This document shows positions 1-64,000 of a stretch of DNA of 64,000 bases, in pieces. The DNA is taken from NCBI GenBank assembly GCA_002103105.1, contig DAAY01000004.1, positions 27,746 through 91,745 on the forward strand, in the 5' to 3' direction. Every line of letters starts with the position of its first letter. Position 1 is the first letter of the stretch. The translations under genes were made by a program, and so were the position numbers. Source of the stretch: Candidatus Gastranaerophilales bacterium HUM_1. GTDB taxonomy: Bacteria; Cyanobacteriota; Vampirovibrionia; Gastranaerophilales; Gastranaerophilaceae. The notes under the pieces are model-generated. The model searched no databases. It saw only the letters and a program-made list of their open reading frames with translations, and was not told where the DNA came from.

Positions 1-1149
1 GTTCTTGATATTACTATCTGTAACGAGTTTTAATGCAGAAATTTTGTCGTTTTGGGTTAAATTATTTCTCTCTTTTAATGCTTCAATTGCTTTCAGTACA
101 AGCGTTTGGTTTGTTGCATTAAATAGTAAATTCCTTATTTTGTCAGTTGAAGTTGTTAAATCAATTGCCGTAAACACAAAAGGGCTGTTTTCTGAAATTT
201 CTTCTTCAATTATTTGAGAAGCTTTTACTTTACTCAAAAGTTTTTTAATTTCAAATATCTCTTGCTTCACTTCTTTCGTTTCATCGAATAGGTATTCATC
301 ATTTTCTGTTAACGTTTCAAACTTTTCTTTTGCGTTAAGCAAAACAACTGCTGATTCAGATGTTGGAGCTTCAGACAATAGCATTTCAAGTATTTCATAT
401 AGCTGAAAATCAAATACTTGTCCTAGTCCTAAGATTTCACCTAATCCGTTTATTATTTGGTTTAAAACTATTAATCCATCTGTTTTATTGGTTTTTAGTA
501 ATTCAAATAAATTTGACAAATAAGGGATTTCTCCTGCAATATTTTCTGGCATAGCAGATGTTTTCATTGCTTTAATTATTTCTTCTGTTGCTTTTTTATC
601 TCCGTAAGATACAAGGAATTTTACTCCATCAAGTTTTTCAAATTCGTCGTTGGATTTTAATTTTTCTAAGGCAACATTGAATATTTCTTCATCTTTCAAA
701 AGAGCGAGGGTAGAAGCACAGTTTGCTCCTAAACAGCTATTTTCGCTAAAAGCATTTGCTCTCAAGAATTCTAAAGCAAGTGGATCTTGAATGTATGAGA
801 AAAACTTTGCACAGTATGTTTTTTCATCTTCTGTTCCGTTTTTAAATATTTCAAGCATTTTATCTGTTAAATCTTCATCTGCAAAGTTTGCAAGTGTAGA
901 AACAATAAATTCTTCATATGATGGAGAATAATAGCCCAAAAATTCAATTAGGTTTTGATAATTTTTTTCATTACAATTTTTAACAAGTCGTTTTGCGACA
1001 TTTTGTTTAACAAAATCAAATAAAAAATCATCGTTATCAACTAATTCTTTAAATAGTTCAATATCTGGCTTATTTATAACATCAAAAGCCACAGGTTCAA
1101 AATCACGAGGATTTTTGCCCGTTAATTTTTTCAATCTATCGCTACTCAT
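1..1149 (-). CDS. hypothetical alpha-helical repeat protein; C-terminus runs off the window
   Basis: Not in the ORF track because no stop lies in the window. ATG at 1149-1147 (MSSDRLKKLTGKNPRDFEPVAFDV...). I checked plus-strand triplets 1-1149 in this frame and found no tta/cta/tca, so 383 codons are open. Leu/Glu/Lys-rich helical composition, no catalytic motif recognised. Confidence 0.5.
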   Translation of the reverse strand, partial: MSSDRLKKLTGKNPRDFEPVAFDVINKPDIELFKELVDNDDFLFDFVKQNVAKRLVKNCNEKNYQNLIEFLGYYSPSYEEFIVSTLANFADEDLTDKMLEIFKNGTEDEKTYCAKFFSYIQDPLALEFLRANAFSENSCLGANCASTLALLKDEEIFNVALEKLKSNDEFEKLDGVKFLVSYGDKKATEEIIKAMKTSAMPENIAGEIPYLSNLFELLKTNKTDGLIVLNQIINGLGEILGLGQVFDFQLYEILEMLLSEAPTSESAVVLLNAKEKFETLTENDEYLFDETKEVKQEIFEIKKLLSKVKASQIIEEEISENSPFVFTAIDLTTSTDKIRNLLFNATNQTLVLKAIEALKERNNLTQNDKISALKLVTDSNIKN

Positions 1150-1165
1150 AAAAGAGATACCTTTA

Positions 1166-1765
1166 TTAGTCTAAGTAGAATACTGTAATAACTTTGTGGC
1201 CTTCTTCTGCGTATTGAACAGCATTATGAAGGGTTTTACTTGTGTGAGATAAGAAACAAATCAATTGATTACATTCATCAATAATCTCACGGTTACAAAT
1301 TCTAGAGGCATCAGCAAGAGTCATCATTGCTCTATCAGCGTGTTCAATGATGTTAGGAACACCAATTAATTGGTCTTGAACATCGCTAGGTTGTTGACCG
1401 ATAGTTTGAGGTAAAACAACGCTAAGTTTATCTGGGTTAGCTTTCATTGCACCACGAATAGCAGCAGCGTTTGTACCAGAAGAACCACCAGAAGTAATAA
1501 TTGTATTTCCTTGCATAACAAGAGCTGTTGCAAGAGTTTCAATCATTTGCTGATGAGTGATAGGAAGATTACGGCTTCCGATGATAGCAATCTTTTTAGC
1601 TGATTGTTTGATTGTAGCTAATTCCATTGCCAATTCATCCACTGTGTTTGGAGCATCTGATTTAACAGTATCCATGTCTTCATCAATAGGCACAACTATT
1701 GATTTTTGAATATCGTCTCCAGCATCGCTTGAATTTAAAATAATTTCCTTATCACTTTCTGTCAT
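1166..1765 (-). CDS. DprA/Smf-like Rossmann (SLOG) domain protein, short stand-alone form
   Basis: IAIIGSRNLP...IITSGGSSGTNAAAIRGAM...SVVLPQ resembles the DprA Rossmann core. At 199 aa it lacks the flanking DprA domains. Confidence 0.5.
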   Translation of the reverse strand: MTESDKEIILNSSDAGDDIQKSIVVPIDEDMDTVKSDAPNTVDELAMELATIKQSAKKIAIIGSRNLPITHQQMIETLATALVMQGNTIITSGGSSGTNAAAIRGAMKANPDKLSVVLPQTIGQQPSDVQDQLIGVPNIIEHADRAMMTLADASRICNREIIDECNQLICFLSHTSKTLHNAVQYAEEGHKVITVFYLD

Positions 1766-1850
1766 TTTTTCATTTACCTTCTAATTGCATTAATTACGTT
1801 TTTTGATTATGCTAATTATATCATATTTTTTTTTATTTGGGAAGAGGGTC

Positions 1851-4406
1851 ATGCAAAATCTATTAGAAAATCTTAATAAGGAGCAAGTTGAAGCTGTTAA
1901 AACTACAAAAGGACCTTTGTTGATTTTAGCAGGAGCAGGTTCTGGAAAAACAAAAGTTCTTACTACTCGTATTGCTTATATGATTCAAAACGGAGTAAGA
2001 CCTAGAAATATATTAGCCGTTACATTTACCAATAAAGCCGCTAAGGAAATGAAAGAACGTATCGGAAAAATTATTGGAGAAGATACGGTTAAATATATGT
2101 GGGTAGGTACATTCCACGGCATTTGTGGTCGTATTTTGAGAGAAAATATTGACAAATACAACACTGCAACTGGCAAAAATTTGGATAAAAATTTTACGAT
2201 TTATGATGATTCTGATACAAATCAAATTATTACAAGAGCTATCAAAAAGCTAAATTTAGATGATAAGGTTTATCAAACAAAGTTAGTAAAATCTGTAATT
2301 TCAAATGCGAAAAACAAAATGCAAGATGCGACGACATTTGCAACATTTGCGAGAGATTTTAAATCTCAAAAAATAGCTTCTGTTTATGAAGAATATGAAA
2401 AAACTCTAAATGCAAATAATGCAATAGACTTTGACGATATGTTGATGCTGACGGTTAAGTTGTTAGAACAAAATGAAGAAGTTCGTCAGCAATATTACGA
2501 CAGATTTCAACATATTATGGTCGATGAGTACCAAGATACAAACTTGGCTCAGTATAAATTAGTAAATATGCTATATACTAACTTGAAATCTGAAATTCCA
2601 GAATCTCGTTCATTGTGTGTTGTAGGTGATGTTGACCAATCAATCTATTCTTGGCGTGGTGCGGATTTTACTATCATCATGAATTTCCAAAAAGATTATA
2701 AAAATACAAAACTAATTAAATTGGAACAAAATTACCGTTCAACTGCTCATATTCTGAATGCAGCAAATTCTGTAATTGAAAATAATGATGAACGTTTGGA
2801 TAAAGTTTTGTATTCAAATAAGGGTGAAGGTGAAAAATTAAGCTATTATATTGCGGATGATGAAGCCGATGAAGCAAATTATATTGTGAGTAATATAAGA
2901 CGTACCGCAGGCGGGAATTATAATAAATTTGCAATTCTTTATAGAACAAATAATCAATCCCGTGCGTTAGAAGAAGCTTGTATGGCAACAGGTTTGCCAT
3001 ATAGAATTTACGGTGGAACAAAGTTCTATGATAGGGCAGAAGTTAAAACTGTTTTGTGTTATTTAAAATTAATAAATAATACCAATGATTCTCAGAGTTT
3101 GCGTCGTGTAATAAATATTCCAAAACGTGGAATTGGTGATACGACAATGCAAAATTTGACAAAATTCGCAAATGAAAGAGATATTAGCCTTTATGAAGCA
3201 ATAAAAATTTGTGAACAATCAGAGTTAAATTCTAAAACTCAATCAAAATTAAAAGATTTTGCAAATTTGATTTTGAAATTCCAACAAGCAAAAGACTCTT
3301 ATACATTGAAAGAGTTTGTAACTTTGGTTATTGAAAAATCTGGTTATTTAGCAGAATTACAAGCTAAGGCTGCGACTGATCCAGAATTTCAAGATGATAT
3401 AAACAACTTGCAAGAACTTGTTAACGTTGCAGAAGAATTTGTTCCAGAGGAAGAAGATAATATCTTGGGTGAATTTTTGCAACAAGTAGCATTGGTATCA
3501 GACCTTGACTCAATGGAAGAGGAAACCAATAATATTACGATGATGACTCTTCATGCCGCTAAAGGTTTGGAATTTCCTGTTGTTTTTATTGCTGGGATGG
3601 ATGAAGGAATTTTCCCTTCTCAAAGAACTCTTCAAGTTCCGTCTGAGGTAGAAGAGGAACGTCGTTTGATGTATGTAGGGATAACAAGAGCAGAAGAAAA
3701 GTTATATCTTGTATCCGCAAAACGTCGTCAAACGTGGGGTGAATATAGATATTATAACCCTTCTCGATTTATTGAAGAAATTCCTCAAAACTTGATAGAA
3801 TCTTCAGAATCTATGGGTGGAGGAGATTCATCATCCTCAACATTCAGAAGTGCTGTGTCAAGAGCGAAGGCTAATTCTGCAAAATCAGATAGTGATGGTT
3901 ATATTAAACCTTCTTCTGGGTTCGGTGCTAATTTTGTAGCTCCTCAAAGAAAAGGTTTGGCAAGTGGAGGAAGAACTCACTCTACATCTTCTTCATCCTC
4001 TTCTAGTTATGGCTCAAATTCGTCATATTCAAAATCATCGTATTCAAAACCTGTTTCAAATAGAACTCCGCATAGAGCAATGGTTGTCAAGTCTGCAATA
4101 AACAAAAAACGCCAAGAAGAAGCAAGACGTGCAGCTGGTTCTGATGCAATTAATGCTCTTCGCAAAATGTCAGCTCAACGTCAAAATGAAAGAAAGTTAG
4201 CAGAAGAACGTGAAATTCAGAGAAAAGCTGCTCCTGTAATCGATGATGTTTTTGAAGTTGGACAAAGAGTTTTCCATGGACAAATGGGTATAGGACATAT
4301 TACAGATGTCATGAATATTGGCGAAAGTATTATGTACACTATTGATTTTGGTGCAAAAGGCAAAAAAGCCATGGATGCAACTTATGCAAAATTGAAAAAG
4401 TTTTAG
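1851..4406 (+). CDS. pcrA: ATP-dependent DNA helicase PcrA/UvrD family
   Basis: Motifs AGAGSGKT, VDEYQDTN, VGDVDQSIYSWRGA, LEQNYRST, TLHAAKGLEFPVVF, MYVGITRA. Start moved from 1803 to ATG 1851 (MQNLLENLNKEQ), which is preceded by purine-rich GAAGAGGG. A Ser-rich linker precedes a small C-terminal domain. Confidence 0.9.
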   Translation: MQNLLENLNKEQVEAVKTTKGPLLILAGAGSGKTKVLTTRIAYMIQNGVRPRNILAVTFTNKAAKEMKERIGKIIGEDTVKYMWVGTFHGICGRILRENIDKYNTATGKNLDKNFTIYDDSDTNQIITRAIKKLNLDDKVYQTKLVKSVISNAKNKMQDATTFATFARDFKSQKIASVYEEYEKTLNANNAIDFDDMLMLTVKLLEQNEEVRQQYYDRFQHIMVDEYQDTNLAQYKLVNMLYTNLKSEIPESRSLCVVGDVDQSIYSWRGADFTIIMNFQKDYKNTKLIKLEQNYRSTAHILNAANSVIENNDERLDKVLYSNKGEGEKLSYYIADDEADEANYIVSNIRRTAGGNYNKFAILYRTNNQSRALEEACMATGLPYRIYGGTKFYDRAEVKTVLCYLKLINNTNDSQSLRRVINIPKRGIGDTTMQNLTKFANERDISLYEAIKICEQSELNSKTQSKLKDFANLILKFQQAKDSYTLKEFVTLVIEKSGYLAELQAKAATDPEFQDDINNLQELVNVAEEFVPEEEDNILGEFLQQVALVSDLDSMEEETNNITMMTLHAAKGLEFPVVFIAGMDEGIFPSQRTLQVPSEVEEERRLMYVGITRAEEKLYLVSAKRRQTWGEYRYYNPSRFIEEIPQNLIESSESMGGGDSSSSTFRSAVSRAKANSAKSDSDGYIKPSSGFGANFVAPQRKGLASGGRTHSTSSSSSSSYGSNSSYSKSSYSKPVSNRTPHRAMVVKSAINKKRQEEARRAAGSDAINALRKMSAQRQNERKLAEEREIQRKAAPVIDDVFEVGQRVFHGQMGIGHITDVMNIGESIMYTIDFGAKGKKAMDATYAKLKKF

Positions 4407-4466
4407 ACCTAACGAGTTTTGTGGGAGATACTTATCTGTATGACGATTGCGAGAATATAAACAAAT

Positions 4467-4549
4467 GTCGAAGTGGTGGAATTGGCAGACACGCACGATT
4501 CAGGTTCGTGTAGCGAAAGCTATTGAGGGTTCGAGTCCCTTCTTCGACA
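4467..4549 (+). tRNA. tRNA-Leu (anticodon CAG), class II with long variable arm, no encoded CCA
   Basis: Manual cloverleaf: acceptor GTCGAAG/CTTCGAC, D stem GTG/CAC, anticodon stem CACGA/TCGTG with loop TTCAGGT, variable arm TAGC-GAAA-GCTA, T arm GAGGG-TTCGAGT-CCCTT, discriminator A. Confidence 0.85.
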
Positions 4550-4591
4550 TTTTTCTAATTAATGCAAAAAGCTTATTCTTGGAACTCTCAC

Positions 4592-4620
4592 TTAAGTTTT
4601 TCTTGTTGAGAAAAACTTAA
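4592..4620. terminator. AT-rich 12-bp-stem hairpin between tRNA-Leu and the convergent autotransporter gene
   Basis: TTAAGTTTTTCT-tgttg-AGAAAAACTTAA. No clean T tract on either side, so terminator function is uncertain. Confidence 0.3.
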
Positions 4621-4691
4621 CGGTTCAGCCGACTACTCGGCATACCTTCCTTGTACGGCTCGAATTTCACATTCTCGCCTACAATCAGGCA

Positions 4692-4710
4692 GAGTCCCTT
4701 CTTCGACATT
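4692..4710 (+). repeat. 19-bp direct repeat of the tRNA-Leu 3' end (att-like scar)
   Basis: GAGTCCCTTCTTCGACATT at 4692-4710 is identical to 4533-4551 (T-loop to discriminator plus 2 nt). The sequence 5' of the second copy does not match the tRNA. Confidence 0.7.
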
Positions 4711-4790
4711 ACTTCTCTTGAAAAATTTTAAAAAGTTGGAAGGGTTTAGGTGACAGTAAAATCAGTCCTTTCCCAGTCATAACTTTTCAA

Positions 4791-7700
4791 CTACTTCATT
4801 GACAAAGATTTCAAAACTGTTTTAGAGCCAATATGTTGAAATTCCTTCACTTCTTGAGTTTTTTTATTTGAAGTAGTTGTTTTTTTAATTTGGGAAGCAT
4901 TCGCTTTAGGAGTTTTGTTAGATTTTGGACTAAACCAATCAAATGTATAGTTCAAGCCTAGTTGGAAGCCAACACCTGTTCTACCACCATTTCTAAATAC
5001 GATTTGGAAGAACGAGTTCAATCTATCTTTCCATGTTTTAGTTACACCTAAGCCATATTGAATATATCCGTGTTCCATTTTTACACTTGCTAAATCAACA
5101 TTTCCTGCTCTACCACCAACTTGCTCATTGATGTTATACATATATTGGAATGTTGCATATACACTCCACGTTTCTTTTGCATAAATAAAGTTCATTCCAG
5201 GAGCGACGTTAATTCCATTCAACAATCCAGAATTCATACTCATAGAACCAAAATCCGTTCCCCAATTTTGACGACCGAAAATATTATATGACATAAATGC
5301 TGTTGGTTGGATAGTGAAATGCTTAGTTGGATGGAAGTTGTAAGCTAATTTTGCAGCAGTACCAGCGAACCAATTCCCTGCTCTATCTGTATTCCCAGCA
5401 ACAGACATTTCATTATTATATCCTCCGCCATAAGCAACAACAGAACCAATGAAATCATTTTTCATAAATGTTCCCATCAAGCCACCTTGACCGCCGTTTT
5501 GATACATCCCAACACCATTAAATGTTTGGTGAGCACCATTATAGCCAATATAAGCTGTTGGCATTAATCTCCAACCATGTTTCAATTTGATAACAGGGAA
5601 ATCTGCACCAACTAATGAACCATATGAATTATTACCGACTTTTAATCCTTGAGTTAAGGACAAGTTTTCAAAGTTTACATATGATTTATACCACAATCCA
5701 CCATCTTCCTTTTTATATTGATAAGGTGCAAATTGAGGAAGTGTTGAGGCATAAATATTAGCATTTTTACTTTGAGCTAATAATCTTTCGCTATCAAGTG
5801 TCACGTGATTTAACAACATATCGTCAATCATCAATTGATTGTTGAAAGACGCCAAAGTTGCAACTTGCCCTCTAAATACTTGAGGATTGTAACGAGTCAT
5901 ATTGGAGGTGTACCAACCGCCACCAGCTGATTGAAGATTATAATAACCTATTGGAGTAAAAATTTCTTTATCTGTTGAAGTAAAATTAACCTTATCATTA
6001 ATTGAATTTGCATCAAATACTCTAATTTTGAACTGTCTATCTATTGGGGCAAGACCAATAAAATTAAAATCAGCAACATTCAATGTTCCATTTGTATTTG
6101 AGGTTAAATTATTGATAATAAAAGCATCTCCAACTTTATTTCGTCCATCAATATCGATAGAAAGGTTGTTCTTGCCTTCAACAATCATATCATTTGAAAT
6201 CTGATATTTGTTTAATACACTGTTCATTGCATTTAATGCTGAATTATTTGTCATATTCAAATCACTTAAAAAGAAATGATTATCTGCAACACCACTACCA
6301 ATATTTAATGCAGAACCATTTTTAATTTCAACCGTTCCGCCTAAAATATAACTATCTTTCCCATCAATAGTAATATTTGAGTTGTTATCAAATATTGAAA
6401 CGCCTTTATTTTGTTGCAACATTCCACCAAAAGCAGAATTATTTACATTATCAGTTTTCAAAATTCCATCGAGTTCATTCTTAATCAAACCATTCCATTT
6501 ATCATTAGAGTCAAGATTAAATTCTGCACCATTACTAATTTCAACAGTTGCTCCTTTTTGAATATCAACAGAAACAGCTTGTGCAATGTTACTTGGTGAT
6601 TTGATGTTTATATAAGAATTTTTTAACAAGTTTAAGTTTCCGCTTGTAGCAATCAAATCGCCAGTCATTGTAGAATTAGTACTTTTAGTCCTTTCATAAT
6701 TTAAAGTACCCCCAGCTAATGAAACTTCACCATTCCAAATATCATTATCTCCAATAGTTACCCAGCCATTATCTGTAATTTGTAATTTTGAATTTGAATC
6801 AATATTTGTTTCAACACTACTATTGATAAAACTATCTTTTCCAACAGTAAATGTAGAATTTTCTAGCATTAATTTTCCGCTATTAGCTTGGAATATTCCA
6901 TTAGAGGATGCAAAATCTTTAACTGTTAAAGTTCCATCAGTAAGAAGAACTCCGCCCTTAGAAGCCCAATCAGTATTTGCACCCAATGTTACATCTCCGC
7001 CACGAACAGCCAACAATACATCATCTTTAATTTTTACTGTTGTTGCTTCTTTTATCACATCTCCTGCAGAAGCAGTCAATCTTCCACTAATAATATCTAT
7101 AGTTCCACCATTAGCAAAAATTCCACCATTTGAAGTCAAACCATCAATTGTCAAAGTTCCACTTCCAACGGTATTTTCATCTCCGATAGAAATATTTCCA
7201 GCCCAAATATCATTATTATCAAGAGTTATACTTCCACCGTTTAATTTAATTTCTCCCTTTGAGTTAATATTCACTAAAGAGTCTTTTTTAATATAACTAT
7301 TGCTATTCAACGACAAAGAAGCCTTATTAACATTTCCGATGTTCAATGAACCTTTTTCTACTTTCAATGTACTATTGTAATTCTTCAACGTATTCCAATT
7401 TAAAACACCATCCGCAATTGTTGTTTCACCTCCAAAGAATGTTGAAGAAGCATTGACATCAGTTTGACCTGATTCTTGAGTATAAGTTCCTGTATAACCA
7501 GAATTATCCGCATTTAAAATTAAAGTTCCTTTATTTTTTATTTCGCTAGTTGCATTTTCACTACTAATACTTCCATTTAATATATTAGTGCCACTAAAAT
7601 CAGCGAAAGAGTCATTTGCCATATATATCGTATCAGTAGATTGTTTAAATTCTGTTTGGTTTAAACTTATATTCCCTGCGTTATAAATTGCACCACCTTT

Positions 7701-8684
7701 TCCACCATCATTAGTTTTGTTACCATCAAATGTTGTATTAGAGATTGTTAGGTTCTTAATCCCATTATAAATCGCCCCACCGTTATTTGCAGTGTTATTT
7801 GTAAATGTACTATTAATTATATTGCTGGTTATATTCCCTTTTTCATAAGCAATAGCTCCTCCATCAGATTCAGATTGATTGCCGTTAAAAGTTGCATGAT
7901 CCAAATTAAGGGTTACATTACCAGTGCCACCAGTGTCACCAGTTGTAACATCAATTGCACCACCATAACCAGTAGATTTATTTTCTGTAAAAGTTGTATG
8001 TTTTATCTCAATTTTAAAATCTGATGGTCCTAGATTATTAACTCCGATAGCTCCACCAGTTTTATTTGTATGGTTTGATTCAAAAAGAGAACCACTTATA
8101 TTTAAAGTATTATCTCCTACCTGCCCAGAAGATCCATAAACATATATAGCACCTCCGTTATTCTTAGCACTATTACTGGTTTCAGTAGAATTCTTAGTAA
8201 AAGTAGAATTTTTAATAGTCGTAGAAACAGCATTTCCCTTTGTCGCAACAAGAGCCATAGCTCCACCACCAACAGCGTTTTTAGTTTGTGCTTTATTATT
8301 ATTAAATGTTACATTGTCAAGAGTTAACGTACCCTCATTATACATTGCTCCGCCCCAACTCGAACCGTGTTGAATAGTATCCAATGTAATGTTGTTTAAT
8401 GTAAGTGCTGTATTTTTTTGGACGTCAAAAGCGAGAGTAGGACTTGTATATTTTTTATTCTCACCCAAAATTGTAACAGATGTTGGAGTATTCTTTCCTA
8501 TTTGGATACGATCATCAGCTGATATATCACCACCCAATTTTACAGTAACAGAAGAATCCGTTGCATTTTTTAGGGCATCTTTTAATCCGCCAAAATCAGT
8601 AATTACATCTTCTGCCAATACAATTTGCGTACTTAATACCATCGCAACAGAAATTGCAATCAATTTAATCTTTTTATTATTCAT
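4791..8684 (-). CDS. autotransporter outer-membrane protein with Pmp-type (GGAI / FxxN) passenger repeats
   Basis: Signal peptide MNNKKIKLIAISVAMVLSTQIVLAED. Repeated GGAIY/GGAIG/GGAID/GGAIA with FTKN/FESN/FTEN/FNGN/FTNN/FDGN. C-terminal beta-barrel ends ...GVGFQLGLNYTF and is followed by a 49-aa Lys/Thr/Ser tail. Confidence 0.85.
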   Translation of the reverse strand: MNNKKIKLIAISVAMVLSTQIVLAEDVITDFGGLKDALKNATDSSVTVKLGGDISADDRIQIGKNTPTSVTILGENKKYTSPTLAFDVQKNTALTLNNITLDTIQHGSSWGGAMYNEGTLTLDNVTFNNNKAQTKNAVGGGAMALVATKGNAVSTTIKNSTFTKNSTETSNSAKNNGGAIYVYGSSGQVGDNTLNISGSLFESNHTNKTGGAIGVNNLGPSDFKIEIKHTTFTENKSTGYGGAIDVTTGDTGGTGNVTLNLDHATFNGNQSESDGGAIAYEKGNITSNIINSTFTNNTANNGGAIYNGIKNLTISNTTFDGNKTNDGGKGGAIYNAGNISLNQTEFKQSTDTIYMANDSFADFSGTNILNGSISSENATSEIKNKGTLILNADNSGYTGTYTQESGQTDVNASSTFFGGETTIADGVLNWNTLKNYNSTLKVEKGSLNIGNVNKASLSLNSNSYIKKDSLVNINSKGEIKLNGGSITLDNNDIWAGNISIGDENTVGSGTLTIDGLTSNGGIFANGGTIDIISGRLTASAGDVIKEATTVKIKDDVLLAVRGGDVTLGANTDWASKGGVLLTDGTLTVKDFASSNGIFQANSGKLMLENSTFTVGKDSFINSSVETNIDSNSKLQITDNGWVTIGDNDIWNGEVSLAGGTLNYERTKSTNSTMTGDLIATSGNLNLLKNSYINIKSPSNIAQAVSVDIQKGATVEISNGAEFNLDSNDKWNGLIKNELDGILKTDNVNNSAFGGMLQQNKGVSIFDNNSNITIDGKDSYILGGTVEIKNGSALNIGSGVADNHFFLSDLNMTNNSALNAMNSVLNKYQISNDMIVEGKNNLSIDIDGRNKVGDAFIINNLTSNTNGTLNVADFNFIGLAPIDRQFKIRVFDANSINDKVNFTSTDKEIFTPIGYYNLQSAGGGWYTSNMTRYNPQVFRGQVATLASFNNQLMIDDMLLNHVTLDSERLLAQSKNANIYASTLPQFAPYQYKKEDGGLWYKSYVNFENLSLTQGLKVGNNSYGSLVGADFPVIKLKHGWRLMPTAYIGYNGAHQTFNGVGMYQNGGQGGLMGTFMKNDFIGSVVAYGGGYNNEMSVAGNTDRAGNWFAGTAAKLAYNFHPTKHFTIQPTAFMSYNIFGRQNWGTDFGSMSMNSGLLNGINVAPGMNFIYAKETWSVYATFQYMYNINEQVGGRAGNVDLASVKMEHGYIQYGLGVTKTWKDRLNSFFQIVFRNGGRTGVGFQLGLNYTFDWFSPKSNKTPKANASQIKKTTTSNKKTQEVKEFQHIGSKTVLKSLSMK

Positions 8685-9024
8685 AATATCCTCAAATTCC
8701 AGCCTACAAGTTTATTAATTTTATTATAAACAGAAACCTTTAACAATATTTTGATAAAGTTTTGTTAAAAAAAATATATAAATTTTTAGCGGATAGAACT
8801 GTTATTATAGAAAGACATATTTTCAGCTTTCAAAGTTCCTTCATTATAGATAGCTCAGCCCCATTTGGAAGATTTAACATCCTTAATAAGTAAGAGTATT
8901 CCTAATATTTAACTCCGTCCCTGGCTGAACATCAAAAAGAGCCTCCTTCGGTGTAATACCCAAAGACAAACCATTGGAATCCAAAATAGATTTAACAAAA
9001 ATTAAGAAATAAATGGGTAAATGC

Positions 9025-9408
9025 TTATTCCTCTGAGGAACAATGAATATTACTGAACTTCCAACCACCATCTCGAAGAACAATAAATTGAGTTTCTCGC
9101 CCTTCTGTATGAATTTCATCATTTGTATCTTTCATCATTGCAAAAAAATCCCAACGGAATTCTAAAAATGCCGTATTACCATAATATTTTATCATTATGT
9201 CTTTTATTTTAAAATTCCTATTTGAAAAATTTGTACTCATTCGCCCCAAGCGAAAATGCTCAACTATCTCATCAAATCCAATAGCATACCCCCTAGGATG
9301 GATAAACGATATTGAACCCTCTCGATCCCATATTTCTCTAAAAAGTTTTTCATCAGAAGTATTAACTGATTCGATATATGATTTTAGTAAATCATCAATT
9401 CTTTCCAT
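9025..9408 (-). CDS. SnoaL/NTF2-like (DUF4440-type) small protein
   Basis: 127 aa. The pattern DEKLFREIWD...ISFIHPRG...FRWDF...TQFIVLRDGGWK is typical of NTF2-fold SnoaL-like proteins. Confidence 0.55.
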   Translation of the reverse strand: MERIDDLLKSYIESVNTSDEKLFREIWDREGSISFIHPRGYAIGFDEIVEHFRLGRMSTNFSNRNFKIKDIMIKYYGNTAFLEFRWDFFAMMKDTNDEIHTEGRETQFIVLRDGGWKFSNIHCSSEE

Positions 9409-9434
9409 AATTCCAGTTTATCATAAATAAACAT

Positions 9435-9456
9435 AAAGACCCTAAATAGGGTCTTT
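9435..9456. terminator. hairpin AAAGACCCT-aaat-AGGGTCTTT downstream of the small charged protein gene
   Basis: 9-bp stem seen directly. It lies between two minus-strand genes, with a moderately T-rich tail on the minus strand. Confidence 0.5.
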
Positions 9457-9469
9457 AGTGTGAATGAAA

Positions 9470-9664
9470 TCATTCATCTTCTTTTTTCTCTTTGTGTTCT
9501 GCTAGTTTTTCATCTAGTTTTTCTTTTGCTTCATGTGCCTTTTCTTTTAACTCTTCAGCACCTTCTTTTATATCTTCTTTGAGTTCGCAAGCTTTTTCCT
9601 TAACTTTTTCCGCTGTATCGTGAAGTTTTTCCTTCATTGTTTTTTTATCGTCATCTTCGTGCAT
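9470..9664 (-). CDS. small highly charged Lys/Glu-rich helical protein (stress/LEA- or CsbD-like composition)
   Basis: Start moved to MHEDDDKK (ATG 9664) because AAAGGAG lies 8 nt upstream. 64 aa of KEKxxE repeats. Confidence 0.5.
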   Translation of the reverse strand: MHEDDDKKTMKEKLHDTAEKVKEKACELKEDIKEGAEELKEKAHEAKEKLDEKLAEHKEKKEDE

Positions 9665-9776
9665 AATTTTAACTCCTTTCGTTTTGTTCAATATTATTAT
9701 TTACGAAGATTTAAAAATTTTTATGCGAAAAATGGGTAATAAAAAAAATAAAAATTTGAAGATAATAATTATTAAA

Positions 9777-9809
9777 CCCTCTCCCTTAATCCCTCTCCAT
9801 CGGAGAGGG
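9777..9809 (+). repeat. solo REP-like element CCCTCTCCC-TTAAT-CCCTCTCC-ATC-GGAGAGGG
   Basis: 8-bp GC-rich stem with a 3-nt loop, preceded by a direct copy of the 5' arm. Near-identical elements occur at 48046-48077 and 56215-56248. Confidence 0.7.
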
Positions 9810-9824
9810 AAATTTCTTTTAAAC

Positions 9825-9856
9825 AATGCCCCTCGTCAAAATTGACGAGGGGCATT
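9825..9856. terminator. strong hairpin AATGCCCCTCGTCAA-aat-TGACGAGGGGCATT
   Basis: 14-bp stem followed on the plus strand by GTAAGTTTTTT. It lies downstream of the minus-strand serpin-like gene, and the minus-strand tail is not T-rich. Confidence 0.5.
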
Positions 9857-9928
9857 GTAAGTTTTTTATTCTCTAAACGTTTCAGATAGAAAGGCTGAAA
9901 CACGTTCAGCATGACTATTTACAACAGA

Positions 9929-11029
9929 TTAATTTCTACCTGTTTTGTTCAAAGTTTCAACATCAGCTACCTTCATAGCGTAATATGGAGTTTTTTGACC
10001 TTTTTCTGTTAAGAACAATACAAAATTATCAGTAAAGTAGAATTGACGACCATTATCTGGACGAAGCGAAGTCATTCTTACAGCAACAGCCGCTTCACTT
10101 TTTAATTTAACACCTTCATTATTCATTTTGAAATCTACTGTTTCAATTGAACGGTCAATTCTGAAATTTGTTCTTCTAATATCTCGACCTTCTACTTCTG
10201 GGAAGTTTGTTTCTTGATACAAGCTAATTTCTGGAATGATTAACTCATCATCTTTAACAAATTTTCTATTTCCATGATATTTTGAAGTTTTTTCCTTCAT
10301 TTCTGAATAATATTTCAAGAATGTTTTATCATCATTTGTTCTATACAAAATAACTTCATCCTTATCTTTTGTGAATAATTTAACAGCAAAATCTTCAGAA
10401 TTATTATAGAACAACACTCTTACATTCTTATATAACTTTTTATTACTTGATTCGTTTATGCCAAAATATTGAGCATTATAATTGTAATTTTTTGCAAATG
10501 GAGCTTCTGCAAGTTTGTCAAACGCTTGTAAAAATTTAAAATCTTTTTTCAACATTGCATAAACAAATAATTTTTGAGAATCTTTTGCCCAATCGAATGA
10601 ATCTAAAATATCACTGGTTTCATTAAACTTTTCTTTTATGCCTTTTTCAATTTCCTTTTTCAATTCTGGGGAAACTGTTCCATATTTTGTATAATAAGCA
10701 TTTTCACTAACATTTGATTTTTTGAAAGATTGTTTATTTAATTCCTTAACTACTTTTGGAGTATCTCCAACAAAACGAATAGGTCCATATATAATATTAT
10801 CCATCAATTCGTTCCAAACAAGTTGAAAAGTTCCCACCCAAATTCTATTTTGAGCCTTACTTTCAACAGACATTGTTGGAAGAATTTCTATTGGTTTTAC
10901 AGTTTCTACGGATTCTGTTTGCTCAACTTTAACCTCTGATTGCTCGAGTTTGTTTTTTTTGTCAGATGCAACAACAGGCAAACTTGCAAGAAGAACCGCT
11001 AAAACACCTAAAGCTAATAACTTTTTCAT
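9929..11029 (-). CDS. secreted serpin-like protein
   Basis: Signal peptide MKKLLALGVLAVLLASLPVVAS. The C-terminal IETVDFKMNNEGVKLKSEAAVAVRMTSLRP...RQFYFTDNFVLFLTEKGQKTPYYAMKVADV matches the serpin hinge (EG.eAaAat), reactive loop and F.adrPFlF pattern. The N-terminal half is not diagnostic. Confidence 0.5.
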   Translation of the reverse strand: MKKLLALGVLAVLLASLPVVASDKKNKLEQSEVKVEQTESVETVKPIEILPTMSVESKAQNRIWVGTFQLVWNELMDNIIYGPIRFVGDTPKVVKELNKQSFKKSNVSENAYYTKYGTVSPELKKEIEKGIKEKFNETSDILDSFDWAKDSQKLFVYAMLKKDFKFLQAFDKLAEAPFAKNYNYNAQYFGINESSNKKLYKNVRVLFYNNSEDFAVKLFTKDKDEVILYRTNDDKTFLKYYSEMKEKTSKYHGNRKFVKDDELIIPEISLYQETNFPEVEGRDIRRTNFRIDRSIETVDFKMNNEGVKLKSEAAVAVRMTSLRPDNGRQFYFTDNFVLFLTEKGQKTPYYAMKVADVETLNKTGRN

Positions 11030-11409
11030 TTTTTTCTCCTTCTATCAATATTTAACATTTTAAAAAAACTTTTTAAAAACCCACCTGCCGTATTCTTGTG
11101 AAGAATAGGAGCAGATTCATAGAAATTTTTATAGTTTTCTATAATATTTTGAGGCAAAGATTCCCCTTTTTCAAGGGTATAAGACAAAAATTCAATATAA
11201 TCATCCTGCTCTTCTTTATACAAAGCATCACGATTTCTTAAATCTTCATCAGCTTCATAGTGAATTAAAGCATGATACGCCGCAACAAGACTCTCATCCT
11301 CTGTATCTTTTGGATAAGCAAGCATAGCTTCCCTAACACAAAGCTGACCAACCCGCACAAGCCTCAATAGCCGTGCTACTTTTTGTCTATCTTCAATATT
11401 TTCAGACAT
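11026..11409 (-). CDS. hypothetical cytoplasmic protein, 127 aa
   Basis: Tightly packed between the BlaI-like gene (4-nt gap) and the serpin-like gene (4-nt overlap). No motif recognised. Confidence 0.5.
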   Translation of the reverse strand: MSENIEDRQKVARLLRLVRVGQLCVREAMLAYPKDTEDESLVAAYHALIHYEADEDLRNRDALYKEEQDDYIEFLSYTLEKGESLPQNIIENYKNFYESAPILHKNTAGGFLKSFFKMLNIDRRRKK

Positions 11410-11413
11410 AACG

Positions 11414-11758
11414 TTATTTTACAAGAAGTTCTGACATTTCTCGTTCAACAAACTTTACCATGTCAGCATAATCACCATTAAAGAAATTATCTGTAAATTC
11501 CTTTAACATATCTAAAGCCATCTCTCTTTTATCCATAGTAGCTTTATAGAAAAACTTCTTTCCAACCTTATAACGAACTAAAATACTCTTAGATACCAAT
11601 CTATCCATAACGGTTTTGATTGTTGTATAAGCTCTTTCTACACCATTTGAAGAAAGTTCATCTACAACATCTTGAATAGAAATATCTACATCTTCGTCTG
11701 TGGCAGTTAAATTCCAAAACGTATTTAAAATTTCAATTTCTAAAGAGCCGCAAACCAT
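11414..11758 (-). CDS. BlaI/MecI/CopY-family winged-helix transcriptional repressor
   Basis: LEIEILNTFW...ISIQDVVDEL....ERAYTTIKTVMDRLVSKSILVRYKVGKKFFYKATMDKRE follows the penicillinase-repressor family pattern. GGAGGAAA RBS upstream. Confidence 0.75.
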   Translation of the reverse strand: MVCGSLEIEILNTFWNLTATDEDVDISIQDVVDELSSNGVERAYTTIKTVMDRLVSKSILVRYKVGKKFFYKATMDKREMALDMLKEFTDNFFNGDYADMVKFVEREMSELLVK

Positions 11759-11782
11759 GATTTCCTCCTGTAACTGTCAACT

Positions 11783-11851
11783 ATTACTATAATTGTAATA
11801 TAAAAACTTTAGATTTCAATAGCTGTTACATAATATTTACAAATCTGTAAA
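11783..11851 (-). promoter_or_regulatory. two TACA/TGTA-type dyads upstream of the BlaI-like gene (candidate operators)
   Basis: ATTAC-N7-GTAAT at 11783-11799 and the perfect dyad TTTACA-AATC-TGTAAA at 11836-11851. BlaI/MecI operators are TACA/TGTA dyads. Confidence 0.35.
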
Positions 11852-11854
11852 ATA

Positions 11855-13015
11855 CTAAAAATCCATATTCATAAAATCTTCTGATTTTTTGTAATCTTTT
11901 TTGCTAGAGCGAACTTTTGCGTTCTTTTTCTTGGTTTTTTCTGGAATTGAACGATAAGCATTATCCAACGAAACCTTTGCAATTACTTCTTTTGTTCTTC
12001 TATCAAAGAACGTCAACCAAAATTTTCTATTGATATTATCGACAGCAAATGACACATTTGCAACAATTTTATCCCCAGGTCTGATTTGACGAAACATAAG
12101 TTTTGTATCCCCAAAAATAGATGGACTAAATTTTGCGTTGTAATCATTCATCAAAACCATGTCAAAACCTGAAAGAGTCTTGTCAGACATATTTGAAATC
12201 AACACAGATAAAGTAATCGTATTAACCTCTCCGAAAGGATCTTTCTCATGTTTAATATTATTTATATTAACTGTCAAACCATCATAATGAACTTCTTCTT
12301 GTTTCAAAGCTTCTTCTTTATAAACTGGCAAGTCAACTTGAGTATTTATTTTTACCTTAATTTCATCCCCAGGAGCAATCATTACATGATTTCCTTTTCT
12401 AATTAAAGCAACACCAAGACCAGCAACTCCTCCAATTGCAGCACCTCCAGCCAAAGTATAACCTTGAGAAGCAATCGCAGCTTCTAAACCTAACCAATTT
12501 AGAGCCATTAAACCGCCGACTGCTCCACCAGCAACAGTATAACCAACATCTTGAGCAACTATTTTTGCTCCCGCAGTAATTGGGTGAAGCTTGGTTGTCA
12601 TTTGACCTTCAATAGGAATCTCTCTGCCATCTGGAGTAACTAAATAATCAAAAGACAAAGACATTGATGCTTCACGCCCCAAACGTGTTGGTTCGGTTGT
12701 TCCAGTCAATTTGCCATGAGCAACAGTTCCCTTTGGGATAATAATCCCTTTGTCGCCATAAACATCAGATGTTACCTCTGCAAAAAATTCATCTCCTTCC
12801 ACAGAAATAGAAGAATCTAATACTTGAGATACCGTCATATTTATTACATCTTTGCGATTTAGTGATTCAACTTTTCCAGTAAAAATGTCATCTTGCGTTT
12901 GCTTATATTCACTTGACTCTGATACAGAACCTTTCAACGGCTCTGCAACTGACAGCAAAGTAAAATTCATAAAGCAAATCATTATTGATAATATAAAACT
13001 AGCAATCTTCTTCAT
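11855..13015 (-). CDS. exported membrane protein with a TrbI/VirB10-like beta region and a glycine-zipper segment
   Basis: Start moved to MKKIASFILSIMICF (ATG 13015). GDEFFAEVTSDVYGDKGIIIPKGTVAHGKLTG...LGREASMSLSFDYLVTPDGREIPIEG weakly resembles TrbI/VirB10 C-terminal domains. GGAVGGLMALNWLGLEAAIASQGYTLAGGAAIGGVAGLGVAL is a Gly-zipper. Confidence 0.5.
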   Translation of the reverse strand: MKKIASFILSIMICFMNFTLLSVAEPLKGSVSESSEYKQTQDDIFTGKVESLNRKDVINMTVSQVLDSSISVEGDEFFAEVTSDVYGDKGIIIPKGTVAHGKLTGTTEPTRLGREASMSLSFDYLVTPDGREIPIEGQMTTKLHPITAGAKIVAQDVGYTVAGGAVGGLMALNWLGLEAAIASQGYTLAGGAAIGGVAGLGVALIRKGNHVMIAPGDEIKVKINTQVDLPVYKEEALKQEEVHYDGLTVNINNIKHEKDPFGEVNTITLSVLISNMSDKTLSGFDMVLMNDYNAKFSPSIFGDTKLMFRQIRPGDKIVANVSFAVDNINRKFWLTFFDRRTKEVIAKVSLDNAYRSIPEKTKKKNAKVRSSKKDYKKSEDFMNMDF

Positions 13016-13054
13016 GACAAAATTATACAACACAATTAAAAGATAGAGCAAATG

Positions 13055-14620
13055 TTAATCTTTTTGTTCTTCAACTTCTTGTGCCATCTCTTCAATAAAA
13101 TTGTTTACTTTTGCAGGTTCAAAACATGAACAAGAATTCCAAATCAATGTTGGTCTAGGCTCAGTCAACAAAGGACTTGGAAATTCATTATGGCATTTAC
13201 CTTTCAACATATTAGTTGAACCATCTGGACAAGACGTAAACATTGAGCAACAGCTACAAATTTTCAAGATTAAACCATAATCTTCCATTTTTGATTTCAA
13301 TTGTTGCAAAGCATCAATCATTCTCAAATGAGATGAAGTAGTATATTTTTTATTTTTATAAATAAATCTAATTTTTGACAAACCACTTTCTGTTGAAATA
13401 AATTCTAACTTACAAGCTCTATCACCATGTTTTGTCTGTACCATAACATCAATAGAAAGTTTATCGACCTCTCTATCTGTATTCGCACCCAGTTTCTTTA
13501 GTAACACTCTTACTGGAGGGAAATTCTTAACAATGTGACAGATTGAGTAAATTGGATACAACATTAATAGCATTATTTCTTTGAAATTTAATTTTGCATT
13601 TACTAAACTCAAAGCAAAAATTGCTATCAAAACAAACGCAGTAAAAATCACCACGCTACATTTCACAATAAATTGACAATGATATGAATACGCTATTAAT
13701 AATGCATAAATGGCAATCAATGTCCAACAATTAGGATTTAACAATGAACAAATATGTTCAATATAATTAAAATTAACGTTTTTTAAATTTTTAAAATTAT
13801 TTTTCAATAAATTAAAGCGTTTTGTTAATCTTGGCTTTTTAAATGAACAATCTTGCCCAAGAATGAAAGATTGAATATTAGGATTATAAACGCATTTGTG
13901 TCCTGTTTGTGATAACAACAAACTAAATTCTAATTCTGAATTAATATCTTTAAAATTAATATCTTCAGCATCTTCCAATGCAGATTTTTTTATTATAAAT
14001 AAGCCAGAATCAACATTTGTAGCCAACCCTAACAAAGAACGAGATTGTTTGAAGAAATTAGCTTGATATTTTTTATAAACAGCTTTAATCCTATCTACTA
14101 TATCTAAATTTTCTCTATTGATATTCAATTCGCCAGTAACAGCATCATATTTTTTTAATGCCGCATTAGCCAATGTTAAAAATTCTGGAGCAATCCTTCT
14201 AGTACTATCAATAAACACATAGGCATCAATAGTTTCATCTTTTTTAAGTTCTTCTAAAAGCATTGATACGGCTTTGTTTTTGCCCAAAGTACCAACATCT
14301 TGAATATTTACAACATGTACGAAATTGTCATTTTCAAAAATCTTTTCAGAACCGTCATTACAATCATCCAAAACAGCATAGACCTTGAAATCAGCAAGAG
14401 GATAATCTTGCATCTTCAATTCTTCAACAAGTTCTTCCAAGCACTCTTTATGATTATGGCTATATATTATTACAGCAAAACTCGCTTTTGAATCATCATA
14501 TCTTGAATATTTTCTTTCGATAAAAAATGGTCTGTCTTTCAAGTTGCGAATAGACAAAATCAAAAGATACAATGAATAAACTAATACGTATAAATAAAGT
14601 AGATATAATATAAATTCCAT
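13055..14620 (-). CDS. family 2 glycosyltransferase, polytopic membrane type, with Cys-rich C-terminal domain
   Basis: N-terminal TM helix, FAVIIYSHNH...VLDDCNDGS...VFIDSTRR GT-A signature, several TM helices. C-terminal about 150 aa has CSCCSMFTSCPDGS...CHNE...CSCF. Confidence 0.7.
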   Translation of the reverse strand: MEFILYLLYLYVLVYSLYLLILSIRNLKDRPFFIERKYSRYDDSKASFAVIIYSHNHKECLEELVEELKMQDYPLADFKVYAVLDDCNDGSEKIFENDNFVHVVNIQDVGTLGKNKAVSMLLEELKKDETIDAYVFIDSTRRIAPEFLTLANAALKKYDAVTGELNINRENLDIVDRIKAVYKKYQANFFKQSRSLLGLATNVDSGLFIIKKSALEDAEDINFKDINSELEFSLLLSQTGHKCVYNPNIQSFILGQDCSFKKPRLTKRFNLLKNNFKNLKNVNFNYIEHICSLLNPNCWTLIAIYALLIAYSYHCQFIVKCSVVIFTAFVLIAIFALSLVNAKLNFKEIMLLMLYPIYSICHIVKNFPPVRVLLKKLGANTDREVDKLSIDVMVQTKHGDRACKLEFISTESGLSKIRFIYKNKKYTTSSHLRMIDALQQLKSKMEDYGLILKICSCCSMFTSCPDGSTNMLKGKCHNEFPSPLLTEPRPTLIWNSCSCFEPAKVNNFIEEMAQEVEEQKD

Positions 14621-14675
14621 ATTTTAATCCTCGTTTCTATAATCTTAATAAAAACCAAGATAAATTTCAAATTTT

Positions 14676-15260
14676 TTAAATATCTAAATGAATTGCACCT
14701 TGTCTAAAGATTCTCAATTCGTTATTCATAACCCCAACAACTGTTGATTCTAGCCCCTTTGCGACATATCCATAATCTTCAATTATTAAATCCGCAAGAC
14801 CAGACATATTTTCTAAAGCTTGTTCATAAGTTTTAGCAGAAGGTTGGTGTGAAAGGTTTGCACTTGTGGTCGCTAAAACATGCCCAGGAATAATTTCACA
14901 AATTTCTCGAAAAACTTCATTATCAGGAACTCTTATTCCAACAGTCGGCATAGAGGAAGTTATATAATCTGGAGTATTCTCACTTTTATCAGTCACAATT
15001 GTCAATGCTCCAGGGAAATATTTCTTTATTAATATCTGTCCAATTTTTGGAATCGGTTTAACGTAGTCAAGCAAAGGATAAATGTCATTAGACATTAAAA
15101 TTAAAGGTTTTTGAGCCTCTCTTTTCTTTATTTCATAAATCTTTTTGACAGCAGATTCATTATTAGGAAGGCAACCTAACCCCCAAACAGTATCCGTAAC
15201 ATATGCAATTACTCCACCATTAGTCAAAACATTTATAATTTCATCTTTATTTTTTAACAT
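14676..15260 (-). CDS. tsaC: L-threonylcarbamoyladenylate synthase (YrdC/TsaC type)
   Basis: 194 aa single YrdC domain: GGVIAYVTDTVWGLGC...KKREAQKPLILM...ALTIV...VGIRVPDN...TSANLSHQP. Confidence 0.8.
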   Translation of the reverse strand: MLKNKDEIINVLTNGGVIAYVTDTVWGLGCLPNNESAVKKIYEIKKREAQKPLILMSNDIYPLLDYVKPIPKIGQILIKKYFPGALTIVTDKSENTPDYITSSMPTVGIRVPDNEVFREICEIIPGHVLATTSANLSHQPSAKTYEQALENMSGLADLIIEDYGYVAKGLESTVVGVMNNELRIFRQGAIHLDI

Positions 15261-15387
15261 AATATAATCCTCGCTATTTTTATTTAATATATTACCATAT
15301 AAAACAGAATAAATAACGGGTTGACAATTTTGAAAACATCATTATTATAAAGATAAAGGTATTATAGAAACAAGAAGGATTTATATT

Positions 15388-15951
15388 ATGGCTTCATCAG
15401 GTGCATCAATAATCACAAATATTTCGTCTGGACTATCAAATACATATGCTTATCTTGCATCACTTTATCCACAGGACGGAGTGACTTATAAAAATATCAC
15501 AGCAGCAAGAAACGACCAAACAAATTATTTAACACTAAATCAATCTTTTGCATCTTATTTACAAAACAATTTTTCAACAATAGATAAAGATGGAGATGGA
15601 AAAATTAGTGCTGATGAAATGAACAAAATGACTAATACAATTTCTACATCAGGAGTTTCAAGGGAAGAGTTATCTCAACTTGCAGCTTCTGGCACCTATT
15701 CTAGCGAAATGATTTCTAAAATCCTAGAAAACTTTGACGAAATGGACACAAACCACGACGGAAGAGTAACAAGTGCAGAAATTTCTAGTTACACTTTTTC
15801 TTGCAACAAACAAGAAATGATAGATGAAGATAACTACAAAAAAGCAACAAATATGTCACTATTTTACGGAGATGACAATTCTTCAACTGACGTATCAAGT
15901 TACAGTATTTTGAGTTACAAATACAAGAACTTTACAAACTCAAAAAATTAA
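15388..15951 (+). CDS. EF-hand calcium-binding domain protein
   Basis: Two canonical loops, DKDGDGKISADE and DTNHDGRVTSAE. The remainder is Ser/Thr/Asn-rich. Confidence 0.65.
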   Translation: MASSGASIITNISSGLSNTYAYLASLYPQDGVTYKNITAARNDQTNYLTLNQSFASYLQNNFSTIDKDGDGKISADEMNKMTNTISTSGVSREELSQLAASGTYSSEMISKILENFDEMDTNHDGRVTSAEISSYTFSCNKQEMIDEDNYKKATNMSLFYGDDNSSTDVSSYSILSYKYKNFTNSKN

Positions 15952-15956
15952 ATAAA

Positions 15957-17321
15957 TTACTTTCCGATACAAAAATGATCAAAAATATTGTTCAAAATAT
16001 CGTCAGTAATTACTTCACCTGTAATTTCATCCAAAGATAAAAGAGCTGACTTCAAATCGATATAAATCATATCTTGAAGTTCGCCTAGTTCAGCTGCATC
16101 TAAAGCTCTTTTTAGACTCAATTTACATCGTTCAAGGCATCCCTGTTGACGTTTATTTGTAATAAATTCAGTATCTTCAAGAGAAAATTGGCAAATTATG
16201 CCTTTCATCTTTGCTTTCAAATCATCTAAACCATCTTTTGAATAAGTAGAAAGTTTAGCCGTATTAGGAAATACTTCCTTAAATTCTCCCGACTTTAGCA
16301 AATCAATTTTATTAGCGACAACAATATGAGTTTTATCTTTAATAATATCGTAAATCTGAGAATCCTCATCAGTTAAACCAACAGATGAATCATACAAAAA
16401 CAAAATCAAATCAGCATCTTTTGCCGATTGTTTTGAATACTCAATACCGATTTCTTCAACCTTATCAATATTTTCATCTTCTCTAATCCCAGCGGTATCA
16501 ATTAAGGTAACGGCAACACCAAGATCAATGTTTTCTTTAATCACATCTCTTGTTGTGCCTGCAATATCAGTAACAATTGCTCTATCTAAATTCAACAAAG
16601 CGTTGAATAAAGAAGATTTTCCAACATTTGGACGACCAACTATCGCAACTTTAACTCCTTGCCTTAAAATATCAGAAGATTTAGCACAGTCTAAAATTTT
16701 ATCAATTTCTTTAATAGAATGTTTAAACCTCTCTACCAAATACGAATATTCTGGTTCAGCAACATCCTCGGGGAAATCAATTCCAGCCACAATTCTAGAT
16801 GCGGTTTCAAAAATTTCTCCCTTTATCTCATTTATTTTATTTGCTAAAACACCAGACAAATTTTTTGCAGATTGAATTGCAAAATTTGAAGTCTTTGCGT
16901 GAATCAAATCATCAACAGCTTCAGCTTGAGATAAATCTAACTTTTTATTCAAGAATGCTCGTTTAGTAAACTCTCCACGTTCAGCCATTCTTGCACCATT
17001 TTTAAGCACAACATCAAGAATATTTTGAACAACATTTATACCGCCGTGACATTGAATTTCAATTACATCTTCGCCAGTATAACTGTTTGGATTTTTGAAT
17101 GGAAGGATGATAACTTCATCAATTTTTGTATCTCCATCAACAACCCAACCGTGACAAATTTTTCCAACGGGGAAATTATTTTTATCGGTAATTTTTTTCG
17201 CTATCTCAAAACTTTTATCGCCAGAAATACGAATAACCCCAACTCCACCAGTTCCAATTGGAGTAGAAATAGCTGCTATTGTTTCAAATTCTTGTGTTAT
17301 ATTCATAACATCATTATACAC
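15957..17321 (-). CDS. mnmE: tRNA modification GTPase MnmE
   Basis: G domain GRPNVGKSSLFNALL, DIAGTTRD, DTAGIR, NKIDL, and the C-terminal FCIGK motif. The start could instead be the second Met (MNITQEF, 17306). Confidence 0.9.
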   Translation of the reverse strand: MYNDVMNITQEFETIAAISTPIGTGGVGVIRISGDKSFEIAKKITDKNNFPVGKICHGWVVDGDTKIDEVIILPFKNPNSYTGEDVIEIQCHGGINVVQNILDVVLKNGARMAERGEFTKRAFLNKKLDLSQAEAVDDLIHAKTSNFAIQSAKNLSGVLANKINEIKGEIFETASRIVAGIDFPEDVAEPEYSYLVERFKHSIKEIDKILDCAKSSDILRQGVKVAIVGRPNVGKSSLFNALLNLDRAIVTDIAGTTRDVIKENIDLGVAVTLIDTAGIREDENIDKVEEIGIEYSKQSAKDADLILFLYDSSVGLTDEDSQIYDIIKDKTHIVVANKIDLLKSGEFKEVFPNTAKLSTYSKDGLDDLKAKMKGIICQFSLEDTEFITNKRQQGCLERCKLSLKRALDAAELGELQDMIYIDLKSALLSLDEITGEVITDDILNNIFDHFCIGK

Positions 17322-17353
17322 AAAAAACAGAATTTACCCTTATAATAAAAAAA

Positions 17354-17377
17354 AGCTATGTACTGAGGTGCATAGCT
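17354..17377 (-). terminator. minus-strand intrinsic terminator immediately upstream of mnmE
   Basis: On the minus strand AGCTATGCAC-ctca-GTACATAGCT is followed by T9. No annotated minus-strand gene lies upstream of it. Confidence 0.5.
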
Positions 17378-17570
17378 GTTGATTAGGGATATGTGTATCT
17401 TAGTCTCTAAGGAGTATATTGTTATATTATCATTTTCATTTTATTTGTAATCATACAAACTAATGAGATTTTATAATATCAATTGAATTTTTAAAAAAGT
17501 AAATAATCTTTACTCTTTGAGAATTTTTGATATAATGTAGGTATTCAATAGACGAAGGGAGATGAAGAGA

Positions 17571-18059
17571 ATGAAAAAATCTACAGCAGTTACTTTAGGA
17601 CTTTTAATTGCATTAGTTGCTGGTATGTCTTGTGTCTTTGCAGCAGAATTTACAAAATTCTCATCTAAATTTATAAAGAATTTTAAAGATTGTGATGCTT
17701 ACGAAGAATCCATCGTATCTGAATATGAAGGAAAACAATTCACAACCAACAGAAAAATTATCGGATGGCGTAATAGTTTTTGTAAATATCAAGAAACAAT
17801 TAAATCTCCAGACGACGAATACCAATTGAATTGTTCTTTTTCAAACCTACAAGTTGATGAATTGTATGAATCAATGAAGGATAGAGCCAAAGAACCACAA
17901 AAATACGATTTGGATATTTTCTCTGAGCAAACAGATAAAAAAGGTCAAACTAAATACGTTGTTGTTGGAAGCCAAACAATTAAAGGAAATAAAGCATACA
18001 TTACTTGGGCAAAATACCAAAACAACCCTTATTTCTGTAAACCTCAAAAAATCAAATAA
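17571..18059 (+). CDS. secreted hypothetical protein
   Basis: Signal peptide MKKSTAVTLGLLIALVAGMSCVFA. AAGGGAG RBS fits ATG 17571 better than ATG 17562. TGaTATAAT extended -10 at 17528-17536. Confidence 0.55.
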   Translation: MKKSTAVTLGLLIALVAGMSCVFAAEFTKFSSKFIKNFKDCDAYEESIVSEYEGKQFTTNRKIIGWRNSFCKYQETIKSPDDEYQLNCSFSNLQVDELYESMKDRAKEPQKYDLDIFSEQTDKKGQTKYVVVGSQTIKGNKAYITWAKYQNNPYFCKPQKIK

Positions 18060-18087
18060 TAAATATTAAATGTTTAATATAAAAAAA

Positions 18088-18114
18088 ATGGACACCTTCA
18101 TTGAAGATGTCCAT
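18088..18114. terminator. bidirectional intrinsic terminator
   Basis: ATGGACAcCTTCA-t-TGAAGaTGTCCAT flanked by an A8 run upstream and a T5 run downstream, between convergent genes. Confidence 0.65.
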
Positions 18115-18132
18115 TTTTCATTAACTTAGAAT

Positions 18133-18990
18133 TTATGCTTTTGCATCAACTTTAGTTTCTGGTTTTACTCCTTGTGCTTCTTGAGCCTTTTGAGCCTTTT
18201 TATCATGGAAGTAATTACCAATCCAGTTAGCTGGTTTCATTACAAGTACAGGAACTAGATATCTATAAACCATACCGAATACGAACAATGATTTCATTGC
18301 TGACAAACCATCTATCTGATGAGTGATTTTTATATCTTTTAATACATCAAGATTAAAATCTCGAATATTAGAGTATGATTGGTTACCTAATTCTTGAAGA
18401 AGTTTTTGACCTTCTTTTGAATCTGGTTTAACATGTTTATACCATTCTTTCATCATGATTTTCAAATTCTTAGGATCCCAATCTCCAAAAATTTCAGTTT
18501 TCTTTGATGCTGGATTATTATTTAGATAATTTGCAACAGCTCTTGTGGTTGCATTATTACATTTCTTTGCTAACCAGCCATCTAGACCATAAGCACATCC
18601 AGTAGAAATTAACCAAGTTAACCCATCGTTAATCGCTAAAGTCTTGCGTTTTTCTGGGTCCAATTTATCATTTTCTAATGTTTTTACAACATACATACCA
18701 GAAATTAAAGTTGAACCTAACGCTGACATATGTGCCGTCATATTATTCCATTTTGGGCTATTTGTATGGTCAACAATAAACTTTGCAACTTTACTTTTAT
18801 AAAATCTTTTGTAGTAATTATTTGCAAGCCATTCAGTAAATTTACCGTACAAGCCTTCTGAAGCTTTTTCAGTTGCGGCAGTAGCCACGCTTGCTACACC
18901 TGTAAATTTTGGTTGAGCAACTGTTCTTTGGTTTGTTACATAAGCTCTTTTAGGAGTATTGTTATAATTTTGAATTGAACTAATTTGCAT
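18133..18990 (-). CDS. hypothetical membrane protein (paralogue-like partner of 18990-19778)
   Basis: N-terminus MQISSIQNY...KFTGV, hydrophobic segments, Lys-rich tail. TAATG stop/start overlap with the upstream gene. Confidence 0.55.
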   Translation of the reverse strand: MQISSIQNYNNTPKRAYVTNQRTVAQPKFTGVASVATAATEKASEGLYGKFTEWLANNYYKRFYKSKVAKFIVDHTNSPKWNNMTAHMSALGSTLISGMYVVKTLENDKLDPEKRKTLAINDGLTWLISTGCAYGLDGWLAKKCNNATTRAVANYLNNNPASKKTEIFGDWDPKNLKIMMKEWYKHVKPDSKEGQKLLQELGNQSYSNIRDFNLDVLKDIKITHQIDGLSAMKSLFVFGMVYRYLVPVLVMKPANWIGNYFHDKKAQKAQEAQGVKPETKVDAKA

Positions 18991-19778
18991 TATTCTTTTC
19001 CTCCTTGAACTTCTTTAAATACAGGGCTATTTACCAAGTTTTTAGAATAATCATTCGTTGGTTGCTGTGTTTGTTGTTGAACAGGAGCAGAGTCCTTTTT
19101 CTTTCCTTTTTCCATATGGAAAACATATTTCAAAATTGGAGGGATTAAAGCAATTGTTAACATTGCTTTTGGAATACCTAATACGATTGAATCCATTGCA
19201 AATTTTGCAATATCACTTAACTTTTTATATGCCTTTGATTTTTCAAGACGTCTTTTACCTATTGATTCAACACCAAATAGCTTTTCTAAGCCTTTTAGAT
19301 ATTTTTCTGGATTGCTACTAATTTTTTTATACGCAGAACCAAATGGAGCCATCACAATTGAAGCAACAATAAATCCGATAACAGCGGATGATATTGCGTG
19401 AGATGCAGCGTATATACCATCTTCTCTATCTTTCTTACCCGTTGTTGCTAAATTTGTTGCAGGTCTTAAAACACCTGCGGCAACAAGAGAAACTAAACCC
19501 GCCCCTATCGGACCTTGAGTTCTAAATATTTCACGTAACTTTTCAAATTTCTTTGAACCAGAAATTTTATCCCAAGTACTTTTGCCTAAGTTTTCGAAAA
19601 CATCAGCGGCAGCCCCGTTTTTCCCTCCGGTAAAGCTGCCGCTATAATATCCTCTATTCACATTTTTTTTGTCACACACGTCCGCACTCTTATTCTCTGC
19701 TCCGTTCTCCAGCCCGTACTTTGGCTTATGCTTGAGCATGACACCTGCGGAATAATTTCTAATTGAGTCTATATTCAT
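18990..19778 (-). CDS. hypothetical membrane protein
   Basis: Start moved to MNIDSIRNY (ATG 19778, AAGGTG RBS). SFTGG motif, three hydrophobic segments, Gln/Lys-rich tail. Confidence 0.55.
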   Translation of the reverse strand: MNIDSIRNYSAGVMLKHKPKYGLENGAENKSADVCDKKNVNRGYYSGSFTGGKNGAAADVFENLGKSTWDKISGSKKFEKLREIFRTQGPIGAGLVSLVAAGVLRPATNLATTGKKDREDGIYAASHAISSAVIGFIVASIVMAPFGSAYKKISSNPEKYLKGLEKLFGVESIGKRRLEKSKAYKKLSDIAKFAMDSIVLGIPKAMLTIALIPPILKYVFHMEKGKKKDSAPVQQQTQQPTNDYSKNLVNSPVFKEVQGGKE

Positions 19779-19920
19779 TTCACACCTTATAATAAAATAA
19801 TGAGTCTTACTGTACATGTATTTTAAATCAAAGGAAAATAAAATTTGTTATATAGTTACGAAAATGTTACAATTAATTTTATTAAAAAAGAGAAGGCTTA
19901 AACCTCCCTCTTTTTTTAAC

Positions 19921-21942
19921 TTAAGAACACCCCGAATATCCACAATTCAAACAAATAAAACATCCTTCCGCCATTTGAATTTCGTTTCCACATTCTGGAC
20001 ATTTTATTGTTTTAATTTCACCAGTCGGGTTGTATTCTTCCCTATCCTCTTCAACTTTTGGTTCTAAGTTCTTTTCTATTGGTTTTATTTCAATTTTTGG
20101 TTCTTTTTTCTTGGTATCAAGATTCATCGGCTGGAACTGTCGAGAATTATTACGGTAAACAGTAATTCCCTTTAAATTATTTTTATATGCCAATATATAA
20201 ACCTCTTTTATATCCTCTCTTGTTGCGGATTCAACAAAATTAACAGTTTTAGAAACCGCATTATCAACATGCAACTGAAAAGCGGCTTGCATTTTTACAT
20301 GCCAGTATGGAGCGACATCATGTGCAGTAACAAAAATACGTTTTATCTCATTCGGAACACCTTCGACATGGGAAAGTGAACCATCTTTTGCAATTTGTGC
20401 CATCAAATTATCAGAATATAAATTGTGAGAAAGCATGTAATCTTTAAATATCGGATTAACCTCAAGCATTTCAGTTCCATCCATTATAAGTCTTGAAAAA
20501 ACAAGTCCAAACAAAGGTTCTACTCCGCCAGAAGCTCCAGCAATCATAGAAATTGTACCAGTTGGAGCTATACATGTAGTCGTTGCATTTCTCAATCCAT
20601 ATTTTTGGATATCTGAATCTAATTTTGCCCACATATCATCCGAAATTTTCCCAGCAGATTTTCCTTTGAATTTGTTAAACAAATAATTAGGCCGATCATA
20701 AATACTGCCTTTGAAATTGTTAAAACGACCTCGTTCCTTCGCTAGCTCTATTGATTCTGATTTTGAAATATAATCAATAAATTCCATAACTTGTCCAGCA
20801 AGTTTCGTTCCTTCTTCTGAGCTATAAGAAATTCCAGCTTTCATTAACATATCCGCCCAACCCATTACTCCTAAGCCAATTTTTCGGTTATTACTAACTA
20901 GTTCAGATATTTGAGGTAATGGGTACTTATTAACTTCAATTACATTATCCAAAAATCGCATTGCTGTTCTTACGGTCTTTTCTAATAAATCCCAATCTAC
21001 ATTCATAGAACCATTTTCTTCTTTCATCATCAAACCAAGATTTATTGACCCAAGATTACAAGCTTCATAAGGAAGTAGGGGAACTTCACCACACGGATTT
21101 GTAGATTCAATTGCACCAATCAATGGAGTAGGATTATCTGCATTCATATTATCAATAAATACAACCCCAGGTTCTCCATTTCTCCAAGCACAATCGACAA
21201 TTAAATCGAAAACATCTTTAGCACACATCCTTCCAACAACTTCATTGTTTTGCGGATTTACAAGGTCATAATCTTCGCCTTTTAAATATGCATCCATAAA
21301 TTTATCTGTTATCGCAACAGAAATATTAAAATTGTTTAATTTATCATTATCAGATTTACAATTAATAAATTCTATTATATCAGGATGGTCAACTCTCAAA
21401 ATTCCCATATTTGCACCTCTACGAGTTCCACCTTGTTTAACAGCTTCTGTTGCTGCATTAAATACTTCCATAAAAGATACTGGGCCAGAAGAAACACCCA
21501 TTGTTGATTTAACCACGCTATTTTTAGGTCTTAATCGAGAAAAAGAGAACCCTGTACCCCCACCAGATTGATGAATTAACGCAGTATTCTTTATTGTTTC
21601 AAAAATTCCTTCTAAACTGTCTTCTACGGGAAGAACAAAACACGCAGCTAATTGCCCCAATTCTCGACCCGCATTCATTAAAGTTGGAGAATTTGGCATA
21701 AAAAAACGATGAGTTATTGCATCATAAAACCTCTTAGAAAGTTGATTAACTTCTTCTTGTGACTTTCCAAAATTCAAATCACCTTTCGCAATAGTTTCTG
21801 CCACTCTCTTAAACATATCAGATGGAGTTTCAGTACAATTTCCGTCTTTATCACGTTTTAAATATCGTTTTTCTAAAACTTTAATTGCATTTTCTGAAAA
21901 GTTTAAATTTTTATTTGAATTTTCTAACACATTAACCTCCAA
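19921..21942 (-). CDS. nrdJ: adenosylcobalamin-dependent ribonucleoside-diphosphate reductase (class II)
   Basis: MPNSPTLMNAG, active-site TNPCGEVPLLPYEACNLGSINL, C-terminal zinc ribbon CPECGNE...CLNCGYSGCS. Confidence 0.9.
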   Translation of the reverse strand: MEVNVLENSNKNLNFSENAIKVLEKRYLKRDKDGNCTETPSDMFKRVAETIAKGDLNFGKSQEEVNQLSKRFYDAITHRFFMPNSPTLMNAGRELGQLAACFVLPVEDSLEGIFETIKNTALIHQSGGGTGFSFSRLRPKNSVVKSTMGVSSGPVSFMEVFNAATEAVKQGGTRRGANMGILRVDHPDIIEFINCKSDNDKLNNFNISVAITDKFMDAYLKGEDYDLVNPQNNEVVGRMCAKDVFDLIVDCAWRNGEPGVVFIDNMNADNPTPLIGAIESTNPCGEVPLLPYEACNLGSINLGLMMKEENGSMNVDWDLLEKTVRTAMRFLDNVIEVNKYPLPQISELVSNNRKIGLGVMGWADMLMKAGISYSSEEGTKLAGQVMEFIDYISKSESIELAKERGRFNNFKGSIYDRPNYLFNKFKGKSAGKISDDMWAKLDSDIQKYGLRNATTTCIAPTGTISMIAGASGGVEPLFGLVFSRLIMDGTEMLEVNPIFKDYMLSHNLYSDNLMAQIAKDGSLSHVEGVPNEIKRIFVTAHDVAPYWHVKMQAAFQLHVDNAVSKTVNFVESATREDIKEVYILAYKNNLKGITVYRNNSRQFQPMNLDTKKKEPKIEIKPIEKNLEPKVEEDREEYNPTGEIKTIKCPECGNEIQMAEGCFICLNCGYSGCS

Positions 21943-22070
21943 TCTGGATTATATTAATATTTTTGCCATTAATCATACATGCTAAAAACCGTTAATCTTG
22001 TCCTAATTCTATCACAAAACACTATCCAAATTGACAATACATTTAACTCTTTTTGTGATATTCTAAAAGC

Positions 22071-23915
22071 ATGACATGGAGAGGTTTTAGGGTTTTATTA
22101 ATAACGTTATTTTTGATTGCACTAACTTGTAAAGCGTGCTTAGTTAAAGATGTTCCGCCTAAGAAAAAAACTTTTACGCAAGAACAATCGCAACTTACAA
22201 CAATAAAATACCCCTCACCTAAAAATGTTACAATAAAAGGAACTGATTACTTAGAATCTCAAGCTCCTATTGGAACTTTCGGAGGGGAATTGGTTTCCTC
22301 AACCATAGGAGAAGGACCAAAAACATTCAATCCATTTAACTGTAAAGATAACATTTCCGCTCTAATGTCTGGAATTATGTATGATGGACTTCTTTCTTCT
22401 GACCCAATGACAGGTCAACCGACCCCAAAACTTGCAAAATCATTCTCCATTTCTCCAGATGGAACAACATATACAATCAAACTTCGTCACGGAATAAAAT
22501 GGTCTGATGGAAAACCAATAACAGCGGATGACGTTGTTTTCACGTGGAATGATATTATTTTTGCAGGACTTGGAGATACATCTACAAGGGACTCTATTGT
22601 TATTGATAATAAATTACCAACAGTAAGAAAAATTGACAATTACACAGTTGAATTTATTACTCCAAAACCATTTGCACCTTTTGTAAGAATGCTATCAACT
22701 CCAATTGCTCCTAAACACATATTCATGCCCGCAGTCAAAAAAGGAAATACTTATTTTGATTCATTCTTATCTACAAACACAAAACCAAAAGACTTTGTTG
22801 TTTCTGGAGCGTTTAAATTAAAAGAATATGTTCCAGCTCAACGTGTTGTTTTTGAAAGAAATCCTAACTATTATGAAATAAATACCAAACAACAAAAGCT
22901 TCCATATTTAGATAAACTGGTTTACTTAATTGTAGGAGATTTGAATAACGAAGTTTTAAAATTTGAAGCAAAAGAATTAGATGTTATTTCACTACAAGGC
23001 TCAAAAGTAGCAAGATATAAATCACTAGAGCCTCATTCGGATTTCAAATTATACAATCTTGGACCTGATACTGGAACAATGTATCTATCAATGAATTTAA
23101 ATAACCGAAAAGATAACAAGGGAAAATATTACGTAAATACTGATAAACAAACTTGGTTTCAAGATTTGAACTTTAGAACCGCAGTTGACTATGCAATAGA
23201 CAGAAAAAATATGGTTCTAAATATTGCAAATGGTATTGGAGCTCCTTTGTTTACTCCAGAAAGTTTAAATTCAATTTATTTGAACAAAAATTTAAAACCA
23301 TATGATAAGAATTTAGACAAATCAAAAGAGCTTCTGAAAAAATCTGGATTCTATCTTGATAAAAAGGGAAAACTATATGACAAACACGGACACAGAGTAG
23401 AATTTGATTTATATACTAATGCAGGAAATACAGAAAGAGAAGCCATCGGTGTTATGGTAAAACAAGACCTTGAAGATTTAGGGATGAAAGTAAACTTTAA
23501 ACCAATTGAATTCAACTCTCTTGTTAACAAACTAGTAAGTACATATGACTGGGATATGGTTATTATGGGACTTACAGGTTCTCCGCTAGAACCAAACGGA
23601 GGGAAAAATGTTTGGTTGTCAGATGGAAGACTACATATGTTCAACCAACGAAATCCACAAGAAGGGAAAGCTAAAATTCTCCCTTGGGAAAAAGAACTAG
23701 ATTACCTATATACCCAAGGAGCATTAGCTACAAAATTTGAAGATAGAAAAAAATATTATGATAAATATCAAGAAATTGTCTATAAAGAAAAACCGATGAT
23801 TTATATTTATTCACCAATAAGAATTGTCGCTCTTAGAAATAAATTCAAAAATATTTATCCTTCTAGCTTGGGCGGTATTACTCATAATATTGAAGAAATA
23901 TACATAGGAGAATAA
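22071..23915 (+). CDS. ABC transporter substrate-binding protein, family 5 (peptide/nickel, OppA/DppA-like)
   Basis: 614 aa with an N-terminal hydrophobic anchor. Family-5 SBP patterns (KLAKSFSISPDGTTYTIKLRHGIKWSDGKPITADDVVFTW, NPNYY). Confidence 0.85.
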   Translation: MTWRGFRVLLITLFLIALTCKACLVKDVPPKKKTFTQEQSQLTTIKYPSPKNVTIKGTDYLESQAPIGTFGGELVSSTIGEGPKTFNPFNCKDNISALMSGIMYDGLLSSDPMTGQPTPKLAKSFSISPDGTTYTIKLRHGIKWSDGKPITADDVVFTWNDIIFAGLGDTSTRDSIVIDNKLPTVRKIDNYTVEFITPKPFAPFVRMLSTPIAPKHIFMPAVKKGNTYFDSFLSTNTKPKDFVVSGAFKLKEYVPAQRVVFERNPNYYEINTKQQKLPYLDKLVYLIVGDLNNEVLKFEAKELDVISLQGSKVARYKSLEPHSDFKLYNLGPDTGTMYLSMNLNNRKDNKGKYYVNTDKQTWFQDLNFRTAVDYAIDRKNMVLNIANGIGAPLFTPESLNSIYLNKNLKPYDKNLDKSKELLKKSGFYLDKKGKLYDKHGHRVEFDLYTNAGNTEREAIGVMVKQDLEDLGMKVNFKPIEFNSLVNKLVSTYDWDMVIMGLTGSPLEPNGGKNVWLSDGRLHMFNQRNPQEGKAKILPWEKELDYLYTQGALATKFEDRKKYYDKYQEIVYKEKPMIYIYSPIRIVALRNKFKNIYPSSLGGITHNIEEIYIGE

Positions 23916-23922
23916 AAAATAA

Positions 23923-24894
23923 GTGGAAGCTTTCAAATATATAATAAAAAGAATACTTCAAACAATACCATTACTCATAATGGTATCATTGATTAGCTTT
24001 TTTATAATTAGATTATCTCCTGTTGATCCATTAGCAGAATTAAAGTTAAACCCTTCTGTTTCACCAGCAACAGTAGAAAGAGAACGTCAACGACTAGGTT
24101 TAGATAAGCCAATAATAGTTCAATATGGGAAGTGGGCTTGTTCCTTTGTTCAAGGGGATTTAGGCGTAACATCAACAGGCGAAAAAGTAAGTCAAAAATT
24201 AAAAGAAAGAATTCCTAACACACTACTTTTAACTTCTATTGTAATTCTCTTAACGTGGCTAGTTGGAGTTCCCCTAGGAATTATTGCCGCCGTAAATTGG
24301 AAAACACCTTTTGACAGGATATTAACAGTTCTTACAAGTATCGGAATGGCAATACCATCATTTTTCTTTGCAGTTTTATTGTTAATTTTTGCGGTTAAAA
24401 CAGGATGGTTCCCTATTGGAGGACTAACAAGTCCAAACTTTGCAGATATGAGTTTTATCGGGAAATTATGGGATATAACCCATCACTTAATCCTTCCTGT
24501 AATTGTACTCTTCACAATCTCTCTTGCAGGATTACAAAGACAAATGAGAGCAAATATGCTTGATGTTTTGGATAGCGATTACGTAAAATTTGCAAGGGCA
24601 AAAGGGCTTTCAGAATTTTCTGTAATATATAAACACGCACTCAGAAATGCAATAAATCCAATGATAACTTTACTAGGCTTTGAATTTGCAGGATTATTAA
24701 GTGGTGCAGCTTTAACAGAATATGTTTTTCAATATCCAGGACTCGGAAGACTGATTCTTGAAGCCGTTATGAAATCAGATATAAATTTAGTTATGGCATC
24801 ATTGATGATGGGTGCTATTATGCTTGTACTTGGAAATTTAATTGCGGATATACTTCTTATCATCACAGATCCGAGAATTAGGGTGAAATCATGA
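23923..24894 (+). CDS. ABC transporter permease (OppB/DppB-like)
   Basis: GTG start. N-terminal IIKRILQTIPLLIMVSLISFFI and the EAA-loop region DYVKFARAKGL are typical. Confidence 0.85.
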   Translation: MEAFKYIIKRILQTIPLLIMVSLISFFIIRLSPVDPLAELKLNPSVSPATVERERQRLGLDKPIIVQYGKWACSFVQGDLGVTSTGEKVSQKLKERIPNTLLLTSIVILLTWLVGVPLGIIAAVNWKTPFDRILTVLTSIGMAIPSFFFAVLLLIFAVKTGWFPIGGLTSPNFADMSFIGKLWDITHHLILPVIVLFTISLAGLQRQMRANMLDVLDSDYVKFARAKGLSEFSVIYKHALRNAINPMITLLGFEFAGLLSGAALTEYVFQYPGLGRLILEAVMKSDINLVMASLMMGAIMLVLGNLIADILLIITDPRIRVKS

Positions 24895-25958
24895 TTAAAG
24901 AAGTTTTAAAACAATTATGGAAAGACAAATTTGCAAGAATCGCACTCATTGTACTTGGGATAATTTATCTTGCTTTGTTTTTAGCAGATTTTATCGCACC
25001 ATACACAAAAGATTTTTCGGATAGAACAATGGCTTATGTCCCTCCTTCTAAAATTTTCACCATTGACGAAACTGGACATATTTCAAAACCATATACATAT
25101 AATTATATAAGAGATTTCAATTCTCAAACCTTAGAAATTGAATACAATTTAGACCGAAGCAAAAAACATTACGTTAAATTTTTTGCACAAGGTCAACCTT
25201 ACAAATTTTTAGGACTAATTCCAATGAAAAGACATCTTATCACAACAGATTCAGATGGAAGATTATTTCTCCTTGGAACAGATATTAATGGGCGAGATGT
25301 TTTTTCTAGAATCCTCTTTGGAGGAAGAATTTCTATGACCATCGGATTTTTAGCCTTATTTGTTTTATTTCCGATTGGACTATTGTACGGAGGAATTTCT
25401 GGCTACTTTGGTGGAAAAGTAGATATGCTGATGATGAGATTTGCAGAAGCAGTTATGTCAATTCCTAGCTTTTATTTACTGATAATTCTTGCATCTATCC
25501 TTCCTTCTGGAATGACCAGTACTCAAAGATTTTTGCTGATTGTAATCATTTTGGCTCTAATCGGTTGGGCAGGATTTGCAAGAGTTGTTAGAGGGATGGT
25601 TTTATCTATAAAAGGCCAAGAATATATTCAAGCTGCACAATCTATCGGAGCTTCTAAAATGAGAATTATCATTAAACATATCCTTCCTCAAACAACCAGT
25701 TTTGTAATTGTGGCAATGACATTATCAATTCCTTCGTATATTTTATCAGAATCAGGATTGAGCTTTTTGGGACTAGGAATTCAACAACCAGATGCAAGTT
25801 GGGGGAATATGTTGAAAGAAGCACAAGAATTCACAAATATTTTGTATCGACCTTGGCTTTTAACTCCAGGATTCTTAATTTTTGTATCAGTTTTGGCATT
25901 TAACCTAATCGGTGATACCATAAGAGATGTTTTAGACCCACAAAGCAAAGTTAGATAA
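24891..25958 (+). CDS. ABC transporter permease (OppC/DppC-like)
   Basis: 4-nt overlap with the preceding permease gene. LLGTDINGRDVFSRILFGGRISM and QEYIQAAQSIGAS are hallmark OppC/DppC segments. Confidence 0.85.
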   Translation: MIKEVLKQLWKDKFARIALIVLGIIYLALFLADFIAPYTKDFSDRTMAYVPPSKIFTIDETGHISKPYTYNYIRDFNSQTLEIEYNLDRSKKHYVKFFAQGQPYKFLGLIPMKRHLITTDSDGRLFLLGTDINGRDVFSRILFGGRISMTIGFLALFVLFPIGLLYGGISGYFGGKVDMLMMRFAEAVMSIPSFYLLIILASILPSGMTSTQRFLLIVIILALIGWAGFARVVRGMVLSIKGQEYIQAAQSIGASKMRIIIKHILPQTTSFVIVAMTLSIPSYILSESGLSFLGLGIQQPDASWGNMLKEAQEFTNILYRPWLLTPGFLIFVSVLAFNLIGDTIRDVLDPQSKVR

Positions 25959-25973
25959 TAAGCAGAGGAAAAA

Positions 25974-26714
25974 ATGGAAGTAAATTTAGAACATTTAACA
26001 CACATAATAAACCTTGATTATATGCTAAGAATCCTAATCGCAGTAATTTTTGGTTTTTGTATTGGATTAGAAAGAGAATTAACAAATAAATATGCAGGAT
26101 TAAGAACCCATATATTAGTGTGTCTTGGAGCTTGTGTATTTACACTTATTTCTATATATGGTTTTCCAACTTTCGCTCCTGGGGATAATGTTCTTATCGA
26201 CCAAGCAACAGGGATTAGGGATACATCTCGTGTTGCCGCTCAAATTGTAACAGGTATCGGTTTTATTGGTGCAGGTACGGTATTAAGAAATGGGCCAATT
26301 GTACTTGGATTAACAACAGCAGCTACCCTATGGATTGCCGCAAGTATCGGTATGGCATGTGGTGCGGGAATGTTCGAAATTGCATTTGCAGGAACATTGC
26401 TTTCTATCTTAACTCTTGTGTCTATCAGAGTTTTTGAAAGAAAAGTTTTACCAAACAGCACAAAAAGAACTAAAAGAGTTAAACTTGTAATTGTTTGCCA
26501 AAATCAATTTGCAAACAAAATTCACGAATATATCATTGAAAAGTATCAAGATATTAGCGAACTTTCAAAAAAACAACTAAAAGCAGATGAAAATAGTACA
26601 AAAATCACTTGTGTTATGGATATAATTTCAAGAAAACCAATCAAAGATTTATACAAATCCTTCCAGACTTTAGATGGAATTGATTCTATTTCAATACAAG
26701 AAACTATTGATTGA
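25974..26714 (+). CDS. MgtC/SapB family membrane protein
   Basis: GLERELTNKYAGLRTHILVCLGACVFT...AAQIVTGIGFIGAGTVL...GLTTAATLWIAASIGMACGAG, plus a soluble C-terminal domain. Confidence 0.75.
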   Translation: MEVNLEHLTHIINLDYMLRILIAVIFGFCIGLERELTNKYAGLRTHILVCLGACVFTLISIYGFPTFAPGDNVLIDQATGIRDTSRVAAQIVTGIGFIGAGTVLRNGPIVLGLTTAATLWIAASIGMACGAGMFEIAFAGTLLSILTLVSIRVFERKVLPNSTKRTKRVKLVIVCQNQFANKIHEYIIEKYQDISELSKKQLKADENSTKITCVMDIISRKPIKDLYKSFQTLDGIDSISIQETID

Positions 26715-26785
26715 TAGTGCTTTACATTGAGGTTGGTTTAAGATAATATTACATAGAATATAAGTTTTTTAAGGGAGAATTAAAG

Positions 26786-27496
26786 TTGAAATATAAAAGA
26801 ATTTTGCTAAAAATTAGCGGAGAAGCATTATTAGGAGAACAACAATTTGGAATCGACCAAGCTCCAGTGAAAATGATTGCTAATGAAATCAAAAAAGTTA
26901 CAGAAGAAGGAGCTCAAGTTGCCGTTGTAGTAGGTGGCGGAAACATCTTCAGAGGGATGAGAAACAGTGCAAAACTTGGAATGGATCAAGCTTCTGGGGA
27001 TTATGTTGGAATGCTTGCTACTGTAATGAACGCTATTGCATTGCAAAGTGCTTTAACTCAAATTGATGTACCTTGTAGAGTTCAAACAGCAATTACAATG
27101 AACCAAATTGCAGAACCATATATTCGCCATAGAGCAATTAGACACCTTGAAAAAGGTAGAGTTGTAATCTTTGCAGCTGGTACAGGAAACCCATTCTTCA
27201 CTACCGATACAGCAGCAGCTCTTAGAGCATCTGAAATCAATGCAGAAGCTATGCTTATGGCTAAAAATGGTGTTGACGGGGTTTATACAGATGATCCTAA
27301 TACAAATTCAGAAGCTAAAAAACTTGATAAAATCACTTATGACGATATTATCAAAAACGGATTAAAAGTTATGGATACCTCCGCTTGTGCATTATGTAAA
27401 CAAAACAACATTCCTATCGTTGTATTTGATTTCAAAAAACAAGATGGAATTAAAGAAATCCTAAATGGTAAAGAAATAGGAACATACATTAATTAG
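26786..27496 (+). CDS. pyrH: UMP kinase
   Basis: TTG start. [55 protein letters not shown]. Confidence 0.9.
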
Positions 27497-27523
27497 TTAA
27501 TAGACAGACGAAAGAGGTAAGAA

Positions 27524-28090
27524 ATGTCAGAATCTTTAGATGAATTATTTTTATTCGGTGAAGAAAAAATGGAAAAAGCTGTTGCCCAGCTTCAAAAAGA
27601 ATTTGGTTCTATCCGTTCTGGAAGAGCAAACCCAGGAATTTTAGACAAAGTTCTTGTTGAATATTATGGTGCTCCAACTCCATTAAGACAAATGTCACAA
27701 GTATCAGTTCAAGACGGTACAACTCTTGTTATTACGCCATATGACAAGACTATTATGAAAGAAATTGAAAAAGCTATTATTAAGGCTGAAATCGGTATCA
27801 CTCCAAACAGCGATGGTATTTGTATCAGACTTCCTTTCCCTCCTCTAACAGAAGATAGAAGAAGAGAAATTGCTAAAGACGTAAAAAAACTTGGTGAAGA
27901 TGCTAAAGTTGCAGTTAGAAACATCCGTCGTGATATGACTGACAACCTTAAAAAACTTGAAAAAAGTGAAAATCTTCCAGAAGATATGGTAAAAGACAAC
28001 CAAGATAAAATCCAAAAATTGACAGACAAATATACAGCAAACATTGACAATGCAGTTTCTGTTAAAGAAAAAGAGGTTATGACAGTATAA
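27524..28090 (+). CDS. frr: ribosome recycling factor
   Basis: 188 aa. SIRSGRANPGILD, ITPNSDG..IRLPFPPLTEDRRREIAK, VRNIRRD. Confidence 0.9.
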   Translation: MSESLDELFLFGEEKMEKAVAQLQKEFGSIRSGRANPGILDKVLVEYYGAPTPLRQMSQVSVQDGTTLVITPYDKTIMKEIEKAIIKAEIGITPNSDGICIRLPFPPLTEDRRREIAKDVKKLGEDAKVAVRNIRRDMTDNLKKLEKSENLPEDMVKDNQDKIQKLTDKYTANIDNAVSVKEKEVMTV

Positions 28091-28977
28091 TGATTAATTT
28101 AGGCTTGAATAAAAACGCAACAAGAATGCTTACAGGATTTGCGATGGGTACACTTGTTATGCTATGTATTATTTTAGGGGATTTGGCTCTATTAATAATG
28201 CTTGCTGTAATGCTAATCTTTGGTTCAAAAGAATATGTTAAAATGCTAAACCACAAAGGTTTTTATCCAAGTTTAAAAGTTATTTATTTTACAGAAGCGA
28301 TTTTAGCATCCGTAGTATATTTCAAAAGAGTTGACCTTGTTGCAATAACACTTACAATTTGTGCAATGTGCTCGTTTATGTGGGTTTTATTCAGAGGACG
28401 CCAACCATACATCGCCAATGTTGCAACAACACTTCTGGGGATGGTATATTGCGGATGGTTCCCGCTTCATTTAATCTTTTTAAGAGATTTATCTTGTGCA
28501 AAATATGACAGCGGTCTAGCATTTGTCGTCTTGATGTTTACATCTATTTTATTAACAGATGTTGGGGCATACTACATCGGAACAAAATTTGGGAAGCACA
28601 AATTAGCACCAGTAATTAGCCCAAATAAAACAATTGAAGGTTCAATTGGGGGGATATTCTTTGCAGTTCTAGGAGCCTTGGTTATTTGGCTATATATGAA
28701 AACTTTATTATTAATTGATATTCATTGGTATATTGCAGTTTGTGGAGCTTTAATTTCAACGATTTTTGCCCAAATTGGTGATTTATGCGAATCTCTAATC
28801 AAGCGTGATGCTGGAGTTAAAGATTCTGGAAATAGTCTTCCTGGACACGGTGGATTTTTAGATAGAACTGACAGTTTTATCCTTACAATTCCAATTATGT
28901 ACTACTTCTGCAAATGTTTTGTGTTCCAAACTGAATGGATACATACACTAACTCACTTTGTGAAAGGATTATTCTAA
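28090..28977 (+). CDS. cdsA: phosphatidate cytidylyltransferase
   Basis: Signature SLIKRDAGVKDSGNSLPGHGGFLDRTDS in a polytopic membrane protein. The ATG overlaps the frr stop. Confidence 0.8.
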   Translation: MINLGLNKNATRMLTGFAMGTLVMLCIILGDLALLIMLAVMLIFGSKEYVKMLNHKGFYPSLKVIYFTEAILASVVYFKRVDLVAITLTICAMCSFMWVLFRGRQPYIANVATTLLGMVYCGWFPLHLIFLRDLSCAKYDSGLAFVVLMFTSILLTDVGAYYIGTKFGKHKLAPVISPNKTIEGSIGGIFFAVLGALVIWLYMKTLLLIDIHWYIAVCGALISTIFAQIGDLCESLIKRDAGVKDSGNSLPGHGGFLDRTDSFILTIPIMYYFCKCFVFQTEWIHTLTHFVKGLF

Positions 28978-29660
28978 TGAAATCTGTTGCAGATATTTTT
29001 GGAATAGAAACAATTACAAAAGATGCTTATCGATACGCATTAACTCATTCTTCTTTCACAAAAGAAAAAGAGTTGCCATACAATGAATGTTACGAAAGAC
29101 TTGAGTTTTTGGGAGATGCAGTTTTGAAATTAACAATTTCAGACGTGTTATTTAAGATGTTTCCAGATTTTCAAGAGGGGCAATTATCTAAAATTAGAAG
29201 TATCGTTGTATCAGATAACACGTTAGCAGATATTGCAAAGAAAAACGGATTACAAGACCTTATAATAATGAGCAAACACGAAGAAAAACAAGGATGCAGA
29301 AAGCTTAATTCAATCTGTGCTTGTGCTTTTGAAGCAACCCTTGGAGCTTATTATTTAGACGGGAAATACAAAGAATTAGAAACGTATATTGCAAAAACAT
29401 TCACACCATATATCAATGATGTGAAAGACCACTTTGAAAAATTTAATGCAAAAGCAATTTTACAAGAATACACTCAAGGAAAAACAAAAAACACCCCAGT
29501 ATATACTGTTTTACGAGAATTAGGACCTGAGCATAAAAAAGAATTTGAAATCGAAGTAAAATATAATGATGAAGTTCTTGCAGTAGAAAGAGGGCTTTCC
29601 AAAAAAGAAGCTGAACAAAAATGTGCATATTCTGCGTGCAAAAAATTAGGAATTATCTAA
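28977..29660 (+). CDS. rnc: ribonuclease III
   Basis: ERLEFLGDAVL catalytic signature and C-terminal dsRBD. Start moved to MKSVADIFG (ATG 28977 in a TAATG overlap with the cdsA stop). Confidence 0.85.
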   Translation: MKSVADIFGIETITKDAYRYALTHSSFTKEKELPYNECYERLEFLGDAVLKLTISDVLFKMFPDFQEGQLSKIRSIVVSDNTLADIAKKNGLQDLIIMSKHEEKQGCRKLNSICACAFEATLGAYYLDGKYKELETYIAKTFTPYINDVKDHFEKFNAKAILQEYTQGKTKNTPVYTVLRELGPEHKKEFEIEVKYNDEVLAVERGLSKKEAEQKCAYSACKKLGII

Positions 29661-29661
29661 A

Positions 29662-30309
29662 ATGGCAAAAATTATCGTTTCTCCATCTATTTTATCAGCA
29701 GATTTTGCAAACCTTGAACGAGATATAAAACTTGTTGAACGGAATGGAGCAGATTGGATTCACGTAGATGTGATGGATGGACATTTCGTACCTAATATTA
29801 CGATTGGAATACCTGTTGTAAAATCGATAAAAAAAGTTACAACATTGCCACTGGATGTGCATTTGATGATTGAAAATTCAGAAAAATATATTGAAGATTT
29901 TGCAAATGCAGGAGCAGACATTTTAACATTCCACTATGAAGCAGTAAAAAAAGAAAATATAAAACCACTCATAACTAAAATTAAGAACTTAGGAGTAAAA
30001 GCGGGATTATCAATTAAACCTAAAACTCAACCTGAAGAAATTCTAGAATTTTTACCAGATTTAGATTTAGTTCTTGTTATGACAGTAGAGCCAGGGTTTG
30101 GAGGTCAAAAATTTATGGCTGATTGTGCTGAAAAGATTAAAATAATTAAACAGCACGCTACCCAAAATTTATTTATCCAAGTTGATGGTGGAATTAACGC
30201 AGAAACAGGGAAAACATGCACAAAATATGGAGCAAACTCTCTTGTTGCGGGAAGTTATATCTACAAAGCAGAAAATATCAAAGAAGCAATCTCAAGCCTT
30301 AAACATTAG
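29662..30309 (+). CDS. rpe: ribulose-phosphate 3-epimerase
   Basis: PSILSADF, HVDVMDGHFVPN, LDVHLM, MTVEPGFGGQKF, VDGGIN. Confidence 0.9.
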   Translation: MAKIIVSPSILSADFANLERDIKLVERNGADWIHVDVMDGHFVPNITIGIPVVKSIKKVTTLPLDVHLMIENSEKYIEDFANAGADILTFHYEAVKKENIKPLITKIKNLGVKAGLSIKPKTQPEEILEFLPDLDLVLVMTVEPGFGGQKFMADCAEKIKIIKQHATQNLFIQVDGGINAETGKTCTKYGANSLVAGSYIYKAENIKEAISSLKH

Positions 30310-31447
30310 CACCATCAACATACTGACCTTCTCGAATTTTCTTTTTCAAGATTTCATCCAAACTTGCAGTCTGATTATTTGCTAAATCAGTTTTGTCACT
30401 ATTTGAAGTTGAATTATTTTGAGTTTTTCCTGCTTCTTGGCTATTTGAATCTGAATTTTCATCAGAGCCAGCTTCACCTTTCAAAACTGGAGCCGCAGCA
30501 ACGCCAGTTTTTGATTGAACTTGAATTTTAAAACTTGATGCTGTTGATTTATTCGCATTATTAATATCAAGAGTCTCATTTTGTAAATTTAAAGTATTAT
30601 CAGAGGCATCAACAGCACTATTACCAGCGTTAATAGTTGTTTTAGCGATTGGCATATAATAAAATATGCCCATTAAGCCACTTCTTTTCGCAACATCCAT
30701 CAACTCATTACCAACAGTAACAGTTTCTCCTCCAAAATCAAGAGCAGAATCAATAGTTGGAGTTTGAGCATTAATTAAGGAATCAAAACCAATCAAGTTC
30801 GCTTCTGTTGCAGAAATTTCTGATTGACCTTGAGTTCCCATTTTCTGCAATTCTTGTTGTAATCTATTTATTTTTGCGAAAGTAGATTTGTCGCTTTTAT
30901 CTTCATTTATTTTTGAAACTTCATTTTTAAATTCATTTTGAGTTTGTTCCGCTTTAGCAAGAAGCTCATCCATATAACTTTCTAATTCTTGAATTTCATT
31001 TACAGAAGCATCCTGAGCATCCGAAATTATACTAGCAGATTCATTCACCGCCTTACGTCCAGCATTACTATCGGAGGTAAAAGAAATAGCCTGATCAACA
31101 AGACTTACTCCATCTTGTTGTAGCTGTTCTCTTTTTGTTTGAGCCTCAGTTTTATTTGTTTCCTCAGTCGTTGTATCACCAGATTCGTCAACTGGAGCCG
31201 TTTCTTCGGTATTTTCAGATGCCACATCAGAGGTATTAGTTGAAGTTTCAACAGAGGACGAAGATGTAGCCTTTTCATATGTTGTCACATCGTCAGAATA
31301 TATAGAATTGACAAAATTCTGAGCCCATTGAATATATTGGCTCGGAACATCAACTCCTTGTTCTTGATATTTAATTATCTGATTTGCCGTTAACCTCCGC
31401 CAATCAATTTGGCGAGGAGATATAGCTTCTATTCGTGATACGTCCAT
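30299..31447 (-). CDS. hypothetical Ser/Thr/Asn/Glu-rich protein with central coiled coil
   Basis: 382-aa ORF, no signal peptide or known motif. Its 3' end overlaps the convergent rpe stop by 11 nt. Confidence 0.5.
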   Translation of the reverse strand: MDVSRIEAISPRQIDWRRLTANQIIKYQEQGVDVPSQYIQWAQNFVNSIYSDDVTTYEKATSSSSVETSTNTSDVASENTEETAPVDESGDTTTEETNKTEAQTKREQLQQDGVSLVDQAISFTSDSNAGRKAVNESASIISDAQDASVNEIQELESYMDELLAKAEQTQNEFKNEVSKINEDKSDKSTFAKINRLQQELQKMGTQGQSEISATEANLIGFDSLINAQTPTIDSALDFGGETVTVGNELMDVAKRSGLMGIFYYMPIAKTTINAGNSAVDASDNTLNLQNETLDINNANKSTASSFKIQVQSKTGVAAAPVLKGEAGSDENSDSNSQEAGKTQNNSTSNSDKTDLANNQTASLDEILKKKIREGQYVDGANV

Positions 31448-31601
31448 AGTAAACCCTTGTTTTTTAAATATATATACGGAATAAAATATAAAATCTTTAG
31501 CCCCTAAGAGAAAATGTTAACAAATTTTACGTTCATCTATTAAAGGGATATAATTTTACAAATTAGGAGTATAATAGAAAAGCAAGAAAAGAGGATTTAT
31601 C

Positions 31602-31985
31602 ATGGTTGATTACAAAGAATTGATGGATAAAGCAATAGAAGTTTCTAAAAACGCTTACGTTCCTTATTCCCATTTTCCCGTTGGAGCTTGTGTTTTAACA
31701 ACGTCAGGAAAAACATACTGTGGATGCAATTTTGAGAACGGAAGCTATGGACTAACAATTTGTGCAGAAAGAAACGCTATTGGCAGTGCAATTGCCGATG
31801 GAGAAAAAAAGATTAAGGCTATTGCAATTTATTCCCCAAAAATGAATAAGTGTATGCCTTGCGGAGCTTGCAGACAAGTTATAGCAGAATTCGCAGAATC
31901 AGATACGGTTGTACTTCAAAAAATTGGAGAAGAAATTCGTCCATATACAATAAACGAACTTCTTCCAGAAACATTTGTTTTATAA
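31602..31985 (+). CDS. cdd: cytidine deaminase
   Basis: 127 aa. CAERNAI and PCGACRQ zinc-binding motifs. Confidence 0.85.
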   Translation: MVDYKELMDKAIEVSKNAYVPYSHFPVGACVLTTSGKTYCGCNFENGSYGLTICAERNAIGSAIADGEKKIKAIAIYSPKMNKCMPCGACRQVIAEFAESDTVVLQKIGEEIRPYTINELLPETFVL

Positions 31986-31987
31986 AA

Positions 31988-32221
31988 ATGTATATTTTAG
32001 AACTTTTATTTAACGCATTCAAAAATAAAAAAATCAAAAAACAAACTTATGACCCAATGGAAATAACAGGTACAGAATTGGAAGAAGATTCTGATGAGTG
32101 TGAACATCTTTTTCTCCCTCTTGATTCTTCAAACGAATACTTTGCCTGTAAGTATTGCGGTCTGGTCGTACCAAAAGAAAAACTTAAAAATAAAAACATC
32201 TTTGAAAATAAATCATTCTAA
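31988..32221 (+). CDS. possible small protein, 77 aa, with CxH...CxxC
   Basis: ATG 31988 lies 2 nt after the cdd stop. The longer track ORF (31850) overlaps cdd out of frame, so it is trimmed. No SD sequence. Confidence 0.3.
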   Translation: MYILELLFNAFKNKKIKKQTYDPMEITGTELEEDSDECEHLFLPLDSSNEYFACKYCGLVVPKEKLKNKNIFENKSF

Positions 32222-32289
32222 TAGAAACTCGGAGAATTAAAAAACTTCTTTCACTTAGTAAAACTACTAAAAAGAAAGGAGTTTTTATT

Positions 32290-32574
32290 ATGAAAAATTT
32301 AGGTGAAACAATTAACAACATAATGGAAGAAAATTCAAGCAATAGAATTCTTATATTGACAAACCATTTACAAATAGTAGGGACTATCCATGAATACAAA
32401 AACAAATGCGAAAATTGCCACAATTGTCTAATCGCACTTAAAAATGTAAAAATCGCACGCATTGAGGATCTTTTGAACTGCGAAGAAAGTTGTGAATGTA
32501 ACTTACACATATTTAAAGAATACGATTGGTTTAATATCTGTGTAGATGCAATTGTCGGATTTTCAATAATTTAG
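32290..32574 (+). CDS. small Cys-rich hypothetical protein, 94 aa
   Basis: Good AAAGGAG RBS. CENCHNC and CEESCEC motifs. Followed by a strong terminator. Confidence 0.4.
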   Translation: MKNLGETINNIMEENSSNRILILTNHLQIVGTIHEYKNKCENCHNCLIALKNVKIARIEDLLNCEESCECNLHIFKEYDWFNICVDAIVGFSII

Positions 32575-32582
32575 GAATTAAA

Positions 32583-32614
32583 AAAGGTGTTCTGATTTCT
32601 TTCAGAACACCTTT
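32583..32614. terminator. bidirectional intrinsic terminator
   Basis: AAAGGTGTTCTGA-tttctt-TCAGAACACCTTT with A/T runs on both sides, between the convergent 32290 gene and rpsU. Confidence 0.7.
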
Positions 32615-32632
32615 TAAATTTATTATTAAATC

Positions 32633-32806
32633 TTACACTTTTCTCTTACGAGCAGCTTCAGATTTATGTTTTCTTTTAACGCTAGGTTTTTCATATCTTT
32701 CACGTTTTTTAACTTCTGAAAGAATGCCAGCTTTTTGAATTTTTTTCTTAAAACGTCTCAAAGCACTTTCAATGCTTTCGTTTTCGCCAACTTTAACTTC
32801 TGCCAT
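32633..32806 (-). CDS. rpsU: 30S ribosomal protein S21
   Basis: Hand translation of the minus strand: [57 protein letters not shown] (57 aa). GGTGGTGA RBS. Below the ORF-track length cut-off. Confidence 0.85.
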
Positions 32807-32846
32807 TTATATTTTCACCACCTTTATAGCTTATTGTTATGTACCT

Positions 32847-32875
32847 AGTATAATATAAAAGCCTGAAAATAGCAA
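32847..32875 (-). promoter_or_regulatory. sigma70-type promoter for rpsU
   Basis: On the minus strand: TTGCTA, 17-nt spacer, TATACT, about 40 nt upstream of the rpsU ATG. Confidence 0.4.
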
Positions 32876-33008
32876 CTTTTGCCTGTTTTGTTAACAATTG
32901 TTACAGACAAATCCTAAAAAGTTATTTCTTCTGCTAATAAATAAAAACCTTGAAGTAAATATTCTCCAAGATTTTTATTCTAACTAGTCAATATTTTAAT
33001 AATTATGA

Positions 33009-33260
33009 CTATCTACCTCTAAAATAGTCACAAATCAACTTCTCTTGTCGAGGAAGCAAATGTTTAATACGATTCACCAATGAATTATTTTGTAAATCAT
33101 CAAGTTGTTTTTTTAAAATTGCTTTTTCCAATAACATTTTGTTGTACAAATCTGAACACACTTCACTCTTATCAATATGTACTTTCAATTTCGCCAGTTG
33201 TAATTCCTTTTCACGAATAGATGCAATAAGTTTTCGTTTCACCTTGAATAAACCTCTCAT
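33009..33260 (-). CDS. doubtful small coiled-coil ORF, 83 aa
   Basis: No SD sequence. The C-terminal LLPRQEKLICDYFRGR resembles the start of a sigma region-4/HTH segment that then stops, so it may be a gene remnant. Confidence 0.25.
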   Translation of the reverse strand: MRGLFKVKRKLIASIREKELQLAKLKVHIDKSEVCSDLYNKMLLEKAILKKQLDDLQNNSLVNRIKHLLPRQEKLICDYFRGR

Positions 33261-33324
33261 ATATCACATTATTAGAATAAACTGTTCTGACAAATTTAAA
33301 ATCAACTTTTTAGGTGATTTTGAA

Positions 33325-33873
33325 CTATACGTTCAATAAATCATACTCATAACCGAGTTTTAAAGCTTCAACATTTTTTGGAATTAAGTGCTTTCTATGA
33401 GGCGGAATCACATTATACAAAGCTTTTTCGAGAGTTTCTAAAGAAACCAATCCACAAGCTTTAGCTAATAAACCTAATGCAAGTATATTAGACATTTTAA
33501 TATTTCCCAACTTTTCCTCAGCCATTTGAGTTATTGGAGCGAATACATAATTTATATCATCTCTTTTTTGAATTTTTTCCGCTAAAGAAGTGTTCACGAT
33601 GATAGTCCCACCAGCTCTTACAATTGGCGTAAATTTATCAAATGAAGCTTGATTTAAAACAATAATATAATCAGCATGAGATTTTTGAACAGCACTTACT
33701 TCTTCATCAGCCATTGAAATAGAACAATTTACTGTTCCTCCTCTCATCTCTGCACCATAAGAAGGATACCAAGTAACTTTTTTATCATCAAGCATAAAAG
33801 CATTTGCTAAAACTTCCCCAGCAAGCAAAACGCCTTGTCCGCCAAATCCTGCAATTATAAAATCTTTTTCCAT
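33325..33873 (-). CDS. 2-oxoacid:ferredoxin oxidoreductase, gamma subunit
   Basis: IIAGFGGQGVLLAG...YPSYGAEMRGG is typical of the gamma subunit. Last gene of a delta-alpha-beta-gamma operon (OorDABC/KorDABC order). Confidence 0.8.
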   Translation of the reverse strand: MEKDFIIAGFGGQGVLLAGEVLANAFMLDDKKVTWYPSYGAEMRGGTVNCSISMADEEVSAVQKSHADYIIVLNQASFDKFTPIVRAGGTIIVNTSLAEKIQKRDDINYVFAPITQMAEEKLGNIKMSNILALGLLAKACGLVSLETLEKALYNVIPPHRKHLIPKNVEALKLGYEYDLLNV

Positions 33874-33884
33874 AATTTTTATCC

Positions 33885-34640
33885 TTAATTATTATTTTCT
33901 GTTATATCTTTATAAACACCAGGTTTAAATACTTCCATCATCTCATTTTTTACTCTGTCATGAGCTTTTTCTGGAGTCATTCTCCAATTTGTTGGACAAC
34001 TTGAAAGAATTTCTACAAAACCAAAGCCTAAACCTTTTTCTTGAGCTTCAAAAGCTTTTCGAATAGCTTGTTTTGCTTTTCTAATATTTGGAACAGAATC
34101 CAATGAAACTCTTGCACTGTAAGCAGTACCATCACACATTGCGATATGTTCTGCAATCTTAATTGGATAGCCATAGTATGGAACATTTCTACCTGTTGGA
34201 GAAGTTGTTGTTACTTGACCTAACAATGTTGTTGGTCCAAGCTGACCACCTGTCATACCATAAGTTGTGTTGTTGATACAGATAGCAGTAATTTTTTCAC
34301 CTCTCAATGCAGCGTGCATACTTTCAGCCAAACCAATTGATGCAAAGTCCCCATCACCAGAATATGTAAATACACATTTTTCTGGTTTTGCTCTTTTTAC
34401 ACCAGTTGCAACAGCTAAAGCTCTACCATGAGGAGCTTCAATTGAATCAACATTGATGAAATCATAAATTGTAACAGAACAACCAATAGAAGTTGCTGCA
34501 ATTGTATTTTCAGTTAAACCCATTTCATCCAAAACTTCTGCAACCAATCTTACGGCTACACCGTGATCACATCCAGGACAAAATGTATATTTTGCATCTT
34601 TTTTCAAAGATTTTGGTAATTTAAAAACTTGAGTTTCCAT
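33885..34640 (-). CDS. 2-oxoacid:ferredoxin oxidoreductase, beta (TPP-binding) subunit
   Basis: FCPGCDHG, SGDGDFASIG, NNTTYGMTGGQ thiamine-diphosphate motifs. Confidence 0.85.
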   Translation of the reverse strand: METQVFKLPKSLKKDAKYTFCPGCDHGVAVRLVAEVLDEMGLTENTIAATSIGCSVTIYDFINVDSIEAPHGRALAVATGVKRAKPEKCVFTYSGDGDFASIGLAESMHAALRGEKITAICINNTTYGMTGGQLGPTTLLGQVTTTSPTGRNVPYYGYPIKIAEHIAMCDGTAYSARVSLDSVPNIRKAKQAIRKAFEAQEKGLGFGFVEILSSCPTNWRMTPEKAHDRVKNEMMEVFKPGVYKDITENNN

Positions 34641-35704
34641 TATAATAACCCCTCCACTTTAGCTGCAATTTCTTCAGGAGCAGGAGGAGTTCCAACCCCT
34701 TTATGAAGTAATTCTACTGGAACTTTACCATTCACAGCCAATCTAACATCATTGACCATTTGTCCCATATTAACCTCTACAACTACAAACTTTTTAGTTG
34801 TTTGAGCCAATTCTTGTAATCTCTTATTTGGGAATGGGAACAATGTAATAGGTCTAAATGTTCCAGCCTTGATACCTTTTTGTCTTAGCATTTTTGCTGC
34901 TGTTCTAACATTTCTTGAAGTTGAACCGAAACTTACTAATACAACATCAGCGTCTTCTGTTCCTATTTCTTCCCATTCTGTTTCTTTTTCTTCAATTTCA
35001 GCATATTTCTTGTACAAATTGTCTAAAAATTCACATTGTTTATCCGCTAATGGAGCATAAGAACGAATTATACGAGCATCCCGCCCTTTTGCACCAGTTA
35101 AACACCAAGAAGAATTATCTATCTCTGGATATGGATAAGGCTTGAATTCAACAGGCTCCATCATTTGTCCTAACAAACCATCCGCCAAAAGAACAGTTGG
35201 GTTTTGGTATTTGTGAGCCAAATAAAATGCCTTGTATGTCAAATCAACACATTCTTGAACAGTAGATGGAGCAAGAACGATAAGTTTGTAATCTCCATTT
35301 CCACCACCTTTTGTAGCTTGGAAATAATCTCCTTGAGAAGGGTAAATATTTCCCAACCCTGGACCACCTCTCATAACGCTAACTAATACGATAGGTAATC
35401 TATCAGATGTTGCATATGACAAAGCTTCTTGCATAAGAGATACTGCACAAGAGGATGAAGAAGACATTGCTTTTACACCTGTTGAGCATGCACCCAATGT
35501 CATATTGATTGCCGCAAGTTCACTTTCGGCTGAAACATACGCTCTGCCAAGTTCTTGCATTTTGCCACTCATAAATTCTCCGATTTCACTCTGCGGAGTG
35601 ATAGGATAACCAAAATAGCACTGACATCCAGCTAATACAGCAGCATTTGCTATTGCATAGTTACCTTTCATTAAAACTTTTTTACCTGTTAAACATTCAA
35701 CCAT
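34640..35704 (-). CDS. 2-oxoacid:ferredoxin oxidoreductase, alpha subunit
   Basis: MKGNYAIANAAVLAGCQCYFGYPITPQSEI and the downstream SAESELAAINMTLGA pattern. Confidence 0.85.
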   Translation of the reverse strand: MVECLTGKKVLMKGNYAIANAAVLAGCQCYFGYPITPQSEIGEFMSGKMQELGRAYVSAESELAAINMTLGACSTGVKAMSSSSSCAVSLMQEALSYATSDRLPIVLVSVMRGGPGLGNIYPSQGDYFQATKGGGNGDYKLIVLAPSTVQECVDLTYKAFYLAHKYQNPTVLLADGLLGQMMEPVEFKPYPYPEIDNSSWCLTGAKGRDARIIRSYAPLADKQCEFLDNLYKKYAEIEEKETEWEEIGTEDADVVLVSFGSTSRNVRTAAKMLRQKGIKAGTFRPITLFPFPNKRLQELAQTTKKFVVVEVNMGQMVNDVRLAVNGKVPVELLHKGVGTPPAPEEIAAKVEGLL

Positions 35705-35710
35705 ATAATA

Positions 35711-35923
35711 TTATCCTTTATAAACCTCTGTTATAGCCAAATCTGGACATCTTGTTGCACACATTGCACAACCTAAACATTCATGATTTGGATCACAAAA
35801 TTCAACAACTCTATCGCCTAACTTGTTAGTTTTTTCACTAATCTTAATCAAATTTTTCGGGCATTCTTTTATACATAAGTAACATGATTTGCACTTGTTT
35901 TCATCAATTACTATTCGGCTCAT
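35711..35923 (-). CDS. 2-oxoacid:ferredoxin oxidoreductase, delta (4Fe-4S ferredoxin) subunit
   Basis: Start moved to MSRIVIDENKCKSCYLC (GAAAGAGGGG RBS). Two Cys clusters, CKSCYLCIKECP and CLGCAMCATRCP. Confidence 0.75.
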   Translation of the reverse strand: MSRIVIDENKCKSCYLCIKECPKNLIKISEKTNKLGDRVVEFCDPNHECLGCAMCATRCPDLAITEVYKG

Positions 35924-36097
35924 TGTATCCCCTCTTTCAAATCTATTCCTCAAAAACATTTTAACACTAATACTAAAATTGAATAACTTATTTGTTTTAT
36001 TCTTAACATTTGTAATAAATACACGTAATAAAATTTACTAAATTATCTATGCTTGGTAAGATTAAATTGTAGGGATATATATTTTAAGGACTAAGAA

Positions 36098-39000
36098 ATG
36101 GCTCAAGAATTAGAATTAATTGTTGATTTACTAAAGGAGATGAAGAGAGTTAATAGCACTAACATGGAGGGTTTTGACCGTTTGCTTGCAAATATTAGCA
36201 ACAGACTTGATTCTCTCGATGGGAACGTTGCTTCTGCCGAATTATTAAAAGCTTATTTGGGAGAATTAACAAAGAAAGTAGAAGAAAAATATTCTACAAC
36301 AATAACTAAATTTTCGGATATAGAACAAGCTTTGAGATCAATATTCTTAGACCAGCAAGAGCATGTCCGCAATAAAGACATGAAAGAATTGTTCGATATT
36401 TTTTCTAAGAACATGAATGGATTCTACACAGAAGCAAAACAACAAAAAGCCCTACTCTCTGGAATTGAATCTAGATTATCAGACTTGAGCAACAATAAAT
36501 CAGATAAAGAAGACATTCTTAGAACTATAACCCTACTTAGAAATGATTTTGAAAACCTTAACCATGCCTACAAAAATACAATTGACGAAGTTAATTCAAA
36601 CTTAAAAGGAATCTTAACAAATCTGATTAAGATGGATCAAACTGCAATTAATACAGAAATGAAGGAACAGCTAGATATCCTTTACAAAGCAACAAGCGAT
36701 ATTGTAAACGTTCTAAAAGCAATTGATGAAAAAGATGCACAAATTGAAAAGGTTTTGGCAAACGTTGCAACAAGCGAAAACTTAAAAATCGCTCAAGGAG
36801 TTTTAGACTCAATAATTGAAAAAACAATAGATATTTCATCATCTATTGGAAATCTTGCAGACAAAAAAGATATTGAGGGACTTCAAGCGGCTGCTGTTAT
36901 TATGAACAACAAACTTGATGAAACCTCAACAAAAGAAGATTTTTCAAAAATTAACCTTAAAACAGAATCCTTACTAACTCAAACAGAAGAAGTTAAACAA
37001 ACACTAGCAGACGTTACGAAAAATATTGAAAAACTTCCAAATACAACTCAACTTGAAGAAGCTTTGGCTGGAATTTTTCAAGATACAAAAAAACTTCAAG
37101 AAGATATAGAATCTGCAAATATAAAAAACGAAGTAAATAGCATTGAAGAAAAGGTAAACTCATTAACAGACGAACTAACCACTGTAAAAAACATTATTGA
37201 AGATATAAGTGAAATATTAACTTCAAAAATCCTTTCTTCAATTGAACAAATATCATTTGAAAATGAAGTATATGATATTAAAGAACATGTGTCAAACATG
37301 GTTGCTCAATTACCTCAAAAAGAAGACATTGAAAGAATTCTAGAAGAACATCATGCTCATAACAAAGCTCTTAACTCTATTTTAGAAAAAACTGATGTTA
37401 TCCAAGATAAGTTAGATAACCTTCCAACGCACCAAGATATGGAAATTCTTAACAACAATCAACTTGGACTTATTGAAAACCTTCAAGCCGTTGCGACAAA
37501 AGAAGATTTTGAAGCGTTATCTACGAAATCAGATAATCTTGAAGAAAAATTAGAGAACCTAAATTTTGATAACGAATTTGAAAACATTTACGATAAAACA
37601 TCTTCCATTGAAGAATGGCTAGAAAAGTCAAAAATCAAAGAAAAGACAGAGGAAATAACTGAAAAATTAGAAGCAAAATCAGAACAGAAAGATTTGCTAG
37701 AGCTTTTAAACTTGACTAAAAATATAATTAAAGAACTTGAAGAACTATCTGAAAACGCAGATGTAAAAAAAGTTAATAGAACTGTTGCAGATATTTACCA
37801 AATGATTGATGAATTAAAGACAGACTTGATGAACACTCAAGAAATGCACAATGATTCAATCATAGTACAACTTTCTGAATTGCAAAAAACAATTTCAAAT
37901 GTAGTAACAGCGGAAGAATTTTCAAAATTCATCGATGAACTCAAAGATTTTATTCAAAGAATTTTAAACCATACAGAAAAATTAGCATCTGATTTTGGAG
38001 ATGTTAAAAAATTGCAAGATGATATCATATTTAAACTTGATAATATTGATATTTCTAACATTGAAAACACAATTCAGAAAAATATTGAATCAGCATCTAG
38101 CAATTTGAAACAAACAATTGAAAAAAAACATGAAGATTTATCAGAAAAAGTTTCAAATATTGATACAAAACTGATTACTATTTCTGAATATCTAAACAAC
38201 GGAATTAAGCTAGACGATGCAACTTTAAAAACAACTATCAAAGAAATTCGTGAAATTCTTCAAAATAAAAAATCTAGTTTTGATAATATAGAAAAGGATA
38301 CAAATAGTGTTGTTGAGGACGTTCATAAATATGTTAACGAAATCAAAAATTTATTAGGTTCTTCAAATAAAGATATTTCAAACGACGTAAAGGAAAAATT
38401 AACAAACCTAGAAAATCTCATTGTTAGCTATAAAGCTTTCAATGAAAATCATTTTGAAAAAATTCTTGATAGACTTAGTGCTTATGAAAACCTTGCAGGA
38501 GCAACCAGTCTTCCTTCTAGTGAAATTGCTGGTTCAATTTCAGAATTGGGCGAAATTAAAGACCAAATTATTCAACTTGGAGAAACCTTTAATTCTTTGA
38601 CAAAAGTTGAAAATATTACAGACAAAGATATTTCCTCATTCATTTCAGATAAATTGAATGAACTTGGCGAAAATTTAAACGAATTATCTAACAATGTGGA
38701 AAATGGAATTCAACAAGGTTTTGCATATAATGCCGAGCTTATTGAAGAAAAAACAACAATTATTCTTGGATTTATCAAAGAACTTCGTCATGCCAGCACT
38801 GAAGATATTGATTTGTTTGAAAGATTAACTGTTACAGACAACAAATTAATGGATTTGCAACAGGAATTAGAACTAATTAATACTGACGTTATTAATGGAT
38901 TAACTTCTAAAACAACAACTTTAATTGAAGAACTAGCTCCAATTAAAGAATTGATTAGAGTCCTAAAACAAAATAACGATCAAATAACAAAACAAGAAGT

Positions 39001-41995
39001 GCATGAAAAACTTACCGATTTGCACGACTCAATCCATGAGGATTTAACCAACAATCCTAAAATTACAAGAACTTCTTATGAAAATTTTGAAAACACATAT
39101 GACAAAATTTCTGAAAGATTAACCTCAACAGAAAATAATTTGAGAGATTTTATCTTAGGAGATGTTGATTCTATAATAATTAAAATTGATTCTCTAAAAA
39201 CCGAATTAGAAGACCAACTAAATAGAATTGCTCCTCCAGATGCTGCTCATATGGCAGAATTCCACAAATTTATTGATGAAATAAATGTTTTCAAACAAGA
39301 ACAAAAAGATTTACTAGCAAATACAGCAGAAGACATCAAAACATCTCTTGCTGAAAAGATGGAAGACCAACACGACGAAATAAAATCTCTTTTGACTGTT
39401 GCCGTTAACAATGAAGAAATCATCAATGCAATTGAAGATTTAAAAAAATGTTTCAAATCACGAATTAAAGCACTTGCAGAAAATAAAGAAGAAGAAAAAT
39501 CTGATGAATTTGCAACAAATGAATTTGAGGAAGCTTTTGAAGAAAATACCAAAACCGCTCAAGTTATTGCTGATATTAAACAAGACTTCAACAGATTTTC
39601 GGATTTAATTAATGATTTGTCTGGAGAAAATCCAGAAATAGAGGACGTTCTAAATACTATTAAAAACAAAATCGACACAATTACTATTGTTAGACCCGAA
39701 AAAAATGACGATGAGAATTTAACAGATTTTGACATTATAAGAGATGAAAATGATGAAGAACCTCTAGAAGAAAATATTGAAACAATTATCGGAGAAAACA
39801 ATTTTGACTTCATCAAAGCATTTGACTTGTTAAAACAAGATATTACAAAACTTCGTACAGACGTAGAAAAAGCAATTCCTCAAGATGGGAATAAACCCGC
39901 AATTTCTTCTCTATCTTCAATTCCAAAACTTGGAAATGACAATCTATTAATTAATCTTAATAACAAAATTGATGATTTATCTAAAGAACTTAATAAAGAT
40001 TGGCTTGAAGAAATCAAGGGATACATTGCAGGTAGTGAAATTCAGTCAATGTTAGAAGATATTAGTGGAAAAATTGACATACTTACGCTAACAGATAATT
40101 CTGAATGGATTGAGGACATCAAAAATACCCTTCAAAATTTAAACACATCAGAGATTTCTGGAGAACCAAATAAAGAAATCCAAGAGATGCTTAAATTGAT
40201 AAGTCAAAAAATTGATATTTTGGCATCTTCAGACGATTACGAACTTATTGAAGATGTTAGAGATTCAATTGAAACCTCAGAAGAAATTAAAGAAACATTA
40301 AATCTTCTAGATAAAAAAGTAGATATTATTGCAACGTCAAATAACAACGAGGAAATTGAAGATATTCAAGATTCCTTAGAAAATATTGAATCTAAAATCG
40401 ATATTATTTCTCAAACTGACAACACTGAAAGTTTTGATGATATTCAAAACTCTTTAGAAAATATTGAATCTAAAATCGATATTATTTCTCAAACTGACAA
40501 CACTGAAAATTTTGATGATATTCAAAATTCTTTAGAGAATATTGAATCAAAAATTGATATAATTTCTCAATCTGAGGACAGTACAACTTTAGAAGAAATT
40601 GATAATTTGAAACATCAACTTACAAATTTAAGTGAAAAAGTTGATATTGTTGCTCAAACTGATTATTCAAACGATTTGGACGAAATCAGAGATTATATTT
40701 ATGGATTAGAAGACAAGCTTTCAGATATTTATACAAAAACAAAACCTATTGAAGAAAACGTTAGAAAACTATCAGCGTCAGATGCAAAATTAACATCAAT
40801 GCTTGAAACTCTTAATCACAAAATTGATGAGATATTTACAAATAACAATGCAAATTCTCAAAAAGAGTTTGAAGACATTAAGCATTTAATCTTCGCTCAA
40901 TCTGATTTTATCAAGAACTTTGAGAATAATAGCAAAACAGAAGCTTTCAAGAAATGTTTGAAAGAGTTAACTCTAGAAGTCAACAACTTAAACATAAATT
41001 CTCACACCGAAACAAAACAAGTTCAAAAATCATTGAAAGAAATGAAAGAATCAATCATGGCAGCAGTTGTAACCATTTTCAACCAAGTTTCTTTCATTGA
41101 AGAATCCGAAGATATTAAAGATTTTGTAGAAGAACGTACAGACGAAATCAATCAAAACTTGGAAGAAGTTACAAAACAATTGAAACAAATCACAAGTTCA
41201 ACTGATGAAACTGATTACAACTACTCTATGCAAGATATTGAATCTGATTTAGCGAAACTTAGATTGGCTCTTAATGAACTTCAAAATAATGAACTTGAAA
41301 ATCAATCAAGTGAACTTGCAAATATTGCAGATAATGTCTATAGAATCACTTCAACCGTTGAAGAACTTCAAAATTCAATGACTCAAGATGAAATAAAAGA
41401 TATTAAATCTGAAATTTTTACCTTGAGAGAACAAACTCAAAAGATTTTAGCTTCGTCTGATGAATCGTATAATGCAATCAATACTGGACTTGAAGGCTTT
41501 AGTAAAGTTATTACAAATCACTTAACTGATAAAGTCGATAAAGTTACTGAAATGTTAGAAAAATCCTCTGTATCTGATAAAGTTATGCGTCAAGCTCTTA
41601 TCTATATGGGAGAATGGATTGATTCAGCAAGCGAAAGTATTGATAAAATTTCATCAAATGCTGAAGAAATTGTTGATGTTAAAAATACAATTGAGAAATT
41701 GAAAAAAGAAATCCCAGAACAAACAGATATTTTAAATTCAATAGAAGAAAAGTTTGATGAACAACAAGAAAGATTAAGTTACTTTGAAAAACAAATATCT
41801 AAACTTGGAAATCTTGAAGAAAAATTTGAACAACAAGAAGAAAGAATTGATAGATTAGAAATGACAATTGAAAAAATCCTTTCTGCGGTCGAAGATATTG
41901 ATGATTCAAAAGTAAACAAGAAAATCGATAAACTAGACAAACAATTAGCAAAACTAAGTATTAATATAGAGAAACTAACAGCATATGTTGACTGA
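36098..41995 (+). CDS. giant acidic coiled-coil protein, 1965 aa
   Basis: Single uninterrupted ORF. Glu/Lys/Asn/Ile/Leu/Asp-rich with very few Gly/Pro/aromatics, no signal peptide or TM segment, heptad-like periodicity throughout, internal tandem repeats. Confidence 0.7.
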   Translation: MAQELELIVDLLKEMKRVNSTNMEGFDRLLANISNRLDSLDGNVASAELLKAYLGELTKKVEEKYSTTITKFSDIEQALRSIFLDQQEHVRNKDMKELFDIFSKNMNGFYTEAKQQKALLSGIESRLSDLSNNKSDKEDILRTITLLRNDFENLNHAYKNTIDEVNSNLKGILTNLIKMDQTAINTEMKEQLDILYKATSDIVNVLKAIDEKDAQIEKVLANVATSENLKIAQGVLDSIIEKTIDISSSIGNLADKKDIEGLQAAAVIMNNKLDETSTKEDFSKINLKTESLLTQTEEVKQTLADVTKNIEKLPNTTQLEEALAGIFQDTKKLQEDIESANIKNEVNSIEEKVNSLTDELTTVKNIIEDISEILTSKILSSIEQISFENEVYDIKEHVSNMVAQLPQKEDIERILEEHHAHNKALNSILEKTDVIQDKLDNLPTHQDMEILNNNQLGLIENLQAVATKEDFEALSTKSDNLEEKLENLNFDNEFENIYDKTSSIEEWLEKSKIKEKTEEITEKLEAKSEQKDLLELLNLTKNIIKELEELSENADVKKVNRTVADIYQMIDELKTDLMNTQEMHNDSIIVQLSELQKTISNVVTAEEFSKFIDELKDFIQRILNHTEKLASDFGDVKKLQDDIIFKLDNIDISNIENTIQKNIESASSNLKQTIEKKHEDLSEKVSNIDTKLITISEYLNNGIKLDDATLKTTIKEIREILQNKKSSFDNIEKDTNSVVEDVHKYVNEIKNLLGSSNKDISNDVKEKLTNLENLIVSYKAFNENHFEKILDRLSAYENLAGATSLPSSEIAGSISELGEIKDQIIQLGETFNSLTKVENITDKDISSFISDKLNELGENLNELSNNVENGIQQGFAYNAELIEEKTTIILGFIKELRHASTEDIDLFERLTVTDNKLMDLQQELELINTDVINGLTSKTTTLIEELAPIKELIRVLKQNNDQITKQEVHEKLTDLHDSIHEDLTNNPKITRTSYENFENTYDKISERLTSTENNLRDFILGDVDSIIIKIDSLKTELEDQLNRIAPPDAAHMAEFHKFIDEINVFKQEQKDLLANTAEDIKTSLAEKMEDQHDEIKSLLTVAVNNEEIINAIEDLKKCFKSRIKALAENKEEEKSDEFATNEFEEAFEENTKTAQVIADIKQDFNRFSDLINDLSGENPEIEDVLNTIKNKIDTITIVRPEKNDDENLTDFDIIRDENDEEPLEENIETIIGENNFDFIKAFDLLKQDITKLRTDVEKAIPQDGNKPAISSLSSIPKLGNDNLLINLNNKIDDLSKELNKDWLEEIKGYIAGSEIQSMLEDISGKIDILTLTDNSEWIEDIKNTLQNLNTSEISGEPNKEIQEMLKLISQKIDILASSDDYELIEDVRDSIETSEEIKETLNLLDKKVDIIATSNNNEEIEDIQDSLENIESKIDIISQTDNTESFDDIQNSLENIESKIDIISQTDNTENFDDIQNSLENIESKIDIISQSEDSTTLEEIDNLKHQLTNLSEKVDIVAQTDYSNDLDEIRDYIYGLEDKLSDIYTKTKPIEENVRKLSASDAKLTSMLETLNHKIDEIFTNNNANSQKEFEDIKHLIFAQSDFIKNFENNSKTEAFKKCLKELTLEVNNLNINSHTETKQVQKSLKEMKESIMAAVVTIFNQVSFIEESEDIKDFVEERTDEINQNLEEVTKQLKQITSSTDETDYNYSMQDIESDLAKLRLALNELQNNELENQSSELANIADNVYRITSTVEELQNSMTQDEIKDIKSEIFTLREQTQKILASSDESYNAINTGLEGFSKVITNHLTDKVDKVTEMLEKSSVSDKVMRQALIYMGEWIDSASESIDKISSNAEEIVDVKNTIEKLKKEIPEQTDILNSIEEKFDEQQERLSYFEKQISKLGNLEEKFEQQEERIDRLEMTIEKILSAVEDIDDSKVNKKIDKLDKQLAKLSINIEKLTAYVD
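40361..40580 (+). repeat. in-frame 78-bp tandem repeat (about 2.8 copies) inside the giant gene
   Basis: Units start at 40361, 40439 and 40517, encoding DIQ(D/N)SLENIESKIDIISQTDNTE(S/N)FD. Flanked by more diverged repeats of the same 25-26-aa pattern (..IEDI...L..I..KIDI....D...). Confidence 0.85.
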
Positions 41996-43367
41996 TAATT
42001 TGATAAAAGAATTGAATAAAGCACTACCGAAAGAAAATATACTCTCAGATGAAGCAGAACGGTATGTTTATTCTTTTGATGCGTCAAATAATCAACAAAA
42101 TAAAGCTCTTCCCGATGCGGTTGTATTTGTTGAAAATATTGAACAAGTGCTAAAAGTCGTAAAAATTGCAAACGAACAAATGACACCTATAATTTGTAGA
42201 GGGGCGGGAACAAATACCGTTGGAGCCTGTGTTCCAACACACGGAGGGATTGTTCTAAATTTCTCTAAAATGAATAAAATTTTAGAAATAAATCCAGAAA
42301 ATATGACCGCAAGAGTTCAACCTGGAGTTGTCGTTGGGGATTTACAAAAAGCAGTAGAAAAACAAGGACTTTTTTATCCTCCAGACCCATCAAATCTTAA
42401 AATTTCAACAATTGGGGGCAGTATTGCACAAAATTCAGCAGGGGCAAGATGCTTTAAATACGGAGCAACAAAAGATTACATAATTGATATGCTTGTTGTT
42501 ATGGCTAACGGAGAACTCATACGAACAGGTTCTAATACCATTAAAAATGCCACTGGCTACAATTTAGGAAGTATTTTCATTGGTTCTGAAGGGACTCTTG
42601 GAATTGTTGTTGAAGCAACGATTAAATTAATTCCCAAACCAGAAGAAACACAAGTAATTATGGCATATTTTGATACCGTAGAAGATTCAATTTATGCCGT
42701 TAATAAAATCATCGAAAAACAAGTTTTTCCTGCAACGATTGACTTTATGGACAAAAATGCAATCCAAACAGTAGAAAAATTTTATCCAACAGGATTACTT
42801 TGTGATAAAGAATCGGCATTAATTATTGAATTAGATGGTTACAACACTGAAATATCAAGACAAAGAGAAACTATTTGCGAAATTCTTAGGACAAACAATG
42901 CCGCAAACATTCAATATTCTCGAACAAAAGAAGAAGCAGAACATATTTGGGCAGCAAGACGTTCTTCTATGGCTGCTTGTACAAAACTCAAGCCGAATGT
43001 AACAACAGACGACATTATTGTTCCTCGTTCAAATCTTGCAAAACTGGTTAAAGGTGTCCAAGATATTTGTACAAGACACAATCTTACAGTTTGCCTTGTT
43101 GGACATGTTGGAGATGGCAGTGTTCATCCTCAAATACCTATTGACTACAACAATAAAGATGAATACAAACATTATAAAATTGCGAAATCCGAAATTTACC
43201 AACTAACAGCAAGACTTGGAGGAATTATTTCTGGAGAACACGGAATAGGTTTAGAAAAAAAAGCTTACATTTCTCAAGTTGTTGATGGAGGAGCGTTAGG
43301 TTATATGCGACAAATCAAAAAAATCTTTGACCCTAAAAATATCCTCAACCCATACAAAATTTTCTAA
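41985..43367 (+). CDS. FAD-linked oxidase (GlcD / D-lactate dehydrogenase family)
   Basis: PCMH-type FAD-binding domain (ICRGAGTNTVGACVP, GGSIAQNSAG, GSEGTLGIVVEATIKL) and C-terminal GEHGIGLEK. The ATG overlaps the end of the giant gene by 11 nt. Confidence 0.8.
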   Translation: MLTDNLIKELNKALPKENILSDEAERYVYSFDASNNQQNKALPDAVVFVENIEQVLKVVKIANEQMTPIICRGAGTNTVGACVPTHGGIVLNFSKMNKILEINPENMTARVQPGVVVGDLQKAVEKQGLFYPPDPSNLKISTIGGSIAQNSAGARCFKYGATKDYIIDMLVVMANGELIRTGSNTIKNATGYNLGSIFIGSEGTLGIVVEATIKLIPKPEETQVIMAYFDTVEDSIYAVNKIIEKQVFPATIDFMDKNAIQTVEKFYPTGLLCDKESALIIELDGYNTEISRQRETICEILRTNNAANIQYSRTKEEAEHIWAARRSSMAACTKLKPNVTTDDIIVPRSNLAKLVKGVQDICTRHNLTVCLVGHVGDGSVHPQIPIDYNNKDEYKHYKIAKSEIYQLTARLGGIISGEHGIGLEKKAYISQVVDGGALGYMRQIKKIFDPKNILNPYKIF

Positions 43368-43610
43368 TTATAGAGAAAACGTCAATAATTCGGACAAATT
43401 AACTCCTAATGCCTCCGCAATTTTTACCAATGTAGAATATTTTGGGTCAATAGTTCCGCATTCAATACGACTAATTGTTCTTGTCGTCAATCCTGTTTTC
43501 AAAGACAAATCCAATTGAGATAAGCCCTGTTTGCTTCTCTCATATTTAATCTTATATCCCAATTTCAAAAAATCTGCCTTATCCATTTCATTATGATATA
43601 TTATTGACAA
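43368..43610 (-). CDS. XRE-family helix-turn-helix transcriptional regulator
   Basis: 80 aa. IKYERSKQGLSQLDLSLKTGLTTRTISRIECGTIDPKYSTLVKIAEALGV is a classic Cro/C1 HTH. Confidence 0.7.
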   Translation of the reverse strand: MSIIYHNEMDKADFLKLGYKIKYERSKQGLSQLDLSLKTGLTTRTISRIECGTIDPKYSTLVKIAEALGVNLSELLTFSL

Positions 43611-43674
43611 AAATTAAGCGATATACTATACTTACTTTATTAGACATAAAGTATATATTATAGTAAGGTTTTAT

Positions 43675-44367
43675 ATGAAGAAAATTAGAGCATTCACACT
43701 TGCAGAAGTACTAATTACCATTGGAATAATAGGAGTTGTCGCAGCAATGACAATTCCAAATCTTCTAACAAAAATGGATAGAGATAAAAAAATTGCAACA
43801 GTTCGAAAAGCTCAATCAATTCTAAGCCAAGCAATAAAACTATCGACAATTGACAATGAAGATTATGAAGCTTGGGATACAAGCCTACCTCCAAGGGAAT
43901 ATTTGGACAAATATTACACCCCATACATGAAAGTTATTGCATATTGCGACACATATGCAAAGTGCAACTATAAAAGTGCGGATCCATGGTCCAGATACAA
44001 TGGAAGTAATTCATATATTGGATTTAACGCATATAGCAGAATTCCAATATTTACTCTCGATGGAATTTTATATTCAATTTCCCAAACAGGAGGAAGCAAT
44101 GATCAAGATGACAATGGAATTTATGATTTTAACTATATTGGCTCAAATGGTGTTTTTATCGATGTAAACGGACCTAAGAAACCTAACAGATTTGGAAATG
44201 ATGTTTTCATGCTAGTAAGAAACCAAGATGGCTCTGTTATGCCTTTAGGCTATAACCTTCCTGATAGCAAAATTAATCAAGATTGCTCCAAACAAGGAAA
44301 ATGCTTATATTGTGCAGAAAAATTAAGAAGAAATGGATGGAAATCAACTAACAATTATCCTTGGTAA
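43675..44367 (+). CDS. prepilin-type N-terminal cleavage/methylation domain protein (pilin/pseudopilin-like)
   Basis: MKKIRA|FTLAEVLITIGIIGVVAAMTIPNLL with Glu at +5. The C-terminal region has four Cys. Confidence 0.75.
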   Translation: MKKIRAFTLAEVLITIGIIGVVAAMTIPNLLTKMDRDKKIATVRKAQSILSQAIKLSTIDNEDYEAWDTSLPPREYLDKYYTPYMKVIAYCDTYAKCNYKSADPWSRYNGSNSYIGFNAYSRIPIFTLDGILYSISQTGGSNDQDDNGIYDFNYIGSNGVFIDVNGPKKPNRFGNDVFMLVRNQDGSVMPLGYNLPDSKINQDCSKQGKCLYCAEKLRRNGWKSTNNYPW

Positions 44368-44454
44368 AATCCAACCAAACTCGCAAACTTGAAAACCGTT
44401 TATCCTTGTGTTATCCTTATCTTGCTAAAAATTTTTTAAAGAAAGAAGGCTAAA

Positions 44455-45918
44455 ATGTCAGAAGTAAGAGTAAGAATTGCACCATCCCCAAGTGGTAATT
44501 TACACATCGGGACTGCAAGAACTGCACTGTTTAACTATTTATTCGCTAAAAAAATGGGCGGAAAATTCATATTAAGAATTGAAGATACTGATGCTGAAAG
44601 AACTTCTCAAGAATATATTGATAACATTTTTGACAGTTTGAAAGCTTTAGGTCTAAATTGGGACGAAGGTCCAGATGTTGGTGGTCCTTATGGTCCATAT
44701 ACTCAATCTCAAAGATTTGATATTTATCCAAAATATGTTCAACAACTTCTAGATTCTGGATTTGCTTATGAATGTTTCTGTACTCCAGAAGAACTTGAAC
44801 AAGAAAAAGAAGAAGCAACTAAGGCGAAAAAACCTTATGTTTATTCTAAAAAATGCGAAAACCTAACAGAAGAAGAAAAAGCAAAATTGAGAGCAGAAGG
44901 AAGAAAACCGGCAATCAGATTCAATATCGCTAAAGCTCAAAAAGCTTTTCACGATTCTTCTATTTTAAAATTTGACGATGTTGTTAAAGGTGAATTACAT
45001 ATGGATACAGACCTATTAGGCGACTTTGTAATTCAAAAATCAAACGGAGCACCAACTTACAACTTTGCAGTTGTAATTGACGATGCGTTGATGAAAATTT
45101 CTCACGTAATACGTGGAGAAGACCATATCTCTAATACATACAAACAAATTTTAATCTTTGAAGCTTTAGGTTTTGAAGTTCCTAAATTTGGACACTTAGG
45201 AATGATTTTAGCACCAGATAGAAGCAAATTGTCAAAACGTCACGGTGCAACAGCTGTTTCTGATTTCGTTAAACAAGGTTACTTAACAGATGCATTGATT
45301 AACTTTGTTGCGTTATTAGGATGGTCACCATCTGATGGTGAAGAAATTAAGTCAGTTGATGAAATCGCAAAAGATTTCAGACTTAATGAAATTTCTTCTT
45401 CTAACTCAATTTTTGAATATGATAAATTGAAATGGATGAACAGCCACTATATCAAAATGCTTCCAATGGAAGAATTGAAAGAAAGATTGAAACCATATTT
45501 ATCTCAATACAATTTGGATGAATTGACAGATGCTCAATACACAAAAATGGTTGAAATCACAAGAGAACCATTAACATTACTTTCAGATATTACAGATGCT
45601 GTTCCATATTTCTTTGGAAAAGATGTTCATATTGACGAAGAAACTCAAACAAAAACTCTTGATACTGAAGTATCACAAAACGTATTGAAAGACTTCGTTC
45701 CAAAAGCTCAAACTTGGGATTGGACAGACGAAAATATTCACGAAAAATTGGCTGATTTCAGAGCTGAATGGAAAGAAAAAGGTGTTAAACCAAAAGTTAC
45801 AATGTGGGCAATCAGAGCAGCAATAACAGGTAGAACTTGTGGTGCTGATATGGTTGGTATTCTTGATATTTTAGGAAAAGAAACATCTTTATACAGAGCT
45901 CAAAAAGCTATCAAGTAA
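44455..45918 (+). CDS. gltX: glutamate--tRNA ligase
   Basis: RIAPSPSGNLHIGTARTALFNY (HIGH) and KLSKRHG (KMSKS) motifs. Confidence 0.9.
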   Translation: MSEVRVRIAPSPSGNLHIGTARTALFNYLFAKKMGGKFILRIEDTDAERTSQEYIDNIFDSLKALGLNWDEGPDVGGPYGPYTQSQRFDIYPKYVQQLLDSGFAYECFCTPEELEQEKEEATKAKKPYVYSKKCENLTEEEKAKLRAEGRKPAIRFNIAKAQKAFHDSSILKFDDVVKGELHMDTDLLGDFVIQKSNGAPTYNFAVVIDDALMKISHVIRGEDHISNTYKQILIFEALGFEVPKFGHLGMILAPDRSKLSKRHGATAVSDFVKQGYLTDALINFVALLGWSPSDGEEIKSVDEIAKDFRLNEISSSNSIFEYDKLKWMNSHYIKMLPMEELKERLKPYLSQYNLDELTDAQYTKMVEITREPLTLLSDITDAVPYFFGKDVHIDEETQTKTLDTEVSQNVLKDFVPKAQTWDWTDENIHEKLADFRAEWKEKGVKPKVTMWAIRAAITGRTCGADMVGILDILGKETSLYRAQKAIK

Positions 45919-45942
45919 AACATTACAACAATAATAAAACTC

Positions 45943-45979
45943 AAAAGAACCAAATCTAAATTTTAGACTTGGTTCTTTT
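45943..45979 (+). terminator. intrinsic terminator of gltX
   Basis: AAAAGAACCAAATCTAAA-t-TTTAGACTTGGTTCTTTT followed by T residues. Confidence 0.7.
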
Positions 45980-46090
45980 TTTAAGTGAATTGTGACGAAA
46001 TGTAAACATTTTCCTTTAATCTTTAAAGTTTTGATTACAAAATGTCGTTAACAATTATGCGGTTACGAAAAAGAAAAGAGGTAAAAAAAT

Positions 46091-46312
46091 ATGGAATTTA
46101 AGTTCAATGACTCAACATTATGGGAACACAAAGAAAATTGTGACAGAGAAGCAAACTCCTATATGATTTTATCAAAATCAGATGATGTCAAAGATGTTGA
46201 CATTCAGAATATAATTCAAATTGTCGATGAATCAGGCGAAGAAGTAAGTTGTACTTATGACAAATTCGTTGAGATTTTTGACAATGAAGGACTTGCTGGA
46301 TTTATAATGTAA
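46091..46312 (+). CDS. small acidic hypothetical protein, 73 aa
   Basis: AAGAGG RBS 8 nt upstream and its own terminator downstream. No motif recognised. Confidence 0.4.
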   Translation: MEFKFNDSTLWEHKENCDREANSYMILSKSDDVKDVDIQNIIQIVDESGEEVSCTYDKFVEIFDNEGLAGFIM

Positions 46313-46335
46313 AATAGCTGAAATATGAAAATAGC

Positions 46336-46362
46336 AAAGAGTCACCCGATGGTGACTCTTTT
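46336..46362 (+). terminator. intrinsic terminator
   Basis: AAAGAGTCACC-cgat-GGTGACTCTTT followed by T. Confidence 0.6.
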
Positions 46363-46421
46363 AGATTAATCATAATATTATCTTTACATCTAAACTTAGT
46401 AATTTATGATATTATATTTGT

Positions 46422-47357
46422 ATGGGAAATTTCAAACACTATACCGTAATGAAAAATGAAGCTGTTGATGCTTTGGACTGTAAAGATGGTCTTATATACG
46501 TTGACTGCACTCTCGGAGGAGGAGGACACAGCGAACTCATCTTAAAAAGAATTCAGCCAAATGGAAAATTAATTGCGTTTGACATTGATCAAGATGCAAT
46601 TGATGCAGCATCTGAAAGACTTAAAGATTATAAAAACTTAACAATAGTAAAAAGTTCTTATACAAACATTAAACAAGTACTAAAAGATTTAGGTATAGAA
46701 AAAATCACAGGCGGAATTTTGTTTGATCTAGGAGCATCATATCACCAATTAACAAAACAAGAACGAGGTTTTTCTTTTTCAAAAGAAGCTCCTCTTGATA
46801 TGAGATTCAATATGGATTCTGATTTTTCAGCATATGATATTGTCAATGGATATTCCGAAGAAGAATTAGTAAAAATCTTTTCAGAATACGGAGAAGAAAG
46901 ATTTTCAAAAAGAATTGCAAAAGCGATTGTCGAAAAAAGAAAAATTAAACCTCTTCAAACTACAACTGAATTAGCAGAACTAATTGTAAATTCAACACCA
47001 AGAGTTAAAACCTCTATACATCCCGCAACAAGGGTATTTCAAGCTATTAGGATTGAAGTAAACCACGAGTTACAAAATGTTAAAAACACATTAAATGATG
47101 TATTGGATTTATTAGACTTTGGTGCTATAATAAGTGTAATAAGTTTTCACTCTTTAGAGGATAGAGTAGTGAAACAGACATTCAAGTATTATTCTACTCG
47201 TTGCCATTGCGAAAAGAATCAAATGATTTGTCATTGTCCACCTCCAGCTTTGGAGTTGATAAACAAAAAACCGATAATGGCATCAGAAGAAGAAGTACAA
47301 GAAAATCCACCTTCAAGAAGTGCAAAGTTAAGAATTGCAAGGTGTATCAAAAAGTAA
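46422..47357 (+). CDS. rsmH: 16S rRNA (cytosine1402-N4)-methyltransferase
   Basis: HYTVMKNEAVDAL, DCTLGGGGHS, FDLGASYHQL, ISFHSLEDRVVK, NPPSRSAKLR. Confidence 0.9.
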   Translation: MGNFKHYTVMKNEAVDALDCKDGLIYVDCTLGGGGHSELILKRIQPNGKLIAFDIDQDAIDAASERLKDYKNLTIVKSSYTNIKQVLKDLGIEKITGGILFDLGASYHQLTKQERGFSFSKEAPLDMRFNMDSDFSAYDIVNGYSEEELVKIFSEYGEERFSKRIAKAIVEKRKIKPLQTTTELAELIVNSTPRVKTSIHPATRVFQAIRIEVNHELQNVKNTLNDVLDLLDFGAIISVISFHSLEDRVVKQTFKYYSTRCHCEKNQMICHCPPPALELINKKPIMASEEEVQENPPSRSAKLRIARCIKK

Positions 47358-47395
47358 GAGCAATATCAGAAGTTTATTGGTAGGTAGTTTAGGGA

Positions 47396-47881
47396 ATGAT
47401 TTATAATACAGCGAGAGTAAAAATTGAAGAAAAAGATGAGTTACTTTATCAGGGAAGTAACTACACTTCTAATCCTGTTAAAGAAGAGAATTCTGTCATT
47501 GAAGGTTCTTTTTATCAAGCAAAACCGATGACAATTCGTGAAATGGTAACAAGAAAGATTAACAAATCTCTTTGTTGCTGTTTAATGATTACAATTGCGA
47601 TTACTTTTGTTAGTTATTATATCGCAATGAACTACGAAGCAAAAATGAATAATCTTGATAATGAAATAGTAAGATTAAACGCTGAAAATCAAGATTTACA
47701 AGCAGAATTAGATAAATATAAATCATTCAATAATGTAGATAGTAAAATTGGAGAATATAATCTTCTTCAAAAAGCGGATAAAGTTATTGAAGTTACAGCT
47801 TTAAATAATACAAATAAAAAATCAGTAATTAATACAACTAAAACAGCTTCAAGCGGTTTTAACTGGGCTATTGGTTACTAG
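47396..47881 (+). CDS. FtsL-like bitopic cell-division protein (position-based call)
   Basis: Single TM helix (CCCLMITIAITFVSYYIAM) followed by a coiled coil (NLDNEIVRLNAENQDLQAELDKYK). Directly downstream of rsmH, as in dcw clusters. Confidence 0.5.
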   Translation: MIYNTARVKIEEKDELLYQGSNYTSNPVKEENSVIEGSFYQAKPMTIREMVTRKINKSLCCCLMITIAITFVSYYIAMNYEAKMNNLDNEIVRLNAENQDLQAELDKYKSFNNVDSKIGEYNLLQKADKVIEVTALNNTNKKSVINTTKTASSGFNWAIGY

Positions 47882-47900
47882 TATTAAAAAACAATTTGTC

Positions 47901-47937
47901 AAAACAGACCTTGAGTGAAATTTCTCAAGGTCTGTTT
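47901..47937 (+). terminator. intrinsic terminator
   Basis: AAAACAGACCTTGAG-tgaaattt-CTCAAGGTCTGTTTT followed by a T run. Confidence 0.7.
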
Positions 47938-48045
47938 TTTTATTAAATACTTAAAATATGCCTAAAAGAAAAGAAGAATTATCTTTTGAGGAAAAAGCTA
48001 AAAAGTGCTATTTCTCTTTTGAAAGATGGGCTCATTCATATAAAA

Positions 48046-48077
48046 CCCCTCTCCCTAACCCTCTCCCTCGGAGAGGG
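48046..48077 (+). repeat. solo REP-like element CCCCTCTCCC-TAA-CCCTCTCC-CTC-GGAGAGGG
   Basis: Same architecture as 9777-9809 and 56215-56248. Confidence 0.7.
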
Positions 48078-48310
48078 AAATAAATTCAACACTTACTTAA
48101 CAAAAACGAAGTATATCTAGCTTAATGCGTACTATTTAAACATCCAATTACCAAAGAATAAAACAGAATTTTAAAAATTATTACAAGTTTTAAAATACTT
48201 TTGAATGAAAAATACCATACTTTAGTATGAATTTTTTAAATTTAGACTAAAGTTATTAAAATTTATGCCGTAAATATAAATAAGAAGGCATGTATCAAAA
48301 AGGAAAAATT

Positions 48311-49546
48311 ATGGATAAAGAAGAGAAAAAGCAAACAGGAGTTTCATTATTCGGACAATCTGAATATTTAGTTGGAAGTGATCCGATAGAAGAAATGTTT
48401 GCATTAAACCTTGGAGATTTTATATCTGAAAATTTGATTTCAGAAGATTTAGCAAAAAAAATCAGCTCAAAATCAAATAAAAAAGAACGTCTTAAAAACC
48501 AATTGAAAGAATTAACAGACATATATTCTTCAAAGAATACTCTTTGCGTGCTTAATTTTTCTAGCAATGAAGAAACTGCTATCTACACATCTATTGCAAA
48601 ATCAATTGTGCAAATGATTGAAGTAGAAACTTGCAGAATTTATCTTGTTAAAGATGGAAACAAATTAGTTCTAACTGGAAATTCAACAGATAATGAACAG
48701 CATTGCAATATTGAACTAGACGAACTTACGCATAATGAACTTATTGAAAAAGACGGATTTACATATATTCCAATGAGAAGTTCATCTGTACCAGTTGGTG
48801 TTATTGAAATTTTGACAGAACGCAAATTAGACGAAGATTTTCTAGAACTTGTAATGAATATTGCCAACCTTCTTGGAACAACAATTACATTACAAAACGA
48901 AATTGAACACACAAATAAATTAATCGATAATGAATCTAGTGAATTTGAACTAAAACAAGCAAGAGCAGAATTGACAGCTCTAATCGGTGATTTATGCGAT
49001 TATCAACAAAACTTTGTAGAAGCATTAGCAAATGCAGTTGACAAAAAAGGTCAATACACAGTTTCTCATTCAAGAAATACAGCAAAACTTGCTAGAGGAA
49101 TTTGTAAAAAATTAGGATTAAACGAAAAAACAACCGATTTAATTTACTATGCAGGATTATTGCAAAATATCGGGAAAATTACACTTCCAGAAAAGATTTT
49201 TGCTAATAATGGGAAATTATCTCCAGAAGAATTGCAGAAAATCAAAAACCATACTAATGTTGGTGTAAACTTGCTAATGAATATAAACTTCTTATCAGAA
49301 GTTGTACCTTACATCACTTATCAAACAGAAAGAGTTGATGGTTCTGGAACTCCAGAAGGATTGAAAGGTCAATCAATTCCTCTAGGTTCAAGAATTATTG
49401 CAACAGCAGATGCGTACTCTGCAATGACATCCGACAGACCATACAGAAAAGCAATGGACTCAGAAAAAGCAATTGAAATTATCAAATCAGAAGCTGGAAT
49501 AAAATGGGATAAAGATGTCGTTAACGCTTTAACTCAGATTGTTTAA
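48311..49546 (+). CDS. GAF domain protein with a degenerate HD-GYP domain
   Basis: HD-GYP scaffold is recognisable (HSRNTAKLA...LLQNIGK...HTNVG...YQTERVDGSGTPEGL...IATADAYSAMTSDRPYRKA), but HD is QN, HHE is YQTE and GYP is GTP. Start moved to MDKEEKK (AAAGGA RBS). Confidence 0.75.
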   Translation: MDKEEKKQTGVSLFGQSEYLVGSDPIEEMFALNLGDFISENLISEDLAKKISSKSNKKERLKNQLKELTDIYSSKNTLCVLNFSSNEETAIYTSIAKSIVQMIEVETCRIYLVKDGNKLVLTGNSTDNEQHCNIELDELTHNELIEKDGFTYIPMRSSSVPVGVIEILTERKLDEDFLELVMNIANLLGTTITLQNEIEHTNKLIDNESSEFELKQARAELTALIGDLCDYQQNFVEALANAVDKKGQYTVSHSRNTAKLARGICKKLGLNEKTTDLIYYAGLLQNIGKITLPEKIFANNGKLSPEELQKIKNHTNVGVNLLMNINFLSEVVPYITYQTERVDGSGTPEGLKGQSIPLGSRIIATADAYSAMTSDRPYRKAMDSEKAIEIIKSEAGIKWDKDVVNALTQIV

Positions 49547-49570
49547 TAAATACTATTGAATTAAGAGAAA

Positions 49571-49603
49571 AAGAGAAAAATCTTTTACCAAGATTTTTCT
49601 CTT
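49571..49603. terminator. bidirectional intrinsic terminator
   Basis: AAGAGAAAAATCTT-ttacc-AAGATTTTTCTCTT with flanking A and T runs, between convergent genes. Confidence 0.7.
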
Positions 49604-49631
49604 TTTGAAGAACTTATTTAACATTTACTTA

Positions 49632-50717
49632 TTAATTCATTGACTTTGTTTCAATAAATTCCGTATTTGGAGAATAAGAACCTTCTTGTTGATTCATATT
49701 CAACTTATTCACGATACTTGCACGTTTTTTGCGGAACAACATATCAACAAACGCTTCCAAACGAGTAACAAAACCAGCTTCACCAGTTTGTTCATCTATC
49801 GTCAAATTCAATAACGGTTTGTTAAATTGTTTTGCTCGTCTAGTAATTCTTTCTACCATCAATGAATCTGGACCACAACCAAACGCTGTAATAGTAATAA
49901 CACCATCAACTTTATTATCTTTCAAATAGTGTCCAGCACTACCAGTCATTTCATCTTCATTTGCCCAGTATTTTTCATTTCCTAAACTTGCAATACCTTC
50001 ATCTAACTGCTCAGCAGATAATTGAAGAGATGTGCAAACTTTTACATCCATCTTTTCAAGTTTATCGAAAATCTTCATACAAACACGTTCGTCATAAATG
50101 TTATAACCATGACCAACTAAAGCAATTGAAATTGGATATTCTTTTGTAGTGTTAGAAATAACAACTTTTCCTTGCAAAGCATAACTAAGAGCTTTTGAAT
50201 AAGGAAGTCCAGATTTTGTCATTACATAGAAATTGTTGTAACATCTCCAACCAGCTTTTGAAGCTCGTTTGATAACATTCATATCTGTAATACCAAAAGG
50301 TCTAACAGCTTCTGACAAGAAATGATACAGACCTTGATTTTTTTCTGATTTATCCAAAGTTGCTTCAATCATCGTAAAAGGTTGTTTTACAACATTTCTC
50401 ACTAAATCTGGCAACCCTCTAATTTTTGAACAATTGTATATTTTGTTATCAACAGATTGTAAAGAAGGAACAAGAATCTTATCTACGCCCTTGTTGATTA
50501 AATTCAAAATATGTCCGATATAAACTTTAATTGGCAAACAAGTTTCAGTAACAACCAAAGCCGCACCATCAGACATAGTTTGCTTTGTAGTTACATCTGA
50601 CAAAACTATCTTAATTCCTAAATCATTAAAAAATCCATAATAGAATGGATAATTATTGTAAAAAGACATTGCACGAGGAATGCCGATTACCTTTTCTTCA
50701 CATTTTGAATTTGTCAT
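49632..50717 (-). CDS. acyl-CoA dehydratase activase-related protein (DUF2229 type)
   Basis: VIGIPRAMSFYNNYPFYYGFFNDLGIKIVLSDVTTKQTMSDGAALVVTETCLPIKVYIGHILNL matches the family N-terminus as I remember it. Start moved to MTNSKCEEK (ATG 50717); the track start is a TTG. Confidence 0.7.
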   Translation of the reverse strand: MTNSKCEEKVIGIPRAMSFYNNYPFYYGFFNDLGIKIVLSDVTTKQTMSDGAALVVTETCLPIKVYIGHILNLINKGVDKILVPSLQSVDNKIYNCSKIRGLPDLVRNVVKQPFTMIEATLDKSEKNQGLYHFLSEAVRPFGITDMNVIKRASKAGWRCYNNFYVMTKSGLPYSKALSYALQGKVVISNTTKEYPISIALVGHGYNIYDERVCMKIFDKLEKMDVKVCTSLQLSAEQLDEGIASLGNEKYWANEDEMTGSAGHYLKDNKVDGVITITAFGCGPDSLMVERITRRAKQFNKPLLNLTIDEQTGEAGFVTRLEAFVDMLFRKKRASIVNKLNMNQQEGSYSPNTEFIETKSMN

Positions 50718-51080
50718 GCTATTTATCCCTAATATAATTCTACTATATTTATAATAGCTCAAAAAAATATTTTTTGTCAGCTAAATCAATATTATTTACG
50801 TTAGTTTATATATTTTAGTTAATTAACTCTATAAGCCAATAAATTGATTAGTCCGTTTCTAGAAAAAAGTAAATAGGATCAAATTCCCATCCCAAGAGAG
50901 AAAGAAGAAAGGGAGATTGAATTAATTTTTAAATTTAAATTAATATTTCTTAACAATTAAGCAATAAAAAGGCAATTTTATATATCTAAAATACTTTATT
51001 AGTATATAAGGAATATCTAGGATATATTTTTTACAGGAACAGGATACACAATTTAAGAGAAATCAATGGGAGGACAACGA

Positions 51081-51320
51081 ATGGGCGTTGGTGCTGATGA
51101 TTACATCGATAAGATGCTAGTACAAAAATATCAAGAAGAACGTGTTGATAATCACGACAACATGGAATCAATGGTCGATCCAAACAAAATGTTAGAAGCT
51201 ATGAATGATTACGCTGCAACAGTTCGTAACATGATGGAGCTTAGACAAAGATTGAACATTGCTTGTTATGCAATAAATGCAAGAACTGCTAGATACCAAA
51301 AATCTTTGGGACAGCGATAA
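51081..51320 (+). CDS. small hypothetical protein, 79 aa
   Basis: GGGAGGA RBS 7 nt upstream of ATG 51081 (MGVGADDYIDK). No motif recognised. Confidence 0.4.
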   Translation: MGVGADDYIDKMLVQKYQEERVDNHDNMESMVDPNKMLEAMNDYAATVRNMMELRQRLNIACYAINARTARYQKSLGQR

Positions 51321-51381
51321 AAAGTTTTGTGTCTAATTGTGCCTATTTGAGATAGAATAAGGTAAACAAGGAGACAACACC

Positions 51382-51951
51382 ATGGGAAAAATTATCCTAG
51401 GTTCTTCATCTCCCAGAAGAGCCGATATTCTGAAAAAACTAAAATTGGATTTTGAAATCATTCCGTCTTCTTATGTGGAACCACATGACCAGACGGATTT
51501 CTCTTATGCTTACGTTGAAAATTTAGCTTACAACAAAGCTCTTTACGTAGCAAAAGAATTACACCCAGAAAAACATCTTGTTCTTGGGGCAGACACAATC
51601 GTTGTAATAGATAACAAAATTCTTGGAAAACCTAAAGATTACGCAGAAGCAACAAAAATGTTACACGAACTATCTGGCAAAACTCATTTTGTCGTTACTG
51701 CAACTTCTATAATTGATTCTCAAACAATGACCTCAAAAACGAAATCAACCACAACTTATGTAACATTCAACAATCTAACTGAAGAACAAATTGATTATTA
51801 CATCTCTAATTTCAAACCGTTTGACAAAGCTGGCTCATATGGAATCCAAGAACTTCCAGAAGGATTTGTAAAATCCGTGGAAGGCGAATTAGATAACGTA
51901 ATTGGGCTTCCTTCAAAAACAGTTTTAGAACTCTTAAAACATTTTGAATAA
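51382..51951 (+). CDS. maf: Maf-like nucleoside triphosphate pyrophosphatase
   Basis: IILGSSSPRRADIL, GADTIVVIDNKILGKP, KAGSYGIQE. Confidence 0.85.
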   Translation: MGKIILGSSSPRRADILKKLKLDFEIIPSSYVEPHDQTDFSYAYVENLAYNKALYVAKELHPEKHLVLGADTIVVIDNKILGKPKDYAEATKMLHELSGKTHFVVTATSIIDSQTMTSKTKSTTTYVTFNNLTEEQIDYYISNFKPFDKAGSYGIQELPEGFVKSVEGELDNVIGLPSKTVLELLKHFE

Positions 51952-51958
51952 CAACGTT

Positions 51959-51985
51959 AAAGGCTGACAAATTATGTCAGCCTTT
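51959..51985. terminator. intrinsic terminator between convergent maf and the response-regulator gene
   Basis: AAAGGCTGACA-aatta-TGTCAGCCTTT followed by a T run. Confidence 0.7.
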
Positions 51986-52019
51986 TTTTGGTTAATGAAT
52001 AATAAACACATAAAGTAAA

Positions 52020-52694
52020 TTAGACCATTCCCTCTTTTACCGCTTTAACCGCAGCTTGAACTCTATCGTTAACACACATCTTTTGTAAAATTGAACAAAC
52101 ATGAGCTTTAGCGGTGTGAACACTTACAATTAATTCTTTTGCAATTTCAGTATTACTTTTACCAGCGACAAGATGTTTCAAAACCTCACATTCTCTCTCT
52201 GTTAAAGGAATTCTTGCATGGTCAGACATTTTTGAACCAGTAATAGCAGAATTATCAACTTTGGGAATAGACTTTAATGCCATATTCGCAACAACAGAAT
52301 CAATCCAACACACACCTTGATGAACATCTCGAATTACATCTGCTAATTTTGAAGGATCAATATCTTTCAAACAATACGCATTTGCACCAGAACTCAATGC
52401 TGCAAGAACTTCTTCTTCTCTATCGTGAGAAGTCAAAGCAATAATTTTTATATCCTTTGAAAATTCTCTAATTTTAGCCGTAGCTTCAATCCCATTCATT
52501 GTAGGCAAACCCAAATCCATCAACACAACATCTGGCTGAAGTTTTTGAATTTGTTTAATTCCATCTATTGCATTTTCGCATTCTGCAACAACTTTTATAT
52601 CAGGATTAGAATTCAATGCACATCGCAATCCTACACGAGTTAATTTAAAATCTTCTACGATTATTACTGAAATTTGTTCTTGCTTAGTTTCCAT
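52020..52694 (-). CDS. NarL/LuxR-family response regulator
   Basis: Receiver domain (VIIVEDF...PDVVLMDLGLP...ALTSH) plus LuxR HTH (LTERECEVLKHLVAGKSNTEIAKELIVSVHTAKAHVCSILQKM). No adjacent histidine kinase gene. Confidence 0.85.
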   Translation of the reverse strand: METKQEQISVIIVEDFKLTRVGLRCALNSNPDIKVVAECENAIDGIKQIQKLQPDVVLMDLGLPTMNGIEATAKIREFSKDIKIIALTSHDREEEVLAALSSGANAYCLKDIDPSKLADVIRDVHQGVCWIDSVVANMALKSIPKVDNSAITGSKMSDHARIPLTERECEVLKHLVAGKSNTEIAKELIVSVHTAKAHVCSILQKMCVNDRVQAAVKAVKEGMV

Positions 52695-52854
52695 AATTGA
52701 TTCTCCATTGTCTTGTTGGCGTTAACATCTTTATCCAACAATTTCAATTTAGTACTTTAACTTCAAGATACTATTACCTAGTTAGCTAATATTAAAATCT
52801 TTACAATTCAAAAATTTTCTTATGGTATAATCTTTATATAATAGGGAGATATTT

Positions 52855-55149
52855 ATGTTTAAATTTTTATTTGCGAAGAAAGAGCAGCACTCTGCAATTA
52901 CAGAAGCTGAACTAAACAAAGTTTATTCAGAATTAAAAAAGGCATATCCAGCCGATAATATTCCAGAAATCAGGAAGAAATATTTGTCAATGCATATTCA
53001 AAAATATGGATACTTAACATATTCCTTCCAAAAAGCTCTTGATGAATTAACAAATGAAGAAACATTATTTGCACTAGAAGAAAAGTGGAAGCAAAATAAC
53101 ACATTCAAAAATGGAGAATTTACATTCAAACCTAATCAAATCAGCCCTCTTGCAAGAAACCACGAAAAAAATTCTGATTGGTTCAAAAAAGAAGGTCATG
53201 ACATCAAATTGATTAACCTTGCCGCACTTGGCAATGGAAACAAATCAGAGGAAACTGGAAAATTTTTCGACTGGTTGAAACAACTTCTAATTCTCCCAAC
53301 AGGGTGTATTGAAAATAAAATTTATAACACAACAATCTACCTAATCCCATTCCACCCAAGAGAATTCGGATGTGCTTATCTTCCAAAAAGTAGCGAAGTA
53401 AGCGAAAAATTAAAAGATAAACATGTTGAAGAATTAACTGGGATGAATGCTAAACAACAATTGCAAACATTTATATATCTTGCACAATTAGCAGGACACC
53501 CAGTAATTTACGATATCCTTCCTCAAACAGGAAGATTTTCAAAATTTGTACTAGCAAACCCACAAGTTGCACGCTGGTACGACATTACCGAATTACAAAA
53601 ACAATTAATGAATAAAATCAATGAAGTGGCAGAATTTTTGTCAAAAGACCACGACTCAGACGATATTCAAATTGTTAAAGATATTTATATACAAAGACTT
53701 CAAGGAAATTCTGGTGACTTAAGTCCCGCATTCCAAGAATTGTACAACAGTTTCGACGGAATTATGATTGAACACAAAAAAACTTTCTCAAACGCAATGC
53801 TTGAAAGAAGTTATCAATTGAAAATTCAAAAAAGAGTTAAAGAACTTGTTGCCAAAATTCACGGATTTAAAAACGATAAAAAACAACTTGAAGAAAAAGA
53901 CATTATAAAACAACTCGATACAATTCAAGCATTGATGACAGAAGGATTATGGCCAGCACCAGGCGGAGCGTGGTGTTCAGCTGGCGTTCCAATTTATGAC
54001 GGAATGAGCGAATGTGGAGGATACCCAACCTTCAAACACTACGATTTCAAAGGTGATGATGTTACTGCTCTAGCAAACCTTGACTGTCAAACCCCATATT
54101 ACTTCGTAAATCTTGAAAATGGAAAATTCAACGAAGATGTTATTGAACTATTTATCAATAGCATGAAACAACTACAACAAGATTATAACTTTGATGGATT
54201 TAGAGTTGACCACATCGACCACATTGTGGATGAAGTTTCTGAACAAAATGGAAGACCAATAAGTTACAGAGCTCCTCGATACGTTTTGAATAAATTAAAT
54301 ACTGCAATGAAAAAGAAATTCCCTTATTTTGCAACACTTGCAGAATACATGTTATGGGATAACTTCTATAAAGAATACCACCAAGACATGAAATTTGATG
54401 TATTGTGGGGAAATGATATTATTTCACAATTTGATAAAACTCCAGAAAGAATATCAGAAGATAACCAAAACTTATCAAACTACAATACAAAATTCAAAAA
54501 AGGTAACATGTTATCTATTTTAAAAACATATAATAACCAAGATGGAGAATTTCATTGTATAGACCAGTACCCAGCACAATTGGGAGAACAGGGAGCGTTG
54601 TACAAATGGGCAAAATATAAACTTCTTCCAGGGGGTAAATTTGCACAAAGACCAATGATGTACGTAGATGGCGACGAAAGTTTTACTCAAGGTGGAATTG
54701 AATACACTATTGGCGAAGAAGTTGCGATGAAACGAGCTAATAACGAAGACTTCTATACAAAATTTGATGCAATTGATAGATTTGTAAAAAGTAATAATGT
54801 TATTACTGGTGGAGAAGCTCAAATTATTGTAGATGATGAAGACGGTTATAGTGCTTGGTTAATAACAAGAGAGCCGTTAAGAAAAGCTTTTTTGGTTGTA
54901 TCAAACCATAAATACCCAACAGAAAAAGTGACAAAAACAGCCGCAACAGGAGAATCATATAAAGAAATTGTTGAAGGTTATACAATTTTTGATAAAGAAA
55001 TTCCAATCCCTGGAGATTACACGTTAAAATATGAATATTCACTAAACGAAAAAAACTATGAAGCAAGAGAAATCGAGCATACAGATAGACTTCATTTTGA
55101 AAAAATCGAACCAAGTGAATTTAGGATATTTGAACTTGAACGAGGCTAG
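52855..55149 (+). CDS. alpha-amylase-family (GH13-like) protein, specificity unknown
   Basis: FDGFRVDHIDHIVDE resembles GH13 conserved region II (GFRxDxxxH with the nucleophile Asp). The rest was not assignable by eye. Confidence 0.45.
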   Translation: MFKFLFAKKEQHSAITEAELNKVYSELKKAYPADNIPEIRKKYLSMHIQKYGYLTYSFQKALDELTNEETLFALEEKWKQNNTFKNGEFTFKPNQISPLARNHEKNSDWFKKEGHDIKLINLAALGNGNKSEETGKFFDWLKQLLILPTGCIENKIYNTTIYLIPFHPREFGCAYLPKSSEVSEKLKDKHVEELTGMNAKQQLQTFIYLAQLAGHPVIYDILPQTGRFSKFVLANPQVARWYDITELQKQLMNKINEVAEFLSKDHDSDDIQIVKDIYIQRLQGNSGDLSPAFQELYNSFDGIMIEHKKTFSNAMLERSYQLKIQKRVKELVAKIHGFKNDKKQLEEKDIIKQLDTIQALMTEGLWPAPGGAWCSAGVPIYDGMSECGGYPTFKHYDFKGDDVTALANLDCQTPYYFVNLENGKFNEDVIELFINSMKQLQQDYNFDGFRVDHIDHIVDEVSEQNGRPISYRAPRYVLNKLNTAMKKKFPYFATLAEYMLWDNFYKEYHQDMKFDVLWGNDIISQFDKTPERISEDNQNLSNYNTKFKKGNMLSILKTYNNQDGEFHCIDQYPAQLGEQGALYKWAKYKLLPGGKFAQRPMMYVDGDESFTQGGIEYTIGEEVAMKRANNEDFYTKFDAIDRFVKSNNVITGGEAQIIVDDEDGYSAWLITREPLRKAFLVVSNHKYPTEKVTKTAATGESYKEIVEGYTIFDKEIPIPGDYTLKYEYSLNEKNYEAREIEHTDRLHFEKIEPSEFRIFELERG

Positions 55150-55161
55150 TGACTAGCCTCG
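55141..55161 (+). terminator. hairpin overlapping the stop codon of the GH13-like gene
   Basis: CGAGGCTAG-tga-CTAGCCTCG followed by TTTCC. Confidence 0.55.
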
Positions 55162-55177
55162 TTTCCGATATTTTCTG

Positions 55178-55725
55178 CCTCTCCTTGAGGAGATAGCTAT
55201 CTTTTCCTTCTCTCTTTGGGAAGAAAGAGTGGAATTTCATCATTGTTCATTCCTCCCCGAGGGGGAGGCTAGGAGAGGGGTTGAACAGAACAAGGAACAC
55301 ATTGAAGAATTAAATACTCAATGGACCACCTCACCCTTCCCTCTCCTCAAGGAGAGGGATATTTGTTCCTTCTCTCTTTGAAAGAAAGAGTGGAATTTCA
55401 TCATTGTTCATTCCTCTCCGTGGGAGAGAACTATTTATTCCTTCTCCCTTGGGAGAAGGTTAGGATGAGGGGTTATTAAACAGAACAAGGAACACATTGA
55501 AGAATCAAATACTCAATGGACCACCTCACCCTTCCCTCTCCTCAAGGAGAGGGCTATTTGTTTCTTCACCCGAGAAAAAGTATCAACCCAAAATACAAAT
55601 ACGTTATTCTGAGCAAAGCGAAAAACCCCAAGCCTAACGTGCTCAACAAAACCCTTCATTCAAACCGTCCGCCTTAGGATAATTATTTCCCCCTCTCCTT
55701 GAGGAGAGGGGTAGGGGTGAGGTGG
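55178..55725. repeat. mosaic hairpin-module array R1 (REP/BIME-like)
   Basis: Two units of about 160-195 bp, then a 205-bp segment bounded by inverted module-A copies (55521-55553 and 55691-55725). Modules are A (CCACCTCACCC..CCCTCTCC-TCAA-GGAGAGGG), B, C and D as defined in the findings. Confidence 0.85.
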
Positions 55726-55750
55726 AAGCTCTTACGCATTTTACACTAAC

Positions 55751-55795
55751 CTACTTATCCCAAAAAACTTCTTGCAACTGCAAATAAACACCCAT
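55751..55795 (-). pseudogene. 3'-terminal fragment of a DUF559 endonuclease gene
   Basis: The minus strand reads MGVYLQLQEVFWDK-TAG, compared with GVYLHLQEVFGDK-TAG at the end of the intact gene (57997-58341). The same 25-bp spacer and inverted module A lie downstream, and homology ends at about 55795. Confidence 0.6.
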
Positions 55796-56134
55796 CAAAA
55801 TCACCCAAAAGAATTAAATATATTAACAAAAATTAAGCAAAATAAAGAAAAACCAAAATTTATTTACAAATAGTTACAATCCCTTAAACACTCGTCACAC
55901 AATACATTCAGCCTTATCAAAACGAACAATCTAATCCAAAAGAATTAATTTTTTAAAATTAATGTTATCTCACTAGTAAATTTGGGTTTAATAAAATTGT
56001 AAAGCGATGAGGATTACTTACATTTTGAGAATTCGAGAAGTTATAAATACTGAATAGGATATTAAAAGTTTGGGATACAATTCAAAATACTGAAGAGTAT
56101 CCCGTTGCGGTTTTCAAATGTCGTTTGGGACATA

Positions 56135-56440
56135 AAAGCAACCCCTCTAAAAATCCAAGCAAACACGTCATTCTGAACAAAGCAAAGCATCTCAAGCTTA
56201 GGTCCAGAGGCCAACCCCTCTCCCTAGCCCTCTCCCCATCGGAGAGGGAACAAGAGGTAAAGCTAATCAAACCTCAATCTCTCACTGAACTCAGAAAAAC
56301 AATTCCTTCTCCTTGGGGACACCAGCTGAACCGACGAAACGAAGTGAGTCGAGTGAAACTGCGTACCGTATGGCTGAAGGTTAAGATGAGGGGATAACCC
56401 AAACACAACTCCTCTCCGAGGGAGAGGTTGGGAGAGGGGA
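56135..56440. repeat. mosaic hairpin-module array R2 (more diverged)
   Basis: Contains a diverged D unit (CACGTCATTCTGAACAAAGCAAAGCATCTCAAGCTTAGG), the 33-nt element at 56215-56248, GAAGGTTAAGATGAGGGG, and a B-like CTCCTCTCCGAGGGAGAGGTTGGGAGAGGGG at 56409-56439. Confidence 0.65.
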
Positions 56441-56516
56441 CAACAGGACAACAACAAACAAAACCCACAACAAACGGCAAGAAACCCCGATATTTCAAGC
56501 AAAATCATCCAAACGG

Positions 56517-56545
56517 TTGACAGACTTTAAAAAAAATAGTAATAT
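56517..56545 (+). promoter_or_regulatory. sigma70-type promoter of the pilin gene
   Basis: TTGACA (56517-56522), 17-nt spacer, TAATAT (56540-56545), about 55 nt upstream of ATG 56603. Confidence 0.45.
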
Positions 56546-56602
56546 AATCGTTATGTAAAGCGTATGTTATAGTTTTATTTTAAAAAGAAAGGCGAAAAGA
56601 TT

Positions 56603-57379
56603 ATGACAAAAAGATTCGGTTTTACTTTGGCAGAAGTTTTGATCACATTAGGTATCATTGGTGTAGTTGCTGCCATGACTATCCCAACATTGATTGCTAA
56701 TACTAACTCAGCAAAATTTAGATCACAATTTAAGAAAACATTATCAACATTGAACCAAGCAGGTTTGATGGCTCAAGCACAATACGATTTTGACTATGCT
56801 GGTGCTGATACAGCTTGTAAAGAAGCAACAGGTGGTACTGAAAACCCAGAAGATATGATGTCATTCTGTTCATTATTGAACGGTACATTGACTGGTCACA
56901 CTTATGTTGGTAAACCATCAAAACTAAAAAGAGCTAACTCTGGAGCTACTAGTGCTGACAAAGCAACAACTTACTCTATCAACAAGGCTACGACTGGTTT
57001 CACATATACTTTAGCTGCTGGTTCTCATGATGAAATGATTGCTTACCAATTAGCAGATGGTTCAATCGTCGCATTCCCAGCAACAGCTACTGGTTGTACT
57101 CTTGAATTAGGTAAACAAGTTACAGCTAAAACATTAGGAGAGACTCCATTGAATGGATGTATTGGTTTCATCGACGTAAACGGTACAACATTACCTAACA
57201 AAGAAGTTACTTGTGGTACTGCTGCAACTTCTGGTATAGCATCAACAAAAGTTGAAACACCTTGTACTGTTAAAAACGATGCTAAACACATGACAGACGT
57301 ATTCCCAGTAGTATTCCACGATGCAACAGTAGAACCAGCATCAGATGCTGCTAAATATGTATTAACATCAGCTAAATAG
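56603..57379 (+). CDS. prepilin-type N-terminal cleavage/methylation domain protein, candidate major type IV pilin
   Basis: MTKRFG|FTLAEVLITLGIIGVVAAMTIPTLI (Gly -1, Phe +1, Glu +5). Cys pairs in the C-terminal half. Codon choice (GGT, GCT, ACT, GTT) and the strong promoter and terminator suggest high expression. Confidence 0.8.
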   Translation: MTKRFGFTLAEVLITLGIIGVVAAMTIPTLIANTNSAKFRSQFKKTLSTLNQAGLMAQAQYDFDYAGADTACKEATGGTENPEDMMSFCSLLNGTLTGHTYVGKPSKLKRANSGATSADKATTYSINKATTGFTYTLAAGSHDEMIAYQLADGSIVAFPATATGCTLELGKQVTAKTLGETPLNGCIGFIDVNGTTLPNKEVTCGTAATSGIASTKVETPCTVKNDAKHMTDVFPVVFHDATVEPASDAAKYVLTSAK

Positions 57380-57418
57380 TTAGTTTGATATAAAAACTTT
57401 TTAATTTAAAAGCTTTTG

Positions 57419-57449
57419 ATAGTGGAGATGTAATCTCCACTATTTTTTT
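57419..57449 (+). terminator. intrinsic terminator of the pilin gene
   Basis: ATAGTGGAGAT-gta-ATCTCCACTAT followed by T6. Confidence 0.75.
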
Positions 57450-57494
57450 GTAATTATGAGCTTTAATGTTTTTTTTAGAACTTGTTCAACATCA

Positions 57495-57971
57495 TTCCTC
57501 CCCTAGGGGGAGGCTAGGAGAGGGGTTGATTTTATAAATATACTCATCTCAAATTTTTATCATTCCAAACAAATCCAACTTGTTTTATATTTAATTTTAT
57601 TCTACTCATGACCTCTATTCAGAATAACCCTCTCCCTCCCCCTCTCCCTTGGAGAGGGGTTGAACAGAACAAGAAATATGTTGAAGAATTAAATACTCAA
57701 TGGTCCACCTCACCCTTCCCTCTCCTCAAGGAGAGGGATATTGCTTCTTCTCCCTTTGAAAGATGTCATTTCATCATTGTTCCTTCCTCTCCGAGGGAGA
57801 GGGGATATTTGTTTATTCACCTGAAAAAGAAGTATCAACCCAAAATGCAAATACGTTATTCTGAGCGAAGCAAAAAAAACCAAGCCTAACGTGCTCAACA
57901 AAACCCTCCATTCGAACCTTCAGCCTTGAGATTTTCCCTCTCCTTGAGGAGAGGGGGTAGGGGTGAGGTGG
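57495..57971. repeat. mosaic hairpin-module array R3, forming the 3' flank of the DUF559 gene
   Basis: Module B at 57495-57529, CCCCTCTCC-ctt-GGAGAGGGG near 57640, C-A at 57662-57737, an extra hairpin module of about 65 bp, a D unit at about 57819-57930, and inverted A at 57936-57971. Confidence 0.85.
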
Positions 57972-57996
57972 AATCTCTTACGCATTTTACATTAAC

Positions 57997-58341
57997 CTAC
58001 TTATCCCCAAACACTTCTTGCAAATGCAAATATACACCCTCAAAATTATTATCTATTTCATTATTCCAAAACCTTATAACCCTAAATCCTTTTGATTGTA
58101 AATATTTTGTTCTTTCATTATCTAATTCTATCTCTTCTGGTTCGTTATGCTGGCCTCCATCAATCTCTATGATTACTTTGTATTCTAGACACACAAAATC
58201 AACAATATAATCTCCAATATTATATTGCCTTTTAAATTTTAACCCTTGAAAGTTTCTATTTCTCAATAAAGACCAGAGTTTTAACTCTTGTTTTGTTTGG
58301 TTTTGGCGTAATTTTTGAATAAGGAACTTATATTTATTCAT
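57997..58341 (-). CDS. DUF559 endonuclease-domain protein (Vsr / PD-(D/E)xK-like fold)
   Basis: QELKLWSLLRNRNFQGLKFKRQYNIGDYIVDFVCLEYKVIIEIDGGQHNEPEEIELDNERTKYLQSKGFRVIRFWNNEI is the DUF559 pattern. Start set to ATG 58341 (the track start 58347 is a TTG). TAG stop at 57997-57999. Confidence 0.8.
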   Translation of the reverse strand: MNKYKFLIQKLRQNQTKQELKLWSLLRNRNFQGLKFKRQYNIGDYIVDFVCLEYKVIIEIDGGQHNEPEEIELDNERTKYLQSKGFRVIRFWNNEIDNNFEGVYLHLQEVFGDK

Positions 58342-58388
58342 AGCCAAATTTTAACATAAAGAAACTTAAATTCTTTGCGTTTAATTAT

Positions 58389-58765
58389 CCACCTCACCTA
58401 ACCTCTCCTCAAGGAGAGGGATATTGCGTATTCTCTCTTTGGAAAGTGCCATCTCTTCTTTGTACCTTATTCTCCTTTGGGAAAGAACTATTTATACCTT
58501 CTCCCGAGGGAGAAGGTTAGGATGAGGGGTTGAATAGAACAAGGAGTACGTTGAAGAATTAAATACCCAATGGTACACCTCACCCTTCCCTCTCCTCAAG
58601 GAGAGGGATATTGCGTATTCTCTCTTTGGAAAGTGTCATCTCTCCTTTGTACCTTGTTCTCCTTTTGGAAAGTGTCATCTCTCCTTTGTACCTTGTTCTC
58701 CTTTTGGAAAGAACTATTTATACCTTCTCCCGAGGGAGAGGTTAGGTGAGGGATATTTATTTCTT
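58389..58765. repeat. mosaic hairpin-module array R4, forming the 5' flank of the DUF559 gene
   Basis: Module A at 58389-58420 and 58576-58607, module C at 58532-58573, CTTCTCCCGAGGGAGAAGGTTAGGATGAGGGG at about 58498, and a 39-bp tandem duplication GGAAAGTGTCATCTCTCCTTTGTACCTTGTTCTCCTTTT at about 58628-58705. Confidence 0.85.
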
Positions 58766-58849
58766 CACGAAAGATTATTCTTTACATCTTTTCAAAAAAA
58801 TGAATTTGATGTATAATACTATCAAGCTTTGTTTAAAAAGGAGAAAGAA

Positions 58850-59692
58850 ATGGGATATAAAATTTTATCTAAAAAAGAAATCTGTCCGAACCAATTTGAA
58901 ATCTCTATCGATGCACCTTATGTCGTTAGAAACGCTCAAGCTGGACAATTCATAATTTTCAGAGTTGAAGAAGAAGGCGAAAGAGTTCCTCTTACTATCG
59001 CTGATGTTGATAAAGAAAACGGAATTCTTACTATCGTTTATATGGCAGTAGGTCATTCTACTAAAAAACTTGCTCAACTTGAAGTTGGAGATGAACTTCT
59101 TGACATCGTTGGACCTCTTGGAAAACCAACTGATATTAAAAAATATGGTACTGCCGTTTGTGTTGCTGGTGGTTACGGTGCTGCACCTTGTTATCTAATC
59201 TCTAAAGCTCTTAAAGATGCTGGTAACAAAGTTTACATGATTGCAGGTGCAAGAACTAAAGACTTATTATTCTGGGAAGATAAAATGAAAGATGCTTGTA
59301 CTGAATTATACCTAACAACTGATGATGGCTCTTATGGTATTAAAGGTTTTGGTACAACAGTTCTTCAAGAAATTATCGACAGAGAAAAAGTTGACTACGT
59401 AATTGCTGTTGGTCCTATGCCAATGATGAGAGCAGTTGCAAACCTTACAAAAGACAAAGGTATCTACACTGAAGCTAGCATGAACCCTATTATGGTTGAT
59501 GGTACTGGAATGTGCGGAGCTTGCAGAGTTACTGTTGGCGGTGAAACAAAATTCGCTTGCGTTGATGGCCCAGACTTTGATGCTCACAAAATCGATTTTG
59601 ATGAAGTTATTAACAGAACAAGAATTTACAAAGACCAAGAACGCAAACGTTGCGAAGGTTGTAACTTGTTAAAACAAGCAGAGAAAGTATAG
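58850..59692 (+). CDS. sulfide/dihydroorotate dehydrogenase-like FAD/NAD-binding protein (NfnA / PyrK-like, 2Fe-2S)
   Basis: Start moved to MGYKILSKKE (AAGGAGAAA RBS). FIIFRV..GERVPLTIAD, VAGGYGAAPCY, and the C-terminal MVDGTGMCGACRVTVGGETKFACVDGP cluster. Confidence 0.8.
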   Translation: MGYKILSKKEICPNQFEISIDAPYVVRNAQAGQFIIFRVEEEGERVPLTIADVDKENGILTIVYMAVGHSTKKLAQLEVGDELLDIVGPLGKPTDIKKYGTAVCVAGGYGAAPCYLISKALKDAGNKVYMIAGARTKDLLFWEDKMKDACTELYLTTDDGSYGIKGFGTTVLQEIIDREKVDYVIAVGPMPMMRAVANLTKDKGIYTEASMNPIMVDGTGMCGACRVTVGGETKFACVDGPDFDAHKIDFDEVINRTRIYKDQERKRCEGCNLLKQAEKV

Positions 59693-59706
59693 GAGAATAG
59701 GTAATT

Positions 59707-59898
59707 ATGGGTAAAAATGATATTCCTGTATGTCCATTAGTTAGTATCGGTTCTGGTATCGATATGGTTTGCAGTCAGACAAAATGTGCTTGGTATGTTC
59801 CAAGTGTTCAAAAATGTTCTATGTATTTGTTAGCTTACAATGCATTATTAGATGCTAATGCTAAGCAAAGAGCAGCTAAACAACAGCAACAACACTAA
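59707..59898 (+). CDS. small Cys-containing hypothetical protein, 63 aa
   Basis: TAGGAG RBS. Four Cys (C9, C22, C27, C37) and a Gln/Ala/Lys tail. Fills the gap between the NfnA-like gene and etfB. Confidence 0.35.
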   Translation: MGKNDIPVCPLVSIGSGIDMVCSQTKCAWYVPSVQKCSMYLLAYNALLDANAKQRAAKQQQQH

Positions 59899-59907
59899 TT
59901 GGTATAT

Positions 59908-60708
59908 ATGAAAATAGCGTTATGTATAAAACAAGTTCCAGATACCACGGATATTCGTTGGACGGAACATAATACAATTCAAAGAGAAGGGGTTGAGAGT
60001 ATAATCAATCCTTTCGACGTTTACGCAACAGAATTTTGTTTGAAAATAAAGAAACTTCATCCTAATACGGAAATTACTGCTTTCACAATGGGACCAGCTC
60101 AAGCAGAATCAATGTTACGTAAAGTTATGGCTTTAGGGGTTGATAATGCAGTTTTAATCTCTGATAAAAAATTTGCAGGCTCTGACACCTACGCAACTGG
60201 TTTGACAATTTCCAGAGCTATACGAACTGCATTACCCGATTTCGATTTGATTGTATGTGGACAATTTGCAGTAGATGGAGATACAGCACAAACTGGACCA
60301 AATATTGCAAACTTCTTAAATCTTCCGCAAGTTACTTTTGTAAAAGATTTTAAGTCGTTAGAAAACAAAAATCTAACAATCTCAAGAGAAATGGAAGATG
60401 GTATTGAAACCGTTAGGGTTGAACTTCCAGCTTTAGTTTGTGTTATGCAAAATAATTTTGAACCTCAAAGACCAAAAATTAACGGAATAATTTCTGCAAA
60501 TAAAAAAGAAATTAAAAAATTATCAATGGAAGATATTGGGTTGTCGCCAGAAAAAACAGGACTTAAAGGTTCTCCAACATACGTTAGCAAAGCGTTCAGA
60601 AACATTACAACACACAATGCACAAAAATTTAAAATGAATCTTGCTGACAGTGTTAATCTTTTAGAAGAAAAATTAAAATCTTTGGAGGTTCTAAATAATG
60701 CCGAATAA
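59908..60708 (+). CDS. etfB: electron transfer flavoprotein, beta subunit
   Basis: MKIALCIKQVPDT..., INPFD, LISDKKFAGSDTYATG, CGQFAVDGDTAQTGP. Start moved to ATG 59908. Confidence 0.85.
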   Translation: MKIALCIKQVPDTTDIRWTEHNTIQREGVESIINPFDVYATEFCLKIKKLHPNTEITAFTMGPAQAESMLRKVMALGVDNAVLISDKKFAGSDTYATGLTISRAIRTALPDFDLIVCGQFAVDGDTAQTGPNIANFLNLPQVTFVKDFKSLENKNLTISREMEDGIETVRVELPALVCVMQNNFEPQRPKINGIISANKKEIKKLSMEDIGLSPEKTGLKGSPTYVSKAFRNITTHNAQKFKMNLADSVNLLEEKLKSLEVLNNAE

Positions 60709-61702
60709 TGAAAACTCTGGAATTTTAATTTATGCACAACTCACAAGAGAAGAATACATTCACACCGTATTTTTTGAGCTAGTGGATAAAGCAAAAGAAT
60801 TAGCTCAAAAACTCAGAGGAACTGAAGTTAAAGCCGTTTTAATTTCTCGTCCACATTTGATTGACTCATTCAAAGAATCTTTTCAAAATATGGGATTAAG
60901 CAAGGTTTATTACTTTGAATCTGAAGAATTAAAAGAATATTCAACCGAATATCACTCAAAACTAATTGTTGATTTAGTTCAAAATATTAAACCCGAAATT
61001 TTACTAATCGGAGCAACTAATCAAGGGCGAGATTTAGCTCCCAGAGTTGCCAGTGCATTGGGAACAGGTTTAACGGCGGACTGTACAGGATTAGATATTA
61101 ATGAAAAAGGACAACTTGCAGCCACTCGACCAACTTTCGGAGGTCAACTTATGGCAACAATCCTTTGCAAAAATTACCCACAGATGGCTACCGTAAGACC
61201 TAATGTATTTAAAGTTAACTCTGTATCAGACCAAGCAAATACTGAATTTATTCCTTGCCCTACCAATATTATAGGAATGAAAAAACACATTCAATTATTA
61301 TCATTCCAACGCACGGTTGAAAATGTTATAAATGACTTAGATAGTGCTGAAATTATTGTTGCAGGAGGAAAAGGACTAAAAAATTCAAAAGGTTTTGAAT
61401 TATTAAAAGATTTTGCAGACTCTTTGGGAGGTACAATCGCAGCAACAAGAGGAGCAGTAGAAATGGGGCTTGCAACTCCAACGATTCAAGTTGGTCAAAC
61501 TGGGAAAACAGTACACCCGAAAGTTTATATAGCTTGTGCGATTTCTGGAGCAATTCAACACACCGTAGGAATGACTGATTCCGATTATATTATTGCTATT
61601 AATAACGATGAATCAGCCCCTATTTTTGATATTGCGGATTGTGGTATTGTTGGAGATGTTTTTGAAATTTTGCCAGAATTTATCAAAAGAAATCGAAAAT
61701 AA
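60698..61702 (+). CDS. etfA: electron transfer flavoprotein, alpha subunit
   Basis: GRDLAPRVASALGTGLTADCT, IVAGGKGL, PKVYIACAISGAIQHTVGM, IIAINNDESAPIF. 11-nt overlap with etfB. Confidence 0.85.
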   Translation: MPNNENSGILIYAQLTREEYIHTVFFELVDKAKELAQKLRGTEVKAVLISRPHLIDSFKESFQNMGLSKVYYFESEELKEYSTEYHSKLIVDLVQNIKPEILLIGATNQGRDLAPRVASALGTGLTADCTGLDINEKGQLAATRPTFGGQLMATILCKNYPQMATVRPNVFKVNSVSDQANTEFIPCPTNIIGMKKHIQLLSFQRTVENVINDLDSAEIIVAGGKGLKNSKGFELLKDFADSLGGTIAATRGAVEMGLATPTIQVGQTGKTVHPKVYIACAISGAIQHTVGMTDSDYIIAINNDESAPIFDIADCGIVGDVFEILPEFIKRNRK

Positions 61703-61750
61703 ATACCTTTTTAACTTGCAACAACAACCTAAAAAAAGTATAATAGAACT

Positions 61751-62728
61751 ATGATAAAAATAAGAAGATTAACGTGTTTTGACCATCCAAAATTAAAAAA
61801 GCTTATTTCGTATCTCTGCACAGACGACAACGACAAATTGGCAAAATCATTAGCAGAAGAACCAATTGGATTTCTTAATGCAATGTTGCCGTTAAAACTT
61901 AAGTTTAAATCTGAATCATTTATTTTGATAGATAAACACGAAATTCTAGGGCTAATTACAACAGTTCGAACTCCAGGAAACCCATATAAAATAAATATTA
62001 CAAGACTCATTTTTAAAGACAATATGTACGAAATCGGGAAAGGTCTTGTTAAATATATTATGGAAAAATTTGGAGAAAAAGGAGCAACGTCTTTTACTGT
62101 AACAATTGATGAATGCCACGATGAATTATTTAATCTTTTTATAAATGGTTGTGGTTTTAGGCAATGTGCATCAGAAACATTGTGGAAAATAGAAAAACCA
62201 ACACCTCAAAAACCTCATCTACACTGGCGATATGCTCAAAATTCTGATTCAAAAGATATTGCACAAATGTATAATGATGAAGTTTTAAATATTTATAAAC
62301 CATCACTTATTAGACAGCCCCAAGAATTTCAAGCTCCAATTTTTGGAGGTTTTTGTGATTATTATAAAACAAGATATTTAATTGAAGAATGCGAAAAAAT
62401 TCTCGGATATTTTTCAATTACAACAAGCGATAATCTGAATTATATTCTAGATATTACAACCAACAGCGGTTACGACTTTGAATATTCCGAAATAATAAAT
62501 GTTATGCTATGTGAAATTGCGAGAAAAAAACGTGCTTTTTATCCACTAGTAAAACAAAAAAAATATATTAAAAATGCTGATAAATTAGGAGAATATTTAA
62601 AATCTCAAAATTATAACCCTATCCAAACACAACAAATTTTAGTCAAAGATTATTACAAGCCAGTGAAAGAAGAAGCTTCTGATTGGAAAGTTTTCATCCT
62701 AGGGGAAAACCAAATCACAACGAATTAG
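61751..62728 (+). CDS. hypothetical protein with an N-terminal GNAT-like segment
   Basis: ILGLITTVRTPGNPYKINITRLIFKDNMYEIGKGLVKYIMEKFGEKGATSFTVTIDECHDELFNLFINGCGFRQ loosely follows the acetyltransferase beta4-alpha3-beta5 pattern. Confidence 0.4.
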   Translation: MIKIRRLTCFDHPKLKKLISYLCTDDNDKLAKSLAEEPIGFLNAMLPLKLKFKSESFILIDKHEILGLITTVRTPGNPYKINITRLIFKDNMYEIGKGLVKYIMEKFGEKGATSFTVTIDECHDELFNLFINGCGFRQCASETLWKIEKPTPQKPHLHWRYAQNSDSKDIAQMYNDEVLNIYKPSLIRQPQEFQAPIFGGFCDYYKTRYLIEECEKILGYFSITTSDNLNYILDITTNSGYDFEYSEIINVMLCEIARKKRAFYPLVKQKKYIKNADKLGEYLKSQNYNPIQTQQILVKDYYKPVKEEASDWKVFILGENQITTN

Positions 62729-62790
62729 TATCCGACAACTAGCAATAAAAACCTCTTCGTGATACCATAATGTGATAGAAAGAAATCGAG

Positions 62791-63822
62791 GTGGATATGG
62801 ATAATCTAAAAATTTATCTTGATAAAGATATTAATCAAGAGCTTATTAAGTCTAAAAAAATTGCGGTAATTGGATTTGGTTCTCAAGGCTACGGGCAATC
62901 AATGAACCTTAAAGATTCTGGATGTGATGTTGTTTTAGGACTTAGATTAGGCGGTAAATCAGACGAGAAAGCAAAAAAATACGGTTTTAAAACAATGTCA
63001 ATTGAAGATGCCGTAAAATATGCTGACATTGTTCAAATTCTAATTCCTGATGAATTACAAGCCGAAGTTTACGAAAAACAAATCAAACCAAACATGAGAG
63101 CTGGACAATATTTAATGTTTTCTCACGGATTTAATATTCACTACAAAAAAATTGTTGCACCTAAGGATATTAACGTAATTATGGTTGCCCCTAAAGGTCC
63201 AGGACATACTGTTAGAAGCCAATATGTTGAAGGAAAAGGTGTACCTTCTTTAATTGCTATCTACCAAGACCCAACAGGTGATTCTAAAGAAGTATCTTTG
63301 TCATATGCATCTGCAATTGGAGCTGGCAGAGCAGGAATTATTGAAACTACTTTTAAAGAGGAAACAGAAACAGATTTATTTGGAGAACAAGCTGTAATCT
63401 GCGGAGGTGTTTCAGCCTTGATGAAAGCTGGTTTTGAAGTTTTAACAGAAGCTGGATATTCTCCATATATGGCATACTTTGAAGTTCTACACGAAATGAA
63501 ATTAATTATTGACCTTGTAAATCAAGGCGGTTTAGCTGATATGAGATATTCAATTTCTAATACCGCTGAATATGGTGATATGACTAGAGGTCCAAAAGTT
63601 ATAGGTGAAGCATCGAAAAACGCAATGAGAGAAATCTTGAAAGAAATTCAATCAGGAAAATTTGCAGATGAATTTACGAATGAAATGCACTCTGGTTGCG
63701 AAACATTCAATAAATTGAGAAAAGAAAATGCAAACCACCCAATAGAAAAAGTCGGAGAAGAAATTCGTTCTTCTTTCGTTTGGGGCAATGATGACAAAAT
63801 TATAGATAGAAACAAAAACTAA
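62791..63822 (+). CDS. ilvC: ketol-acid reductoisomerase
   Basis: KIAVIGFGSQGYGQSMNLKDSG, FSHGFNIHY, MVAPKGPGHTVR, LFGEQAVICGG. The start is either GTG 62791 or ATG 62797. Confidence 0.9.
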   Translation: MDMDNLKIYLDKDINQELIKSKKIAVIGFGSQGYGQSMNLKDSGCDVVLGLRLGGKSDEKAKKYGFKTMSIEDAVKYADIVQILIPDELQAEVYEKQIKPNMRAGQYLMFSHGFNIHYKKIVAPKDINVIMVAPKGPGHTVRSQYVEGKGVPSLIAIYQDPTGDSKEVSLSYASAIGAGRAGIIETTFKEETETDLFGEQAVICGGVSALMKAGFEVLTEAGYSPYMAYFEVLHEMKLIIDLVNQGGLADMRYSISNTAEYGDMTRGPKVIGEASKNAMREILKEIQSGKFADEFTNEMHSGCETFNKLRKENANHPIEKVGEEIRSSFVWGNDDKIIDRNKN

Positions 63823-63861
63823 GACTTTCACTAACTTGAAATTATTATAAAGGAAGAAAAA

Positions 63862-64000
63862 ATGTTCAATACAGAAGATACATACGAAGTTGTTATATTT
63901 TCAATCGGAGACACAAAAGCTGGGACTAAAATGGGTAAATTACAGCTCAAAAATACAGTAGATAATTCCGTTTTAAACTGTATTTTATGGGAAGAAACAC
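63862..64000 (+). CDS. 5' part of a gene running off the window (possibly an OB-fold/YhaM-like protein)
   Basis: AAGGAAG RBS. MFNTEDTYEVVIFSIGDTKAGTKMGKLQLKNTVDNSVLNCILWEET resembles the N-terminal OB fold of YhaM-type proteins, but only 46 codons are visible. Confidence 0.3.
   Translation, partial: MFNTEDTYEVVIFSIGDTKAGTKMGKLQLKNTVDNSVLNCILWEET

What the first reader, a model, noticed from the sequence alone, without database searches (positions are those of the whole stretch)
9929..11851. BlaI-type repressor operon without a BlaR1 sensor, ending in a secreted serpin-like protein
Three tightly coupled minus-strand genes (4-nt gap, then 4-nt overlap) encode a BlaI/MecI/CopY-family repressor, an unrecognisable 127-aa cytoplasmic protein and a signal-peptide-bearing serpin-like protein. 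BlaI repressors are classically inactivated by proteolysis triggered by a membrane M56 sensor-protease (BlaR1/MecR1). No such gene is here, and the operon's output appears to be a protease inhibitor. Two TACA/TGTA-type dyads lie in the upstream region: ATTAC-N7-GTAAT at 11783-11799 and the perfect TTTACA-AATC-TGTAAA at 11836-11851. A proteolysis-gated repressor controlling a serpin would be an unusual protease-sensing feedback circuit. That interpretation is inference.
Basis: partly seen in the sequence, partly recalled or inferred. Interest (0 to 1): 0.6.

Follow-up and report, generated by a model that had tools for sequence, protein, structure and literature searches.

The report
BlaI-type operon with divergent serpin
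A gut Melainabacteria genome has a self-repressed three-gene operon: a BlaI-type repressor that works without the usual BlaR1 sensor-protease, an unknown helical protein that always accompanies it, and a periplasmic, very divergent serpin-fold protein; nothing shows that the operon senses proteases.

Summary
Three coupled minus-strand genes (4-nt gap, 4-nt ATGA overlap) encode:
- a BlaI/MecI/CopY-family repressor (Pfam Penicillinase_R, E 1e-19);
- a 127-aa protein ("p127") with no family and no PDB fold match;
- a 366-aa signal-peptide protein that no serpin HMM detects, but whose AlphaFold model matches only serpins, with weak profile support.

No M56 (BlaR1) gene exists in this 99.5%-complete genome. 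Only 2 of 81 genomes of the order have one.

The dyad at 11783-11799 is a 17-bp palindrome over the -10 box. It is present in all 61 distinct upstream regions and is unique in the genome, so the operon is probably self-repressed. The second dyad is not conserved as a dyad.

The conserved unit is BlaI plus p127: p127 is single-copy in 80/81 genomes of the order and adjacent to BlaI in 12/13 loci from other families. The serpin-like gene is core only in this family (47/47 genomes). It adjoins p127 in 38/47, and where it stands alone it has no operator. The BlaI cleavage site is not conserved. The protease-sensing loop therefore stays speculative.

One lead for it: close homologues of the serpin-like domain are fused through a transmembrane helix to ECF sigma factors in other gut bacteria.

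Verdict: a new variant of a known kind, of moderate interest.

The parts
11836..11851 (-). Perfect dyad TTTACA-GATT-TGTAAA, 3 nt after the stop of the upstream 398-aa gene. Only the TTGTAAA half (11842-11836) is conserved in relatives; it resembles an operator half-site (TTGTAAT).
   Evidence: Sequence. TTGTAA lies 44-46 nt upstream of the palindrome in 46/61 upstream regions, and the left half is not conserved.
11814..11819 (-). -35 hexamer TTGAAA of the operon promoter.
   Evidence: Best promoter-like site in the region: TTGAAA-16-TACAAT, 10/12 matches. A TTG(T/A)AA box sits at this position in relatives.
11783..11799 (-). Operator: 17-bp palindrome ATTACAAT-T-ATAGTAAT that contains the -10 hexamer TACAAT (11797-11792).
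   Evidence: TTAC-N7-GTA[AG] is present in 61/61 distinct upstream regions, 15-33 nt before the ATG. It is unique in the own genome at 0-1 mismatch. It stays upstream of BlaI in five of the six loci checked where the serpin-like gene is elsewhere.
11414..11758 (-). BlaI/MecI/CopY-family winged-helix repressor, 114 aa, pI 4.7. It has a short C-terminus, no CopY Cys motif, and no Asn at the BlaI N101-F102 site.
   Evidence: Pfam PF03965 E 1e-19. NCBIfam CopY/MecI/BlaI models all score far below their cut-offs. PDB 1sd4 BlaI E 1.3e-5, with alignment. It is the only true Penicillinase_R gene in the genome. SD AGGAGG lies at 11769-11764.
11026..11409 (-). p127: a 127-aa protein of unknown family. 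It has an acidic helical-bundle core (residues 1-100, pI 4.6) with the invariant motif AAYHALIHYEADEDxR...EEQDDYIEFL. A C-terminal amphipathic helix and basic tail follow (GFLKSFFKMLN-IDRRRKK, pI 11.8). It is the obligate neighbour of the repressor.
   Evidence: No Pfam or NCBIfam family. AF2 pLDDT 82, all-helical. No PDB fold match at E < 2. Mean column identity 75%. Single copy in 80/81 genomes of the order and absent outside the order in the phylum sample. Adjacent to BlaI in 12/13 loci of other families. Charge and hydrophobic moment.
9929..11029 (-). 366-aa exported, very divergent serpin-superfamily protein: signal peptide residues 1-21, a disordered linker to about residue 46, and the fold at 47-366.
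   Evidence: AF2 pLDDT 72. The top 50 listed Foldseek PDB hits are all serpins (106 matches at E <= 0.001), with TM only 0.27-0.48. 11/60 homologues hit Pfam Serpin weakly, best E 3.3e-6. In a profile search of the PDB, 43 of the 44 listed hits are serpins, at E about 0.06 and weaker. hhalign against alpha1-antitrypsin: E 1.8e-4, probability 49%. Single copy in 47/47 genomes of the family.
10040..10114 (-). Hinge and reactive-centre-loop equivalent, residues 306-330: G-VKLK-SEAAVAVRMTSLRPDNGRQF. NEG...KSEAA and GR.F are conserved and residues 315-326 are variable but hydrophobic. The inferred P1 is near residue 324.
   Evidence: Family alignment and per-column entropy. hhalign register against alpha1-antitrypsin, with a 4-residue insertion after G306. 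AF2 models 306-319 as a confident strand next to s5A, as in cleaved or latent serpins.
9823..9858 (.). 16-bp GC-rich hairpin about 70 nt downstream of the serpin-like stop codon; the likely end of the transcription unit. A weak hairpin at 9894-9910 lies in between.
   Evidence: Terminator-like scan. The strong hairpin is scored on the + strand and the weaker one on the - strand.

Best explanation
This is a self-repressed operon of a gut Gastranaerophilales (Melainabacteria) bacterium.

Mechanism proposed:
1. A sigma-70-type promoter (TTGAAA-16-TACAAT) has its -10 box inside a 17-bp palindrome.
2. The palindrome is the binding site of the first gene product, a short BlaI/MecI/CopY-family winged-helix repressor (inferred from family membership and operator conservation).
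3. The repressor has no BlaR1/M56 protease.
4. Its constant partner is the second gene product, p127. This is an acidic helical-bundle protein with an invariant His/Asp/Glu patch and a membrane-seeking C-terminal amphipathic helix.
5. I infer that p127 takes the signal-relay role. It would act as an anti-repressor or sensor that binds the repressor, in the way MecR2 acts on MecI, perhaps depending on a metal or on the state of the membrane.

Role of the third gene:
- It is translationally coupled by an ATGA overlap and encodes a Sec-exported protein. In a diderm this is most likely periplasmic.
- The protein has a reduced, very divergent serpin fold.
- It was joined to the BlaI-p127 module within one family (Gastranaerophilaceae).
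- It most likely acts as a serine-protease inhibitor or decoy against hydrophobic-P1 (elastase- or chymotrypsin-like) gut proteases.

What is shown: gene order, family assignments, absence of M56, operator conservation, the phyletic pattern and the serpin fold.
What is inferred: repressor-operator binding, the role of p127, inhibitory activity and the inducing signal.
For: Anatomy and coupling:
- Gene order, spacing and sequence.
- BlaI family.
- Promoter with its -10 inside the palindrome.
- Palindrome present in 61/61 distinct upstream regions and unique in the genome.

No BlaR1:
- No M56 in the genome. Only 2/81 genomes of the order score over the cut-off.

p127 as the partner:
- Single copy in 80/81 genomes of the order (65/65 high-quality).
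- Next to BlaI in 12/13 loci from other families, in 63/80 serpin-like loci, and in six of the nine loci checked from genomes where the serpin-like gene stands alone.
- 75% mean column identity, with invariant HALIHYEADED.
- Acidic core plus amphipathic basic tail. No known fold.

Serpin fold:
-.
- Conserved SEAA hinge and a variable hydrophobic loop.
- Core gene of the family (47/47), adjacent to p127 in 38/47.

Precedents:
- Gut bifidobacterial serpins that inhibit pancreatic and neutrophil elastase and are thought to protect the cell (PMC8012564).
- The MecR2 anti-repressor encoded beside mecI (PMC3406092).
Against: - There is no direct evidence that the repressor binds the palindrome or that p127 touches the repressor.
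- p127 occurs without a detectable BlaI neighbour in a few genomes (L094-L096, L144), so it may have a function of its own.
- The serpin-like protein fails Pfam Serpin.
- Foldseek TM-scores are only 0.27-0.48, and 92 residues of the model have pLDDT < 50.
- The hinge departs from the inhibitory motif ExGTEAAAA (PMC8233489). It has Asn at P17, a 4-residue insertion, and bulky residues at P10-P9.
- AF2 places the loop as a confident inserted strand, which fits a non-metastable, non-inhibitory protein.
- In 9/47 genomes of the family the serpin-like gene is unlinked, and it then has no operator. Control by this repressor is therefore not essential to its function.
Confidence: 0.45

Rival explanations
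1. The BlaI-type repressor is inactivated by proteolysis when the cell meets proteases, and the operon answers by making a protease inhibitor. This would be a protease-sensing negative-feedback loop that works without BlaR1. A variant: the serpin-like protein is itself the sensor, and cleavage of its loop is the signal.
For: - A repressor of a proteolysis-gated family, with no M56 partner.
- The output has a serpin fold.
- In B. breve a serpin operon is induced by proteases through a neighbouring two-component system, so protease-inducible serpin expression exists (PMC8012564).
- MecR2-type anti-repressors promote proteolysis of MecI by cytoplasmic proteases (PMC3406092), so p127 could still gate proteolysis.
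- Close homologues of the serpin-like domain (37% identity over 360 aa, E 1e-75) form the extracytoplasmic part of ECF-sigma/TM fusion proteins. That architecture is typical of sensors released by regulated proteolysis.
Against: - The Asn of the BlaI N101-F102 site is not conserved and the C-terminus is short.
- Nothing in the operon spans the membrane. The serpin-like protein has a cleavable-looking signal peptide, and p127 has only an amphipathic helix.
- BlaI-p127 is conserved order-wide without any serpin-like gene nearby.
- Stand-alone serpin-like genes lack the operator.
Confidence: 0.12
2. BlaI-p127 is a housekeeping regulatory pair of Gastranaerophilales that responds to something unrelated to proteases, such as a metal, redox state or envelope state. 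The serpin-like gene merely landed downstream. The serpin-like protein is a non-inhibitory, permanently loop-inserted serpin-fold protein with a binding or structural role in the periplasm.
For: - p127 and BlaI are order-wide core genes. Their downstream neighbours vary: TadE-like plus CxxCxxCC proteins, gyrB, PadR-like.
- The invariant His/Asp/Glu patch in p127 suggests metal binding.
- Relatives in the BlaI family include copper-responsive CopY and cyanobacterial PetR/PetP (10.1101/2020.07.31.226407).
- AF2 models residues 306-319 as a confident strand in the sheet, and the best matches are cleaved serpins.
- The hinge carries an insertion and bulky residues.
- No serpin HMM hit.
Against: - The ATGA overlap and adjacency in 38/47 genomes of the family (8 of 12 genera) argue for selected co-expression.
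- The SEAA hinge, the loop length and the hydrophobic Pro-containing loop resemble alpha1-antitrypsin's inhibitory loop.
- AF2 cannot tell metastable states from relaxed ones.
- The repressor has no CopY Cys motif: it has a single Cys, at residue 3.
Confidence: 0.3
3. p127 is not a regulator. It is the main regulated product of the repressor, an order-specific core protein with a membrane-associated function of its own. The repressor senses its signal directly.
For: - p127 occurs without a detectable BlaI neighbour in some genomes (L094-L096, L144).
- It is more conserved than the repressor's other neighbours.
- It has a membrane-seeking tail.
Against: - A 4-nt gap with no separate Shine-Dalgarno sequence suggests stoichiometric co-production.
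- The near-universal adjacency mirrors repressor-partner pairs such as BlaI-BlaR1 and MecI-MecR2.
Confidence: 0.13

Closest known systems
BlaI/BlaR1 and MecI/MecR1/MecR2 of Staphylococcus aureus (and BlaI of Bacillus licheniformis)
   Same: - A winged-helix repressor of the same Pfam family (PF03965).
- Self-repression through a palindromic operator with TTAC../..GTAA arms overlapping the promoter.
- A partner gene immediately downstream in the same operon.
- MecR2 is a precedent for a cytoplasmic anti-repressor encoded beside the repressor (PMC3406092).
   Different: - No M56 sensor-protease in the genome or, in practice, in the order.
- The Asn of the N101-F102 cleavage site is absent and the C-terminus is shorter.
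- The partner is an unrelated 127-aa helical protein with no known fold, whereas MecR2 is a ROK-like protein.
- The cargo is a serpin-fold protein, not a beta-lactamase or PBP2a.
CopY/CopZ of Enterococcus hirae and PetR/PetP of Synechocystis (BlaI-family, metal-responsive)
   Same: - The same repressor family. The best NCBIfam hit is CopY_TcrY, far below its cut-off (36.8 vs 121.95 bits).
- PetR/PetP shows that the family is used in the cyanobacterial phylum (10.1101/2020.07.31.226407).
- A small partner protein could deliver the signal, as CopZ delivers copper.
   Different: - No C-terminal CxCx4CxC motif (one Cys only).
- No PetP-like protease.
- p127 is unrelated to CopZ.
- No metal-homeostasis genes in the operon.
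Bacterial serpins of gut commensals (Bifidobacterium longum/breve serpin; miropin of Tannerella forsythia)
   Same: - An exported serpin-fold protein of a gut bacterium.
- A hydrophobic loop compatible with elastase- or chymotrypsin-like targets.
- Expression tied to a dedicated local regulator. [quoted passage not shown]
- Miropin is among the Foldseek matches (5ncu, 5nct).
   Different: - Those proteins score as canonical serpins with the ExGTEAAAA hinge (PMC8233489).
- This family gets no Pfam Serpin hit, is about 50 residues shorter, and has fewer helices in the model.
- It has a 4-residue hinge insertion and an extra C-terminal helix.
- Its regulator is of BlaI type, not a two-component or LacI-type system.
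ECF sigma factors with fused transmembrane and extracytoplasmic domains (one-component ECF systems)
   Same: - Homologues of the serpin-like domain (37% identity) sit outside the membrane in sigma70_r2/r4-TM-domain fusions.
- This links the domain family to transcription control a second, independent time.
   Different: - In the window the domain is a separate soluble exported protein.
- The regulator is a BlaI-type repressor rather than a sigma factor.

Membership tests
BlaI/MecI/CopY repressors (Pfam Penicillinase_R, PF03965) | N-terminal winged-helix DNA-binding domain scoring above the curated threshold | tested here: met
   71.4 bits against a 22.6 cut-off, E 1e-19, residues 4-106. PDB BlaI 1sd4 E 1.3e-5; MecI E 1.4e-3.
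BlaI/MecI/CopY repressors (Pfam Penicillinase_R, PF03965) | Palindromic operator (TACA/TGTA-type arms) overlapping its own promoter | tested here: met
   ATTACAAT-T-ATAGTAAT covers the -10 TACAAT. It is conserved in 61/61 distinct upstream regions and unique in the genome. Binding itself was not tested.
BlaI/BlaR1-type proteolytic switch | Cognate membrane M56 sensor-protease (BlaR1/MecR1) | tested here: not met
   No PF05569 match in the 99.5%-complete genome. Only 2/81 genomes of the order score over the cut-off, both on small contigs.
BlaI/BlaR1-type proteolytic switch | Scissile Asn-Phe bond (N101-F102 of S. aureus BlaI) in the C-terminal dimerisation domain | tested here: not met
   The alignment with 1sd4 has a one-residue gap opposite L100. 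N101 pairs with K102 of the query and F102 with F103. The query ends 11 residues after that Phe, whereas BlaI continues for 24.
CopY-type copper repressors | C-terminal CxCx4CxC metal-binding motif; NCBIfam CopY_TcrY above its cut-off | tested here: not met
   One Cys only, at residue 3. TIGR02698 scores 36.8 bits against a 121.95 cut-off.
Serpin superfamily (Pfam PF00079) | Sequence match to the Serpin HMM above the gathering score | tested here: not met
   No hit at E <= 0.1 for the protein and no hit at E <= 1 in the genome. 11/60 homologues hit weakly, best E 3.3e-6; the one hit listed in detail scores 22 bits against a 27-bit cut-off.
Serpin superfamily (Pfam PF00079) | Serpin fold | tested here: met
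   The AF2 model (pLDDT 72) gives 106 Foldseek PDB matches at E <= 0.001. The top 50 listed are all serpins at probability 1.0. Caveats: TM-scores are 0.27-0.48 and 92 residues have low confidence.
Inhibitory serpins | Hinge motif P17-P9 ExGTEAAAA and a canonical loop length (PMC8233489) | tested here: inconclusive
   The sequence reads N-E-G-[VKLK]-S-E-A-A-V-A. G(P15) and SEAA (P14-P11) are kept. P17 is Asn, there is a 4-residue insertion, and P10-P9 are bulky in most members. hhalign against alpha1-antitrypsin gives E 1.8e-4, probability 49%.
Inhibitory serpins | Metastable native state; covalent SDS-stable complex with the target protease | not testable with these tools
   AF2 shows the loop as an inserted strand, which cannot separate native from relaxed states. 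This needs biochemistry.

The most novel reading that the evidence does not exclude
Two undescribed things may meet in this operon.

1. A BlaR1-independent way to control a BlaI-family repressor. An order-specific, membrane-peripheral, possibly metal-binding helical-bundle protein (p127) would act as sensor or anti-repressor.

2. A large, unannotated branch of the serpin superfamily (about 2,400 clusters at 50% identity) whose spring-loaded fold is used as an extracytoplasmic protease-triggered switch. This is suggested by the recurrent ECF-sigma/TM/serpin-like fusions. On that reading, cleavage of the loop by a gut protease would be the signal that turns on transcription. The Gastranaerophilaceae operon would be a split version of such a protease sensor.
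Probability: 0.1. Interest if true: 0.8.

Novelty: new variant of a known kind. Interest (0 to 1): 0.5.

Why it matters
- BlaI-family repressors are textbook examples of signalling by regulated proteolysis through BlaR1. An entire bacterial order keeps one such repressor as a core gene, with a different and unknown partner and no M56 protease. That points to another way of switching this family.
- The third gene reveals a large serpin-like family that standard annotation misses: it has no Pfam hit and carries 'hypothetical protein' labels. The family is core to a common human and animal gut lineage.
- Elsewhere the same domain is fused to ECF sigma factors.
- If the protein inhibits host digestive or neutrophil proteases, it bears on how Melainabacteria persist in the gut.
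- If the domain is a protease-triggered sensor, that would be a new use of the serpin mechanism.

Tried and rejected
- Sequence searches of the 366-aa protein found no named family: Pfam, NCBIfam, PDB phmmer, and a 36-sequence profile against the PDB. Only a deeper 60-sequence profile reached serpins, weakly.
- A Foldseek search of the p127 model against the PDB gave nothing below E = 2, so no fold assignment is offered.
- The second Penicillinase_R hit in the genome (C6) is the C-terminal winged helix of a Fic-domain protein, not a second BlaI.
- I looked for a wider regulon with the 17-mer operator. Only the operon's own site matches at 0-1 mismatch, and looser matches equal the control.
- I tested whether stand-alone serpin-like genes keep the operator. 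Neither of the two matches in the 16 loci (L050, L063) lies upstream of the serpin-like gene.
- I considered the upstream 398-aa protein as a hidden sensor and rejected it on my own reading of the sequence. It looks like an exported beta-rich protein with a glycine-zipper segment and has no protease motif.
- I considered CopY-type metal sensing by the repressor itself and rejected it, because the Cys motif is absent.
- Literature searches found nothing on this operon or on ECF-sigma/serpin fusions.
- No complex prediction of BlaI with p127 was possible.
Full report
**1. What is in the sequence**

The minus strand carries three coupled ORFs:
- 11758..11414, 114 aa;
- 11409..11026, 127 aa;
- 11029..9929, 366 aa.

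The first two are separated by 4 nt, with no Shine-Dalgarno sequence of their own. The last two overlap by ATGA.

The first product is a BlaI/MecI/CopY-family winged-helix protein:
- Pfam Penicillinase_R scores 71.4 bits, E 1e-19.
- PDB BlaI 1sd4 gives E 1.3e-5.
- The NCBIfam CopY, MecI and BlaI models all score far below their cut-offs.

The second product, here called p127, has no Pfam or NCBIfam family.

The third begins with a Sec-type signal peptide (…LPVVA|SD). It has no Pfam, NCBIfam or PDB sequence match, even with a 36-sequence profile.

**2. Is the third protein a serpin?**

An AlphaFold2 model built on 36 homologues has mean pLDDT 72. Residues 1-44 are disordered and 183-207 are weak.

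- Foldseek against the PDB returns 106 matches at E <= 0.001. The top 50 listed are all serpins at probability 1.0.
- They include bacterial miropin and thermopin and the small viral serpin CrmA.
- TM-scores are only 0.27-0.48.
- The best matches are cleaved serpins, because the model places residues 306-319 as a confident strand next to strand 5A.

An exhaustive profile search finds 2,386 cluster representatives at E <= 0.001. Of 60 diverse members, 11 hit Pfam Serpin weakly, with best E 3.3e-6.

The 60-sequence profile hits the PDB weakly (E about 0.06 and weaker). 43 of the 44 listed hits are serpins.

hhalign of that profile against human alpha1-antitrypsin gives E 1.8e-4 and probability 49% over 97 columns. 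The alignment pairs:
- NEG with EKG (P15 Gly = G306);
- E312-A313-A314 with P13-P11, after a 4-residue insertion;
- residue 324 with P1;
- FVLFLTEKGQKTPYYAMKV with FVFLMIEQNTKSPLFMGKV.

Within the close family, NEGV.LKSEAA and GR.F are almost invariant. Residues 315-326 vary but stay hydrophobic: AAIMMKCMAMPI-ERGR in most members and AAVAVRMTSLRP-DNGR here.

I conclude that this is a remote, reduced member of the serpin superfamily. Whether it inhibits proteases is open. The hinge departs from the inhibitory motif ExGTEAAAA (PMC8233489), and AF2 cannot tell a metastable state from a relaxed one.

**3. No BlaR1**

- The window's genome is 1.88 Mb in 8 contigs and 99.5% complete. It has no Peptidase_M56 match.
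- It has only one true Penicillinase_R gene. The second hit is the winged helix of a Fic protein.
- Across 81 genomes of the same order, M56 scores over the cut-off in only 2, both on small contigs.
- In the alignment with S. aureus BlaI, F102 pairs with F103 of the query, but L100 has no counterpart (a one-residue gap). N101 therefore falls opposite K102 or opposite the gap.
- The protein ends 11 residues after that Phe, whereas BlaI continues for 24.
- The CopY Cys motif is absent: the protein has a single Cys, at residue 3.

**4. Promoter and operator**

The best promoter-like site in the region is TTGAAA-16-TACAAT (11819-11792).

I compared 61 distinct upstream regions from related genomes:
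- Every one carries TTAC-N7-GTA[AG], 15-33 nt before the start codon, amid otherwise variable sequence.
- The exact 17-mer is unique in the genome. Looser matches are no more frequent than a control.

This is strong comparative evidence for a dedicated, self-repressing operator. Binding itself is inferred.

The second dyad (11851-11836) is perfect only here. In relatives only TTGTAA(A) survives, 44-46 nt upstream of the palindrome in 46/61 regions. It resembles a half-site (TTGTAAT), as does the -35 box in 25/61.

**5. What is conserved with what**

The homologues come from gut Melainabacteria/Gastranaerophilales MAGs.

Among the 80 best serpin-like loci (one genome per species):
- 63 carry the full trio, and one further locus, cut at the contig end, has p127 next to the serpin-like gene.
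- 16 have the serpin-like gene with neither partner within about 7 kb.
- In nine genomes of this last kind, p127 sits elsewhere.
- In six of those nine it has the 398-aa gene and BlaI upstream, and the operator was found upstream of BlaI in five of the six.
- The stand-alone serpin-like genes have no operator upstream.

In whole genomes:
- p127 is single-copy in 80/81 genomes of the order (65/65 high-quality).
- p127 is absent from the other cyanobacterial lineages sampled.
- In 12 of 13 loci from nine other families of the order, BlaI and p127 are adjacent, with no serpin-like gene nearby.
- Downstream genes there vary: TadE-like plus CxxCxxCC proteins, or gyrB.
- The serpin-like gene is single-copy in 47/47 genomes of the window's family but in only 6/34 genomes of other families.
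- Comparing coordinates, it adjoins p127 in 38/47 genomes (8 of 12 genera).

So the ancient unit is operator-BlaI-p127. The serpin-like gene is a family-level core gene that is linked to that unit in most, but not all, genera.

**6. p127**

- The alignment is unusually tight, at 75% mean column identity.
- The block AAYHALIHYEADEDxR…EEQDDYIEFL is invariant. The His/acid motif is also kept in the other families of the order.
- AF2 (pLDDT 82) gives a helical bundle for residues 5-99, then a flexible linker and a separate C-terminal helix.
- No PDB structure matches it.
- The core is acidic (pI 4.6). The tail GFLKSFFKMLN-IDRRRKK is amphipathic and basic (hydrophobic moment 0.61, pI 11.8), as in peripheral membrane anchors.
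- From this I infer a sensor or anti-repressor, analogous in logic to MecR2 (PMC3406092), possibly dependent on a metal or on the membrane. This is inference only.

**7. A lead on the serpin-like domain**

Four of ten long homologues scanned individually carry an N-terminal ECF sigma factor (Sigma70_r2 plus r4) and one transmembrane helix ahead of the serpin-like domain. In the 60-member set, five carry Sigma70_r4 domains.

- One of them (P0264) is 37% identical to the window protein over 360 residues, E 1e-75.
- The window protein's signal peptide aligns with that protein's membrane anchor.
- The fusion is found on many gut-metagenome contigs.
- I found no paper on it.
- Such fusions usually mark extracytoplasmic sensor domains. 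This keeps alive, at low probability, the idea that the domain is a protease-triggered switch.

**8. Comparison with known systems and verdict**

- Like BlaI/MecI, this is a self-repressing winged-helix repressor with a downstream partner. Unlike them, it has no M56 protease and lacks the Asn of the cleavage site.
- Like the bifidobacterial serpins (PMC8012564), the last gene encodes an exported serpin-fold protein of a gut commensal under local control.
[quoted passage not shown] This protein, however, lies outside the canonical family.
- PetR/PetP (10.1101/2020.07.31.226407) shows BlaI-type regulation in cyanobacteria, but with a protease.

I treated it as a lead and re-derived each point here.

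Its protease-sensing interpretation is only partly supported. The system is best described as a new variant of a known kind.

Noticed in passing
L159:5001-6635 (also L160, L161); proteins P0264, P0335, P0363, P0376: These are single-polypeptide fusions of an ECF sigma factor (Sigma70_r2 plus r4), one transmembrane helix and a serpin-like extracytoplasmic domain. The domain is 37% identical to the window's 366-aa protein. The fusion appears monocistronic in gut-metagenome contigs. I found no literature on it.
   Followed up: partly
window 11855-14620 (minus strand): A GT2 glycosyltransferase (521 aa) and an exported 398-aa protein with a glycine-zipper segment lie directly upstream. The 398-aa gene accompanies BlaI-p127 in 49/80 loci, and also in genomes where the serpin-like gene is elsewhere (L088-L093). 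It may therefore be tied more closely to the repressor pair than the serpin-like gene is.
   Followed up: partly
L143, L147, L150, L152 (other families of the order), downstream of p127: In other Gastranaerophilales families, BlaI-p127 is followed by a TadE-like protein (N-terminal ...QSLIEF... pilin-like motif) and a CxxCxxCC Cys-rich protein of about 195-200 aa. A XerD-like recombinase precedes it, usually with a small lipoprotein gene in between. This is a different cargo for the same module.
   Followed up: no
L002:595-1692 (own genome, contig C6): A 365-aa Fic-domain protein has a C-terminal winged helix that scores weakly as Penicillinase_R (22-23 bits).
   Followed up: no
L109 (G082:C58:521-1315) and L110 (G037:C42:164-1096): The only two strong M56 (BlaR1-like) matches among 81 genomes of the order lie near the ends of small contigs. 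They could be contamination or mobile DNA.
   Followed up: no
window 9790-9858: Two GC-rich hairpins (9790-9810 and 9823-9858) lie downstream of the serpin-like gene in an otherwise AT-rich spacer. The stronger one is scored as a plus-strand terminator although no plus-strand gene ends there.
   Followed up: no

Follow-up and report, generated by a model that had tools for sequence, protein, structure and literature searches.

Genes and repeat arrays of the locus

The window, that is, the whole stretch of 64,000 nucleotides analysed, harbors the mosaic repeat arrays described in an earlier note, which repeat, hairpin and motif scans recovered at the same coordinates (Table 1). The small gene lying among them was indeed confirmed by Pfam to encode a DUF559 nuclease, whose homologues begin at the ATG at 58341. 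The nearby pilin-like gene carries an N_methyl motif, and the NfnA-like one encodes DHODB_Fe-S_bind, NAD and FAD domains; the label "GH13-like" given to the 764-aa protein found no support in Pfam or NCBIfam.

The module A hairpin, CCCTCTCC-N4-GGAGAGGG, occurs at 55339, 55534, 55691, 57718, 57936 and 58588 and, with one mismatch, at 58401, in the orientations previously assigned, and is absent from shuffled sequence. Two copies of module B (55247-55284 and 57492-57529) are 97% identical, with a degenerate one at 56406; the four copies of module C share 85-98% identity; those of module D at 55564 and 57819 are 88% identical and the third, at 56135, 63% (alignment score 59 vs. a shuffle maximum of 40). 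The 39-bp tandem duplication was likewise found. Thus, the copies attributed to separate modules are real, but modules A and B and the short hairpins turn out to belong to a single motif class, embedding a hairpin and a mirror purine tail. Each unit (TM) consists of a pyrimidine arm, a loop, a purine arm, a linker of 1-3 nt and a purine segment mirroring the purine arm, with a pyrimidine/purine stem of 7-10 bp; on its own strand, module A reads CCCTCTCC-TTGA-GGAGAGGG-GTA-GGGGTGAGG. The window contains 17 copies of the motif (0-1 in each of 20 shuffles): 15 fall within 55252-58752, including two (56217-56249 and 57629-57659) that had not been listed before, and two are solitary, so that the family is not confined to one locus.

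Table 1. Repeats, spacers and DUF559-related features of the window
Feature	Position	Strand	Evidence
Solitary intergenic TM repeat, no DUF559 nearby	9778..9811	-	motif scan
Solitary intergenic TM repeat, no DUF559 nearby	48048..48078	-	motif scan
TM repeat, module B type, CCTCCCC-GAG-GGGGAGG-CTA-GGAGAGG	55252..55278	+	motif scan + repeat family
Module C, spacer of gene-less inverted TM pair	55283..55325	+	repeat comparison
TM repeat (module A)	55328..55358	-	hairpin search + motif scan
TM repeat, variant CCTTCTCCC-TT-GGGAGAAGG-TTA-GGATGAGGG	55439..55471	+	motif scan
Module C spacer	55478..55520	+	alignment of copies
TM repeat (module A)	55523..55553	-	hairpin search + motif scan
Module D, interior of tail-outward TM doublet (A-D-A')	55564..55689	+	repeat comparison
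TM repeat (module A inverted)	55690..55723	+	hairpin search + motif scan
DUF559 3' end remnant beside its TM	55726..55801	-	93% identical to 57954-58039
Diverged module D copy, 63% identity	56135..56215	+	alignment of copies
TM repeat	56217..56249	-	motif scan
TM repeat (degenerate module B)	56410..56437	+	motif scan
TM repeat (module B)	57497..57523	+	motif scan
TM repeat	57629..57659	-	motif scan
Module C spacer	57662..57704	+	alignment of copies
TM repeat (module A)	57707..57737	-	hairpin search + motif scan
Module D	57819..57934	+	alignment of copies
TM repeat, inverted arm downstream of DUF559 gene	57935..57969	+	inverted-repeat search + motif scan
DUF559 / Vsr-fold nuclease gene, 116 aa	57997..58347	-	Pfam PF04480, E = 3e-39
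TM repeat, inverted arm upstream of DUF559 gene	58392..58420	-	inverted-repeat search + motif scan
TM repeat	58496..58528	+	motif scan
Module C spacer	58532..58575	+	alignment of copies
TM repeat (module A)	58577..58607	-	hairpin search + motif scan
39-bp tandem duplication, 2.4 copies, 96% identity	58618..58711	+	repeat search
TM repeat	58724..58752	+	motif scan

The TM units are mostly organized as inverted pairs with their tails face to face, and between the facing tails lies either a module C spacer (48-51 nt) or, in one pair, the DUF559 gene (0.35 kb), accompanied by short flanks of its own. This gene and its two inverted repeats form a cassette of ~0.5 kb, in which both tails point to the gene, the downstream one at 27 nt from the stop codon and the upstream one at 45 nt from the start codon. 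The TM-C-TM units fold as hairpin / tail:tail stem / hairpin (z = -3.7 and -4.0). Since module C, by inspection only, does not obviously resemble the interior of the cassette, the gene-less pairs do not appear to be simple deletion derivatives. The remnant of the DUF559 3' end retains the last 13 codons (55754-55792, GVYLQLQEVFWDK).

The repeat belongs to the BoxC/PIT/TM family

The arrays of the window are clusters of the published BoxC/PIT/TM(ECO) intrastrand-triplex repeat, an element that is known but unexplained (Bachellier, 1990s; Hoyne & Maher 2000, 2002; Holder et al. 2015, PMC4666352), also called "HPG1/HPG2" (bioRxiv 10.1101/032615). The TMECO consensus, CCCTCTCCC-loop-GGGAGAGGG-TTA-GGGTGAGGG (PMC4666352), and the repeat described here are nearly identical in sequence (CCCTCTCC(C)-loop-(G)GGAGAGGG-3 nt-GGGTGAGG); in E. 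coli and here alike, the copies are intergenic, occur in both orientations, are frequently arranged in tail-to-tail inverted pairs, of which there are two subtypes, and occupy loci that are unstable between relatives, those of E. coli strains being unusually rearranged (PMC4666352). The two cases differ in that here 15 copies are packed into 3.6 kb of a Melainabacteria-like genome with 32% GC, the spacer of the inverted pairs is 48-51 nt rather than the 16-27 nt of E. coli, and one pair encloses a DUF559 gene, whereas the literature on the repeat reports no associated gene and does not mention DUF559; Holder et al. found no mobility gene near the E. coli TMs (PMC4666352), and no paper connecting DUF559 with the repeat was found in our literature search. 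Out of 391 perfect 8-bp pyrimidine/purine hairpins with a non-symmetric arm, a perfect mirror tail lies 3' of 150, a perfect direct repeat is carried by 37 and a 5' mirror tail by none, and, as the mirror-tail pattern spans 19 arm variants, the tail covaries with the stem. The membership of these hairpins in the triplex-motif family had escaped the earlier note.

The analogy with BIMEs and REPINs that had been proposed holds at the structural level. Like the REP/BIME elements with their RAYT (TnpA-REP), the TM repeats are short palindromes in inverted doublets and mosaic clusters, which far outnumber the lone small enzyme gene found between inverted copies. However, they lack the GTAG/CGTC tag and possess the extra mirror purine segment, and in place of an HUH Y1 transposase they are accompanied by a Vsr/PD-(D/E)XK-like nuclease, from which a single-strand cut-and-paste chemistry is not expected. 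In agreement with the reported absence of a RAYT, none of 20 mid-size ORFs of the window matches a Y1 transposase.

Association of DUF559 genes with TM repeats across bacteria

The scan of 80 loci harboring DUF559 homologues, from several phyla, revealed, within 100 bp of the gene, TM densities of 6.8 per kb on one side and 7.8 per kb on the other, vs. 0.071 per kb at more than 1.5 kb and zero inside the gene; in the non-ORF DNA of the far flanks the density is 0.50 per kb (12 of 207 far intergenic segments contain a TM). The enrichment is therefore ~100-fold over flanks beyond 1.5 kb and ~15-fold over non-ORF flank DNA. With the motif scanner used here, a TM lies within 300 bp of the gene in 63 loci (on both sides in 49) and none does in 17. 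Tails face the gene more often than they point away (46 vs. 25 upstream, 61 vs. 29 downstream), many of the genes are flanked by TM-containing inverted repeats of 30-150 nt, and the left and right hairpin cores, loop included, are identical in 11 of 47 loci, vs. 5 of 2162 cross-locus comparisons. The same arrangement was found in all seven more distant taxa: homologues sharing 38-50% identity have a TM beside the gene in Deinococcus, Neisseria, Azospirillum, Pseudanabaena, Sphingomonas and Synechocystis, and TMECO#9 lies ~170 bp downstream of E. coli ycjD, whose product is 49% identical. The physical association between DUF559 and the TM repeat thus extends over many phyla, bearing out the earlier suggestion of a widespread REP-like family linked to this nuclease; the PSP...GEG extensions mentioned there do exist, at the N or C end of homologue ORFs.

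Several divergent paralogues can coexist in one genome, each enclosed by an inverted repeat pair of its own, and their TM variants differ; at 72-83% nucleotide identity, these paralogues are old. Some cassettes are located inside methyltransferase ORFs. As in MITEs and small insertion sequences, a short segment is bounded by terminal inverted repeats (30-150 nt), and gene-less derivatives and nested insertions occur; the difference is that no target-site duplication was seen at DUF559 cassettes and that a transposase, DDE or other, is lacking.

These data bear on two other readings. It might be argued that TMs serve in regulation in the ordinary REP/BIME-like way, as terminators, mRNA stabilisers or insulators, with DUF559 a passenger in a repeat-rich intergenic hotspot, as the BIME-like placement of the arrays between convergent or tandem genes and the stable hairpins (dG -6 to -8 kcal/mol) would suggest. 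We consider this very improbable: no terminator-like site was found at the hairpins, as they are not followed by a T-run, Maher's functional studies, as they are cited in PMC4666352, detected no promoter or terminator activity, and the 15- to 100-fold enrichment, together with the inverted layout around the gene in the 80 + 7 loci, which come from several phyla, excludes hitch-hiking. Nor is it at all probable, and here our doubt is stronger still, that the flanking repeats are sites of programmed inversion, acting as a phase-variable switch of the DUF559 segment. DUF559 and "endonuclease domain-containing" annotations are enriched among predicted inversion targets (odds ratios 14.3 and 9.6; PMC9881135), but flanking inverted repeats alone suffice to explain that enrichment; moreover, no invertase gene was found near the locus, and only 45 nt separate the upstream repeat from the start codon, a stretch that would flip together with the gene and whose sole promoter-like match overlaps the repeat.

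Turnover and possible spread of the cassette

At the loci compared, the gene and the repeat either co-occur or are both missing. The ycjD block is found in 3375 of 5426 E. coli genomes, and no TM exists in 20 kb of an E. coli strain with eefRABCD at the ycjD site; none was found in sister lineages having BioY and no DUF559, and 32 NfnA-syntenic loci devoid of DUF559 contain one TM in total. Among the NfnA-syntenic and BioY loci, no clean pair of occupied and empty alleles with the same flanks was found. Many TMs also stand apart from the gene: 22 of the 23 E. coli TMs, and two in the window, are not adjacent to DUF559, and every E. coli genome, including strains lacking ycjD, has TM matches (median, 4 places). 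The distribution of DUF559 is patchy among close relatives. The corresponding locus of a sister species has the same synteny with 8 TMs vs. 15 and ~420 bp less sequence, and the synteny of the cassette is kept in a species with a DUF559 of 86% identity, which implies no recent movement. An identical DUF559 protein was found in two genomic contexts, where the shared 657 bp stop just after a TM-derived module, and 3' gene fragments lie beside TMs in the window as well as in E. coli.

Among known structures, the protein matches PDB 3HRL (E = 2e-30) and the EDxHD homing endonuclease I-Bth0305I (PDB 3R3P), with a homologous nuclease core (profile E = 3e-4); D50, E61, D63, H67 and D76 are invariant in 27 homologues. 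I-Bth0305I is a homodimer cutting a pseudopalindrome (PMC3239194), a logic that suits an inverted TM pair, and the element, as a presumably selfish gene, resembles free-standing homing endonuclease genes. Unlike these enzymes, the DUF559 protein (~115 aa) is a nuclease core alone, devoid of the N-terminal DNA-binding domains of I-Bth0305I; it is linked to no intron or intein, and its presumed target is a dispersed repeat instead of a single site within a conserved gene. The very-short-patch repair endonuclease Vsr has the same fold and conserved acidic/histidine residues, but DUF559 scores under the Vsr family cut-offs, has no dcm partner and lies in another genomic context.

The explanation that we favour, and regard as somewhat probable, is that of a DUF559 cassette spreading between TM pairs in a homing-like manner, with the repeats being cut by the nuclease. 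According to this idea, a protein with the Vsr/EDxHD fold would recognise the repeat, or the pseudopalindrome of an inverted pair, and nick or cut it; the break might then be repaired by recombination with other copies, which would transfer all or part of the gene to other TM pairs, duplicate and shuffle the segments between repeats into mosaic arrays, and leave behind solitary repeats and 3' gene fragments.

It is also conceivable, albeit unlikely, that DUF559 is a free-standing homing endonuclease gene for which TM pairs are merely a neutral, repeated landing site, the TMs having spread otherwise (through an unknown transposase, replication slippage or a host function in nucleoid or transcript structure). 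The fold would fit, the gene occupies the exact position of the short spacer of gene-less pairs, and TMs greatly exceed DUF559 genes in number and persist without them; on the other hand, away from DUF559 they are rare in the genomes scanned here, as the densities and NfnA-syntenic loci above indicate, every paralogue has a private TM variant on both sides, and no other candidate enzyme was found in the window nor, as Holder et al. report, near the E. coli TMs. Quite unlikely, in our opinion, is a non-selfish role in which a host maintenance nuclease, placed for regulation or action in cis, processes TM hairpins or triplexes, for instance at stalled forks. Vsr is itself a repair enzyme, TMs block polymerases and form stable triplexes in vitro (PMC4666352), and the synteny of the cassette is stable between two species, but such a role leaves unexplained the divergent paralogues with their own inverted pairs, the cassettes inside methyltransferase ORFs, the patchy distribution and the 3' gene fragments.

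We infer, then, that DUF559 would cut these repeats and spread through homing-like recombination and that, as the earlier note had supposed, it may be the cognate enzyme of the repeat. With its arrangement between TMs recurring in many phyla, DUF559 is the first candidate partner enzyme for the BoxC/PIT/TM repeat.

The repeat family of the arrays

The four arrays lying at 55178-58765 were shown to consist of BoxC/TM repeats, members of the BoxC/PIT/TM family, which was already known in the 1990s. The features that an earlier note had listed for this region, in a window whose GC content is about 32%, are indeed present: the module A hairpin CCCTCTCC-N4-GGAGAGGG has seven occurrences, one of them with a mismatch at one position, against a chance expectation of none, and modules B, C and D, as well as a 39-bp tandem duplication, were located as described. 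Modules A and B and the short hairpins share a common design, in which, each unit being read on its own strand, a pyrimidine arm is followed by a loop of 2-5 nt and by the complementary purine arm; after a linker of 1-3 nt comes a third block, also purine, which mirrors the purine arm, with A sometimes changed to T. The stems found are perfect ones of 8-10 bp, with loops of 2-5 nt, in keeping with the arms of 6-15 nt that define the family, whose third, purine-rich block begins 1-6 nt past the purine arm. The repeat was identified through a full-text literature search with the motif sequence: module A reads CCCTCTCC-TTGA-GGAGAGGG-GTA-GGGGTGAGG, similar to the TMECO consensus CCCTCTCCC-loop-GGGAGAGGG-TTA-GGGTGAGGG (PMC4666352). 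The element, called BoxC in E. coli, was later named PIT element (Hoyne & Maher) and then "triplex motif", TM or TMECO (Holder et al. 2015, PMC4666352), and the same motif has been referred to elsewhere as a G-quadruplex/hairpin motif (bioRxiv 10.1101/032615).

A scanner for a hairpin plus mirror tail found 17 TMs in the window versus 0-1 in 20 composition-preserving shuffles; 15 of them fall within 55252-58752, the other two being solitary and intergenic (9778-9811 and 48048-48078). The mirror relation was also examined without presupposing it, using 391 perfect 8-bp hairpins with non-symmetric purine arms from the window and 80 related loci: a perfect 3' mirror block accompanied 150 of them, a perfect direct repeat 37, and a 5' mirror none. 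This pattern holds across 19 different arm sequences, which implies that the third block covaries with the stem.

No Rfam family reached threshold on the arrays or in 10 related loci, and identity with whalefall-1 (RF01762) was discarded, the best score of 25 bits being below the gathering threshold of 37. Module A copies, including those at 55327-55360, 57706-57739 and 58576-58609, gave sub-threshold whalefall-1 matches of 18-25 bits; the consensus of that motif is a CUCUCC/GGAGAG hairpin followed, after about 24 nt, by AGGGUGAGG, so that the metagenomic whalefall-1 "RNA motif" may be related to the TM DNA repeat and differ from it by a linker insertion.

The DUF559 gene and its flanking repeats

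The prevailing arrangement in the arrays is that of inverted pairs whose tails (the mirror purine blocks) face one another. In three such pairs (55252-55358, 55439-55553 and 58496-58607) module C fills the 48-51 nt between the tails, and as single-stranded DNA the TM-C-TM unit is predicted to fold into two hairpins plus a joining tail:tail stem (z = -3.7 and -4.0), the folding tool used on TM units modelling hairpins only. The DUF559 gene occupies a position equivalent to that of module C, between paired TMs.

Repeats bordering the DUF559 gene of the window
Feature	Position	Strand	Relation to the gene
TM flanking DUF559 gene	57935-57969	+	27 nt after stop codon; tail toward gene
TM flanking DUF559 gene	58392-58420	-	45 nt before start codon; tail toward gene

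Tail-outward doublets are also present, in the form A-D-A', at 55523-55723 and 57707-57969. The first array has beside its TM a DUF559 remnant, which matches the end of the intact gene with 93% identity over 86 nt; a second full pseudogene was ruled out there, since the last 13 codons alone survive. The short sequence CTCTTACGC is found at 57976-57984 and 55731-55739; it is related to a small hairpin, CCCGTAAGGG or CCCTTRCGGG, which lies just inside the TM tails at three homologue loci (L020:5700-5990, L008:5700-5990 and L041:5940-5990). At L020 a complete 150-nt tail-outward TM doublet sits in the loop of the small-hairpin palindrome, giving nested palindromes.

DUF559, a very large family without an assigned function, is represented in E. 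coli K-12 by ycjD. The gene assignment made in the earlier note stands: the product of 57997-58347 on the minus strand scores 133.7 bits against Pfam PF04480 (cut-off 20.6; E = 3e-39) and is, as judged from its sequence, a DUF559 member with a Vsr-like nuclease fold. A profile of 27 homologues matched PDB 3HRL, a Neisseria DUF559 protein (E = 2e-30), and 3R3P, the catalytic domain of I-Bth0305I (E = 3e-4 over 72 residues); weak PADLOC and PHROGs matches were to homing-endonuclease families, and no meaningful PADLOC match indicated membership of a defence system. Residues D50, E61, D63, H67 and D76 are invariant across the 27 homologues and, by analogy with Vsr and I-Bth0305I, are probably catalytic. 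I-Bth0305I itself is homodimeric, its cleavage site lies within a pseudopalindrome, and it has a common ancestry with Vsr (PMC3239194, PMC3384342).

As for the other genes, the proposed prepilin-type protein and NfnA-like flavoprotein were both recovered, and the reported absence of a RAYT was borne out, given that none of 20 mid-size window ORFs matches the Y1 transposase (Y1_Tnp, PF01797). The label "GH13-like" for the 764-aa protein (52855-55149) finds no support in Pfam or NCBIfam, neither of which gave a match at E <= 0.01; its gene is conserved in the sister-species locus with 88% nucleotide identity. The window contains a second prepilin-type (N_methyl) protein at 43675-44367 and, upstream of its gene, a 1965-aa ORF (36098-41995).

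The location of DUF559 genes between inverted TM copies was shown in many phyla. A scan with one genome per species gave 80 loci, with homologues 50-67% identical, mostly from Melainabacteria/Gastranaerophilales and otherwise, as judged from the record titles, from Patescibacteria, Alpha-, Gamma- and Zetaproteobacteria, Thermodesulfobacteriota, Bacillota, Bacteroidota and Chloroflexota. At these loci GC-rich hairpins are enriched about 40-fold within 100 bp of the gene on both sides. Full TMs reach densities of 6.8 and 7.8 per kb adjoining the gene, are absent from the gene itself and drop to 0.071 per kb at distances above 1.5 kb; the non-ORF background, 0.50 per kb, is still about 15-fold below the gene-adjacent density, and a TM was found in only 12 of 207 distant intergenic segments. 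A TM lies within 300 bp of the gene at 63 of the 80 loci, on both sides at 49, mostly with tails toward the gene. The left and right hairpin cores are identical, non-palindromic loop included, at 11 of 47 loci, versus 5 of 2162 cross-locus comparisons. TMs also adjoin the genes of all the more distant homologues (38-50% identity), which come from Deinococcus, Neisseria gonorrhoeae, Azospirillum, Pseudanabaena, Sphingomonas and Synechocystis; the stems of these TMs are specific to the lineage. The ORF extensions mentioned in the earlier note are real as well: translated repeats are frequent on either end of homologue ORFs (MGEGLGVRA..., ...PNPLPSERE).

It might be argued that the repeats are regulatory REPs of the ordinary kind, with the DUF559 gene as a passenger, a reading that we consider very improbable. 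The likeness to REP-RAYT systems concerns the architecture only, namely inverted repeat doublets and an enzyme gene bracketed by inverted copies; the flanked gene is a DUF559 and not a Y1 (HUH) transposase (PF01797), and the TM variants, whose linker varies (TTA, CTA, GTA, T), lack a conserved GTAG or CGTC tag. Hence the DUF559-TM system is not a member of the REP/REPIN-RAYT group. No intrinsic terminators were found at the repeats. TMECO triplex formation has been demonstrated by CD/NMR (PMC4666352), and DUF559 could be a host enzyme processing non-B DNA, which appears quite improbable to us; TM variants differ among the DUF559 paralogues of one genome.

Around many DUF559 genes the TM forms part of a flanking inverted repeat 30-150 nt long. 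To the idea that these flanking repeats drive programmed inversion we give scarcely any credence: DUF559 was flagged in an inversion screen (PMC9881135), but the flanking inverted repeats account for that flag. In two MAGs, of Methylococcaceae (L057:5600-6700) and Thermodesulfobacteriota (L077:3300-4300), a DUF559 cassette with two TMs lies inside an apparent methyltransferase ORF, which, translated by eye, reads as a PglX/Eco57I-like N6-adenine methyltransferase with its N-terminal part upstream of the cassette and the DPCCGSGHF motif downstream, on the same strand. Such insertions may be why that screen counted both DUF559 and PglX among its inversion targets. A TM-flanked DUF559 gene of Synechocystis sp. 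B12 plasmid CP101712.1 (L194:2313-4837), which has an annotated DUF1156 fragment on one side and a hypothetical protein on the other, may likewise have inserted into a methyltransferase-type gene.

Other flanking structures were also observed. The longest flanking repeat observed, an inverted repeat of 151 nt that is nearly perfect and has CCCCCAGGGAGAGGG at its end, surrounds a homologue from a Gammaproteobacteria MAG (L080:5800-6450). Some Gastranaerophilales DUF559 genes (L089:3870-3950 and 4415-4495, L097:26-106, L003 and L058) are flanked by a longer TM derivative with an extra hairpin of the TCGCAG...CTGCG type between the GGGAGG arm and the GGGTGGGTA tail, the copies at L089 being in direct, not inverted, orientation. 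Downstream of the N. gonorrhoeae homologue (L190:3480-4181) there are three tandem 281-bp units, each with a TM-type pair. Contigs of less than 3 kb are the only source of most DUF559 homologue clusters, as is to be expected if flanking repeats break metagenome assemblies.

Joint presence, joint absence and turnover

The DUF559 gene and the repeats were shown to appear and disappear together, and the arrays to differ between close relatives, with breakpoints at the repeats. Among Gastranaerophilales relatives with a conserved operon ending in BioY, one lineage has DUF559 and TMs after it, and three others have other genes and no TM; similarly, 32 NfnA-syntenic loci (NfnA 68-90% identical) without DUF559 contain one TM in total. 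These relatives were rejected as clean empty sites because the neighbouring genes differ too, so that they document co-absence and not an empty target. In one BioY lineage (L199-L201:3178-4057) L199 and L201 have a Gp49/HTH toxin-antitoxin-like pair that L200 lacks, L200 having an inverted GGTGCAT...ATGCACC repeat at that site; downstream of BioY there is a general hotspot for insertions.

The sister species, with the same synteny and an 86% identical DUF559, has 8 TMs versus the 15 of the arrays and lacks about 420 bp of window sequence, the differences being bounded by TMs. An identical DUF559 protein was found in two genomic contexts, where the shared 657 bp end just after a TM-derived module. 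Recent intragenomic copies were ruled out, as paralogues of the same MAG are only 72-83% identical, and so were plasmids or phages as the vehicle, homologues occurring in 61 of 72,556 plasmid records, several of which are in fact chromosomal, and in no more than 4 of 50,697 phage records. Unlike MITEs or IS elements with terminal inverted repeats, DUF559 loci showed no target-site duplication at the outer ends of the inverted repeats (13 loci, inspected by eye).

The E. coli K-12 protein YcjD shares 49% identity with the DUF559 protein of the window, and TMECO#9 lies about 170 bp downstream of the ycjD gene. A degenerate TM hairpin overlaps the ycjD stop codon (hairpin and duplicate region at L081:2323-2360 and 2396-2425), and a 38-nt duplicate of the ycjD 3' end is found between it and TMECO#9; this pattern of a TM plus a 3' gene fragment is common to window positions 55690-55801. 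The ycjD block is present in 3375 of 5426 complete E. coli genomes; in those without it the intergenic region is reduced to its first 123 nt, and eefRABCD takes the place of the block (cf. bioRxiv 10.1101/2024.08.01.606150), so that the block alternates with eefRABCD and not with an empty site. One eefRABCD strain had no TM in the 20 kb around the site; taken together, these data indicate that TMECO#9 and ycjD form a single indel block. E. coli also has five tail-to-tail TM pairs, each made of two subtypes, in the same arrangement as the window pairs.

A further possibility is that DUF559 merely homes into pre-existing repeats, which we regard as unlikely.

The likeness of DUF559 to EDxHD homing endonucleases consists of catalytic-domain homology to I-Bth0305I and of a fold resembling the free-standing type, whereas the 116-aa protein is the nuclease core only, devoid of extra DNA-binding domains, and its gene is intergenic, with no intron or intein residence. 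At the sites compared as possible empty alleles there was eefRABCD in E. coli, and there were different neighbours in the relatives found through NfnA and BioY.

DUF559 as a candidate partner enzyme

We suggest, at somewhat less than an even chance of being right, that DUF559 proteins, including YcjD, might be the long-missing partner enzymes of BoxC/PIT/TM repeats, the gene and its inverted repeats forming a minimal (about 0.5 kb) selfish cassette in many phyla, whose Vsr-fold nuclease would recognise the hairpin/triplex-forming repeat and spread by recombination. In the explanation that we prefer for the arrays, and rate as slightly more likely than not, DUF559 would recognise the TM repeat, or the inverted pair, and nick or cut there; recombinational repair from other copies would then spread the DUF559 gene, leave partial 3' gene fragments, duplicate segments between repeats, giving the "mosaic", and yield the instability reported at TM loci (PMC4666352). 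Holder et al. stated that mobility functions were never found near TM repeats (PMC4666352), and our search, beyond whose reach lay subscription-only literature, found no paper tying DUF559/YcjD to BoxC/PIT/TM repeats. Thus, the link appears to be new, the repeat family and the protein family each being already known.

Through this consistent physical link both the repeat family and DUF559 acquire a testable function, and E. coli, with YcjD and TMECO, lends itself directly to such tests. The link also accounts for the PSP...GEG-type extensions on DUF559 ORFs, an artefact common in annotations, and may explain why DUF559 genes fragment metagenome assemblies. After REP-RAYT, the DUF559-TM association would be the second case in which a repeat family has its own dedicated enzyme, here with a different chemistry; if the partner-enzyme reading were true, it would account for the origin of BoxC/PIT/TM repeats and for the genome instability reported there.

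Follow-up and report, generated by a model that had tools for sequence, protein, structure and literature searches.

The spacer between the gene big764 and a type IV pilin-like gene contains a dead, non-functional relic of a gene for a small DUF559 nuclease, an ordinary pseudogene in a repeat-driven hot spot. Both copies of the affected block have the same orientation and form direct repeats on either side of the pilin gene, and only the downstream one holds the intact DUF559 gene. We consider it probable that the downstream block was copied into the big764-pilin spacer, likely with the whole gene, which was then cut to 13 codons and decayed. The relic is a record of what becomes of DUF559 cassettes with a BoxC/TM repeat frame: at this one spot they are repeatedly copied, truncated and eroded. 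Positions refer to the window, i.e. the whole stretch of 64,000 nucleotides that was analysed.

Extent and content of the copied block

MAFFT and BLASTN alignments bear out the colinearity that a first-pass annotation had claimed for 55478-55795 and 57662-58041. Positions 55478-55801 are colinear with 57662-58046 at ~87% identity (E 1e-83); the match is 86.9% over 275 nt for 55530-55801 versus 57782-58046 (E 2.6e-88) and 86.7% for 55467-55571 versus 57654-57754. Reading and alignment also agree with the shared order given there (C-A composite, D unit, inverted hairpin module, 25-nt spacer, stop, 13 minus-strand codons), and everything quoted there, i.e. both peptides, the TAG and the pair of 25-nt spacers, was correct. 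The coordinates of these last elements were off by one: the spacer occupies 55726-55750, the stop 55751-55753 and the codons 55754-55792. The end of homology had been placed at about 55795; the gapless match stops at 55793, but after a 1-nt insertion TCAAAAT (55795-55801, equivalent to 58040-58046) still matches.

The copied block proved larger than 55478-55795, as 55247-55284 and 55269-55428 match the downstream array too. In a dot plot the full colinear block covers ~555 bp (55247-55801 versus 57492-58046), with two module rearrangements within this colinearity. A hairpin module of ~65 bp in the intact copy (57739-57805) had been described as extra and as absent from the fragment. Its counterpart is present upstream at 55361-55428, and the upstream array contains a second C-A unit in addition to this counterpart. 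The apparent loss of a single 65-bp module can be explained by where the alignment was started.

Table 1. Features of the relic, its parental block and their surroundings, in window coordinates.
Feature	Position	Strand	Evidence
TM/BoxC-like module (hairpin + GGCTAGGAGAGGGG), left end of colinear block	55247..55284	+	97.4% to 57492-57529, first module past pilin terminator
First C-A composite + hairpin module	55269..55428	+	88.1% over 160 nt to 57648-57801, E 3e-55
Second C-A composite	55478..55553	+	86.7% to 57654-57754; read from sequence
C core of second C-A composite	55478-55520
TM module in second C-A composite, tail-first orientation	55521-55553
D unit with GTTATTCTGAGCAAAGCGAA motif	55575..55680	+	89% to 57827-57932
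TM/BoxC-type module CCCCCTCTCC-TTGA-GGAGAGGGG-TA-GGGGTGAGGTGG, former 3' inverted repeat of cassette	55689..55725	+	matches 57936-57971
25-nt spacer, former 3' untranslated stretch	55726..55750	-	23/25 bases identical to 57972-57996
Stop and last 13 codons of type-1 DUF559 (GVYLQLQEVFWDK*)	55751..55792	-	11/13 residues match intact gene
Junction: C, inserted A, TCAAAAT	55793..55801	.	TCAAAAT common to DUF559 frame (58040-58046) and native spacer
Native big764-pilin spacer, AT-rich	55802..56130	.	aligns to spacers of six other species in genus
Type IV pilin-like gene between the two direct copies	56603..57379	+	Pfam N_methyl; gene order as in nearest species
Parental block: post-terminator pilin array, D unit, TM repeat, spacer, 3' end of intact gene	57492..58046	+
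Intact type-1 DUF559 gene, 116 aa	57997..58347	-	PF04480 E 3e-39; PDB 3hrl E 1e-22

The fragment descends from a DUF559 (PF04480) gene. Spacer and tail together (~69-71 nt) match the end of the intact gene at 91%, a similarity that is significant against the whole genome (E 1.9e-22), and only these two places in the 1.88-Mb genome give a match for spacer plus tail. When translated, the fragment gives VILM-GVYLQLQEVFWDK* and the intact gene NNFE-GVYLHLQEVFGDK*. Coding capacity has been lost: the fragment is without a start codon, and its reading frame diverges beyond the 13 codons.

The product of the intact gene is Vsr-like, as judged by its Pfam and PDB 3hrl matches, and its nearest DUF559 relatives bear Gastranaerophilales or Melainabacteria names. 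Inverted TM modules at 57936-57971 and 58389-58420 bracket the gene; 55689-55725 and 57936-57971 both display the three blocks of a TM repeat when read against published TMECO, e.g. CCCTCTCCCTTGAGGGAGAGGGTTAGGGTGAGGGT. A promoter-like site is located at 58384-58412 on the minus strand, with the -35 hexamer TTGAGG inside the loop of the 5' TM hairpin, and cassettes of relatives have TGTTATAAT-like -10 boxes at equal distance.

The D unit matches only these two places in the genome at E<=1e-3. We considered it as a part of the cassette and rejected this, the cassettes of relatives being without a D unit. The unit and codons 9-16 of a second cassette type (T2, see below) both have GCAAAAAATC..CAAAACC.AAC, a likeness too weak for the D unit to be read as a degenerate DUF559 5' end. 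As the copy includes ~450 nt of non-cassette array along with a D unit found only at these two places, it is a segmental copy and not a fresh insertion; it also ends in repeats or short homologies and is absent from the outgroup.

Two further repeats occur in the region. A second dispersed motif, GTCATTCTGAGCGAAGCGAA(gaatc), lies at 55601-55625, 56166-56190 and 57853-57877, has about 10 sites in this genome and often adjoins TM modules; its variants in relatives form a short hairpin, e.g. gtcattccgaac..ttcggaat. A unit of ~45 nt (ggaaagtgtcatctctcctttgtaccttgttctccttt) is in tandem repeat at 58612-58700, where an otherwise identical strain contig (L059) gives two overlapping alignment pieces at 58657-58672, consistent with one ~45-nt copy fewer.

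Native spacer and strain polymorphism

The nearest species, G010, has the order big764, 353-nt spacer, pilin, 119-nt spacer and flavoprotein gene, with neither DUF559 nor arrays. Since G010 has neither copy and its spacers are short, the two 1.45-kb spacers on either side of the pilin gene were filled in later. To the right of the junction, the DNA aligns to the native spacers of G010 (81% identity over 55928-56020), G003 (70.7% over 55801-56071), G008, G017, G002 and G004, and the fragment abuts the start of this native spacer. The AT-rich DNA reported to follow the fragment is indeed there, and is AT-rich because it is native intergenic spacer. The right junction falls in TCAAAAT, a 7-nt patch of identity that the DUF559 reading frame has in common with the native spacer, and the homologous spacer of G003 has gTCAAAAc at the junction position. 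The patch would extend up to 12 nt if the preceding CACCC were also native; in AT-rich DNA, a 7-nt match is only modestly improbable by chance. The truncation point is identical in every strain with the relic. In G003 (L014) the big764-pilin spacer is 3 kb long and contains an extra copy of a 325-aa gene (61751-62728 in the window) amid several kinds of hairpin repeat.

The polymorphism of the locus was followed in 34 distinct contigs of the same species, the window included, from many human-gut samples. They were found by exact-protein look-ups, using for DUF559 the 114-aa form, as gene callers place the start two codons later than in the 116-aa open reading frame. For the pilin protein, 24 of the 192 blocks in which it is indexed were read. 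The full fragment (D unit, repeat, spacer and tail) is present in 11 contigs including the window. In 14 others only the tail is left, its left part being replaced by another module that begins in the last codon, and eight retain only CACCC ahead of the same junction. In the remaining contig (L070) relic, spacer, pilin and DUF559 are all absent through a deletion between the two 97%-identical modules. Tail codons at the identical junction are thus found in 25 of the 33 contigs that retain the native spacer, and the relic is partly or wholly lost in 22 of these 33.

The strains form a nested series in which the relic is eroded from the left. In a tree of the flanking 4.3 kb, rooted on G010, the three relic states are not sorted into clades, so that the direction of erosion is read from nestedness alone, and CACCC alone could instead be the ancestral state. 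Of the 13 contigs without an intact type-1 gene, nine still carry the relic. Decay is also visible within the tail, with an 8-nt deletion in L063 and L067 and an in-frame stop codon in L066. These strain data exclude both an assembly artefact and coding constraint.

Identity among strains is 95.5% for the upstream copies and 93% for the downstream copies, compared to 83-86% between upstream and downstream. The higher identity within each class points to a single old event that predates the sampled strain diversity. Towards the left of the D unit, the downstream copy resembles the upstream copies at 92% in this strain, versus 83% in other strains. This suggests a short patch of later gene conversion between relic and intact copy, although it could instead reflect change in the other strains.

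The first-pass annotation had called for a comparison with other strains, and this comparison establishes the arrangement as real, ten other metagenome contigs carrying the full fragment. A collapsed or misjoined repeat has next to no probability: the region is dense in short repeats, but the copies differ by 13-17%, and different assemblers recovered the arrangement independently from at least 10 other samples.

Origin of the relic

A second DUF559 cassette type, T2, occurs at the same locus and resembles the nonsense-mutated copy on contig C5. Depending on the strain, complete T2 cassettes with the same protein sequence lie on the upstream side of the pilin gene, on its downstream side or on both, and paired T2 copies have ~620 nt in common at 93-95%, including modules outside the repeats. 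Stumps are found as well. In L066 and L072 a T2 stump (repeat, promoter and first 16 codons) is joined to the D unit at a CAAAACC-AAC patch, and in L066 a T2 tail stump immediately follows the big764 stop codon. The complete copies on either side together with the stumps indicate that whole cassettes are copied between the spacers and cut down at short homologies. T2 shows the intact stage of the process that also gave the type-1 relic, and no other evidence informs the past of this relic as well. The C5 copy itself lies outside the window (C5:9302-9653, plus strand), framed by TM modules, and has TAG in place of a conserved Trp codon (KL*N); at the pilin locus, other strains have intact cassettes of this type.

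We propose that a block of the pilin-flavoprotein spacer was copied into the big764-pilin spacer in the same orientation. The block would have comprised the post-terminator array, the D unit, the 3' TM/BoxC inverted repeat, the 25-nt trailer and most likely the whole type-1 gene. The left end lies within repeat modules that the two spacers share, and this position points to an exchange by homology. The right end would be an illegitimate join in the 7-nt TCAAAAT patch between the DUF559 frame and the start of the native spacer; either the join itself or a later deletion at the join would have left only the last 13 codons. The relic has since drifted free of coding constraint, presumably being overwritten from the left by other modules and T2 in some strains, and possibly with exchange of a short patch between relic and intact copy. 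By analogy with T2 we infer that the upstream copy was once complete, and the events probably took place in the order given. A complete type-1 gene was seen upstream in no sampled strain. The earlier proposal of a duplication followed by truncation or recombination within 2.2 kb is supported by the nearest species, which has neither copy, by the segmental nature of the copy and by the strain series. The local repeat-driven dynamics that it took from this likewise find support in 34 contigs with 0 to 3 DUF559 cassettes per locus, in losses of the intact copy or the pilin gene, and in graded erosion.

In a rather unlikely alternative, the relic arose in one step by abortive templated repair, with no complete gene ever present upstream. 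After a break close to the end of big764, the broken DNA would have invaded the downstream array at a shared module, and synthesis would have proceeded through the D unit and repeat into the DUF559 3' end before the strand fell off and annealed to the second broken end at TCAAAAT. The microhomology at the junction is consistent with this, as is the finding of a longer relic in no strain. Furthermore, the native spacer seems to resume at its beginning, with ~60 nt (55802 to ~55860) before the conserved motif tttacaa compared to 59 nt in G010; that part of the spacer, however, ranges from 3 to 240 nt among species, which makes the argument weak. Against abortive repair stand the complete T2 copies on both sides of the pilin gene, i.e. 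whole cassettes do get copied. Alternatively, spacer, pilin, array and gene tail may have been duplicated in tandem, the first of the two pilin copies being lost afterwards.

It is very improbable that a second type-1 cassette inserted independently as a mobile unit, transposon-like or homing and bounded by its inverted TM repeats, and then suffered a deletion. Inward-facing TM modules do bracket DUF559 genes throughout the genus and in other phyla, and the presence or absence of the cassette is polymorphic. Nevertheless, the homology continues for ~450 nt beyond the repeat, through the D unit unique to two places; the type-1 gene was always at one locus (10 of the 10 places shown, among 23 contigs read); and a target-site duplication was seen at neither fragment end. 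Past mobility, which the first-pass annotation had entertained, gains weak support from the copying of cassettes between the two spacers with their neighbouring modules, set against the single locus of the type-1 gene in every contig read.

It is similarly hard to credit that the fragment is kept for a function, either as an antisense RNA acting in trans on the 3' end of DUF559 transcripts or, paired with the intact copy, as a direct repeat through which the pilin gene could be excised or amplified or its alleles exchanged. Two 555-bp direct repeats do bracket this gene, its alleles are 86-100% identical among strains compared to 97-99% for the flanking genes, and one strain (L070) has no pilin gene at the locus. 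However, this sole pilin deletion had other modules as end points, relic conservation is no better than that of the neighbouring neutral spacer DNA, and a promoter-like site pointing into the relic was looked for and not found. The loss of the relic from so many strains and its frame-breaking changes further argue against retention.

TM-framed DUF559 cassettes and known systems

The genome has ~45-80 TM-type hairpins, depending on the pattern used, and the largest cluster is the pilin locus. All three DUF559 genes of the genome have inward-facing modules on both sides, and nearly every free-standing DUF559 in the genus is bracketed in the same manner. In other phyla, the strict pattern gave a module on at least one side in 28 of 77 usable loci and on both sides in 9 of the 77; none of the control windows had a TM module on both sides under the strict pattern. 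Across the genus, genomes with more DUF559 genes tend to have more hairpins (rho 0.57, p 0.01, with genomes taken as independent and kinship ignored). Exceptions that are rich in hairpins with no free-standing DUF559 are G003, which has only a peptidase-embedded copy, and G029, which has no DUF559 match.

Such an embedded copy is also present on contig C6, outside the window (254235-253918, minus strand, i.e. C6:253918-254235), where DUF559 and two inverted hairpin flanks lie in frame inside an M14 peptidase gene; the fusion frame is open for 364 aa and matches Pfam DUF559 and Peptidase_M14. At least eight species of the genus have a DUF559 match embedded in a stop-free open frame of 364-394 aa, and the same peptidase context was found in G012 and G015, the two others whose flanks were read.

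Rfam gave no match above threshold on the region. The whalefall-1 family (RF01762) scores below threshold on TM hairpins (55327-55360, 57706-57739, 58576-58609 and others), at 18-25 bits versus a gathering cutoff of 37, and whalefall-1 and the TM hairpins may be the same repeat family.

Taken alone the fragment is a pseudogene stump, and its value is as dated evidence. At least two copying events have carried BoxC/TM-framed DUF559 cassettes across the pilin gene, an old one of type 1 and a recent one of type 2, and the copies are cut down at short homologies to stumps that persist past the loss of the parent gene. The locus hence offers a natural series of intermediates, in dozens of human-gut strains, for distinguishing a nuclease-driven from a purely recombinational mechanism; because the neighbouring pilin gene is variable, these dynamics may also influence how the cell surface varies. 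To our knowledge, no activity has been described for the DUF559 family, transposase activity included. We tentatively raise the possibility, which we do not favour, that the DUF559 nuclease cuts its own framing TM/BoxC hairpins and that the breaks drive copying of the cassette and neighbouring DNA into nearby TM sites. If so, the fragment would be a co-conversion tract begun in shared modules and ended inside the gene, and along with the T2 copies, the stumps and the repeat pairs that enclose no gene it would record the spread of BoxC/TM repeats and the instability of their surroundings. Since adjacent DNA is copied too, ordinary recombination may suffice.

Comparison to REP-RAYT systems (REPtrons) reveals a similar arrangement, with a small nuclease-type gene between inverted hairpin repeats and solo copies dispersed genome-wide; unlike RAYT, the gene here encodes a Vsr-like PD-(D/E)xK protein and not a Y1 HUH transposase. 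RAYT as a partner of the TM hairpins was rejected, as the RAYT of this genome has its own, different REP: the sole Y1_Tnp gene (C8:67692-68030) is flanked by the hairpin GTCGGCGTGGCAACGCCGAC, present in 12 copies. This classic RAYT-like Y1 transposase gene (C8:67514-68100 with its flanking GTCGGCGTGGCAACGCCGACCTAC hairpins, 12 copies genome-wide) lies outside the window; one GTCGGCGTGGCAACGCCGACCTAC copy is in frame inside the RAYT gene, and the system is separate from the TM modules. Nor does the fragment correspond to a complete transposon or IS, as it has one repeat only and homology runs past it.

Homing endonucleases pass through a cycle of invasion, fixation, decay and loss. The DUF559 genes are unlike them in that no recognition site, intron, intein or target duplication was identified here. 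They do resemble degenerating selfish nuclease genes, or IS and MITE relics, in that one species holds intact genes, a nonsense-mutated gene (C5), 5' and 3' stumps and gene-less repeat pairs, and in that the relic outlives its parent gene in nine strains. The fragment junction, in a 7-12 nt identity patch, is like the illegitimate-recombination junctions of bacteria, as is that of the second truncated cassette; compared to duplications and deletions formed in this way it has nothing distinctive and is an ordinary part of the story.

A further close parallel is with the BoxC, PIT and TM repeats, intrastrand-triplex motifs of E. coli and other bacteria (PMC4666352). When E. coli genomes were searched with the module by BLAST, only weak matches of 32-36 nt came up, and the comparison therefore draws on architecture and published sequences. 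About 3 kb of variable sequence surrounds TM loci, with no mechanism known (Holder et al. 2015, PMC4666352), and BoxC/TM repeats have been tied to strain-level instability, with no mobility-related genes found nearby (PMC4666352). Unlike those of E. coli, the modules here form arrays in a Melainabacterial genome of 32% G+C and frame DUF559 genes, the likeness being one of sequence architecture alone. Like BoxC/TM repeats, they have a pyrimidine block, its purine complement and a G-rich third block (CCCTCTCC-TTGA-GGAGAGGG-GGTA-GGGGTGAGG), and they are intergenic, often in inverted pairs, and set in surroundings that are unusually variable between strains.
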